From: a virus
Taxonomy: Duplodnaviria > Heunggongvirae > Uroviricota > Caudoviricetes
IMG/VR virus record: IMGVR_UViG_2526164634_000026
Length of the DNA: 30,934 nt
Strand: one strand, 5' to 3'
Shown here: one piece after another, positions 1 through 30,934 of the stretch
How positions within the stretch are numbered: the stretch's first letter is position 1
How the letters are laid out: the number at the start of each line of letters is the position of its first letter
Translations under genes and position numbers: made by a program
Notes under the pieces: generated by a model
Seen by the model: the letters and a program-made list of their open reading frames with translations, nothing else
The model's database searches: none
What the model was told of the DNA's origin: nothing

Positions 1-1284
1 TTACTTCTTCGCCTCTGCAACCACTTTACTACCCACGCCGCGGTTATTGTATTCCCACATGCGGTTGTAGTTAGTGTCATTCAGATTGCGCTGTATTTCG
101 TCGTTATCATCTACGCTGCCGGTATTACCCGCAAACGGACGATTAGAGATCACCGCATCGGCCCACGGTTTAGCCGTGTTAAAACCTTCGTTGATGGCGC
201 TATCACGGATCACCACCTGACCGTTGGTATTGGCATCAACATCCAGCGAGCGGCCCAGTTGCGCCACACCATCACCGAAAGCATTGAAACGGCTGTTTAC
301 GGCGAGGAAACCGTAGTAAATGTTGGACAGCGTAGCCGGTGCAAACACATACGCTTCTTGCTGAGTACGTGAGTTCACCACGCGGAATTCGGTGTTATCG
401 AACACCACTGCGCCGCGACCAGAAACGATATCCACATCCCCTTCAATGTAGCTGTTGGTCACCAGCGTACGCGGCTGACGGTTGGTTTCCAGACGGTTCT
501 GCACACCGCTGTTGGTGACAAAGAAGGTGTTCTGACGACCGAGAATGTTAACGTTGTTAATCTGTACCTGGTCACCATCAGTACGCAGTGCCACCGCCGG
601 ATGGTTACCTGCATCTACGCTATCGCCCAGCGTGTTTTCGATGGTCAGATTTTGCAGTTGCAGGCCATTGTTTTGTGACCAGAAGACCGCAGAGCAGAGA
701 ACACCGATACTGTCGCTGCGTTTGCTCTGGCAGCTATCGTACATATACCACGCTGGTTTACCTGGCATATATTTGCCGCGCGGGTTGACGTCGTGACGCC
801 AGTCGGCAGGGCTCATGCCCCCATCAAGGGAAAGCCCAATCTTCACATCAATCGGTTTTTCACCTGTACCGTACAGAGTAATTCCACCCGGAGCAGCAGG
901 GACATACACCGTTCCCTGATACTCACCAGGCATCACGGCAATATACTGGCGCTTGTTAGTGCGCTTGATAATTGCCGCATCTACCGCCGCCTGAATCGTG
1001 GTATGCGTTACACCTTGAGTACCCGCCGGGCCGACAACAAAGTCAGGTTGCGCAGGCAGGGTAATCGGGGAAGGATTCCACGCTGCAGCACCTGGTGTCA
1101 GGGATGCAAAATAGTGTTGAGCATCGAAATTCTGCGCTTCTTTTGCCGACAGAATCGGGCGAGAAGAGGTACCAGGCGCGGTTTGATCAGAAGGACGTTG
1201 ATCGGGTGGTGTTGAGCTACAGGCGGTCAGCGTCACGCCAAAAGCCAATGCCAGCGCCAGACGGGAAACTGAAAATGTGTTCAC
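1..1284 (-). CDS. ybhC: YbhC, outer-membrane lipoprotein (pectinesterase-like acyl-CoA thioesterase); chromosomal gene on the gal side of attB-lambda
   Basis: Complete 427-aa ORF with lipoprotein signal (…GVTLTAC SS); recognised as E. coli YbhC; ends 47 bp from the att core. Confidence 0.85.
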   Translation of the reverse strand: MNTFSVSRLALALAFGVTLTACSSTPPDQRPSDQTAPGTSSRPILSAKEAQNFDAQHYFASLTPGAAAWNPSPITLPAQPDFVVGPAGTQGVTHTTIQAAVDAAIIKRTNKRQYIAVMPGEYQGTVYVPAAPGGITLYGTGEKPIDVKIGLSLDGGMSPADWRHDVNPRGKYMPGKPAWYMYDSCQSKRSDSIGVLCSAVFWSQNNGLQLQNLTIENTLGDSVDAGNHPAVALRTDGDQVQINNVNILGRQNTFFVTNSGVQNRLETNRQPRTLVTNSYIEGDVDIVSGRGAVVFDNTEFRVVNSRTQQEAYVFAPATLSNIYYGFLAVNSRFNAFGDGVAQLGRSLDVDANTNGQVVIRDSAINEGFNTAKPWADAVISNRPFAGNTGSVDDNDEIQRNLNDTNYNRMWEYNNRGVGSKVVAEAKK

Positions 1285-1330
1285 AGGTTGCTCCGGGCTA
1301 TGAAATAGAAAAATGAATCCGTTGAAGCCT

Positions 1331-1345
1331 GCTTTTTTATACTAA
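1331..1345. other. attL: attL common core (GCTTTTTTATACTAA) followed by lambda P' arm with Int arm-type sites (to about 1430)
   Basis: Exact lambda core; flanking sequence matches lambda attP P' arm (…CAGTCAAAATAAAATCATTATTTG…) on the int side and chromosomal attB arm on the ybhC side. Confidence 0.85.
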
Positions 1346-1418
1346 GTTGGCATTATAAAAAAACATTGCTTATCAATTTGTTGCAACGAACAGGTCACTA
1401 TCAGTCAAAATAAAATCA

Positions 1419-2489
1419 TTATTTGATTTCAATTTTGTCCCACTCCCTGCCTCTGTCATCACGATACTGTGATGCCATGGTGTCCGACTTATGTCCGAGA
1501 AGATGTTGAGCAAACTTATCGCTTATCTGCTTCTCATAGAGTCTTGCAGACAAACTGCGCAACTCGTGAAAGGTAGGCGGATCCCCTTCGAAGGAAAGAC
1601 CTGATGCTTTTCGTGCGCGCATAAAATACCTTGATACTGTGCCGGATGAAAGCGGTTCACGACGAGTAGATGCAATTATGGTTTCTCCGCCAAGAATCTC
1701 TTTGCATTTATCAAGTGTTTCCTTCATTGATATCCCGAGAGCATCAACATGCAATGTTGTAGGGATGGCAATTTTTACGCCTGTTTTGCTTTGTTCGACA
1801 TAAAGATATCCATCTACGATATCAGACCACTTCATTTCGCATAAATCACCAACTCGCTGCCCGGTAACAACAGCCAGTTCCATTGCAAGTCTGAGCCAAC
1901 ATGGTGATGATTCTGCTGCTTGATAAATTTTCAGGTATTCGTCAGCCGTAAGTCTTGATCTCCTTACCTCTGATTTTGCTGCGCGAGTGGCAGCGACCGG
2001 GTTTGTTGTTATATGGCCTTCAGCTATTGCCTCTCGGAATGCATCGCTCAGTGTTGATCTGATTAACTTGGCTGACGCCGCCTTGCCCTCGTCTATGTAT
2101 CCATTGAGCATTGCCGCAATTTCTTTTGTGGTGATGTCTTCAAGTGGAGCATCAGGCAGCCCCCTCCTTATTGCTTTAATTTTGCTCATGTAATTTATGA
2201 GTGTCTTCTGCTTGATTCCTCTGCTGGCGAGGATTTTTTCGTAGCGATCAAGCCATGAATGTAACGTAACAGAATTATCACTGTTGATTCTCGCTGTCAG
2301 AGGCTTGTGTTTGTGTCCTGAAAATAACTCAATATTGGCCTGTATTGCTTCAGTGATTGCTATCCTCCTGTCTCGGCCTAAACCAAACTCTTTACCCGTC
2401 CTTGGGTCCCTGTAGCAGTAATATCCATTGTTTCTTATATAAAGGTTAGGGGGTAAATCCCGGCGCTCATGACTTCGCCTTCTTCCCAT
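1419..2489 (-). CDS. int: Lambda integrase (tyrosine recombinase)
   Basis: 356-aa ORF recognised as lambda Int (MGRRRSHERRDLPPNLYIRNNGYYCYRDPRTGKEFGLG…). Confidence 0.95.
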   Translation of the reverse strand: MGRRRSHERRDLPPNLYIRNNGYYCYRDPRTGKEFGLGRDRRIAITEAIQANIELFSGHKHKPLTARINSDNSVTLHSWLDRYEKILASRGIKQKTLINYMSKIKAIRRGLPDAPLEDITTKEIAAMLNGYIDEGKAASAKLIRSTLSDAFREAIAEGHITTNPVAATRAAKSEVRRSRLTADEYLKIYQAAESSPCWLRLAMELAVVTGQRVGDLCEMKWSDIVDGYLYVEQSKTGVKIAIPTTLHVDALGISMKETLDKCKEILGGETIIASTRREPLSSGTVSRYFMRARKASGLSFEGDPPTFHELRSLSARLYEKQISDKFAQHLLGHKSDTMASQYRDDRGREWDKIEIK

Positions 2490-2685
2490 TTCTGATCCTC
2501 TTCAAAAGGCTACCTGTTACTGGTCGATTTAAGTCAACCTTTACCGCTGATTCGTGGAACAGATACTCTCTTCCATCCTTAACCGGAGGAGGGAATATCC
2601 TGCATTCGCGCACCCATCGACGAACTGTTTCAAGGCTTCTTGGGCGTCGCTGGCGTGCGTTCCACTCCTGAAGTGTCAAGTACAT
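2467..2685 (-). CDS. xis: Lambda excisionase
   Basis: 72-aa ORF recognised as lambda Xis (MYLTLQEWNARQRRPRSLETVRRWVRECRIFPP…); overlaps int start as in lambda. Confidence 0.9.
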   Translation of the reverse strand: MYLTLQEWNARQRRPRSLETVRRWVRECRIFPPPVKDGREYLFHESAVKVDLNRPVTGSLLKRIRNGKKAKS

Positions 2686-3206
2686 CGCAAAGTCTCCGCA
2701 ATTACACGCAAGAAAAAGCCGCCATCAGGCGGCTTGGTGTTCTTTCAGTTCTTCAATTCGAATATTGGTTATGTCTGCATGTGCTATCTGCGCCCATATC
2801 ATCCAGTGGTCATAGCAGTCATTGATGTTCTCTGCTTCGATAACTCTGTTGAATGGTTCTCCATTCCATTCACCTGTGACTCGGAAGTGCATTTATCATC
2901 TCCATAAAACAAAACCCGCCGTAGCGAGTTCAGATAAAAGAAATCCTCGTCAGTGCGAGGATGCTGTTCATTGCTGCTATACACTTTTTTGCTCTCAACG
3001 TAAGCGGTAGCTCATTCTGTTGGGTTGGTGCAGTTGCTTTTAGGAAATGCTATTTACCCCTTAAACGTCGGCTGAAAGAGCTAAAATCCATGCAAAAAAT
3101 TTACGCAATTTTGTGTATTATTGTGCAGTAAGTAATGAGCTATTTTCTGCGCAAAAAATGGATGGTAAATTTGTCCGGGGCAGGAAAAATTTTATGGACG
3201 CTAAAC

Positions 3207-3737
3207 ATGAAAAAAGATTCGTATCCTTATTTGATTTGCATGACAGTTTCAGGCCTGATCTTTATTTTCCTTTTCTTCTGGTGGCGGGCAGATATTTACA
3301 GGGTCACGTTTCTTAATCAGAGTATATCCCACTATTACATTCTGTTTAGCATGGGAATAGCTTTTCTGTTATCTCTGTTTTGGGTTAAGAAGGGGATAGT
3401 AAAACAAAGCGGCTGGAAGAGTCTGTCAGCATACCTTAAGGTTTATGCAGGGATGTGCATATTTGCTGGATTTTTTCTGATTATACCCCTTACAACACTA
3501 ACTTATTTTTTGCCTGGAGAGACATCGTCTTATGTTGCACCGTATCGGTATACTTCCGGTAGTTCAAAAAGTTGTTCTGGAGCTGAGGTGGATGACCCCG
3601 ATCTACATGAGAATATTCGCATTTGCTATCCGTATGGCAATTATGAGTACGATAATATTATCTATGTTGAAAAGAAAATTAATACATTAGGTGCGGTAGT
3701 AACATATGCACAGACCGCGCGTGATGATACTGAATGA
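3207..3737 (+). CDS. Hypothetical polytopic membrane protein (about 176 aa from MKKDSYPY…; ORF opens at 3135), AT-rich cassette on the strand opposite the pL operon
   Basis: ORF track 3135..3737; several hydrophobic segments then a Cys/Tyr-rich soluble tail; low GC; occupies the ea8.5/ea22 position of lambda. Confidence 0.5.
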   Translation: MKKDSYPYLICMTVSGLIFIFLFFWWRADIYRVTFLNQSISHYYILFSMGIAFLLSLFWVKKGIVKQSGWKSLSAYLKVYAGMCIFAGFFLIIPLTTLTYFLPGETSSYVAPYRYTSGSSKSCSGAEVDDPDLHENIRICYPYGNYEYDNIIYVEKKINTLGAVVTYAQTARDDTE

Positions 3738-3771
3738 GATAGTATATAGCGGGCAAGTTTTAGTTAATTTA

Positions 3772-3805
3772 TCGAGGTAATATAATTTACCTCGACTCGT
3801 TTATT
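3772..3805 (+). terminator. Putative intrinsic terminator after the membrane-protein cassette
   Basis: Stem TCGAGGTAA / TTACCTCGA with 6-nt loop, then a T-rich tail. Confidence 0.35.
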
Positions 3806-3947
3806 CTGGTATTAATATTTCGCTTTACGATCGATTTTTATCTGATGATATCATGCGGTTTTCATATACTGACTTACTGTCTTTTCTCCGTTAGCGATTT
3901 TCTCCTGCTCAGCGATGATTTTATCTTTGGCTTCTAGTTAATTTCGC

Positions 3948-4169
3948 TCACTTCGAACCTCTCTGTTTACTGATAAGTTCCAGATCCTCCTGGCAACTTG
4001 CACAAGTCCGACAACCCTGAACGGCCAGGCGTCTTCGCTCATCTATGGGATCGCCACACTCACAACAATGAGTGGCAGATATAGCCTGGTGGTTCAGGCG
4101 GCGCATTTTTATTGCTGTGTTGCGCTGTAATTCTTCAATTTCTGATGCTGAATCAATGATGTCTGCCAT
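3948..4169 (-). CDS. TraR/DksA-family C4 zinc-finger protein (lambda Orf73-like)
   Basis: 73-aa ORF with CxxC…CxxC (CCECGDPIDERRRLAVQGCRTCASC); position and size match lambda orf73. Confidence 0.8.
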   Translation of the reverse strand: MADIIDSASEIEELQRNTAIKMRRLNHQAISATHCCECGDPIDERRRLAVQGCRTCASCQEDLELISKQRGSK

Positions 4170-4267
4170 CTTCCATTAATCCCTGAATTGTTGGTTAATA
4201 CGCTTGAGGGTGAATGCGAACAATAAAAAAGGAGCCTGTAGCTCCCTGATGATTTTGCTTTTCATGC

Positions 4268-4549
4268 TCACCGTTCCTTAAAGACGCCGTTTAACATGCC
4301 GATCGCCAGGCTTAAATGAGTCGGTGTGAATCCCATCAGCGTTACCGTTTCGCGGTGCTTCTTCAGTACGCTACGGCAAATGTCATCGACGTTTTTATCC
4401 GGAAACTGCTGTCTGGCTTTTTTGATTTCAGAATTAGCCTGACGGGCAATGCTGCGAAGGGCGTTTTCTTGCTGAGGTGTCACTGAACAAGCCCCATGTC
4501 GGCAAGCATAAGCAAACAGAATATGAAGCCCGCTGCCAGAAAAATGCAT
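4268..4549 (-). CDS. Lambda early-left small protein (orf60a-like); start codon uncertain
   Basis: ORF track 93 aa in the lambda orf60a position between orf73 and orf63. Confidence 0.4.
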   Translation of the reverse strand: MHFSGSGLHILFAYACRHGACSVTPQQENALRSIARQANSEIKKARQQFPDKNVDDICRSVLKKHRETVTLMGFTPTHLSLAIGMLNGVFKER

Positions 4550-4559
4550 TCAGTGGTTG

Positions 4560-4751
4560 TCATACCTGGTCTCTCTCATCTGCTTCTGCTTTCGCCACCA
4601 TCATTTCCAGCTTTTGTGAAAGGGATGTGGCTAACGTATGAAATTCTTCGTCTGTTTCTACTGGTATTGGCACAAACCTGACTCCAATTTGAGCAAGGCT
4701 ATGTGCCATCTCAATGCTCGTTCTTAACTCAACAGGAGATGCTTTGTGCAT
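4560..4751 (-). CDS. Lambda orf63-like small protein
   Basis: 63-aa ORF in the lambda orf63 position and size. Confidence 0.55.
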   Translation of the reverse strand: MHKASPVELRTSIEMAHSLAQIGVRFVPIPVETDEEFHTLATSLSQKLEMMVAKAEADERDQV

Positions 4752-4912
4752 ACAGCCCCTCGTTTATTATTTATCTCCTCAGCCAGGCGCTGGGCTTTCA
4801 GTGGATTTTGGATAACAGAAAGGTCGGGAAATACCCAGCCTCGCTTTGTAACGGAGTAGATGAAAGTGATCGCACCTACCCGGATATTATCGTGAGGATG
4901 CTTCATCGCCAT
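4724..4912 (-). CDS. Lambda orf61-like small protein
   Basis: 62-aa ORF immediately downstream of exo in the leftward operon. Confidence 0.5.
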
Positions 4913-5583
4913 TGCTCCCCAAATACAAAACCAATTTCAGCCAGTGCCTCGTCCATTTTTTCGATGAACTCCGGCACCATCTCGTCAAAACCCGCCATGT
5001 ACTTTTCATCCCGCTCAACCACGACATAATGCAGTCCTTCACGCTTCATACGCGGGTCATAGTTGGCAAAGTACCAGGCATCTTTTCGCGTCACCCACAT
5101 GCTGTACTGCACCTGGGTCATGTAAGCTGACTTTATGGCCTCGAAACCACCGAGCCGGAACTTCATGAAATCCCGGGAGGTAAACGGGCATTTCAGTTCA
5201 AGGCCGTTGCCGTCACTGCATAAACCATCTGGAGAGCAGGCGGTACGCATACTTTCGTCGCGATAGATGATCGGTGATTCAGTAACATTCACGCCGGAAG
5301 TGAACTCAAACAGGGCTCTGGCGTCGTTCTCGTACTGTTTTCCCCAGGCCAGCGCTTTAGCGTTAACTTCCGGAGCCACACCGGTGCAAACCTCAGCAAG
5401 CAGGGTGTGGAAGTAGGACATTTTCATGTCAGGCCACTTTTTTCCGGAGCGGGGTTTTGCTATTACGTTATGAACTTCTGAAGCTGTGATGACGCCGAGC
5501 CGTAATTTGTGCCACGCATCATCCCCCTGTTCGACAGCTCTCACGTCGATCCCGGTACGCTGCAGGATAATGTCCGGTGTCAT
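4903..5583 (-). CDS. exo: Lambda exonuclease (Red alpha)
   Basis: 226-aa ORF recognised as lambda Exo ([58 protein letters not shown]…). Confidence 0.95.
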
Positions 5584-6365
5584 GCTGCCACCTTCTGCTC
5601 AGTGGCTTTCTGTTTCAGGAATCCAAGAGCTTTCACTGCTTCGGCCTGTGTCAGTTCTGACGATGCGCGAATGTCGCGGCGAAATATCTGGGAACAGAGC
5701 GGCAATAAGTCGTCATCCCATGTTTTATCCAGGGCGATTAGCAGAGTGTTAATCTCCTGCATGGTTTCATCGTTAACCGGAGTGATGTCGCGTTCCGGCT
5801 GGCGTTCTGCAGTGTATGCAGTATTTTCGACAATGCGCTCGGCTTCATCCTTGTCATAGATACCAGCAAATCCGAAGGCCAGACGGGCACACTGAATCAT
5901 AGCTTTATGCCGTAACATCCGTTTAGGATGCGACTGCCACGGCCCCGTGATTTCTCTGCCTTCGCGGGTTTTGAATGGTTCGCGGCGGCATTCATCCATC
6001 CATTCGGTAACGCAGATCGGATGATTACGGTCCTTGCGGTAAATCCGGCATGTACAGGATTCATTGTCCTGCTCAAAGTCCATGCCATCAAACTGCTGGT
6101 TTTCATTGATGATGCGGGACCAGCCATCAACGCCCACCACCGGAACGATGCCGTTCTGCTTATCAGGGAAGGCGTAAATTTCTTTCGTCCACGGATTAAG
6201 GCCGTACTGGTTGGCGACGATCAACAATGCGATGAACTGCGCATCGCTGGCATCGCCTTTAAATGCCGTCTGGCGAAGAGTGGTGATCAGTTCCTGTGGG
6301 TCGACAGAATCCATGCCGACACGTTCAGCCAGCTTCCCTGCCAGCGTTGCGAGTGCTGTACTCAT
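5580..6365 (-). CDS. bet: Lambda Bet (Red beta single-strand annealing protein)
   Basis: 261-aa ORF recognised as lambda Bet; start overlaps exo stop. Confidence 0.95.
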
Positions 6366-6370
6366 CCGTT

Positions 6371-6787
6371 TTATACCTCTGAATCAATATCAACCTGATG
6401 GTGAGCAATGGTTTCAACCATGTACCGGATGTGTTCTGCCATGCGCTCCTGAAACTCAACATCGTCATCAAACGCACGGGTAATGGCTTTTTTGCTGGCC
6501 CCGTGGCGTTGCAAATGACCGATGCATAGCGATTCAAACAGGTGCTGGGGCAGGCCTTTTTCCATGTCGTCTGCCAGTTCTGCCTCTTTCTCTTCACGGG
6601 CTATCTGCTGGTAGTGACGCGCCCAGCTCTGAGCCTCAAGACGATCCTGAATGTAATAAGCGTTCATGGCCGAACTCCTGAAATAGCTGTGAAAATATCG
6701 CCCGCGAAATGCCGGGCTGATTAGGAAAACAGGAAAGGGGGTTAGTGAATGCTTTTGCTTGATCTCAGTTTCAGTATTAATATCCAT
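6371..6787 (-). CDS. gam: Lambda Gam (RecBCD inhibitor), long form
   Basis: 138-aa ORF recognised as lambda Gam (…[98 protein letters not shown]). Confidence 0.9.
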
Positions 6788-6885
6788 TTTTTATAAGCGT
6801 CGACGGCCTCACGAAACATCTTTTCATCGCCAATAAAAGTGGCGATAGTGAATTTAGTCTGGATAGCCATAATTGTTTGATCCAT
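6742..6885 (-). CDS. kil: Lambda Kil (FtsZ inhibitor), 47 aa
   Basis: Internal ATG of the 89-aa track [50 protein letters not shown] recognised as lambda Kil. Confidence 0.8.
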
Positions 6886-7018
6886 TTTTTGGGACTCCTG
6901 GCTGATTAAGTATGTCGATAAGGCGTTTCCATCCGTCACGTAATTTACGGGTGATTCGTTCAAGTAAAGATTCGGAAGGGCAGCCAGCAACAGGCCACCC
7001 TGCAATGGCATATTGCAT
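6854..7018 (-). CDS. cIII: Lambda CIII (FtsH/HflB inhibitor), 54 aa
   Basis: Hand-translated from ATG at 7018 (MQYAIAGWP…YPD*, stop at 6854-6856); below the track's 60-aa cutoff; 32-nt overlap with kil as in lambda. Confidence 0.8.
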   Translation of the reverse strand: MQYAIAGWPVAGCPSESLLERITRKLRDGWKRLIDILNQPGVPKNGSNNYGYPD

Positions 7019-7090
7019 GGTGTGCTCCTTATTTATACATAACGAAAAACGCCTCGAGTGAAGCGTAATTGGTATGCGGTAACGCCGCGC

Positions 7091-7459
7091 TCAGGCGGCC
7101 TTGATAGTCATATCATCTGAATCAAATATTCCTGATGTATCGATATCGGTAATTCTTATTCCTTCACTACCATCCATTGGAGGCCATCCTTCCTGACCAT
7201 TTCCATCATTCCAGTCGAACTCACACACAACACCATATGCATTTAAGTCGCTTGAAATTGCTATAAGCAGAGCATGTTGCGCCAGCATGATTAATACAGC
7301 ATTTAATACAGAGCCGTGTTTATTGAGTCGGTATTCAGAGTCTGACCAGAAATTATTAATCTGGTGAAGTTTTTCCTCTGTCATTACGTCATGGTCGATT
7401 TCAATTTCTATTGATGCTTTCCAGTCGTAATCAATGATGTATTTTTTGATGTTTGACAT
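7091..7459 (-). CDS. ea10: Lambda Ea10 (Ssb-like early protein)
   Basis: 122-aa ORF in the lambda ea10 position and size. Confidence 0.75.
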   Translation of the reverse strand: MSNIKKYIIDYDWKASIEIEIDHDVMTEEKLHQINNFWSDSEYRLNKHGSVLNAVLIMLAQHALLIAISSDLNAYGVVCEFDWNDGNGQEGWPPMDGSEGIRITDIDTSGIFDSDDMTIKAA

Positions 7460-7475
7460 CTGTTCATATCCTCAC

Positions 7476-7505
7476 AGATAAAAAATCGCCCTCATCTTGG
7501 AGGGC
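7476..7505 (-). terminator. Intrinsic terminator just upstream of ea10 (tL2-like)
   Basis: Stem GCCCTC/GAGGGC with 6-nt loop followed on the minus strand by GATTTTTTAT. Confidence 0.5.
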
Positions 7506-7647
7506 AAAGAAGATTTCCAATAATCAGAACAAGTCGGCTCCTGTTTAGTTACGAGCGACATTGCTCCGTGTATTCACTCGTTGGAATGAATACACAGCGC
7601 TGTGTTTATTCTGTTGTTTGCGTGAAAATGAAATCCGCCTGAGCGGG

Positions 7648-8529
7648 TTATGACCACTTTTTGTTTGGGTTTCGTTGGTGAGCGTGGTTTACAGGATTAT
7701 TTGATATACCCCATAACTCTGACTCGCTTATCTCTACACGAGAGAAAGACCTGCTTTCTTTCAGTTCTTTTATAAACCTAGAACCTAAGATGACATCTAT
7801 TGTACCAGAAAGTTCTTGTAAAAGATCTATGTTTTTTCTGAGGAAGAAAATATCTTCTTTATATTTAATTTTTACATAGAATTTATTCTGTATTTTTAAT
7901 ATATCAAAGCATGGCAGATATCTATATCCCTCATATTTTCGCCACTGCTTAACAATTATAACATCTTTTTCATTTACTGCATTAATCAGCCCAAGACCAA
8001 GTACAGGTATGAATATTCTATTGTCTGCCGAAAGCGTACAATTATCACCACCAGGCAAATATGTATAAATCATGTCGGAATTTTTATACGCATCAACGAA
8101 TGCACGTAAGAAGCGTACATATTTTTGCCATCCGTTTATACCGAATTTACCATATAAGTATTCTTTATTTGTTAGAAGAAAACTATTTGTATCAGGATCC
8201 TTATCTACAGACCTGTCGATAAGATCTCCAACTACGTTTACAAAGTCAAAGACAGAGTTTAATAAGAACAATTGTCTTTCAGTAGGGCGAATTTCAATTA
8301 TGTAGCCAGGATGAAGACGATATTGCATCTGCTTACGAAGTATACCGAACGCTTGGGTCCGAGCATCTGAAAGCAACTTCTTGTCGCCATCGCCGTGAGC
8401 ATTGTTTCTAATAAAACTGATATAATTTGCTAATTTTTCAGCCTCTTTTTTGTGTTTTTTTCGCTCTGATGCTGAGTCTATTGGTTTTGGTATGGACTTG
8501 TAATCAATCTTCTTCATTACGTACCTCAT
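7648..8529 (-). CDS. Hypothetical 293-aa protein of unknown function, AT-rich, at the sieB/ral position directly downstream of N
   Basis: ORF track; start ATG overlaps the N stop (ATGA); no TM segments or motifs I recognise; GC clearly below the flanking lambda genes. Confidence 0.6.
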   Translation of the reverse strand: MRYVMKKIDYKSIPKPIDSASERKKHKKEAEKLANYISFIRNNAHGDGDKKLLSDARTQAFGILRKQMQYRLHPGYIIEIRPTERQLFLLNSVFDFVNVVGDLIDRSVDKDPDTNSFLLTNKEYLYGKFGINGWQKYVRFLRAFVDAYKNSDMIYTYLPGGDNCTLSADNRIFIPVLGLGLINAVNEKDVIIVKQWRKYEGYRYLPCFDILKIQNKFYVKIKYKEDIFFLRKNIDLLQELSGTIDVILGSRFIKELKESRSFSRVEISESELWGISNNPVNHAHQRNPNKKWS

Positions 8530-8849
8530 GCCAATGGAATGGATTCCCCTTTAACCTTTTGTCTTCCTTGACAAGTTATACCGAACTCACCTGGCTTGCT
8601 ATACCAAACTCGATGATTCTTGCGCTCAATACGTTGCAGGTTGCTTTCAATCTGTTCGTGGTATTCAGCCAGCACCGTAAGGTCTATCGGATTCAGTGCG
8701 CTTTCTACTCGTGATTTCGGTTTGCGATTCAGCGAGAGAATAGGGCGGTTAACTGGTTTAGCGCTTACCCCAACCAACAGGGGATTTGCTGCTTTCCATT
8801 GAGCCTGTTTCTCTGCGCGACGTTCGCGGCGGCGTGTTTGTGCATCCAT
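8526..8849 (-). CDS. N: Antiterminator N (lambda-type, 107 aa, variant C-terminus)
   Basis: Internal ATG of the 151-aa track ORF; MDAQTRRRERRAEKQAQWKAANPLLVGVSAKPVNRPILSLNRKPKSRVESALNPIDLTVLAEYH… recognised as lambda N; nutL upstream. Confidence 0.9.
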   Translation of the reverse strand: MDAQTRRRERRAEKQAQWKAANPLLVGVSAKPVNRPILSLNRKPKSRVESALNPIDLTVLAEYHEQIESNLQRIERKNHRVWYSKPGEFGITCQGRQKVKGESIPLA

Positions 8850-9006
8850 CTGGATTCTCCTGTCAGTTAGCTTTGGTTGTGTGTGGGAGTCGTAGTCCTG
8901 AACGAAAACACCCCGCAATGGCACATTGGCAGCTAATCCGGATTCGCACTTCCGGCCAATGCTTCGTTTCGTATCACACACACCAAAGCCTTCTGCTTTG
9001 AATGCT

Positions 9007-9037
9007 GCCCTTCTTCAGGGCTTAATTTTTAAGAGCC
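9007..9037 (-). promoter_or_regulatory. nutL: nutL (boxA GCTCTTAAA, boxB GCCCTGAAGAAGGGC)
   Basis: Reverse complement reads GAGGCTCTTAAAAATTAAGCCCTGAAGAAGGGCAG, matching lambda nutL. Confidence 0.8.
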
Positions 9038-9082
9038 TCACCTTCAATGGTGGTCAGTGCGTCCTGCTGATGGCTTAAAATT

Positions 9083-9150
9083 ACAAGGAAGATTGTATAT
9101 TGTAAACAAGAAATATTGTAAAAAGGGGCGTGAAAAACAAACTCCATTGT
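9083..9150. promoter_or_regulatory. OL operator cluster (434-type) with pL
   Basis: Three 14-bp ACAA-N6-TTGT sites: 9083-9096, 9106-9119, 9137-9150, between N and the cI operon. Confidence 0.6.
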
Positions 9151-9200
9151 TTTTAAACGGAAAATAGTTTGTTTTTTTGTTATCGAGATTGAGGTGGGGA

Positions 9201-10553
<1,353 letters not shown>

Positions 10554-10561
10554 GACATTCC

Positions 10562-10593
10562 CGCTCTTACACATCCCAGCCCTGAAAAAGGGC
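10562..10593 (+). promoter_or_regulatory. nutR: nutR (boxA CGCTCTTAC, boxB GCCCTGAAAAAGGGC)
   Basis: Exact lambda nutR boxA/boxB motifs downstream of cro. Confidence 0.85.
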
Positions 10594-10672
10594 ATCAAAA
10601 TAAACCACACCTATGGTGTATGCATTTATTTGCATACATTCAATCAATTGTTATCTAAGGAAATACTTACAT

Positions 10673-10966
10673 ATGGTTCGTGCAAACAAACGCAACGAGG
10701 CTCTACGAATCGAGAGTGCGTTGCTTAACAAAATCGCAATGCTTGGAACTGAGAAGACAGCGGAAGCTGTGGGAGTTGATAAGTCGCAGATCAGCAGGTG
10801 GAAGAGGGATTGGATTCCAAAGTTCTCAATGCTGCTTGCTGTTCTTGAATGGGGTGTCGTCGACGACGACATGGCTCGATTGGCACGACAAGTTGCTTCG
10901 ATTCTCACCAATAAAAAACGCCCGGCGGCAACCGAGCGTTCTGAACAAATCCAGATGGAATTCTGA
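10673..10966 (+). CDS. cII: Lambda CII transcriptional activator
   Basis: 97-aa ORF from ATG 10673 (MVRANKRNEALRIESALLNKIAMLGTEKTAEAVGVDKSQISRWKRDWIPKFSMLLAVLEWGVVDDDMARLARQV…). Confidence 0.9.
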   Translation: MVRANKRNEALRIESALLNKIAMLGTEKTAEAVGVDKSQISRWKRDWIPKFSMLLAVLEWGVVDDDMARLARQVASILTNKKRPAATERSEQIQMEF

Positions 10967-19337: not shown

Positions 19338-21188
19338 ATGTCGATTAAACATTACGATGTTGTCAGGGCGGCGTCGCCGTCAGACCTTGCGGAAAAGCTG
19401 ACACACAAACTGAAAGAGGGCTGGCAGCCATACGGCGGACCGGTTGCCATTACGCCGTACACACTGATGCAGGCGGTGGCTATTGAAGGAGAGCCACAGG
19501 TCGGCCCTTCATCTGAGCCGGATTGGTACTACGTCATCGTACTGGCCGGGCAGTCCAATGCCATGGCTTACGGTGAAGGGCTTCCGCTGCCGGATTCATA
19601 CGATGCTCCGGATCCGCGCATTAAACAGCTGGCGCGCCGCAGTACAGTGACGCCGGGCGGGGCTGCCTGCAGATATAACGATATTATTCCGGCTGACCAC
19701 TGTCTGCATGATGTGCAGGATATGAGTACGCTGAATCATCCGAGGGCTGACCTGAGCAAAGGGCAGTACGGCTGTGTCGGTCAGGGTTTACATATTGCCA
19801 AAAAACTGCTCCCGTATATCCCGAATAACGCGGGGATCCTGCTGGTACCATGCTGTCGTGGTGGTTCGGCATTTACCCAGGGCGCGGAGGGGACATTCAG
19901 CGAGTCCACGGGGGCCAGTCAGGATTCGGCACGCTGGGGGGTGGGCAAGCCGTTATATCAGGATCTGATTTCCCGCACAAAAGCGGCATTGCAGAAAAAT
20001 CCCAAAAACGTTCTGCTGGCCGTCTGCTGGATGCAGGGTGAGTTTGACATGAGCGCCGCCACCCACGCACAGCAACCTGCGCTGTTTACAGCCATGCTGA
20101 CACAGTTTCGTGCTGACCTCTCCGTGTTTAACGCGCAGTGCCATGGTGGCAGTGCTGCAGATGTGCCGTGGGTTTGTGGTGACACGACGTATTACTGGAA
20201 AAATACATACGCTACCCAGTACGACACCGTGTACGGCGGGTATAAAAACAGGGAGAGTGAGGGCGTTTATTTTGTGCCCTTCATGACAGATGGTAACGGC
20301 GTCAATACCGCCACTAACGCGCCGGCAGAAGATCCGGATATTCCGGCATCAGGATATTACGGTGCGGCATCGAGAACGAATGGAAACCAGGTATCATCAA
20401 ACCGCCCGACACATTTCAGTTCATGGGCGCGCAGGAGCATTATTCCGGATCGTCTGGCAACCGCTATTCTGAACGCAGCCGGGCGCACCTCAGCCTTCAT
20501 CAGTGGTAAGGCACCGGAAATCAAACCCTCGCCCGGCGGCAACACGCCATCGGGTCCGTCTGCAGATACGTCCGTTCGCACAATCTCCCTGCTGCCGGCA
20601 GCCGGAGAGGCTGCTGCGCAGGGCTGGAGCATTAAGGATGGCGGAATTCAGTTGTCAGATGGTGTATTTAAGATCACCAAGCAGAGCAATAAAACCTGGT
20701 CCCTGACGCATCCGGTGGATGACGCAATTACCCTGCTGACACAGGGCGGCAGACTGACCTGTAAGTTCCGCCTGTCAGGCGCACTGACCAACAATCAGTT
20801 CGGGCTGGGGATTTATCTGTATACGGATGCTCCCGTTCCTGATGGTGTGGCGATGACGGGTACCGGTAATCCGTTCCTGATGTCGTACTTCACTCAGACC
20901 ACTGACGGCAGAGTGAATCTGATGCATCACAGGAAAGCCGGAAACACGAAGCTGGGGGAGTTCGGCGATTACGGTAACGACTGGCAGACGCTGGAGCTGG
21001 TGTTCACCGCCGGCAGTGCCACGGTTACTCCGAAACTGAATGGAGTGGCTGGCCCGGCATTCCAGGTTATAAAAGACAGTCTGACACTGGGACTGAATGC
21101 GCTGACGCTGACGGATGTTACAAAAAATGCAGCGTATGGCGTTGAGATAGAAAGTCTGATGCTGGAGATAAATGCACCGGCAGCATAA
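19338..21188 (+). CDS. nanS: Prophage 9-O-acetyl sialic acid esterase NanS-p (DUF1737 + SGNH/SASA esterase)
   Basis: 616-aa ORF; GQSN esterase motif (VLAGQSNAMAYGEG); typical of Stx-phage late regions between Q and S. Confidence 0.8.
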   Translation: MSIKHYDVVRAASPSDLAEKLTHKLKEGWQPYGGPVAITPYTLMQAVAIEGEPQVGPSSEPDWYYVIVLAGQSNAMAYGEGLPLPDSYDAPDPRIKQLARRSTVTPGGAACRYNDIIPADHCLHDVQDMSTLNHPRADLSKGQYGCVGQGLHIAKKLLPYIPNNAGILLVPCCRGGSAFTQGAEGTFSESTGASQDSARWGVGKPLYQDLISRTKAALQKNPKNVLLAVCWMQGEFDMSAATHAQQPALFTAMLTQFRADLSVFNAQCHGGSAADVPWVCGDTTYYWKNTYATQYDTVYGGYKNRESEGVYFVPFMTDGNGVNTATNAPAEDPDIPASGYYGAASRTNGNQVSSNRPTHFSSWARRSIIPDRLATAILNAAGRTSAFISGKAPEIKPSPGGNTPSGPSADTSVRTISLLPAAGEAAAQGWSIKDGGIQLSDGVFKITKQSNKTWSLTHPVDDAITLLTQGGRLTCKFRLSGALTNNQFGLGIYLYTDAPVPDGVAMTGTGNPFLMSYFTQTTDGRVNLMHHRKAGNTKLGEFGDYGNDWQTLELVFTAGSATVTPKLNGVAGPAFQVIKDSLTLGLNALTLTDVTKNAAYGVEIESLMLEINAPAA

Positions 21189-21189
21189 T

Positions 21190-21490
21190 AAAAAAAGCCA
21201 GCGACTGACCTGAAAAAGAAGACGCTGGCTAAAAGGCCTTATATGTTTGTAGAGACTTATTTTTCACAGACAGCAATGATGCCTGTCAATATATTATCAA
21301 TATGCGGATTGTTTCAGTTACAGATGCCTTATTAAGGAAAAAAACAGCCAGCACTGACTTTCGGTGGAGAGGTGCTGGCTCAAAAGGATAGATGTACTTC
21401 ACATGTTGCTTCTATATGGCAGTACATTTTCTGACAGACAGTGACGGATGTTGTCAAGATATTGTGTCATTTATAACCTGAATCAGGGGA
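21190..21490. repeat. Two tandem degenerate direct repeats of about 150 bp, each beginning with an A-run and a GCCAGC…GCTGGC stem
   Basis: Shared blocks gccagc(g)actgac, gctggct(a/c)aaaagg, acagacag…tgtcaa(t/g)atatt at 21190-21337 and 21338-21490. Confidence 0.5.
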
Positions 21491-21554
21491 GGCCGGAATG
21501 TTATCTGGCATTTTTAGCAGAGCCTGAATGCCATAATCACGGCTCCCGGCGTTG

Positions 21555-21590
21555 GCCGTCAGTGGGTGACACTGGCGGCTTTTTTGTTTT
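21555..21590 (+). terminator. Intrinsic terminator immediately upstream of the lysis cassette
   Basis: 10-bp stem (one G-U), 5-nt loop, followed by TTTTTTGTTTT. Confidence 0.55.
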
Positions 21591-21634
21591 CTTTACTTTC
21601 ATTTTCTGTCGGCGGTGACGGAGACATACATCAG

Positions 21635-21841
21635 ATGGAAAAAATCACAACAGGTGTGTCATACACCACGTCAGCGGTGGGGACGGGATACTGGTTACTG
21701 CAGCTGCTGGACAAAGTCTCTCCGTCCCAGTGGGTGGCAATAGGTGTGCTGGGAAGTCTGCTGTTTGGCCTGCTGACGTATCTGACAAATCTTTATTTCA
21801 AGATTAAAGAAGATAAGCGTAAGGCTGCGAGAGGTGAATAA
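21635..21841 (+). CDS. S: Holin S (phage-21-type pinholin, 68 aa)
   Basis: [72 protein letters not shown] Shine-Dalgarno. Confidence 0.85.
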
Positions 21842-22338
21842 TGTCGCCGTCATTACGCAAGGCTGTTGCAGCTGCTATTGGTGGTGGGGCTGTTGCCATA
21901 GCGTCTGTGCTCATCACTGGTCCAGGTGGTAACGATGGTCTGGAAGGTGTCAGCTACATACCATACAAAGATATCGTTGGCGTATGGACTGTATGTCACG
22001 GACACACCGGAAAAGACATCATGCCCGGTAAAACGTATACCGAAGCAGAATGCAAAGCCCTCCTGAATAAAGACCTTGCCACGGTCGCCAGACAAATTAA
22101 CCCGTACATCAACGTCGATATACCGGAAACAACGCGCGGCGCTCTTTACTCGTTCGTTTACAACGTGGGCGCTGGCAATTTCAGAACATCGACGCTTCTT
22201 CGCAAAATAAACCAGGGCGATATCAAAAGCGCATGTGATCAGCTACGGCGCTGGACATACGCTGGCGGTAAGCAATGGAAAGGGCTGATGACTCGCCGCG
22301 AGATTGAGCGTGAAGTCTGTTTGTGGGGGCAACAATGA
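21841..22338 (+). CDS. R: SAR endolysin R (phage-21-type lysozyme with N-terminal signal-anchor-release domain)
   Basis: 165-aa ORF; start overlaps S stop; Gly/Ala-rich SAR segment then lysozyme domain. Confidence 0.9.
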
Positions 22339-22772
22339 GCAGGGTAACCGTTATTATCTCCGCTCTGGTTATCTGCATTATCGCCTGCCTGTCATGGGCT
22401 GTTAATCTTTACCGTGATAACGCCATCGCCTACAAAGAGCAGCGCGATAAAGCCACATCCATCATCGCTGATATGCAGAAGCGGCAACGTGATGTAGCAG
22501 AACTTGACGCCAGATACACAAAGGAGCTTGCTGATGCTAATGCGACTATCGAAAGTCTCCGTGCTGATGTTTCTGCTGGGCGTAAGCGCCTGCAAGTCTT
22601 CGCCACCTGTGCAAAGTCAACGACCGGAGCCAGCAGCATGGGCGATGGAGAAAGCCCAGGACTTACAGCAGATGCTGAACTCAATTATTACCGTCTCCGA
22701 GGTGGAATCGACAAGATAACCGCGCAGGTTAACTACCTGCAGGAATACATCAGGACGCAGTGCTTAAAATAA
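22335..22772 (+). CDS. Rz: Spanin inner-membrane subunit Rz
   Basis: 145 aa from ATG 22335 (ATGA overlap with R); N-terminal TM, coiled-coil rest. Confidence 0.8.
22534..22719 (+). CDS. Rz1: Spanin outer-membrane lipoprotein Rz1, embedded in Rz in the +1 frame
   Basis: AAGGAG Shine-Dalgarno 7 nt upstream; lipobox-like …LLGVSAC; proline-rich mature part. Confidence 0.65.
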
Positions 22773-22990
22773 TTTTAATTTCACTGAAATTTAACAAGTG
22801 ACTTTCAGGAAAATGCCTCGCAGATGCGGGGCATTTTTGTACCGGTATTTCACCGCGCACCGCAGCGCACAATAAACACCGAACCTGACCCTTTGGAATG
22901 GGCCTTTGAGGATACCAGTTAGTGCTGGCGAGCCTCGGTGGGCTGGTTTCCTATGCGGCAAAGGTTCATTTCAAAGAAGCAGGCAACGCC

Positions 22991-23539
22991 ATGAATGAAT
23001 TAATTGCGAATCATGACTTCGACTTTCGCCAGTTAGTTACCGCAGCAGAAGGTCAACCGGTAACTGACACCTTCCAGATTGCCAGGGCATTTGGTAAACG
23101 CCATCAGCATGTGATTAGGGCTATTAAATGTTTGAGATGTTCTGAGGAATTCTCGACAACCCATTTTTGGGCCGTCGAGAAAATCAATGACTTAGGTATT
23201 TTTGACAAGAAACAGATTTACTACCGCATGGACTTTAGTGGCTTCGTTATGCTGGTTATGGGATTTAACGGGGCAAAAGCCGATGCTGTTAAAGAAGCCT
23301 ATATCAATGCGTTTAACTGGATGTCAGCAGAACTCCGTAAGTACAGCGAAAGTTATGAAGCAGAACGTAACGCCGTAATGCTGGAGTACATGAAAGAGAA
23401 GGATGTCGCCAGCATGTCAGGCCGTCTGCTCAATCGCTGGGGGAGAACGAAAAAACCTCAATTGCTTGCAAAGCTGGAACGTCTGGAGAGACAGGGACAG
23501 TTTTTATTACCGGGATTCGATAAAGGTATTCAAGCCTGA
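22991..23539 (+). CDS. Rha-family phage regulatory protein; track ORF opens at 22922
   Basis: Rha-domain signature QPVTDTFQIARAFGKRHQHVIRAI. Confidence 0.7.
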   Translation: MNELIANHDFDFRQLVTAAEGQPVTDTFQIARAFGKRHQHVIRAIKCLRCSEEFSTTHFWAVEKINDLGIFDKKQIYYRMDFSGFVMLVMGFNGAKADAVKEAYINAFNWMSAELRKYSESYEAERNAVMLEYMKEKDVASMSGRLLNRWGRTKKPQLLAKLERLERQGQFLLPGFDKGIQA

Positions 23540-23726
23540 CACATTATGCGCTGTATCGTCGCCGTATTCCCGCATTAACCATGACCGTAGCCCGACGGGG
23601 AATTCCTTCTGCGTGAGTGTGCGGGAATAATCAAAAACGATGCACACCGGGTTTTACTGTGCTGACAGACGCAGGGTTACCCTCATAGTCGCTTTTCCGG
23701 TGCGATGGTGGAAGAAACCGGGATGT

Positions 23727-23921
23727 TCATCCATCATCACTTTGGATTGATGTATATGCTCTCTTTTCTGACGTTAGTCTCCGACGGCAGGCTTCAATGA
23801 CCCAGGCTGAGAAATTCCCAGACCCTTTTTGCTCAAGAGCGATGTTAATTTGTTCAATCATTTGGTTAGGAAAGCGGATGTTGCGGGTTGTTTTTCTGCG
23901 GGTTCTGTTCTTCGTTGACAT
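23727..23921 (-). CDS. YlcI-like small protein (DUF3950)
   Basis: 64-aa ORF resembling cryptic-prophage YlcI (…NIRFPNQMIEQINIALEQKGSGNFSAWVIEACRRRL…), from memory. Confidence 0.55.
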   Translation of the reverse strand: MSTKNRTRRKTTRNIRFPNQMIEQINIALEQKGSGNFSAWVIEACRRRLTSEKRAYTSIQSDDG

Positions 23922-24120
23922 GAGGTTGCCCCGTATTCAGTGTCGCTGATTTGTATTGTCTGAAGTTGTTTTTACGTTAAGTTGATGCAGATCAATTAAT
24001 ACGATACCTGCGTCATAATTAATTATTTGACGTGGTTTGATGGCGTAGATGCACGTTGTGACATGTAGATGATAATTATTATCATTTTGCGGGTCCTTTC
24101 CGGCGATCCGACAGGTTACG

Positions 24121-24132
24121 GGGCGGCGACCT
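24121..24132. other. cos: cosN (12-nt cohesive-end sequence GGGCGGCGACCT), with lambda cosQ-side sequence upstream
   Basis: Exact lambda left-end start GGGCGGCGACCTCGCGGGTTTTCGCTATTTATGAAAATTTTCCGG preceded by lambda right-end sequence …CCGGCGATCCGACAGGTTACG. Confidence 0.85.
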
Positions 24133-24169
24133 CGCGGGTTTTCGCTATTTATGAAAATTTTCCGGGATC

Positions 24170-24268
24170 CATGTCCGGTTTCTCTGCAAGTTAACTATAT
24201 GAAAAATATAAAAACAGGCTGTCCGTGAACCGGACATGTGCAAAAAACGGACATGTAAACCGGACATG
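24170..24268. repeat. cosB-like array: CGGACATG repeated three times directly and once inverted, with an AT-rich spacer (possible IHF site)
   Basis: catgtccg 24170-24177 (inverted); cggacatg 24231-24238, 24249-24256, 24261-24268; diverges from lambda cosB (CGTTTCC R sites). Confidence 0.5.
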
Positions 24269-24315
24269 ACCGGTTTTGTTGTGATTGTGAGGTGAGAGTT
24301 TTTGCGAGGTGAGGA

Positions 24316-24510
24316 GTGGCTACGCAGACTGAAGTTGCCAGGCATTTAAGTCTGACCGATCGCCAGCTTCGCAGATTGCAGAAATTGCCGGGTGCCCCGA
24401 TATCGAATAAGCGAGGGCAACTGGATCTGGATGCCTGGCGCGATTTTTACATATCGTATCTGAGGAGAAGTAAAAACGATGTGCCTGATGGCGATAGCGA
24501 AGACGACTAA
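24316..24510 (+). pseudogene. Terminase small-subunit (Nu1/Noh-like) N-terminal fragment, 64 codons, GTG start
   Basis: HTH-like N-terminus (EVARHLSLTDRQLRRLQKLPGAPIS) directly downstream of cosB; far shorter than Nu1-type proteins. Confidence 0.5.
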
Positions 24511-24588
24511 AGCGCGCAAAATCATTTGATACCGTTTTGAATTTTTTTGGATACCACCCAAAACGGCACAACGAAAAATTATTTGATA

Positions 24589-25326
24589 CTAATCGGGAGT
24601 GCTTTTAGGGTATGGTTGAACCCTGAATAGCTTAGTATTTAGCCGCTTCCTTGCTCGCTTGTTCAGGAACCTGATGTAGCGATACTGATTAAATTTGTGC
24701 ACCACGGCACGCTCTTTATTAGCCCGTAAATACACGCCTCGTTGTCCACCTCGCTTAATCGCGTTCATCGTTATCTCGTGATACCACTCACCATCCAGCT
24801 CGTAGAACGTGCTTTCATGGCTGCCAATAAAATCAAAATTCGACGCCTGATACACAACGCCTGCGCGTCCGCAGCGTTCGTCAGCAAAGGACTGAACCCA
24901 CTCCACTGACGGATACAGTAACCTTATGGTTTTCAGTGCATAACTGATGGCCCGAGATTCAGAGTTGCGGGGCATGTTGTCGTGTAGCCACATGCGGTTC
25001 AACTCCATATAGCCCCGGTTATCCGTTTCAAGCACGACACGACGACCTGAGTTGGGGTTAAGGGCATATCCCCACTGGAGAACGCCAACCAGATCGCGTC
25101 CGCTGAATACTCCCAGGTGGAGGTAAGAGTTATTCACAAAACGGCGGGAATAGTGCTTTGTCTGAATAATTGTGCGGGCCAGCCAGCAGGATATGGTTTC
25201 AACGCGCAGCTCCTTTGAACCATAGCCAACAATCTGGCCTTCATACTCAATAACGCACGGTTTCGTCAGAATGCGTGATTTTTTCTCTTTTCCCACAATG
25301 TTTCTCCGTGGGATGCTCGCAGGCAT
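24589..25326 (-). CDS. mom: Mom DNA-modification protein (Mu-type); start codon uncertain
   Basis: 245-aa track ORF overlapping the com 3' end, recognised as Mu Mom from memory. Confidence 0.75.
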
Positions 25327-25435
25327 TCAGCATTATGATGTGACGTTTGCAACGCGGACACCTGATTTCAATGTGATCAAAGGAATCCGCCTTAAATAAC
25401 AGTTTGTTGCAGTTTTTACAGCGAATTGATTTCAT
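25247..25435 (-). CDS. com: Com zinc-finger translational activator of mom (Mu-type)
   Basis: 62-aa [44 protein letters not shown]…; C4 zinc finger; GGAG Shine-Dalgarno. Confidence 0.8.
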
Positions 25436-25509
25436 CTCACCTCCTTTGCATCAATTCGCCACTATCTTAAAAAACATCATGGGTTGAGTGTGGTTATTGA
25501 GACATAATC

Positions 25510-25544
25510 GATCTGTATTACCGATCGATTTGATTGATTCGATC
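25510..25544. promoter_or_regulatory. Cluster of three GATC (Dam) sites upstream of com-mom
   Basis: GATC at 25510-25513, 25523-25526, 25541-25544; in Mu, Dam methylation of such a cluster relieves OxyR repression of the mom promoter. Confidence 0.5.
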
Positions 25545-26111
25545 GTCGTTTTCTATATGCGTTCGTTTCGCGGGGTGTTTTTTATACAGAGTTGACAGGG
25601 CCACATCGTAGATCAATGCAACCTGCTTGCGGGGGATTCCTTGTGCTAATAAACGCCCGGCCTGCTCCCATTCCGCTTTGGTTAGTTTAGGTGGTCGCCC
25701 ACCAATACGGCCTTTATTTCTGGCGGCAGCAAGTCCAGCCATCGTTCGCTCGATGATTAGTTCTCGTTCCATCTCAGCCAGGGCACCCATAACGTGGAAG
25801 AAAAAACGCCCCATTGGAGATGACGTATCAATACTGTCAGTAAGACTGCGAAAATTAATCCCTCGCTCTCGTAATTCCCCTACGAGAGAAATCAAATGTT
25901 TCATGCTTCGCCCGAGGCGATCCAGTTTCCAGACAACAAGTGTGTCACCTTTTTGAAGGCGCTTTAAAGCGCGTTTTAATCCAGGTCTGTCTGTCCTTGT
26001 TCCGCTTAATTTATCTTCAAATATTTGTTCACATCCTGCACAAACAAGAGCGTTTCGTTGCAGGTCTGTATTCTGGTCATTTGTTGATACCCTTACATAG
26101 CCAATCAGCAC
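25518..26111 (-). CDS. gin: Serine DNA invertase Gin (Gin/Pin/Hin/Cin family), GTG start
   Basis: 197-aa ORF MLIGYVRVSTNDQNTDLQRNALVCAGCEQIFEDKLSGTRTDRPGLKRALKRLQKGDTLVVWKLDRLGRS…; catalytic Ser in YVRVSTNDQ. Confidence 0.9.
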   Translation of the reverse strand: MLIGYVRVSTNDQNTDLQRNALVCAGCEQIFEDKLSGTRTDRPGLKRALKRLQKGDTLVVWKLDRLGRSMKHLISLVGELRERGINFRSLTDSIDTSSPMGRFFFHVMGALAEMERELIIERTMAGLAAARNKGRIGGRPPKLTKAEWEQAGRLLAQGIPRKQVALIYDVALSTLYKKHPAKRTHIENDDRINQIDR

Positions 26112-26190
26112 TCTGGATCTCCCGTTTAAAAGCGCAAATCATGCCATGCAGGCCGGAAACAGCCATTATCTAAAACCTCGGTTTACAGGA
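25772..26190. repeat. Left arm of about 420-bp inverted repeat (gix site plus the 5' half of gin)
   Basis: Reverse complement matches 29256-29676 at high identity. Confidence 0.75.
26165..26190. other. gix: gix-type recombination crossover site (left)
   Basis: TTATCTAAAACCTCGGTTTACAGGAA matches the Gin/Hin-family 26-bp site pattern. Confidence 0.75.
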
Positions 26191-26236
26191 AACGGTAAAC
26201 AAGGCTGGTAACGCTGTTCAAAAGACAGGCGATACC

Positions 26237-27217
26237 TTGTCCGGTGGACTTACTTTTGAAAACGACTCAATCCTTGCCTGGATTCGAAATACTGACTGGG
26301 CGAAGATTGGTTTTAAAAATGATGCCGACAGCGACACTGATTCATACATGTGGTTTGAAACAGGCGACAACGGCAATGAATATTTCAAATGGAGAAGCAA
26401 ACAAAGCACCACAACAAAAGACCTGATGAATCTTAAATGGGATGCTTTGTCTGTTCTTGTTAAAGCCCTTTTCAGCAGTGAAGTAAAAATATCGACAGTC
26501 AATGCACTGAGGATATTTAATTCATCTTTTGGTGCCATTTTTCGCCGTTCTGAAGAATGCCTGCATATCATCCCTACACGAGAGAACGAGGGAGAAAATG
26601 GTGATATAGGGCCACTACGCCCCTTTACGCTTAATCTCAGAACTGGTCGGATAAGCATGGGGCATGGTCTGGATGTTACAGGAGATATAACAACTAACGC
26701 CTGGGTTTATGCAAACAGGTTTGCTATTAACAGCAGTAATGGTATGTGGATTCAGATGCGCGATAACAACGCTATCTTTGGGAAAAATATAGTTAACACT
26801 GATAGCGCCCAGGCATTGCTACGTCAGGACCATGCTGATCGCAAATTTATGATTGGTGGTCTGGGTAATAAGCAATTTGGCATCTACATGATTAATAATT
26901 CAAGGACAGCCAATGGCACCGATGGTCAGGCGTACATGGATAATAACGGAAACTGGCTTTGCGGTGCGCAAGTTATTCCCGGCAACTATGGCAATTTTGA
27001 TTCCAGATATGTGAAAGATGTTCGACTTGGTTCACAGCAATATTATGGAGTGAACAACTGGCAAACATGGAATTTCCAGTGCCCGTCAGGTCATGTATTG
27101 TCTGGTATTAATGTTCAGGATACAGGGTCCAACTCTGCCGATAATATAGCGGGCGTTTATTACAGACCCGTTCAAAAGTATATAAATGGCACCTGGTATA
27201 ATGTAGCGAGCGTTTAA
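26237..27217 (+). CDS. Tail-fibre variable C-terminal exon A (S-variable type); frame open from 26198, no constant-part exon upstream
   Basis: 326-aa track ORF (TTG start); ends …[11 protein letters not shown]; in-frame stop at 26195-26197 just after gix. Confidence 0.65.
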
Positions 27218-27218
27218 T

Positions 27219-27746
27219 ATGATGCACTTAAAGAACATAAAAGCGGGTAACGCTAAAACACTGGAACAGTATGAGTTAACAAAGAAACACGGAGTTATCT
27301 GGCTTTACTCTGAGGACGGAAAAAACTGGTATGAGGAAGTGAAAAACTTTCAGCCAGACACAATAAAGATTGTTTACGATGCAAATAATATTATTGTCGC
27401 CATCACTAAAGATGCCTCCACGCTTAACCCTGAAGGTTTTAGCGTCGTTGAGGTTCCCGATATAACAGCCAACCGCCGCGCTGATGATTCAGGAAAGTGG
27501 ATGTTTAAGGATGGAGCTGTAGTTAAACGGATTTATACAGCAGACGAACAGCAACAACAGGCCGAATCACAAAAGGCCGTATTGCTTTCCGAAGCTGAAT
27601 CAGTCATCCAGCCGCTGGAACGCGCTGTCAGGCTGAATATGGCAACAGACGAGGAACGCACACGACTGGAAGCATGGGAACGCTACAGTGTTCTGGTCAG
27701 CCGTGTGGATACGGCAAATCCTGAATGGCCACAAAAGCCTGAATAA
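27219..27746 (+). CDS. Tail-fibre assembly chaperone (Mu U-type)
   Basis: 175-aa [43 protein letters not shown]…. Confidence 0.8.
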
Positions 27747-27751
27747 AAATT

Positions 27752-27771
27752 AAGGCCCGCTATCGGGCCTT
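27752..27771. terminator. Bidirectional hairpin between the convergent chaperone genes at the centre of the invertible segment
   Basis: 8-bp stem AAGGCCCG/CGGGCCTT, 4-nt loop, A/T runs on both sides. Confidence 0.55.
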
Positions 27772-27774
27772 GTC

Positions 27775-28308
27775 TCATTCAGGTTGTTCGGGAAATGTTA
27801 CTGGCAGGCTGGAGGTGTCTGTAGATTCGACTTTCTGCGCATAGAGCATCCACTCAGTTAATTTTTGTTTATTCTCGTCGGAAATGATGCCCAGCCGTAG
27901 CTGTGAGTCCCATAGCTGGGTTTTATCCCTGACAAGTTGCAACAGGCTTTGCTTTTCATTCTCTGCCTGCTGCCTCTGTTCCTCCTCGGTATAAGTTCGC
28001 TTTATCACTACGCCATCTTTGAACATCCATTTACCCGAAATATCAGCCCGGCGATTTGCTGTAATATCAGGAACCTCAACGACGCTTGCGCCTTCTGGAT
28101 TAATTGCTGAAACATCCTTTTCAATACAAATAATAACGTTGTTGTGGTCATAGACCATTTTCAACGTATCAGGCTGAAAGTTCTTTTGTTCCTCATACCA
28201 GTTTTTCCCATCCTCTGTATAAAGCCATTTGATGTTAAATTGTTTCGTTAGCTGGTATTGCTCTTTTGTTTTAGGATTGCCAGCAGTAATATTTTTTAAG
28301 TGCATCAT
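27775..28308 (-). CDS. Alternative tail-fibre assembly chaperone (Mu U'-type)
   Basis: 177-aa ORF; N-terminal about 100 aa closely similar to the chaperone at 27219, C-terminus diverged. Confidence 0.8.
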
Positions 28309-28310
28309 AA

Positions 28311-29054
28311 TTAAATACTCCCTGCGTTATACCACGTTCCATTAATGCAATACTGAATTGGCCTTGCCTGAGTTGTATCAATTAATTCATCACGGTTTCC
28401 GTTAACTGAACCAGTAACGACATAACCTGACCTGTCAGACCAGCCAGGACCATTCCATGTCTGAACAGATGACAGACCGCCAAGGCGAATACCTGTAATA
28501 AACCTTGAGTTACATTCTGCCTGCGTATATGCACCAACATCTCCCGCAGAGGGTTTGCGTGTTGTGGTGTAAAACTCTGACCAGTTAGCTTCAAAGCCAT
28601 AACCATCACGCGCTGAACGATAAAAGATACCGCCATTTCTGTAATTCACGCGGAACTGTACAGCAGGGCAACTCCCCGCATTCATATTAAAGTGGAGGAT
28701 TAATGTCGATGCGCCACTGATATCTGCATTATAAACGCCGCTATTCCAGTTCCATCCAACAGCTTTGTCATTTCCAACAGTGCTTCCTGTCTGCCCTAAA
28801 GCAAATGCAGGCTGCTGGTTTTTCGTGTTGTAGTCTCGTCGCCAGCCAGGAGCATAAGCATCACCATGATTAATATAGGTGAATTGAGCGTTAGTAATTC
28901 CGCCACCGCTGGATGTACTCGGCGTAGTAACGCGTATGGTCATTGCGCCGCGAGTGCCAATAACTTCCACCACAGCACCTGCAAGACAAATATTTCCGCA
29001 ACCTGTATCTGTAATGACCTTATTGTTTGCATAAGCCCATGAGCCTTTGCACAT
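28311..29054 (-). CDS. Tail-fibre variable C-terminal exon B (S'-variable type); frame open upstream to a stop inside gix (29274-29276)
   Basis: 247-aa track ORF; ends …[11 protein letters not shown] like exon A; hand translation shows the open frame continues to the gix site. Confidence 0.65.
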
Positions 29055-29255
29055 CCAGTAAGGATGGTTAAATGCCCCCTGACTCTCCAGCCACGAAATG
29101 AATTGTGCGGTTGTCCAGGTCTGACTATCGCCACCAATATTCAGCCATGCGCTATATGCGCGGCAGGCACCAATATTTTTGGTGAAGGTATCTTTTCCTG
29201 GAATATCTGCGCCGTTCTGTTTTTTCTGTAATGCACCAGAAGCCTGATTTACCGT

Positions 29256-29281
29256 TTCCTGTAAACCGAGGTTTTAGATAA
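29256..29281. other. gix: gix-type recombination crossover site (right, inverted)
   Basis: TTCCTGTAAACCGAGGTTTTAGATAA, inverted copy of the left site. Confidence 0.75.

Positions 29282-30934: not shown

Follow-up and report, generated by a model that had tools for sequence, protein, structure and literature searches.

What is the membrane-protein gene that stands, against the direction of the pL operon, where lambda carries ea8.5 and ea22, and what might it do for a lysogen? The gene lies near one end of the window, by which we mean the whole 30,934-nt stretch of DNA that was analysed. A preliminary description, made from the sequence alone, had read it as a moron: an AT-rich, opposite-strand gene with its own promoter and a downstream hairpin, possibly expressed in the lysogen. 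We compared the locus with lambda, phage 434, P2-like prophages, and bacterial chromosomes, searched the predicted product against sequence and structure collections, and weighed the functions it could serve.

The exchanged segment and its gene

Window and lambda run collinear from the attP core up to lambda 29355 (window 1331–2962, 97.7% identity), and collinearity is regained from lambda 30380 (window 3936–6000, 97.3%; both by blastn). The lambda stretch that is missing, 29356–30379, comprises ea8.5 and all of ea22 except its first 16 nt; placing the gene where lambda has ea8.5/ea22 was therefore exact (blastn, window 2963–3935 for lambda 29356–30379). Two details of the preliminary wording need amendment. 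It put the gene between xis and the orf73 homologue, and ea8.5/ea22 are indeed gone from that interval, but the lambda-type ORF55 (2725–2892, −) comes first after xis, followed by the cassette. It also called the absent genes b-region genes, whereas ea8.5 and ea22 are genes of the early-left (pL) region, outside the classical b region. The lambda genes occupy the identical slot (between ORF55/tL and orf73), yet they lie on the opposite strand to the cassette gene, form part of the pL operon, and are unrelated in sequence. Neither has a tblastn match anywhere in the window, so homology to a lambda b-region product, the outcome that the preliminary description had set against its own reading, was not found.

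The features of the locus are as follows.

2943–2962 (−): tL4 hairpin, a leftward terminator (terminator scan), at the left edge of the replaced block
2961–3131 (+): 56-aa ORF, 'putative membrane protein' in the 434 and mEp332 annotation, probably not a gene
2963–3935 (no strand): 434-type-specific block of 973 bp in place of lambda 29356–30379; blastn homology stops at 2962 and restarts at 3936
3070–3844 (+): cassette common to P2-like prophages, ~775 bp, with regulatory region, gene, and downstream hairpin
3101–3107 (degenerate), 3111–3117, and 3122–3128 (+): direct repeats TTGTG(C/T)A, spacing 10–11 bp, in lambdoid and P2-type cassettes
3135–3206 (+): in-frame upstream extension, coding in RefSeq/mEp332 (200 aa) and partly in phage 434 (188 aa), most likely promoter and leader
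3143–3157 (+): conserved block TTTTCTGCGCAAAAA (alignment A3, ungapped identity), with TTTTCT (3143–3148) at the −35 position, 17 nt before the −10-like hexamer
3163–3171 (+): extended −10-like TGgTAAATT, the best-conserved non-coding element
3207–3737 (+): coding sequence of the predicted 176-aa inner-membrane protein, stop TGA at 3735–3737, start kept across homologues
3772–3809 (+): terminator-like hairpin, 9-bp perfect stem 3772–3780/3787–3795 (hairpin 3772–3795), T-rich tail, z = −2.0

Lambda homology ends directly after the tL4 hairpin, which the phage 434 record M60848 annotates as 't-L4' (2292–2322, corresponding to window 2936–2966). Over the replaced block, identity to phage 434 (OL657226.1) is 100%; the cassette is flanked by ORF55/xis/int on one side and orf73/exo of a lambdoid prophage on the other. 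Close relatives thus differ by presence or absence at a single position, as expected of a moron: lambda and the 434-type window share flanks at 97–98% identity. Deviant base composition, a further moron trait, is also found. The cassette ORF has a GC content of 38.8% against 46.4% for the window, as the term AT-rich had implied, and a local GC minimum (0.34–0.41) extends over 2850–3900. No minus-strand ORF of at least 40 aa occurs within 2985–3947. Lambda, which has no such cassette, is fully viable.

The mechanical ORF on the plus strand spans 3135–3737 and encodes 200 aa. All 15 diverged homologues in alignment A1 start at Met25 of this ORF (MKK.SY, window 3207), and P2-type alleles carry stop codons in frame upstream of the same position. 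These two observations identify 176 aa as the right product, the length that had been estimated for the opposite-strand gene, and the annotated alternatives, a 200-aa form (RefSeq, mEp332) and a 188-aa form (phage 434, TTG at 3171), were rejected in its favor. Against diverged alleles the 176-aa gene has a dN/dS of 0.08–0.14, with the periplasmic domain its slowest-evolving part; judged by these comparisons it is real and under selection. It corresponds to ECs_0804 of prophage Sp3 in O157:H7 Sakai, and its Shine-Dalgarno sequence is weak. The 56-aa ORF fared differently: its homologues are near-identical lambdoid alleles only, the observed variants are all non-synonymous or frameshift, it has no PADLOC or NCBIfam match, and its 3' end overlaps the conserved upstream repeats.

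Flanking signals and distribution of the cassette

Upstream DNA is conserved more strongly than third codon positions of the gene. In ungapped, ATG-anchored comparison, identity over the 100 nt before the ATG is 78–79% vs. 60% at third positions for E. coli P2 alleles, and 60–62% vs. 47–48% for Salmonella alleles. In cassettes of lambdoid, E. coli P2, and Salmonella P2 type, and equally in the copies on Cedecea and Citrobacter chromosomes, TGgTAAATT keeps a distance of 36–41 nt to the ATG; together with TTTTCT, we infer it to be the promoter of the 176-aa gene, with a predicted transcription start at ~3177–3179 and a 5' leader of ~28–30 nt. Promoter prediction, proposed earlier as a check, gave a divided answer: comparison brought out this conserved extended −10-like motif, and the candidate at 3143–3171 escaped a generic sigma-70 scan, because its −35 element matches at only 3/6 positions. 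The promoter-like matches that the scan did return all fell inside the ORF at chance frequency (4 found vs. 4.6 expected) and were discarded. An alternative pairing of TTGTGC (−35) with TAATGA (−10) was dropped on account of its unconserved −10.

The 10-bp repeat unit ATTGTGCAGT occurs in 2 to 4 copies among cassettes, and the TTGTG(C/T)A repeats are probably a protein-binding or upstream promoter element. Annotators of phage 434 marked 3111–3124 as the CII-site pattern TTGY-N6-TTGY; a CII-dependent promoter for the 176-aa gene is unlikely. On the other side of the gene, the hairpin reported earlier proved to have a perfect stem, with CTCGTTTATTCTGG directly 3' of it (stem at 3772–3795). P2-type alleles retain the base of the stem with one compensatory pair and lack the T-tract. 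A promoter and a terminator are thus predicted to flank the gene.

The cassette, consisting of 137 bp upstream, the gene, and ~107 bp downstream, recurs outside lambdoid phages. Window 3070–3827/3844 matches the E. coli P2-like loci L105 and L020 at 76% identity (E about 1e-160), and Salmonella P2-like loci match at 70–71% from 3074–3111 to 3705 (both by blastn). Alleles at 47–80% identity were all, where checked, in P2-like prophage contexts and nearly all between the portal gene gpQ and gpA; the exceptions are L117, which is arranged differently, and L015 and L119, which have no portal match. The gpA–gpQ locus, documented as the old/tin hotspot, is a site of diversity where anti-phage systems abound (PMC9122126; 10.1101/2024.10.15.618418). 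In the catalogue of Rousset et al. (2022), the hotspot 'system #4, 3 TM' has 470 occurrences and is the fourth most frequent cargo in E. coli P2 (PMC9122126, Table S5B), the commonest being the StbA/StbB partition pair (PMC9122126 tables). System #4 is a single-gene cargo with three TM segments and no Pfam domain, and its representative shares 52% identity with the window protein over 168 residues (BLASTP, E 3e-57), placing both in the same family. The two differ in setting: the window copy lies beside int–xis in a lambdoid 434-type prophage, whereas system #4 lies between gpA and portal gpQ of P2-like prophages. The catalogue entry carries no function, and sequence motifs of the family occur in the Table S5 file only, not in the tested-system file (Tables S2A and S2B). 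Ten neighboring hotspot cargo proteins gave no PADLOC match (0/10).

Among 5,426 complete E. coli genomes, 905 (17%, about one in six) contain the lambdoid copy, O157:H7 Sakai (Sp3) being one of them; the gene is also carried by phage 434 and by Shigella sonnei. Lambdoid alleles are 98–100% identical, which suggests recent acquisition by lambdoid phages, and P2-like alleles are diverse. The cassette remains intact in decayed prophages, namely Sakai Sp3 (int and bet pseudogenes) and a KplE1-like remnant. Movement between P2-like and lambdoid prophages is strongly supported by these comparisons. The moron layout described earlier accordingly gains support from a unit common to unrelated P2-like prophages, from conserved upstream DNA, and from a promoter-like motif.

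Diverged members (36–56% identity) occur outside prophages, at syntenic positions on the chromosomes of Enterobacter, Cedecea, Pseudescherichia, and Klebsiella. The Enterobacter copy is core-like and syntenic in at least seven species, 16 bp downstream of a LysR regulator and beside a HAMP-GGDEF protein. Cedecea and Pseudescherichia share a second syntenic locus, and Klebsiella has a third. A gene that neighbors the family in Klebsiella encodes an NB-ARC STAND NTPase. No chromosomal partner gene is consistent across genera.

Predicted architecture and known relatives

The polytopic membrane protein that had been proposed agrees with prediction: hydropathy gives three hydrophobic segments, which AlphaFold2 models as helices (mean pLDDT 82). 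The protein divides into the following parts (all +, residues in 176-aa numbering unless stated).

3219–3293: TM helix 1, residues 5–29, running outward from the cytoplasmic N-terminus MKKD (hydropathy; AlphaFold2 helix 29–53 in 200-aa numbering)
3318–3389: TM helix 2, residues 38–61 (hydropathy, AlphaFold2)
3417–3509: TM helix 3 with cytoplasmic extension, residues 71–101 (hydropathy, AlphaFold2)
3513–3734: C-terminal five-strand beta-barrel domain, residues 103–176 (74 residues), predicted periplasmic

By the positive-inside rule the lysine-rich TM2–TM3 loop (4 K/R, no D/E) would be cytoplasmic. A conserved periplasmic loop, IYRVTFL, precedes TM helix 2 and is modeled by AlphaFold2 as a short strand; this strand in the TM1–TM2 loop is compatible with the loop and the C-terminal domain lying on one side of the membrane. 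The predicted topology is accordingly a cytoplasmic N-terminus, three helices, and a periplasmic beta-barrel; this is the outcome of the topology prediction asked for earlier (hydropathy, AlphaFold2). The C-terminal region had been described as a Cys/Tyr-rich tail. Its nine tyrosines bear this out, but it contains only two cysteines and, rather than a tail, is modeled as a folded, acidic domain (pLDDT 91). Both cysteines, Cys123 (3573–3575) and Cys140 (3624–3626), never vary in A1 and recur in all of the more distant homologues that were read, which points to an oxidizing compartment for the domain; they probably form a disulfide.

Remote-homology searching, also proposed earlier, was carried out and yielded no characterized family. 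The 176-aa protein has no match in Pfam or NCBIfam, no family in PADLOC-DB 2.0.0 (2023) at E ≤ 1, and, among PHROGs, matches only phrog_1416, a 90-position profile without assigned function that covers its C-terminal half. Foldseek against BFVD returned nothing at E ≤ 0.001; a faint, non-significant match was to a 2TM beta-strand-rich CBASS-type effector (E 0.31, probability 0.21). A profile search of PDB sequences gave no match. The same kind of search over 1.84 billion representatives recovered family members of the same architecture with one exception, the repeat protein P0146; it matches over a short motif that includes Cys, and we judged it uninformative. The family comprises 61 clusters at 50% identity. 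In the literature we found no paper mentioning ECs0804 or WP_000120056, and nothing relevant on phage 434 genome papers, mEp332, or NleC in 434.

Among known systems, P22 SieA is close in kind: ~160 aa, three predicted TM helices, inner-membrane location, and a single gene with its own promoter that is expressed from the prophage (PMC10883804; P22 annotation). SieA blocks DNA delivery (PMC10883804). The window protein falls in the same size class and, by prediction (hydropathy, AlphaFold2), is likewise a three-TM inner-membrane protein. The two nevertheless show no similarity (hhalign probability 0.2%, BLASTP E 12). The conserved C-terminal motif of SieA, FxRYPxEAxxFNK, is cytoplasmic (PMC10883804) and absent from the window protein, whose conserved domain is the predicted periplasmic beta-barrel. 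SieA genes also lie between genes 16 and 9 of P22-like phages, and the window gene lies elsewhere. HK97 gp15, an exclusion protein, is the textbook moron (promoter, gene, terminator) for a small membrane protein, entered in the HK97 record as 'moron product' and followed by a terminator; it differs in length (62 aa), in its place in the tail-gene cluster, and in having no similarity to the window protein (hhalign probability 0.7%). Short NfeD proteins (E. coli YbbJ) and membrane-anchored OB-like proteins (DUF1093, PDB 3npp) also count among the closest known systems; direct comparison with YbbJ/NfeD was negative, and the window protein does not qualify as an NfeD protein. By sequence it has no homology to any known exclusion or defense protein (PADLOC, SieA, HK97 gp15). 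The protein family is new; its kind, the prophage moron membrane protein, is already known.

Candidate functions in the lysogen

Taken jointly, it is very probable that 3070–3844 is an autonomous accessory cassette (a moron), that its product is a 176-aa inner-membrane protein, and that it has moved between P2-like and lambdoid prophages. A gene that is real, selected, very common in E. coli, and present in the P2-like hotspot makes a good candidate for a protective factor supplied by the prophage. The cassette runs counter to the pL operon, and in the lysogen, with pL repressed, an extended −10 promoter of the gene's own would drive its transcription. The protein would act at the envelope and shield the lysogen from other phages: the periplasmic domain and loop would attach to some conserved part of the route by which DNA enters, be it a host factor of the inner membrane or periplasm or the conduit built there by incoming tails, and genome entry would be blocked. 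The outcome would be superinfection exclusion, functionally as with P22 SieA or HK97 gp15, by an unrelated protein. As a whole statement, transcription in the lysogen from the gene's own promoter plus an envelope-level block of genome entry by other phages is a tentative proposal, our best guess yet less likely than not.

The P2-like hotspot context, the NB-ARC STAND NTPase neighbor in Klebsiella, and retention in decayed prophages count for the exclusion reading. Counting against it are the fact that hotspot cargo is not always defense (the StbA/StbB pair), the missing homology to known exclusion or defense proteins, the ten neighboring cargo proteins without a PADLOC match, the chromosomal members outside prophages, and the weak −35 and weak Shine-Dalgarno sequence of the gene. 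From an arms race against phage proteins one would not expect so slowly evolving a periplasmic domain, though a conserved host target would fit it. A more specific form of the proposal makes the protein the founding member of a new exclusion or defense family, in which three helices and a disulfide-locked periplasmic beta-barrel would bind a conserved entry factor. We consider this form doubtful; it would explain carriage by two unrelated phage lineages (lambdoid and P2-like), presence in 17% of complete E. coli genomes, and the fixed Enterobacter chromosomal copy.

Benefit to the lysogen need not involve phages at all. Proteins that confer immunity to periplasm-acting toxins, the colicin M immunity protein for example, are built as an inner-membrane-anchored, disulfide-bearing periplasmic domain like the one predicted here, and the product could neutralize or exclude a toxin of that type (colicin, bacteriocin, T6SS/CDI effector) or buffer an envelope stress. 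Either would give the lysogen a competitive advantage, a classical lysogenic conversion. A single gene without a partner, syntenic chromosomal copies in several genera, a strongly conserved periplasmic domain that fits a fixed ligand, and non-defense cargo in accessory loci carrying the family are all consistent with such a factor, but there is no Pfam/NCBIfam match to any immunity family and, among the loci whose genes were listed, no toxin gene nearby; we regard a factor of this kind, toxin-directed or stress-buffering, as unlikely. The syntenic chromosomal members outside prophages indicate a cellular envelope role, and the phage copy may have been captured from such a gene, modulating host signaling, transport, or wall/membrane homeostasis with an indirect benefit, or riding along as a near-neutral passenger. 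We rate this as quite unlikely. It accords with the core-like Enterobacter copy and its LysR and HAMP-GGDEF neighbors in at least seven species, with the further loci in Cedecea/Pseudescherichia and Klebsiella, and with uniform purifying selection, yet the chromosomal partner is inconsistent across genera; a near-neutral passenger, moreover, would not be expected in 905/5,426 E. coli genomes, nor to survive prophage decay or to hold on to conserved regulatory DNA in different types of phage.

Where known systems of the hotspot include membrane proteins, these are generally taken for suicide effectors (PMC9122126), and the three helices, the beta-rich domain, and the faint CBASS-type Foldseek match would suit an abortive-infection effector that senses incoming phage at the inner membrane and depolarizes or permeabilizes the cell, bringing death before phage release. 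This is improbable: no sensor or enzyme gene accompanies the one gene of the cassette, none of the structural matches reaches significance, and a constitutive pore-former would be costly, yet the gene resides stably in the Enterobacter chromosome. That the gene serves the phage life cycle, through transient expression from TTGT-N6-TTGT as a CII-type site during lysogeny establishment or early infection, is very improbable. The 434 annotators' pattern match and the conservation of the repeats speak for it, but P2-like cassettes also keep the repeats (2 to 4 copies), and P2-type phages are not known to encode a lambda-type CII. Established CII sites, furthermore, read TTGC, not TTGT, and straddle the −35, and no conserved −10 lies at the matching distance here. 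Viability of lambda without the cassette and the existence of chromosomal copies without any phage also argue against a life-cycle role.

The analysis yields a defined construct (3070–3844), a corrected start, a topology model, and target residues (Cys123, Cys140, and the IYRVTFL loop) for a gene that is carried by phage 434, one of the founding model phages, yet is annotated only as 'hypothetical' under four inconsistent gene models. Should the role be a cellular one at the envelope, the syntenic Enterobacter orthologue would offer a direct genetic handle. If envelope protection is true, the family would add an unrelated structural solution to the very short list of understood inner-membrane exclusion proteins, and would bear on phage-therapy host-range predictions for E. 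coli, Salmonella, and Klebsiella.

Replacement of ea8.5 and ea22

The lambdoid prophage of the window sits at the lambda attachment site, directly after host ybhC. Across 88% of its first 25 kb the window is 99.5% identical to phage 434, and over 2900–3960 identity is 100% to phage 434, 99.9% to phage 2B8, and 98.8% to mEp332.

1–1284, minus strand: host gene ybhC, at the window start
1419–2489, minus strand: int of the lambdoid prophage
2467–2685, minus strand: xis of the lambdoid prophage
2725–2892, minus strand: ORF55 of the lambdoid prophage
3948–4169, minus strand: TraR/DksA-type zinc-finger gene (73 aa), adjoining the replaced block on the right

Direct alignment to lambda bore out the preliminary description, which had placed the cassette where lambda has ea8.5/ea22. 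Collinearity extends to window 2962 (lambda 29355) and resumes at 3936 (lambda 30380), with flanks 97–98% identical; between these breakpoints, 973 bp of the window stand in place of 1,024 bp of lambda comprising ea8.5 and ea22 minus its first 16 nt, and no part of the window encodes either protein. The left junction directly follows the hairpin of a leftward terminator (tL4 in the 434 annotation), and the right junction lies 12 nt past the stop codon of the TraR/DksA-type gene. Within the block, GC falls to 0.34–0.41 and no minus-strand ORF reaches 40 aa; the sole substantial plus-strand ORF (3135–3737; 38.8% GC vs. 46.4% for the window) is the AT-rich, opposite-strand gene reported earlier in this minus-strand region.

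The TraR/DksA-type ORF is open in lambda too (NC_001416 30392–30613; one amino-acid difference), with no CDS there in the lambda RefSeq record. At 4268–4549 (minus strand), a 93-aa ORF (phrog_303, function unassigned) is intact; its lambda counterpart is frameshifted, so that only the N-terminal part is annotated there, as orf61. A very AT-rich 293-aa ORF at 7648–8529 (minus strand; GC 0.30–0.34), between an ea10/ssb-like gene and the remaining early-left operon, looks like another foreign insertion; the 434 record names it "Nun C-terminal peptide-containing protein." The single Rfam match of the window is the lambda cIII thermoregulator element (6973–7031, minus strand; 88.5 bits), expected in a lambdoid early-left operon. 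Fragments of NleC-like and NleH-like type III effector genes and of an IS1414 transposase are annotated next to attP, on its left, at 1–1590 of the phage 434 locus L001 (OL657226.1); they belong to the opposite prophage end, beyond the window.

Gene model and predicted regulatory signals

Database gene models for this ORF differ in their start: RefSeq and mEp332 give 200 aa from an ATG at 3135, the 434 record gives 188 aa from a TTG at 3171, and some records give 176 aa. In all 15 homologues (42–78% identity), the protein begins with the motif MKK.SYP, at the position of Met25 in the long ORF, and stop codons interrupt the in-frame upstream stretch in P2-type alleles. Both observations argue against the 200- and 188-aa forms, which we rejected, and for a true product of 176 aa (3207–3737, plus strand), the approximate length originally proposed. 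Values of dN/dS of 0.08–0.14 against diverged alleles (Nei–Gojobori) mark this ORF as a genuine gene under purifying selection, with constraint on the C-terminal domain slightly above that on the membrane part by the same method. The PHROG_1416 profile (90 positions) covers the C-terminal half of the protein only.

Another ORF, of 56 aa (2961–3131), is called a "membrane protein" in two phage records; we consider it not a gene because its homologues are only near-identical alleles, its variants are solely nonsynonymous or frameshift, and its 3′ end overlaps the conserved regulatory repeats. A 112-aa version of the E. coli P2-type allele (cluster of P0159, P0161, and P0168), recorded for 1,000 contigs or more, reflects either truncation of the allele or one more miscalled start.

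Homology to E. coli P2-type loci spans 3070–3844 at 76% identity, taking in 137 bp before the ATG and ~107 bp after the stop. Over the 100 nt before the ATG, ungapped comparison gave 78–79% identity for E. coli P2 alleles (vs. 60% at third codon positions) and 60–62% for Salmonella alleles (vs. 47–48%), with shuffled controls at 27–29%.

3101–3128: direct repeats TTGTG(C/T)A with 10–11-bp spacing, conserved upstream block present in two to four copies among P2 cassettes
3143–3157: TTTTCTGCGCAAAAA, conserved upstream block
3163–3171: TGgTAAATT, conserved upstream block
3772–3795, plus strand: perfect 9-bp hairpin stem followed by a T-rich tail, downstream of the gene

TGgTAAATT keeps an equal distance to the ATG even in Cedecea and Citrobacter chromosomal copies. 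TTTTCT, 17 nt, and TG-n-TAAATT would together form an extended −10 sigma-70 promoter, with a predicted start near 3177–3179 that lies downstream of both database upstream start codons and thus agrees with the 176-aa product. A generic promoter scan did not report it because its −35 matches at just three of six positions; the four hits of that scan all fell inside the ORF, at a frequency no higher than chance, and were discarded. Three P2-type cassettes (L004, L005, and L111) carry a 10-bp unit, ATTGTGCAGT, in two, three, or four tandem copies ~60–110 nt upstream of the gene, a copy-number change of a putative regulatory element. The TTGTG repeats are enclosed by a 26-nt direct repeat (3075–3100, AAAGAGCTAAAATCCATGCAAAAAAT; 3134–3159, AATGAGCTATTTTCTGCGCAAAAAAT), whose copies lie 59 bp apart and are 73% identical.

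The downstream hairpin, noted in the preliminary description, looks like a plus-strand terminator; P2 alleles keep its stem base, with one compensatory pair, but not the T-tract. Because transcripts from pL have to traverse the cassette in antisense on their way to tL4, ORF55, xis, and int, sense expression would be expected chiefly in the lysogen, where pL is repressed.

Predicted protein and its relatives

Hydropathy identified three hydrophobic segments, and AlphaFold2 with the family alignment (mean pLDDT 82 for the whole protein) modeled three long helices, in line with the polytopic membrane protein first described.

Residues 5–29, 38–61, and 71–101 (176-aa numbering): modeled long helices
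TM1–TM2 loop: modeled short strand
C-terminal region: modeled five-strand beta domain (pLDDT 91 when modeled alone)

Basic residues mark the N-terminus (MKKD) and the TM2–TM3 loop (four K/R, zero acidic residues), and the last 74 residues are net acidic. Invariant positions form three clusters: N-terminal SY..L, loop I.R.T.L, and the C-terminal domain (PY.Y, CSGA.V..P.L, I.ICYP.G.Y, and K..N.LG.V..A). Two cysteines 16 residues apart are kept even in the remotest family members. Given the positive-inside rule and this cysteine pair, the best model places the N-terminus inside and the C-terminus outside, with the TM1–TM2 loop and barrel predicted to be periplasmic.

The protein had zero matches in Pfam, NCBIfam, PADLOC, and, by profile search, PDB sequences; Foldseek found nothing significant among viral structure models, and direct comparisons with P22 SieA, the HK97 moron product gp15, and E. 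coli YbbJ (short NfeD) were all negative. HMMER, run exhaustively against 1.84 billion representatives, returned only 61 clusters (E ≤ 0.001), whose full-length members are uniform in size and layout; among species representatives, the family ranges over Enterobacteriaceae only (Citrobacter, Serratia, Enterobacter, Pseudescherichia, and Klebsiella). The remote-homology search envisaged at the outset thus yielded full-length members of one architecture and no characterized relative.

Distribution and candidate functions

Marker genes sorted >100 loci into three classes. Class 1 alleles are 98–100% identical to the window and every one is lambdoid; the TraR-type gene lies invariably 962 bp downstream, and the left flank varies (lambda-type int/xis, another integrase, or host DNA), with a breakpoint near window 2890–2931. 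Of 5,426 complete E. coli genomes, 905 carry this lambdoid cassette at ≥80% coverage. It is intact in two heavily decayed prophages: in Sp3 of O157:H7 Sakai (L027; ECs_0804), where int and bet are pseudogenes, and in a KplE1-like remnant of E. coli WP2-S18-ESBL-07 (L019), between torI and a truncated exonuclease.

Class 2 alleles (47–80% identity) occupy P2-like prophages, of lineages whose portals share only 40–45% identity, and almost always lie in the interval from portal gpQ to replication gene gpA. That interval corresponds to the classical old/tin hotspot, which earlier work portrays as a reservoir of anti-phage systems (PMC9122126; 10.1101/2024.10.15.618418). System #4 in Table S5B of Rousset et al. 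(PMC9122126), a single protein with no Pfam, "3 TM," and 470 occurrences, shares 52% identity with the protein of the window; its sequence is absent from the systems tested in that study. The diversity of P2-type alleles and uniformity of lambdoid ones suggest recent transfer from the P2-type hotspot to the lambdoid early-left region. Class 3 alleles (36–56% identity) are chromosomal and outside prophages: an Enterobacter locus syntenic in at least seven species, a short distance downstream of a LysR regulator, and adjoining a HAMP-GGDEF gene; a second common to Cedecea and Pseudescherichia; and a third in Klebsiella.

Within the gpA–gpQ hotspot of a Klebsiella michiganensis P2-like prophage (L021–L023, 1281–4623, minus strand), a 790-aa NB-ARC/AAA_16 STAND NTPase and a 279-aa protein adjoin the family member; neither matched PADLOC, and they are a possible uncatalogued defense pair. 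A 3.6-kb contig of a "Candidatus Nanosynbacter" MAG (L029) carrying the E. coli lambdoid cassette, TraR, and exo at 97–99% identity is almost certainly binning contamination.

These data establish or strongly support an autonomous, mobile, selected single-gene unit whose product is predicted to lie in the inner membrane, its most conserved parts facing the periplasm. Our leading reading of its function is tentative: the product may guard the lysogen at the envelope, where its binding to a conserved part of the entry route, of host or phage origin, would stop genome entry by superinfecting phages. SieA and HK97 gp15 would be functional analogues, although neither is homologous. This exclusion role is favored by occupancy of accessory sites in two temperate phage types that are unrelated, one site being a documented defense hotspot, by high prevalence and retention in decayed prophages, and by SieA-like size and layout. 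However, homology to known exclusion or defense proteins was sought and not found, hotspot cargo is not always defense (the commonest item is the StbA/StbB pair; Rousset et al., PMC9122126), and the predicted periplasmic domain evolves slowest. The syntenic chromosomal orthologues in several genera also weigh against exclusion and suggest a cellular envelope role; capture of a cellular protein with an envelope or regulatory role, which they would favor, is unlikely overall, and a toxin-immunity or envelope-fitness factor is rather unlikely.

An abortive-infection membrane effector we regard as distinctly doubtful, and a CII-activated phage life-cycle gene as highly improbable. The 434 annotation marks 3111–3124 as a CII-site pattern; however, the TTGTG repeats there are conserved in P2-type cassettes, P2-type phages are not known to have a lambda-type CII, and known CII sites read TTGC. 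A host-factor site or upstream promoter element seems to us more likely.

Databases already listed the ORF as hypothetical or as a putative membrane protein, and its family had been counted as P2 hotspot cargo. Our analysis places the replacement exactly against lambda, corrects the gene model, proposes a fold and topology, defines the mobile unit with its conserved regulatory elements, and links lambdoid, P2-like, and chromosomal copies of the gene. The protein family is new and the element type known, a prophage moron whose product is a membrane protein: a gene unremarkable in kind, yet unusually widespread, resident in a classic phage, and directly testable.

Follow-up and report, generated by a model that had tools for sequence, protein, structure and literature searches.

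A Nun-type C-terminal peptide on a predicted TnpB/Cas12-like WED-REC core encoded beside N in phage 434

What kind of protein is encoded between N and ea10 in a lambdoid phage that lacks the lambda genes of this interval, and on what might it act? The question is raised by a viral sequence of 30,934 nucleotides (IMG/VR record IMGVR_UViG_2526164634_000026; hereafter the window), which is 99.9% identical to phage 434 (OL657226). Homology to lambda ends at the N stop codon, restarts at about position 7615 and continues through ea10; the interval, which in lambda is the place of SieB, orf28 and ral, holds in its stead a single gene on the minus strand.

A foreign gene directly after N

The 293-codon open reading frame at 7648..8529 is a real gene; the longest frame across 1000 base shuffles was 167 codons. 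Its GC content of 34.6% compares with 48.8% in N and 46.4% across the whole window, and the encoded protein has no hydrophobic or membrane segment by Kyte-Doolittle analysis (maximum score 1.38 over a 19-residue span). The preliminary description, made from the sequence alone, had reported the frame, its low GC content, its place in the sieB/ral slot, the lack of a transmembrane segment and the hairpins that follow the gene ahead of the ea10 terminator, and in these respects it is borne out. The gene resembles sieB and ral in its N-ea10 position and moron-like foreign composition; it differs from them in size, in showing no PHROG or Pfam homology to either and, unlike SieB, in having no membrane segment.

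The same description took ATG 8529-8527, which shares bases with the N stop codon TGA (8526-8528), as a start translationally coupled to N through ATGA. The overlap exists, but a second ATG at 8517, which opens a 289-residue reading (MKKIDYK...), is probably the true start, because all homologues begin at the equivalent position and because in L004, a 68%-identical homologue, the counterpart of ATG 8529 runs into AGG TAA and lies outside the frame. The GenBank annotation and phrog_12139 use the same start. A GAGG lies 6 nt 5' of ATG 8517, overlapping the N stop codon, in a layout also found in L004. The gene does abut N directly and is co-transcribed with it as the first gene after N, while the proposed ATGA coupling rests on a start that is probably wrong.

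Nor is the gene as anonymous as first supposed: GenBank lists it as CPT_434_48 (UMO75312.1), 'Nun C-terminal peptide-containing protein'. This name pre-exists our analysis; we found no paper on the gene or study of the protein in the literature, and the 434 genome announcement is silent on it. The protein matches phrog_12139, a phage family of unassigned function, along its entire length (E 8e-206; residues 5-293 of the longer frame aligned to profile positions 1-289 of 289). Searches of Pfam, NCBIfam and PADLOC gave no match for the protein or its family, and a sequence profile search of the PDB returned nothing but one spurious 25-residue peptide. Residues are numbered below from the 8517 start, and the features of the locus are collected in Table 1.

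Table 1. Features of the gene, its product and its flanks (window coordinates; all on the minus strand).
Feature	Position	Strand	Basis or remark
N, lambda-type antiterminator, upstream in the pL operon	8526..8849	-	Pfam N36, E 1.8e-26
Shine-Dalgarno GAGG	8524..8527	-	Sequence; GenBank ribosome-binding site; L004 layout
CDS, 289 aa plus stop (probable start)	7648..8517	-	Conserved start in homologues; the 8529 start adds 4 codons
Predicted basic two-helix hairpin, residues ~13-65	8321..8481	-	AlphaFold helices 16-38 and 43-65, pLDDT 87-96
Predicted core, residues ~69-222, TnpB/Cas12-like WED-REC-WED lacking RuvC	7852..8313	-	Fold match of the predicted model
Predicted helical linker, residues ~226-259	7741..7842	-	AlphaFold helices 226-236 and 239-259, lower confidence
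Conserved acidic motif ESRSFSRVEISES, residues 254-266	7720-7758	-	Spans linker into tail
Predicted disordered C-terminal tail, residues 260-289	7651..7740	-	AlphaFold pLDDT <50; last 14 codons 7651-7692
Mosaic joint	7581..7694	-	Alignment; ~96% identity to HK022 nun 3' end and downstream flank
Hairpin CCGC-TCAG-GCGG (7635-7646) then AUUUCAUUUU, weak terminator-like	7625..7646	-	Directly 3' of the stop codon
14-bp hairpin, 3' untranslated region	7566..7597	-	Fold z-score -4.9 for 7460-7660
Intrinsic terminator 5' of ea10	7476..7507 (also placed at 7486-7507)	-	Sequence prediction; GenBank terminator

The C-terminal peptide and its conservation

Nun of phage HK022 is a proven superinfection-exclusion factor. 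The last 14 residues of the 434 protein, VNHAHQRNPNKKWS, match residues 96-109 of HK022 Nun (PDB 6ALG numbering) at every position, at odds with the initial view that no motif in the protein could be placed. The match is recovered by phmmer against 6alg_N (E 9.5e-4) and by BLASTP against Nun (E 3e-8), which aligns about 42 C-terminal Nun residues to residues 240-289; the match to phrog_5632 (Nun) is limited to profile positions 93-112 at the C-terminus of the protein. In the structure of Nun with RNA polymerase only residues 87-109 are ordered; all known arrest determinants lie there, and the 96-109 segment wedges in the active-site cleft and stops translocation (PMC5386594). Contacts to the beta-prime rudder, RNA and DNA are made by N97, H98, H100, R102, K106, K107, W108 and S109, with N103 serving as a no-contact control (PMC5386594).

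Selection on the tail was assessed in six members of the family that are 36-68% identical. Mean pairwise identity is 82% in the tail, 48% across the whole protein and 19% in the nine residues preceding the tail, and by this sequence comparison no part of the protein family is better conserved than the arrest peptide. No member departs from V, N, H, A, H, R, K, K or W in the tail, so that the equivalents of N97, H98, H100, R102, K106, K107 and W108 are unchanged throughout; variation is confined to Q101, N103, P104, N105 and the final S109 (Nun numbering), the last of which is missing from two homologues. Every arrest-relevant residue of Nun is found in the 434 protein except H93 and R94, which contact upstream DNA and are replaced by N-N in 434. 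Beyond the C-terminus there is no similarity: Nun is a largely unstructured protein of 109-112 residues, whereas the 434 protein has 289 residues, is folded and lacks the arginine-rich boxB-binding motif.

A shared tail of this kind might also be a recombination scar at a lambdoid crossover point, leaving the core to work alone, perhaps as a regulator that binds DNA or RNA, with no action on RNA polymerase. The joint looks the part, since the ~96% identity between 434 and HK022 starts abruptly at the tail codons and runs at least 70 nt past the stop codon, as in a classic mosaic joint, and the remote relatives described below function with another tail. As the tail-coding DNA of these two phages is itself ~96% identical, the identity of their tails is in part due to recent recombination. 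However, the tail is retained in relatives that are only 36-47% identical, with changes at no positions other than the five named above, while the nine residues before it vary freely, and the tail-coding differences among 434, mEp235 and PA28 are all synonymous. On balance we judge a scar to be quite unlikely.

A predicted nuclease-less WED-REC core and its relatives

The AlphaFold model, which rests on 28 sequences including the remote relatives (with 4 sequences pLDDT was only 42.6), contains a confidently folded region of ~210 residues, from which the tail extends as a segment predicted to be disordered. The core is modelled with a WED-REC fold: residues ~69-222 match the N-terminal WED-REC-WED portion of TnpB and Cas12 (IS200/IS605 RNA-guided nucleases), the matches being ISDra2 TnpB (8H1J), RdCas12n (9UDI), ISFba1 TnpB (8IAZ), Cas12f and Cas12p. 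In TnpB and Cas12 this fold serves to hold nucleic acid. Colinear motifs accompany the match, namely 'I.L.P..eQ...L' at the first strand and 'P..gLG.i' and 'G.rY...f.l.k....Y...I' in the second WED half. At the sequence level the link to TnpB is weak, with identity of ~9-14%, an hhalign E of 0.016 at a probability below 3%, and no match to the Pfam OrfB models, PF01385 or PF07282; the fold assignment is that of the predicted model. The structure prediction proposed in the preliminary description yielded a TnpB/Cas12-like core, and a Foldseek search against BFVD gave nothing significant. In contrast to TnpB and Cas12, the 434 protein has neither RuvC (D-E-D triad) nor zinc-finger/TNB domain and ends ~65 residues past the WED domain, the remainder being helix and disordered tail, and its gene lies in a lambdoid pL operon, away from any IS200/IS605 or IS607 context (TnpA, transposon ends).

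The ~150-residue WED-REC-like domain and the basic helical hairpin ahead of it stand where Nun has its arginine-rich motif. The hairpin is Lys-rich, with a pI of ~10, and is confined to the phage (Nun-tailed) subfamily, being missing in the remote relatives. An arginine-rich motif within this basic N-terminus was considered and rejected: the segment is poorly conserved and Lys-rich and has no similarity to N or Nun, and Pfam gave no N36 or N_peptide match there. At the other end of the fold the acidic motif ESRSFSRVEISES has 65% mean pairwise identity within the subfamily and appears in the remote relatives as S.xY.RVDF.

A TnpB-like WED-REC fold, and a conserved 3' module with hairpins right after the stop codon, would also suit an effector that binds a guide RNA encoded nearby and brings the arrest tail to complementary targets as TnpB does. 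In TnpB, much of the guide RNA scaffold is held by RuvC, the very domain that is absent here. No conserved non-coding region was found to accompany the gene, and Rfam (E of 0.1 or better) gave nothing within or near it; in L055 and L002 only 45 nt, a terminator, separate the gene from the next one. The larger hairpin (7566..7597) is also present in lambda, which does not have the gene. An omega-RNA-like partner in the 3' hairpins was rejected, as conservation of the gene does not extend to the hairpins, one of which also occurs in lambda. We regard RNA guidance as highly improbable.

Remote relatives that share the core (profile E 1e-16 to 1e-4, with reciprocal matches to phrog_12139) have 276-288 residues; in some type-1-like BREX operons, at least six loci in all, the gene is flanked by brxC and pglX. 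Others are solitary, in Dechloromonas, on Burkholderia plasmids and on plasmid-like elements of Betaproteobacteria, or stand beside unrelated genes; a genome scan with a narrower family alignment recovered only 3 genomes. These relatives have in common with the 434 protein the core and the S.xY.RVDF motif ahead of a short basic C-terminal tail, and differ in their N-terminal extension, in their defence-operon or plasmid context and in the tail itself, which in the remote relatives is a conserved GGLPSLGKRR rather than the Nun peptide. Given this different tail, the core may originally have served a function in which RNA polymerase has no part. To our knowledge, the mechanism by which BREX inhibits phage is still unclear. 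The relatives could mean that the phage protein mimics a BREX component, as a poison or decoy for BREX or a related system, and its early expression from the slot of ral, an anti-restriction gene, would fit such a role. Against this, BREX linkage is restricted to one lineage, identity to the BREX-linked forms is ~16-20%, the family tail has been swapped for the Nun peptide in the phage forms, and PADLOC models match neither the 434 protein nor a BREX-embedded relative; we hold anti-defence to be very unlikely. The BREX-operon relatives nevertheless provide a new testable lead into BREX variants.

Slots of nun and a proposed tethered arrest of transcription

The positions of the relatives within phage genomes bear on function. 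In mEp235, nun begins 3 nt past the N stop codon, and in PA28 a full-length Nun frame (117 aa, 2234-2587) follows N and overlaps its 3' end by 47 nt; in 434 and the homologous loci L004 and L006 the 289-residue gene begins 1-8 nt after N. In L002 and L055 a 41-42% identical homologue is the first gene past cI-pL-putL, and homology of these loci to HK022, O276 and HK75 stops at the annotated end of putL, before the nun promoter and nun. Gene order and alignment place the relatives in the two slots that nun itself occupies: next to N or, in an HK022-like phage, immediately past pL-putL. Every lineage has an intrinsic terminator or terminator-like hairpin 3' of the tail-coding end, and the weak element at 7625..7646 corresponds to stronger terminators that follow nun in mEp235 and the homologue in L055. 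Gene and terminator form a moron-like cassette comparable to nun. In HK022, the shared nun 3' segment is truncated by IS903, according to the HK022 annotation.

Classical Nun is partnered by put in HK022 and by an N annotated as HK620-like in mEp235; the N frame of PA28 has an arginine-rich motif that we take to be of the phage-21 type. Each of the 29 full-length copies of the long form in IMG/VR is accompanied by lambda-type N (N identity 97-100%), an N that a lambda-boxB-specific Nun would antagonise. The gene is present in 83 of 5426 complete E. coli genomes, where matches are mostly adjacent to N.

A nuclease-less TnpB/Cas12-like fold joined to a Nun tail is most likely to be a retargeted Nun-type transcription-arrest factor. 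We favour, at about even confidence from sequence and model, a modular 'long Nun', that is, an arrest and exclusion factor of the Nun type with a new targeting domain. The C-terminal peptide would enter the active-site cleft of E. coli RNA polymerase during elongation and block translocation, as it does in HK022 Nun. The WED-REC module, perhaps together with the basic N-terminal helices, would substitute for the boxB-binding arginine-rich motif of Nun and hold the protein at a specific feature of DNA or RNA close to the transcribing polymerase. The stalled complex would be removed as with Nun, so that transcription of the target genome, most likely that of a competing phage, would halt early. 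The exclusion role guessed at in the preliminary description would then be right in kind, as the arrest peptide and the nun slots suggest; its observations are confirmed in part and its interpretation is supported in part.

Early transcription of the phage itself would escape arrest, as its polymerases would be modified by lambda-type N (434, L004 and L006) or by put RNA (L002 and L055). Self-protection of the phage from its own protein is plausible: polymerase modified by put overcomes Nun-dependent termination, and N of lambda likewise occupies the polymerase cavity, next to upstream DNA and along the hybrid (PMC8632103). The 434 protein shares with lambda N the operon and a layout in which a tail would reach the polymerase cavity while a separate module provides specificity; it differs in showing no sequence similarity and in having a tail of the arrest rather than the antitermination type.

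Saturating Nun stalls polymerase in vitro even when nut is lacking (PMC5386594), and the protein could act on RNA polymerase in general or on that of its own phage rather than exclude rivals. Made with N from pL immediately upon infection or induction, it would arrest unmodified host polymerases, shutting off the host in favour of N-modified phage transcription, or tune the phage's own pL transcription. Co-transcription with N from pL, before the first terminators, would accord with such a role, as would protection of N-modified complexes, which may occur; in 434, no sigma-70-like promoter was detected upstream of the gene within N. However, the L002 and L055 genes stand at the locus of nun, a proven exclusion gene, the folded domain, apparently one of nucleic-acid recognition, points to a specific target, and host polymerase is needed through the whole 434 cycle. 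We consider such modulation unlikely. Because no promoter was detected inside N, expression in the lysogen is unsupported for 434. Expression in the lysogen is a requirement of Nun-style exclusion.

If arrest by a targeted Nun peptide is correct, that peptide is a portable module that evolution has combined with no fewer than two unrelated targeting devices, the arginine-rich RNA-binding motif and the TnpB-like fold. The 434 protein would illustrate in nature how transcription arrest can be retargeted, would offer a second way into the study of how phages exclude rivals, and would give the first described role to a TnpB-type WED-REC domain whose nuclease domain has been wholly lost. With 83 E. 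coli genomes carrying the gene, any exclusion activity would matter for natural competition between prophages and phages. A broader and rather doubtful proposal is that a nuclease-less descendant of TnpB/Cas12 WED-REC was domesticated as a targeting device, specific for a sequence or a structure, to deliver a polymerase-jamming peptide, defining a new class of modular, targeted arrest effectors in phages, with cousins in some BREX operons and on plasmids that bear a second kind of C-terminal tail. Nun would then represent the smallest form of a broader 'tethered tail' strategy, and the BREX cousins would hint at an unrecognised accessory step in those BREX variants, with RNA polymerase or another nucleic-acid enzyme as partner.

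Gene order also fits an idea that was set aside, namely that Nun was born by a deletion joining an arginine-rich motif like that of N to the tail of a long gene downstream. Phage 434 was among the founding models of molecular biology, yet its classical genetics missed the gene; the lambda imm434 hybrid retains the sieB-ral segment of lambda.

The gene downstream of N in phage 434

At 7460-9000 the window matches Escherichia phage 434 (OL657226.1 and OL657227.1) with 99.9% identity. Directly after N this segment contains the open reading frame that a preliminary description had placed in the sieB/ral slot, and its length is far above chance expectation, with 167 codons the longest ORF among 1000 shuffles of the same bases. 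The gene fills the very position of SieB, orf28 and ral in lambda; homology to lambda stops at the N stop codon and restarts at approximately 7615, covering the 14-bp hairpin, the terminator and ea10. The low GC content noted earlier was borne out (34.6% for the gene, 48.8% for N and 46.4% for the window), no hydrophobic segment was found in the protein, in line with the reported absence of transmembrane segments, and the hairpins said to precede the ea10 terminator are present. Copies of the gene, annotated as hypothetical, occur in 83 of 5426 complete E. coli genomes.

As had been described, the ATG at 8529 shares bases with the N stop codon (ATGA), but comparison does not favour it as the start codon. 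In a 68%-identical homologue the equivalent ATG runs into AGG TAA, and a GAGG that overlaps the N stop lies 6 nt 5' of the next ATG, at 8517. On these comparisons ATG 8529 is probably not the true start; since the homologues, the GenBank CDS and the PHROG profile all start at 8517, the protein has 289 residues. The gene starting at 8517 still abuts N and is co-transcribed with it from pL, as originally suggested, and no promoter-like site was found inside N upstream of the gene in 434. Four of the 29 IMG/VR prophage copies (L048-L051) have a frame-breaking -1 or +1 indel in A7/A6 runs (CGAAAAAAACACAAAAAAGAGG) at codons ~19-25, for which sequencing error, decay and a slippage switch are candidate causes.

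Coordinates of the gene, its flanking elements and other features
Feature	Sequence	Coordinates	Strand	Remarks
ORF as first described	window	7648-8529	minus	293 codons
A7/A6 indel site	window	~8445-8465
Small hairpin, U-rich tail	window	7625-7646		3' of gene stop codon; follows Nun-type tail
14-bp hairpin	window	7566-7597		3' of gene stop codon
Canonical intrinsic terminator	window	7476-7507		3' of gene stop codon
Terminator(-like) hairpin after Nun-type tail	L055 (HK022-like phage)	3851-3870
Terminator(-like) hairpin after Nun-type tail	L022	~2090-2115
Full-length Nun ORF	PA28 (NC_041935, L021)	2234-2587		117 aa
Nun-like gene, RefSeq	PA28 (NC_041935, L021)	2450-2587		45 aa
Segment ~96% identical to the HK022 nun 3' end and downstream flank	window, against HK022 (L005)	7581-7694
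hex	window	9201-9677	minus	rex slot, downstream of cI
STnc100 match	window	19050-19254	plus	full-length
Lambda cIII thermoregulator element	window	6973-7031	minus	RF01804, 88.5 bits

A conserved Nun-type tail

The protein belongs to phrog_12139 (E 8e-206), a family with no assigned function; GenBank, however, already names the product "Nun C-terminal peptide-containing protein", and the similarity of its tail to Nun is therefore on record. A second PHROGs match covers the final 20 positions of phrog_5632 ("Nun-like transcription termination factor"), and a PDB sequence search matches 6ALG chain N, HK022 Nun on the E. coli elongation complex. Its C-terminal 14 residues, VNHAHQRNPNKKWS, match Nun 96-109 without a single difference, which contradicts the earlier statement that no motif could be placed. 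The 434 genome announcement does not discuss the gene and our literature searches found no paper on it; it was missed by decades of 434 and imm434 genetics because the classical lambda imm434 hybrid has the lambda sieB-ral segment in its place.

In the cryo-EM structure Nun is ordered at residues 87-109 only, and all known arrest determinants lie within this stretch (PMC5386594). [quoted passage not shown]

The 434 family is small (four proteins among 5.8 billion, and a handful of 50%-identity clusters among 1.84 billion) and diverged (36-68% identity). Across six members the tail is the best-conserved stretch, with a mean pairwise identity of 82%, compared with 48% over the full length and 19% in the nine residues preceding the tail. 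No substitutions are seen at V, N, H, A, H, R, K, K and W, and changes are confined to Nun positions 101, 103, 104 and 105 and the final Ser. Between 434, mEp235 and PA28, all nucleotide differences in the tail codons are synonymous. A conserved tail with synonymous-only codon differences reflects selection on the peptide itself, rather than an accident of recombination.

Recombination has occurred too: 434 and HK022 are unrelated 5' of the tail codons, whereas from these codons on, past the stop and over a further 70 nt or more, they share ~96% identity, until IS903 interrupts HK022. The HK022 nun tail codons are nearer to the 434 gene than to mEp235 or PA28 nun, and the downstream flank of HK022 nun resembles lambda and 434 as far as the IS903 insertion. 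This suggests a crossover inside the 42-nt tail-coding stretch. A functionless tail on a nucleic-acid-binding protein, acquired in such an exchange, is quite unlikely given the conservation of the peptide. A terminator or terminator-like hairpin lies a few nucleotides past the tail-codon stop in every lineage, its stem being CCGC/GCGG in 434 and HK022 and CCCAC/GTGGG in mEp235; tail and terminator together look like a conserved 3' cassette.

Equivalence of position with nun

In HK022 and O276 nun is the first gene past cI-pL-putL, in mEp235 it begins 3 nt past an N-type gene, and in PA28 a full-length Nun ORF, with its arginine-rich motif, directly follows N and overlaps its 3' end; the RefSeq start of the PA28 gene is probably wrong. 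The gene for the long protein lies 1-8 nt past N in 434, in the 68%-identical homologue's locus and in one further locus (L006). In two HK022-like, put-type loci (L002 and L055) a 41-42% identical homologue is the first gene past a cI-type repressor. The spacer there can be aligned to the one between cI and nun in HK022, and the alignment takes in the block labelled putL in O276 and HK75; the homology ends at the end of putL, exactly where the O276 nun promoter and nun begin. The long gene is thus an allelic replacement of nun in a put-type phage. Judged by gene order, the long protein occupies both slots used by nun.

Classical Nun targets lambda-type boxB. It is found with put or a non-lambda N: the N of mEp235 is annotated as HK620-like, and the arginine-rich motif of the PA28 N ORF is, we take it, of the phage-21 type. 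The long form is paired with a lambda-type N (97-100% identity) in all 29 full-length IMG/VR copies, 26 with the 434 repressor and three with a different one, and in most E. coli genome hits it adjoins N. This pairing is suggestive of compatibility with the phage's own N. In a phage with lambda-type N, classical Nun would attack its own carrier, and a Nun tail on another targeting domain avoids this.

The core domain and a proposed mode of action

AlphaFold gave no usable model from the four close sequences only (pLDDT 42.6). A profile search yielded remote relatives sharing residues ~70-225, which match phrog_12139 reciprocally, and with 28 sequences the model (pLDDT 79.1, pTM 0.73) is confident over residues 10-220 and disordered in the last 30, as expected for a Nun-like tail. 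Independently, Foldseek ranks Cas12f, Cas12p and CasLambda first; the AlphaFold and Foldseek check advised in the preliminary description led to a proposed TnpB/Cas12-like core, but through weak matches (best E 7.8e-3). A profile-profile alignment with the N-terminal part of TnpB, statistically marginal (E 0.016), stays colinear across 141 columns and pairs residues 69-222 with ISDra2 TnpB 4-176; this part of TnpB is the WED-REC-WED module, which accommodates the target-adjacent motif and the guide-target duplex. A RuvC domain would not fit into the 434 protein, Pfam OrfB models give no match, and we read its core as a predicted nuclease-less, WED-REC-type nucleic-acid-recognition domain. A basic two-helix hairpin (pI ~10) precedes the core in the phage subfamily only. 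The predicted fold resembles TnpB/Cas12, whereas the nuclease and the transposon context are missing and no guide-RNA locus was detected; an RNA-guided effector is barely credible.

In the remote relatives (17-26% identity with the 434 protein) the core and an S.xY.RVDF motif are retained, and the C-terminus is formed by another tail, GGLPSLGKRR, itself strongly conserved. One lineage (276-288 aa) is flanked by brxC and pglX in six or more metagenomic BREX loci, where PADLOC identified BrxA, BrxB, BrxC and PglX among the neighbours and gave no match to the relative itself. Solitary relatives occur within a DISARM-like island, beside chemotaxis genes, next to TrfA, ParB/RepB and recombinase genes in Dechloromonas and, in three cases, on Burkholderia megaplasmids. 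These contexts and the differing tails point to a core that is a mobile-element- and defence-associated module with interchangeable short C-terminal tails. An anti-BREX mimic would draw on the BREX-embedded cousins, whose tail is not that of Nun, and is most improbable. The six BREX operons with the extra gene (L007-L010, L012, L015) are type-1-like; where contigs extend far enough (L007-L010), four more genes follow, encoding proteins of 376 aa and 423 aa, an HSP70-like protein of 610 aa and a second MmeI-type methyltransferase, the first three of which PADLOC did not recognise.

At nun-equivalent positions, then, phage 434 and its kin encode a selected arrest peptide as a disordered tail on a folded domain. 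The C-terminus is Nun-like, while the arginine-rich motif and the small unstructured build typical of Nun are lacking. We favour, at about even confidence, a Nun-type arrest factor with the WED-REC module as tether and a rival phage as the probable target. The module would hold the protein at a specific DNA or RNA feature near the elongating polymerase, and the tail would then block translocation as Nun does, sparing polymerases modified by the phage's own N or put. Read-through of Nun-dependent termination has been reported for put-modified polymerase, and lambda N likewise enters the cavity beside upstream DNA and follows the hybrid (PMC8632103). The same polymerase-directed tail could serve a modulator for host shut-off or self-regulation, which we consider unlikely. 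Within the literature searched, the family-wide tail conservation, the allelic equivalence with nun, the TnpB-like core and the BREX-embedded cousins are new; that the long protein defines a broader class of tethered-tail effectors on a domesticated TnpB module is a tentative and rather doubtful extension.

Elsewhere in the window, the mechanical ORF of hex has 158 aa and the annotated CDS 134 aa; according to the GenBank note, Hex shields the repressor against RecA-dependent cleavage, and its start codon had been published incorrectly. For the Rfam sRNA family STnc100 the match (38.7 bits, E 4.8e-5) is below the gathering score of 47, and the lambda cIII thermoregulator RNA element is intact.

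Follow-up and report, generated by a model that had tools for sequence, protein, structure and literature searches.

We found that the two degenerate, hairpin-bearing repeats lying between the esterase gene nanS-p and the holin gene S of this prophage are, with high confidence, tandem minus-strand transcription units: unit 2 is pasA, which encodes a published Hfq-binding small RNA (sRNA), and unit 1 is a shorter, diverged copy of it. The feature is real but ordinary and has largely been described; its elements are already known and their sequences match published ones. Our own, modest addition is to recognise the pasA locus as a diverged tandem pair, which has apparently not been stated before and went unrecognised in the 2026 survey of the Pas sRNAs, where pasA copies are held not to be products of tandem duplication (Zhu, Shabalina & Storz 2026, 10.64898/2026.05.13.724894); the survey lacks the pair because the downstream copy has diverged too far for a pasA query to find it by BLAST.

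The window (the whole stretch of DNA that was analysed, 30,934 nucleotides) is a 434/lambda-like prophage: positions 1331-24120, which run from the integrase gene to cos, are 99.5% identical to OL657226 (phage 434), and the first 24.5 kb, host flank with ybhC included, are 100% identical in prophages of E. coli O111:H2 12A and FDAARGOS_1059. Positions 1-1330 have no match to phage 434, and in the E. coli genomes that match, the aligned interval includes annotated ybhC, which is on the lambda attachment-site side; the window thus represents an integrated prophage and no free phage genome. The stretch between nanS-p and S spans 446 bp of the late region, and S is followed by R and then Rz; set against the ORF list, nanS-p is convergent with both minus-strand sRNA genes (Table 1). 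On the other side of the esterase gene, immediately 5' of it, we observed the sRNA gene pasD2, whose region (19040-19345) matches that of E2348/69 PP2 at 305 of 306 positions; the PasD probe fits 19212-19235 at all but one position, and the terminator reads GGCTGCGCATTGCGCAGCC followed by T8. With pasD2 5' and the pasA locus 3', the esterase gene has sRNA genes on either side.

Table 1. Positions in the window of the repeat units, their transcripts and signals, and neighbouring features
Feature	Position	Strand	Remarks
Unit 1	21186-21336		~150 bp
Unit 2	21337-21500		~18 extra nt relative to unit 1
Unit 1 transcript (candidate), ~66-68 nt	21188-21255	-	diverged pasA paralog; equals the 3' part of the 236-nt form
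pasA sRNA (unit 2 transcript), 85-86 nt	21338-21423	-	5' end ~21422/21423; U-tail 21344-21338
236-nt minor PasA form	21187-21422	-	reads through terminator 2, stops at terminator 1
Unit 1 terminator hairpin	21196-21230	-	U7 21196-21190; adjoins the nanS-p stop codon
PasA terminator hairpin	21346-21380	-	9-bp stem, 17-nt loop, then U7
Unit 1 promoter-like block	21256-21295	-	-35 TTGACA 21289-21284; 18-bp spacer ending TGT; GAAAAA 21265-21260
Putative pasA promoter	21424-21463	-	-35 TTGACA 21457-21452; 18-bp spacer ending TGT; CAGAAA 21433-21428
Intrinsic terminator before S	21554-21590	+	stem 21554-21580, T-run ending at 21590; S ATG (21635) 44 nt further on
nanS-p-type SASA family sialate O-acetylesterase, 616 aa	19338-21188	+	ORF list; annotation of 434 and E2348/69 homologs
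Class II holin S, 68 aa	21635-21841	+	ORF list; 434 and E2348/69 annotation
R	21841-22338	+	downstream of S, then Rz
pasD2 sRNA gene	19080-19251	+	immediately 5' of nanS-p
lambda cIII thermoregulator	6973-7031	-	Rfam RF01804, 88.5 bits

Each unit carries one hairpin and two shared blocks. In hairpin 1, AGCCAGCG (21196-21203) pairs with CGCTGGCT (21223-21230), and in hairpin 2, AGCCAGCAC (21346-21354) pairs with GTGCTGGCT (21372-21380), with an A7 run before each on the plus strand (21190-21196 and 21338-21344); the block ACAGACAG (21266-21273 and 21434-21441) and the block TGTCAA(T/G)ATATT (21284-21295 and 21452-21463) occur once per unit. The internal blocks are 168 bp apart and the hairpins 150 bp because unit 2 has ~18 additional nt. 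The units align over ~125 nt with gaps at a local score of 64 (vs. 24.2 ± 4.8 in 1000 dinucleotide shuffles, z = 8.2, none as high), so that the two degenerate repeats with common blocks claimed in the preliminary description are indeed present; softer gap scoring was required to align them beyond the first block, to which a stringent local alignment was confined (score 28 vs. a shuffle maximum of 27). Their homology is colinear and extends through promoter block, body and terminator, and the sequences suggest that the pair originated by tandem duplication. A covariance model built from related-locus transcripts found two copies in the window and no more, at 88.3 bits for unit 2 and 58.5 bits for unit 1, scores that are not independent because window and unit 1 sequences are in the model.

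No conserved ORF covers the units, as had been remarked at the outset: the ORF list holds only mechanical ORFs of 30, 38 and 56 aa there, and a coding explanation was rejected, these ORFs not being retained in single-unit loci, which do not have the stretch spanned by two of the three. A tRNA/tmRNA scan gave no match. Searched against Rfam at gathering thresholds, the entire window gave the lambda cIII thermoregulator as sole match, which fits an early left operon of lambda/434 type, and at E ≤ 10 the interval 21100-21700 gave chance-level matches alone (e.g. U12, snoRNAs).

Both hairpins are Rho-independent terminators of the minus strand, and the A-runs, which had been taken for the beginning of each repeat, are really their U-tails. 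In the minus-strand reading a U7 stretch comes after each hairpin; in the plus-strand reading the hairpins continue into TAAAAGG or TCAAAAGG instead, with no T-run. The curated record of phage 434 annotates both hairpins as minus-strand terminators, and the unit 1 terminator folds on this strand at -16.5 kcal/mol (z = -3.5). A terminator scan of the minus strand flagged unit 1 through a sub-stem only and missed unit 2, owing to the 17-nt loop of the latter. When the repeat hairpins were considered as intrinsic terminators of the late, plus strand, neither qualified, and only the separate element at 21554-21590 did.

That separate element is the strong terminator which the preliminary description had placed before S; the scan gave it 11 pairs, 7 of them GC, followed by a T-run, and it is annotated in phage 434. 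Going by what is generally known of lambdoid late operons, it most likely stops transcription that has not been modified by Q ahead of the lysis genes. The conserved plus-strand stretch from the pasA promoter to S (21480-21600) folds at -45.7 kcal/mol (z = -3.2) into two hairpins (21492-21509 and 21554-21580), with a T-run after each, and in RIL-seq the plus strand of the intergenic region looks like an mRNA target (chimeras with PasB) and unlike an sRNA.

The identity of unit 2 follows from a direct match to a validated gene. The Northern probe for PasA (GCCAGCACTGACTTTCGGTGGAGAG; taken, like the coordinates, from Pearl Mizrahi et al. 2021, PMC8550237, Table S6) matches 21347-21371 of the plus strand exactly (25/25), and because it is identical to the plus strand, the PasA RNA comes from the minus strand. 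Window positions 21170-21640 differ from E2348/69 (NC_011601, 743247-743717) by one base, in a T-run well outside pasA, and this is also the sole difference when the intergenic region is compared with 743180-743720. In that strain PasA has been mapped to the minus strand, with 743499 as its start and either 743415 (85 nt, major) or 743264 (236 nt, minor; PMC8550237) as its end; alignment transfers these positions to 21422, 21338 and 21187, respectively. It is Northern-validated, Hfq-dependent and has 41 RIL-seq partners there, and the seed proposed for it, GCCAGCACCU, is part of the 5' terminator arm (Fig. S5, PMC8550237). All the features of PasA membership that we looked at were found: the match to the validated gene, the esterase/holin position on the opposite strand, and a 3' stem-loop with poly-U. 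The same placement, with the sialic acid esterase gene on one side and the holin-lysozyme operon on the other, is reported for pasA and pasC in the survey whose reference PasA phage is YYZ-2008 (NC_011356; Zhu, Shabalina & Storz 2026), and YYZ-2008 is 99.4% identical to this region. Strand and order also agree with PP2 of EPEC E2348/69 (pasD2, SASA esterase, pasA, holin-lysozyme). All expression data are from E2348/69, where pasA and unit 1 have the sequence found here, and from homologs in Sakai; Hfq dependence and Hfq-mediated chimeras were reported for the identical sequence in E2348/69 (PMC8550237) and for the homologs in Sakai (PMC4104026).

The anatomy of the locus agrees with Table S6 of PMC8550237, in which PasA has one 5' end and two 3' ends; these imply that the PasA terminator is leaky and that read-through halts at the unit 1 terminator. 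PasA is treated in the literature as a single gene (PMC8550237; Zhu et al. 2026), whereas here the 150 bp downstream of it are a diverged paralog. A further observation concerns the convergent neighbour: CUGAUGCUGGA occurs at 21156-21166 of the plus strand, in the 3' end of nanS-p, 20 nt ahead of the stop, and for the E2348/69 gene, which is identical, this site has been reported as a motif that PasA targets in RIL-seq, so that PasA may pair with the 3' end of nanS-p mRNA.

We consider it probable, with some reserve, that unit 1 is independently transcribed as a ~66-nt RNA. RIL-seq recorded a separate minus-strand species, "pasA.E2348C_0688.IGR", which is nearly always the second RNA in chimeras and in this respect sRNA-like (PMC8550237); the escD chimeras place it at 743267-743294(-), corresponding to 21190-21217 in the window, the unit 1 terminator. 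Table S6 of the same study names EcOnc51 and EcOnc52 (Tree et al. 2014, PMC4104026) as the EHEC homologues, and we read their coordinates, given for the 2014 version of the Sakai genome, on NC_002695.2. The Sakai prophage Sp12 has the tandem layout, and EcOnc51 (2237479-2237555) overlies the terminator half of its unit 2, a PasA-2 allele. Sp4 has unit 1 alone after the esterase stop, the pasA unit having been replaced by an IS629 that inserted 20 bp upstream of the unit 1 TTGACA, and EcOnc52 (1181998-1182075, minus) covers unit 1 from past the U-tail to the equivalent of 21255. A 5' boundary at the very position predicted from the unit 1 TTGACA, where IS629 has removed pasA, speaks against the main alternative, which we regard as rather doubtful: that unit 1 is no gene but a decayed duplicate and back-up terminator, catching pasA read-through and shielding nanS-p, and that its Hfq signals are the 3' end of the 236-nt form. 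The signals could indeed come wholly from the read-through transcript, since it is precisely at the unit 1 terminator that the 236-nt form stops. This alternative is also favoured by the interaction count of the "pasA.E2348C_0688.IGR" locus (5 in RIL-seq vs. 41 for PasA; PMC8550237), by the weak -10 of unit 1 and its length, ~18 nt short of PasA, and by the identity of unit 1 copies in several Sakai prophages, on account of which EcOnc52 reads may be multi-mapped from tandem loci elsewhere in that genome. Against it stands the persistence of the unit 1 block, which is invariant in 21 distinct tandem loci and is retained where an insertion sequence removed the pasA unit, as well as in four unit-1-only IMG/VR loci (three of them followed at sequence level).

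Candidate promoter elements lie ahead of both transcripts. On the minus strand, TGTCAA reads as a perfect -35 hexamer, TTGACA, in both units, and ACAGACAG reads as CTGTCTGT, closing an 18-bp spacer with TGT in the manner of an extended -10; an AT-rich ATATC lies upstream of the pasA -35. The estimated 5' ends, 21422 for PasA and 21255 for EcOnc52, fall 29-30 nt downstream of the perfect TTGACA, which is the spacing of a sigma-70 promoter and favours, without proving it, a promoter of its own for each unit. The -10 hexamers are poor in pasA and unit 1 alike. Apart from one varying spacer position, the pasA block too is invariant across the 21 distinct tandem loci, and the promoter block is intact in 103 of 106 IMG/VR loci that had been retrieved independently of it. 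In either unit these hexamers are putative promoter elements read from the sequence; Zhu et al. 2026 describe the PasA 5' end as a cleavage product of a longer transcript, and if the end does arise by cleavage, the TTGACA block would not be a promoter.

A blastn search of the phage collection returned 29 records only, and we therefore drew diversity from IMG/VR prophage contigs, retrieving loci both with the promoter-block pattern and, independently, with the esterase 3' end. Rather than being absent or unconserved in related phages, the tandem layout was the majority form among the 106 esterase-anchored loci with enough downstream sequence (67/106), followed by a PasC-type single unit (22/106), a single unit with a GCCAGTAC/GTACTGGC stem (10/106), unit 1 alone with no downstream pasA unit (4/106), and a promoter block broken by IS insertions or indels (3/106); with three reference loci included (109 in all), the split was the same. 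In three of the four unit-1-only loci (L029, L037 and L041), as read at sequence level, unit 1 passes into unrelated sequence, which in L037 is the end of an IS3-family element. The 21 distinct tandem intergenic sequences vary mostly in the 5' 40 nt of PasA (21383-21425; PasA and PasA-2 alleles) and, at a second spot, by a 2-nt loop indel in hairpin 1, and the promoter blocks, stems and plus-strand terminator are almost invariant.

Because overall divergence among the loci is low, conservation by itself says little. Across 23 distinct transcripts that we aligned, 99.5% of cells in the terminator stem are paired and compensatory changes occur in 2 of 8 stem pairs (G-C and A-U at 13:10 in one, C-G replaced by U-A in two sequences in the other), so that the covariation which the preliminary description had proposed looking for in related prophages is present (score 0.179 vs. 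0.094 ± 0.015 in shuffles, 0/500 as high), with probably only 2-3 independent events behind it.

The suggestion that the repeats are structured RNA elements came closest of three options put forward earlier, but its polarity and mode were wrong, for they are minus-strand units encoding the trans-acting, Hfq-associated sRNA PasA and probably a second such sRNA. We hold it very improbable that the hairpins act instead in cis on the plus-strand late transcript, as an RNA structure or protein site that pauses or processes it and times the lysis genes. They do lie between nanS-p and S, where the late transcript traverses them, and they fold on the plus strand at -25.5 kcal/mol (z = -2.3) and -15.9 kcal/mol (z = -3.0); but neither is followed there by a T-run, a variant in L100 gives a U-G wobble in the minus-strand RNA and a C-A mismatch if read on the plus strand, the shared internal blocks read as promoter elements on the minus strand, and probe polarity, RNA-seq, RIL-seq and CRAC all put stable RNAs on that strand. 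Moreover, ~30% of related loci have a single unit with the holin region unchanged. Protein-binding sites that time lysis, the second of the options, found no evidence: a crude duplex scan with RNAduplex showed neither sRNA to be notably complementary to the S translation-initiation region (z = -1.2 and -0.25), and the duplexes of both sRNAs with the plus strand of the window were dominated by long, unrealistic ones.

The third option, recombination hot spots, fared well in one part, since exchange between the units does occur. One locus (L066) has unit 1 with a PasC loop, a chimeric terminator, and PasC itself looks like a one-unit recombinant of both units, as judged from its sequence; the two chimeras indicate that the units recombine with each other. 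We also noted IS3-family elements (IS629-like, with the end TGAACCGCCCCGG) at ≥5 different points of this 300-bp sRNA stretch, namely ahead of the unit 1 promoter, within either terminator and within the unit 1 body (L037, L102, L103, L140 and L076 of IMG/VR, and Sakai Sp4, L143 831-). In L076 the insertion has replaced the PasA terminator arm, and this locus probably corresponds to 'PasA-3', the form without a terminator in Zhu et al. That the repeats are nothing more than recombination or insertion hot spots or module junctions, with no RNA function, is hardly credible: single, tandem and chimeric layouts (PasC, L066) and the scattered insertions would fit, but stable Hfq-bound RNAs come from the same pasA and unit 1 sequence (PMC8550237), stem pairing is preserved through compensatory changes, and recombination between homologous units is expected without a dedicated function. 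A dedicated hot-spot role is thus unsupported, and the exchange looks like a consequence of homology and tolerance to insertion.

Several known systems resemble the tandem sRNA pair. PasC (E2348/69 PP5) shares its promoter block and most of its body with unit 2 and, like the present locus, sits beside the esterase stop codon, whereas its terminator stem (GCCAGCG/CGCTGGC) and flanks are like those of unit 1; it differs in having one unit and another loop, and in PP5 the plus-strand terminator is followed by ISEc13, not a holin. EcOnc51 and EcOnc52 are Hfq-CRAC sRNA candidates of EHEC O157:H7 Sakai (PMC4104026) that overlie the PasA-2 allele of unit 2 and unit 1, respectively; the Sakai unit 1 has a loop 2 nt shorter and GAGCCAG for AGCCAG, and PasA-2 differs from PasA in the 5' 40 nt. 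The anti-sRNAs AgvB and AsxR (RF02702, RF02703) of Stx/lambdoid prophages are likewise short and Hfq-bound, with genes that lie past pR' in the moron region and run antisense to the late operon, and their 3' parts are conserved while the 5' parts vary; they differ in lying 3' of stx and upstream of the esterase and in being shorter (51-60 nt). Identity with them was rejected, neither family giving a match at the gathering score in the window or at E ≤ 10 in 21100-21700. OmrA/OmrB of E. coli and PrrF1/PrrF2 of Pseudomonas are also adjacent, homologous, same-strand sRNA units with a terminator each, and PrrH is a longer read-through species at prrF1-prrF2. The copies described here are far more diverged than those and of unequal length, and the second copy's own transcription is put forward as probable only. 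Beyond PMC8550237, Zhu et al. 2026 and PMC4104026, we found no functional studies of PasA or EcOnc51/52 in the literature.

In the reading that we favour, each unit has a putative promoter (a perfect -35 TTGACA and a weak, TGn-type -10), a short transcript (85 nt for pasA, probably ~66 nt for unit 1) and a Rho-independent terminator, whose hairpin and U7, together with a U-rich stretch just upstream, form the usual Hfq-binding module; both units run towards nanS-p, on the strand opposite the Q-dependent late operon. Lysogens make PasA, as others have shown for the same pasA sequence; Hfq stabilises it, and through its proposed seed it pairs in trans with host and prophage mRNAs. Part of the PasA transcripts pass their own terminator and stop at that of unit 1, giving the 236-nt form. 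Since the unit 1 terminator adjoins the nanS-p stop, it may in addition act as an insulator, barring antisense transcription from nanS-p.

The late transcript must hold the full complement of both sRNAs, and antisense interaction after induction is accordingly possible. We raise here, as an improbable extension of the tandem-pair reading, that the antisense sRNAs link lysogeny and lysis, with unit 1 an independently expressed third member of the family: in lysogens both would act in trans on mRNAs of host and prophage, and after induction the Q-antiterminated late transcript, which would hold ~236 nt perfectly complementary to the sRNAs, would titrate them, and RNase III would cut the duplexes, splitting the nanS-p message from the S-R-Rz message.

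PasA is among the most connected accessory-genome sRNAs of EPEC, with EcOnc51 and EcOnc52 as its EHEC counterparts, and the window adds a further pasA carrier, a 434/lambda-like prophage next to ybhC, and no new kind of element. The gains are anatomical: the 236-nt "minor PasA" is read-through into unit 1, and EcOnc52 corresponds to unit 1. The tandem-pair anatomy could refine the counting of copy number, variants and RIL-seq reads in the family. If the link between lysogeny and lysis were true, it would alter lysis timing or toxin/esterase output, and unit 1, with a seed of its own, would be a third member of the PasA/PasC family and the locus a true tandem sRNA pair.

Follow-up and report, generated by a model that had tools for sequence, protein, structure and literature searches.

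The locus raises the question of whether a Mu-type com-mom operon lying next to a lambdoid terminase gene was recruited by a lambdoid prophage as a DNA-modification module or marks the end of a Mu-like phage that transposed there. In the window, which is the whole stretch of 30,934 nucleotides that was analysed, the features that meet at this boundary are as follows.

24316-24510, plus strand: remnant of a lambdoid terminase small-subunit (Nu1-type) gene, its first 64 codons, with a TAA stop (24508-24510) contributed by the inserted phage end
Missing from the window: the 3' part of the terminase gene, sequence …TATGAGGAGAAATTGC
24508-24604, minus strand: Mu-type right end (attR) of a variant Mu-like lineage, with its terminus at 24508, reading …GCGCGCTTTA-3' on the phage strand
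24525-24533, 24547-24555 and 24582-24590, minus strand: three TTTGATAC-type direct repeats, 22 and 35 bp apart from start to start, putative transposase-binding sites
24589-25296, minus strand: mom, with a GTG start as in Mu, 235 amino acids, predicted tRNA(Gly)-dependent adenine N6-modifying enzyme
25247-25435, minus strand: com, overlapping mom, 62 amino acids, predicted zinc-ribbon translational activator of mom
25518-26111, minus strand: gin-type serine DNA invertase, 197 amino acids (Pfam Resolvase and HTH_7), its DNA 97% identical to the Mu gin region

The sequence-only reading had placed mom and com directly after the terminase remnant and convergent with it across a 78-bp spacer, an arrangement that the coordinates bear out (the gap is 24511-24588). 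Intact genes annotated as "terminase small subunit" (169 amino acids) matched the window at 100% over 24250-24509 and diverged beyond, and the gene is interrupted after codon 64 at the very nucleotide that forms the terminus of a Mu-like phage. Because this cut falls in the terminase small-subunit gene, the lambdoid prophage is dead for packaging. The DNA immediately upstream of the remnant contains a lambda-type cos sequence and repeated copies of CCGGACATG. The junction between the Nu1 remnant and attR was common to six independent draft assemblies and was seen in draft assemblies only, with no occurrence among 5,426 complete E. coli genomes in RefSeq.

To the other side of this junction, DNA homology to vB_YpM_5 and to the complete Mu-like prophage of FDAARGOS_1059 begins at 24507/24508. 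The exact breakpoint that the earlier reading had proposed to find by alignment is therefore the start of a Mu-like phage end at 24508. We compared ten loci encoding the identical Mom protein, all of which read …GCGCGCTTTA and then pass into unrelated flanks, including an EAL-domain gene, nrfA, glpT, the ppsA region, ppx and, here, the Nu1 remnant. Divergence after the same nucleotide in 10 of 10 independent flanks is the fixed terminus of a Mu-type end. Because the ten contexts stop at 24508 and the stop codon of the terminase remnant comes from the phage end, these findings argue for Mu-type transposition and contradict the proposal that the operon was a recruited module rather than a Mu insertion. 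We put a probability of about 0.9 on the reading that positions 24508-26206 are the right-terminal 1.7 kb of a Mu-like prophage, which transposed Mu-style into a resident lambdoid prophage and landed in its terminase small-subunit gene.

That com-mom is instead a cassette captured by the lambdoid prophage through illegitimate recombination, independently of Mu transposition, could draw on the direct contact of mom with lambdoid cos and the Nu1 remnant and on a window that holds neither a canonical Mu end nor the activator C. We consider such a capture very improbable. The boundary matches, to the nucleotide, the terminus at nine other unrelated insertion sites, and an essential lambdoid packaging gene was destroyed at codon 64, as opposed to the use of a moron slot. 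Lambdoid phage records found in our phage search matched only the cos and Nu1 part of the query and not mom, com or gin, which, like the missing junction in complete E. coli genomes, speaks against an operon carried by lambdoid phages. The other flank is Mu gin with an invertible segment of Mu/P2 type and not lambdoid DNA. Beyond com come gin and the invertible segment, in the order found in Mu, so the block is a whole Mu right end and not an isolated com-mom cassette.

The earlier failure to recognise a canonical Mu right end beside mom was also reproduced: the canonical Mu right-end sequence, aligned to the region, gave no match, and homology to Mu ends at 24605. The canonical end is missing because the terminal ~100 bp of this lineage are unrelated in sequence to those of Mu. 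In their place, the variant attR consists of the 78-bp gap between mom and the terminase remnant together with the last few mom codons, and all three TTTGATAC repeats lie inside the last 85 bp of the phage end. Left ends of relatives carry three copies of this motif, one at the tip and two ~100-150 bp further in, a Mu-like spacing, so that the putative sites appear to form a right-end cluster with left-end counterparts. Complete prophages of the lineage carry a matching left end, TATAGAGAGGTAAATCATTTGAT, and the left end of the lineage has the sequence TATAGAGAGGTAAAT…. The terminal 5'-TG…CA-3' of Mu was absent, both ends of the lineage starting with 5'-TA (5'-TA…TA-3'). The flanks of two complete simple insertions, both in relatives, show an apparent target duplication of 4 bp (AGCC in glpT and CGCG in ppsR) versus 5 bp for Mu, the left end of the window's own copy lying outside the window. 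With these TA termini and the apparent 4-bp duplication in mind, Mu-type transposition chemistry is assumed for the lineage.

The element itself is already known: mom, com and gin form a textbook right end of Mu, and their proteins occur identically in RefSeq (Mom and Com of the lineage as WP_001111708.1 and WP_001300256.1). Gene order and orientation (G segment, gin, com, mom, attR) are those of the Mu right end. Over the Mu-like block, DNA identity was 97.3% to Mu, 98.8% to vB_YpM_5 and 99.8% to the prophage of E. coli O111:H2 12A. Relative to Mu, the Gin region is 97% identical in DNA, Mom is 99% identical and Com is the same, and the three GATC sites, the C dyad, the -35 and -10 elements at 19-bp spacing, the Com target and the inhibitory stem-loop are all kept. 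Unlike in Mu, the last ~97 bp (attR) are unrelated to R1-R3 and end in TA versus CA, Mom has four additional C-terminal residues, Gin has four additional residues that read through a GATC site, and the centre of the C dyad has two C>T changes.

The closest relatives are Mu-like phages of the vB_YpM_5 type, a group made up of Yersinia phages vB_YpM_5/6 (PMC10434027) and the E. coli prophages in WS1933D, FDAARGOS_1059 and O111:H2 12A. They match the window at 98.8-99.8% over the whole of 24508-26206, including the variant attR and its terminus, with the same Mom and Com. In these relatives, unlike in the window, the element is complete at 37 kb and includes c, ner, transposase, B, Mor, C and Mu-type tail genes; the one in WS1933D splits glpT and carries the matching left end. 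Their C protein is identical to Mu C at 139 of 140 positions. The transposase, of 697 amino acids, shares ~25% identity with MuA, the C-terminal 30 amino acids being the same in both. As judged from these alignments, the lineage reads as a natural mosaic, with 97-99% identity to Mu in the late genes, C, gin, com and mom but a different transposase and different ends.

Both genes of the operon are well conserved. The mom open reading frame is intact over 24589-25326 on the minus strand, with the Mu-equivalent GTG start at 25296, and its product belongs to the Mom/GNAT-like family (Pfam Mom, PF25680, E=3.6e-75). Mom is identical to Mu Mom at 228 of 231 residues, differing by D107N, V123T and K225R (231-amino-acid numbering), and its extra 4 residues at the C terminus are encoded by the variant phage end. 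All of the catalytic residues defined previously (PMC13219725), namely, H58, Y59, R111, S124, D149, R151 and Y159 in 241-amino-acid numbering, are unchanged. The com nucleotide sequence is identical to that of Mu (Pfam Zn_ribbon_Com, E=2.7e-9), and from the com ATG to the first 60 nucleotides of mom the DNA does not differ from Mu. The overlap contains two RNA elements, whose functions are taken from the Mu literature.

25313-25326, minus strand: Com target hairpin AUGC-CUGCGA-GCAU, 100% identical to Mu
25292-25312, minus strand: translation-inhibiting stem-loop CCCAC…GUGGG, containing the mom Shine-Dalgarno sequence and GUG start, 100% identical to Mu

Folding of the com-mom overlap predicted both hairpins in the minimum-energy structure, and RNA binding is a prediction. 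The fold was not significant (z-score, -0.62) and adds nothing beyond the identity to Mu, and an Rfam scan of 23900-26400 returned one chance-level match only (E=0.92).

Upstream of com, the regulatory region also follows Mu.

25464-25507, minus strand: mom promoter core, with -10 TAAGAT (25464-25469) and a 19-nucleotide spacer with a T run
25489-25494, minus strand: -35-like ACCACA of the mom promoter
25494-25507, minus strand: C-activator dyad TTAT-N6-ATAA, both arms intact
25510, 25523 and 25541 (span 25510-25544), unstranded: three Dam (GATC) sites in the OxyR-binding region of the mom promoter, overlapping the 3' end of gin

The Mu-type com-mom operon with a Dam/OxyR-type promoter, and the three GATC sites within 35 bp upstream of com, had both been noticed from the sequence, and both hold: ~120 bp upstream of com differ from Mu by 3 nucleotides, and each GATC site aligns with one of the three in Mu. 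The window has 77 GATC sites, and no others form such a triple; by chance alone the triple would be only mildly improbable, and the homology to Mu settles its identity. Two CGATCG sites 18 bp apart agree with the PvuI fragments of the Mu mom promoter (PMC3378877). The elements of a C-dependent promoter have been defined as a dyad near -43.5, an ACCACA -35, a 19-bp spacer and a TAAGAT -10 (PMC2582627; also PMC3378877), and by alignment with Mu the mom promoter has all of them. In the promoter core, the two C>T substitutions in the dyad centre were the only differences from Mu and are shared by the Mu-like relatives. A sigma-70 promoter scan detected nothing, which is consistent with an activator-dependent promoter of 19-bp spacing but uninformative.

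Given this near-identity, we infer that this intact mom operon should function in the same way as that of Mu, for which the regulatory logic and enzyme chemistry have been described (PMC3378877, PMC2582627, PMC13219725). OxyR bound to the three GATC sites would block mom transcription unless Dam methylates those sites, and the weak promoter with its 19-bp spacing would fire only when the late activator C binds the TTAT-N6-ATAA dyad. Com would then bind the hairpin just 5' of the mom start and open the stem-loop, exposing the otherwise hidden ribosome-binding site and GUG of mom. The enzyme Mom would move glycine from Gly-tRNA(Gly) onto adenine N6 in double-stranded DNA, and the glycine adduct would rearrange to N6-carbamoylmethyl-adenine, which would block many restriction enzymes.

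The activator that this scheme calls for was searched for in the window. In tblastn searches of the whole 30.9 kb, Mu C and Mor gave only hits with E>2 and no homologue, in agreement with the earlier remark that no C gene was visible. Searches with Mu A, B, c and Ner found none of these genes in the window, the sole match being the endolysin to a lambdoid lysozyme, and a DDE transposase, a MuB-type ATPase and a repressor were likewise absent. The window thus contains no Mu late, early or C genes. Because it is without C, mom expression depends on the rest of the prophage or on another Mu-like prophage at some other site of the genome.

One reading of an operon without its activator is that the fragment has been kept as a "domesticated" orphan, which C from another Mu-like prophage, or some other activator, would switch on in trans and which would protect the DNA of co-resident phages or the host from restriction. 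Intact mom, com, promoter and gin, which over 1.7 kb differ at only 3 positions from a prophage that looks active, would fit such a role, as would a junction shared by several assemblies, which is therefore inherited, and the two copies of these ends in some related strains. However, near-identity to live phages indicates a recent insertion for which selection is not required, Mom expression is toxic (PMC3378877) and the window lacks an activator, and we regard retention for this purpose as improbable. A more elaborate version joins two proposals: that the lineage uses a noncanonical transposition, with TA termini, an apparent 4-bp duplication and a transposase ~25% identical to MuA that keeps the ClpX/MuB-interacting tail of Mu, and that the stranded right end is an orphan mom operon that C could fire in trans, giving restriction-resistant DNA to co-resident phages. 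As a joint proposition, it seems to us equally unlikely.

The insertion of a Mu-like right end into the terminase gene leaves the question of how far the Mu-like prophage extends, for which the DNA beyond gin is informative.

26166-29281, unstranded: invertible tail-fibre segment, with two variable fibre ends and two assembly-protein genes
26166-26191 and 29256-29281: gix-type inverted sites, identical over 26 bp, bounding the invertible segment
29336-29940, plus strand: second invertase gene, P2-prophage type, its frame broken by six single-base homopolymer indels (29673-29808)
29960-30454, minus strand: P2-like gpU (Pfam Phage_P2_GpU, E=1.9e-38)
Within 29960-30934, minus strand: 3' part of a P2-like tape-measure gene, running off the window

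A 307-nucleotide inverted repeat (25900-26206 and 29241-29547) spans the borders of the segment, which is identical to Mu-like prophages up to 28068 and is thereafter 3-4% divergent. Compared with the vB_YpM_5 type, only the right 1.7 kb and the invertible segment are contiguous in the window before P2-like DNA follows. The sequence-only reading had stated that a Mu end beside mom with Mu late genes beyond would make this simply a Mu prophage end; the attR is indeed beside mom, but P2-like DNA stands where the Mu late genes were to be sought. Positions 26166-30934 are collinear with, and ~96% identical to, P2-like E. coli prophages with a Pin/Cin-type invertase, sharing with them the variable fibre ends, two assembly genes, invertase, gpU and tape measure, and 29960-30934 is collinear with P2-like prophages L004 and L020. 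Unlike in these prophages, Mu-type gin-com-mom replaces the constant 5' part of the P2 tail-fibre gene, and the invertase frame is broken. Lambdoid, Mu-like and P2-like DNA, three prophage types, abut within 7 kb.

We found no near-identical P2-like parent, the best being 96.6% identical, and because of this the crossover from Mu-like to P2-like DNA is bracketed only to 28069-29281. The join is either a real recombination or an assembly chimera. For its mechanism, we considered both an invertase-mediated exchange at gix and a homologous exchange near 28.0 kb. If the passage into P2-like DNA is a chimera, the Mu-like prophage would be complete and mom would be the ordinary end of an inducible prophage with C in cis, a reading that competes only with the part of our explanation that makes this a stranded fragment and leaves its core untouched. 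The Mu-like and P2-like invertible segments are >96% identical and nearly the same in both over ~27.7-28.4 kb, and within this stretch, at 28248, lies the break of an older assembly that shares the junction. Most other assemblies break at a gix site or in the invertase repeat; the window's own contig, AIHD01000023.1 of assembly GCA_000250275.2, which matches the window at 100% across the compared positions 24401-30934, alone crosses the join and ends 1.6 kb later. In the entire collection, the broken allele of the second invertase was likewise found on this one contig, where six homopolymer indels in 136 bp are typical of low-quality consensus. On the other hand, the join is internally consistent, with intact and identical gix sites at both borders, prophage recombination through shared tail-fibre segments is biologically plausible and the window shows no direct sign of a misjoin. 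On balance, we hold a chimera to be a real contender, somewhat short of an even chance.

Whichever holds for the join, our preferred reading of a Mu-like right end transposed into a lambdoid terminase gene has little importance other than for correct annotation. Although intact, the mom operon relies on a C activator encoded nowhere nearby. Because their ends and transposase differ from those of Mu, Mu-like phages of this lineage will escape a search that uses the canonical Mu end. Should the assembly be correct, the shared invertible tail-fibre segment would be a recombination bridge between two prophages.

We examined the region beside mom and found a Mu-type right end (attR) of variant sequence, contradicting the proposal of the sequence-only reading that an anti-restriction module had been recruited into a lambdoid prophage rather than inserted with Mu. 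In megablast comparisons with phage records, 24605-26206 was 97% identical to Mu, D108, and SfMu, and the match to the Yersinia Mu-like phage vB_YpM_5 extended beyond that of Mu, to the phage terminus at 24508; a complete Mu-like prophage of E. coli FDAARGOS_1059 matched 24507-29281. Multiple alignment showed that TAAAGCGCGCAAAATCATTTGATAC… starts at one and the same nucleotide in the window and these two relatives and that the sequences outside it are unrelated, whereas the right end of Mu itself differs, consistent with the earlier remark that no canonical Mu end is visible beside mom. Furthermore, contigs encoding an identical Mom ORF provided 10 loci with 10 different neighbors, including an EAL-domain gene, nrfA, glpT, an SDR/hydrolase region, a ppsA region, ppx, and the terminase remnant (the Nu1 remnant), and all carried …GCGCGCTTTA followed by divergence. 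The variant end is rare, occurring in 11 of 5,426 complete E. coli genomes at 11 different sites. The features of the region are as follows.

24316-24510, plus strand: terminase small-subunit remnant, convergent with mom across a 78-bp gap
24589-25326, minus strand: mom ORF (ORF search)
25247-25435, minus strand: com ORF of 62 codons, overlapping the mom ORF (ORF search)
Downstream of TAAGAT, minus strand: com ribosome-binding site and ATG
25464-25469, minus strand: TAAGAT (alignment to Mu)
Between ACCACA and TAAGAT, minus strand: 19-nt spacer with a T run at its end
25489-25494, minus strand: ACCACA (alignment to Mu; PMC2582627)
25494-25507, minus strand: TTAT-N6-ATAA dyad, TTATGTCTCAATAA (alignment to Mu; PMC2582627)
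26166-26191 and 29256-29281: identical 26-bp gix-type sites, inverted
Between the gix-type sites (segment 26166-29281): two variable tail-fiber ends and two assembly-protein genes

The last 85 bp of the right end contain three direct TTTGATAC-type repeats (start-to-start distances of 22 and 35 bp), a motif of which the left ends of relatives also carry three copies. The 78-bp spacer side of mom thus has the architecture of Mu attR with a different sequence, and the repeats are putative transposase sites. At 24549, the middle repeat of the window reads TTGGATAC, and the other nine insertions and five further assemblies sharing the Nu1 junction all have TTTGATAC; the window sequence reflects either a substitution private to it or a sequencing error.

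The insertion interrupted the terminase gene. Window 24250-24509 was 100% identical to annotated, intact lambdoid-prophage terminase small-subunit genes (169 aa) before the sequences parted, with the intact gene reading …GACGACTATGAGGAG… and the window …GACGAC|TAAAGCGCGC…; the stop codon of the remnant consists of the three outermost bases of the phage. Upstream lie a lambda-type cos sequence and a lambdoid late region (Q, holin, lysozyme, and Rz). The packaging function of this prophage was therefore lost through the insertion. At 24118-24276, the cos sequence (GGGCGGCGACCTCGCGGGTTTTCGC…) precedes four copies of an (A)ACCGGACATG motif, of which one is inverted and three are direct; these are presumably the cosB sites, bound by the terminase small subunit of this lambdoid prophage. 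Six draft assemblies carry the identical Nu1-attR junction, and the search of complete RefSeq E. coli genomes found it in none. Contig AIHD01000023.1 (GCA_000250275.2) was 100% identical to the window over the compared stretch, 24401-30934, with the same endpoint.

The sequence-only reading had correctly placed mom and com next to the remnant and had correctly called them and their control region Mu-type. From the Mu-equivalent GTG start at 25296, Mom is a 235-aa protein identical to Mu Mom at 228 of 231 positions, with four additional C-terminal residues, and the stretch from the com ATG to nucleotide 60 of mom has the same DNA sequence as in Mu. The products matched Pfam families Mom (E=3.6e-75) and Zn_ribbon_Com (E=2.7e-9). 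All seven residues reported as essential or important for catalysis (H58, Y59, R111, S124, D149, R151, and Y159 in 241-aa numbering; PMC13219725) are retained, and the three substitutions relative to Mu fall outside them. Identical RefSeq proteins (WP_001111708.1 and WP_001300256.1) are listed in related prophages, and mom is annotated in other genomes as "protein mom" or "tRNA(Gly)-dependent adenine aminoacyltransferase Mom"; the element is of an already known kind. A com-like regulator is paired with a DNA-modifying enzyme other than Mom in E. coli PRO_A-1443-6M-A_ESBL, where a DNA methyltransferase gene at a P2-like prophage end has its start overlapped by a "Com family" zinc-ribbon gene (L004 20898-21846).

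Three GATC sites noted upstream of com (25510, 25523, and 25541) align with those of the Mu mom promoter; the window has 77 GATC sites, and no other three of them fall within 35 bp. On the minus strand, the order is the three GATC sites, dyad, ACCACA, 19-nt spacer, TAAGAT, ribosome-binding site, and ATG. These elements match descriptions of C binding to an imperfect dyad centered at -43.5 and overlapping ACCACA, with 19-bp spacing (PMC2582627), and of the toxic mom gene being controlled by Dam/OxyR, C, Com, and Fis (PMC3378877). Only 3 nt differ from Mu over ~120 bp, two of them in the dyad center and common to Mu-like relatives, including the isolated phage vB_YpM_5. A generic sigma-70 scan detected no promoter, as expected for this activator-dependent promoter. 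RNA folding predicted a hairpin, AUGC-CUGCGA-GCAU, and a stem-loop, CCCAC…GUGGG, enclosing the mom GGAG and GUG; by sequence identity, the Mu literature would assign these as the Com target and the translation-inhibiting structure, respectively. The gin stop codon, TAA in Mu, is CAA in the window (25518-25532), so Gin is four residues longer than in Mu, and its coding sequence runs through the middle GATC (25523-25526) and also the distal GATC of the mom control region.

The lineage carrying the variant end includes a complete 37-kb prophage that splits glpT in WS1933D. Besides the invertible segment, gin, com, and mom, this prophage has genes for lysis, head, and tail proteins, a repressor, a Ner-like protein, transposase, B, Mor, and C. 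Its left end (TATAGAGAGGTAAATCATTTGAT…) lies in register with its right end. The variant end agrees with what the proteins of the lineage show: C is identical to Mu C at 139 of 140 positions, and C, Mom, Com, and Gin are 97-99% Mu-like, whereas the transposase (697 aa; L017 3380-5473, a locus with variant-lineage ends) is only 25% identical to MuA (Mu, L014 1328-3319). The lineage is therefore a mosaic with a swapped transposition module, and the last ~30 transposase residues (…DDEYETERDEYLNHSLDILEQNRRKKAI) are identical to those of Mu; the pattern points to a sharply bounded swap of transposase and ends.

Comparison of termini (window 24508-24533; L017 2192-2215 and 39345-39371; and two further loci, L019 ~1497 and L015 ~6001) showed both lineage ends to start with 5'-TA (TATAGAGAGG… and TAAAGCGCGC…) versus TG in Mu. 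Flanks of two simple insertions share only 4 bp (AGCC at glpT and CGCG at ppsR) versus the 5-bp duplication expected for Mu. These TA termini and apparent 4-bp duplication are only mildly unusual. On one side of the FDAARGOS_1059 prophage lies an SDR-family gene and on the other a ycjP-like permease gene, both truncated (L003 11514-12005; L016 3920-4102). Relative to the K-12 gene order, the genes between these two would be lacking, which would point to a deletion next to the prophage and not to a simple insertion.

Beyond gin, Mu-like homology stops at 29281 and P2-like prophage homology starts at 26166, positions that are the outer edges of the right and left gix-type sites, respectively; the P2-like match continues through a second invertase gene, gpU, and a tape-measure gene to the window end. 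The segment therefore lies between two invertase genes, which flank and face it and form a 307-nt inverted repeat with 95% identity (25900-26206/29241-29547); neither side of the segment has a constant tail-fiber 5' part. Thus, of the signs by which the earlier reading would have recognized a simple Mu prophage end, a transposon end does adjoin mom, albeit a variant one, and P2-like genes rather than Mu late genes lie beyond the gin-side segment. The window showed no differences from two Mu-like prophages over 26200-28068, then 3-4% divergence to 29281, versus a uniform 3-4% divergence from P2-like references over 28000-30934, placing a Mu-like/P2-like exchange between 28069 and 29281. It may have occurred by homologous recombination in a conserved assembly-protein gene stretch or at the gix site, and the segment would be a Mu-like/P2-like hybrid. 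The abutting of three prophage types is only mildly unusual. In GCA_000250235.2, which has the same Nu1 junction, the sequence beside gin (L013 3761-4848) matches window 28597-29690 at 87% identity, so that the opposite end is next to gin in a segment that is inverted and/or a different variant.

The join may be biological or an assembly chimera. Four observations speak for a possible chimera: only the window's own contig contains it, an older assembly breaks at 28248, most other assemblies break at the invertase repeat, and the second invertase gene has six single-base indels within 136 bp (29673-29808), all in homopolymer runs. In the public collection, the window's contig is the sole one with this frameshifted allele. 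These indels look like poor consensus rather than decay, probably reflecting low quality near the contig end and not a true pseudogene.

By analogy with Mu, GATC methylation by Dam would relieve OxyR repression, C would activate the mom promoter, Com would unmask the mom start, and Mom would modify adenine N6 in duplex DNA via Gly-tRNA(Gly) (PMC13219725). Within the window, mom, com, the promoter, and gin are intact, and C, as noted earlier, is absent, as are the repressor, Ner, transposase, B, and Mor. Should the hybrid join be real, mom would be stranded and silent unless C comes in trans; if the join is an artifact, the mom region would simply be the end of a complete Mu-like prophage.
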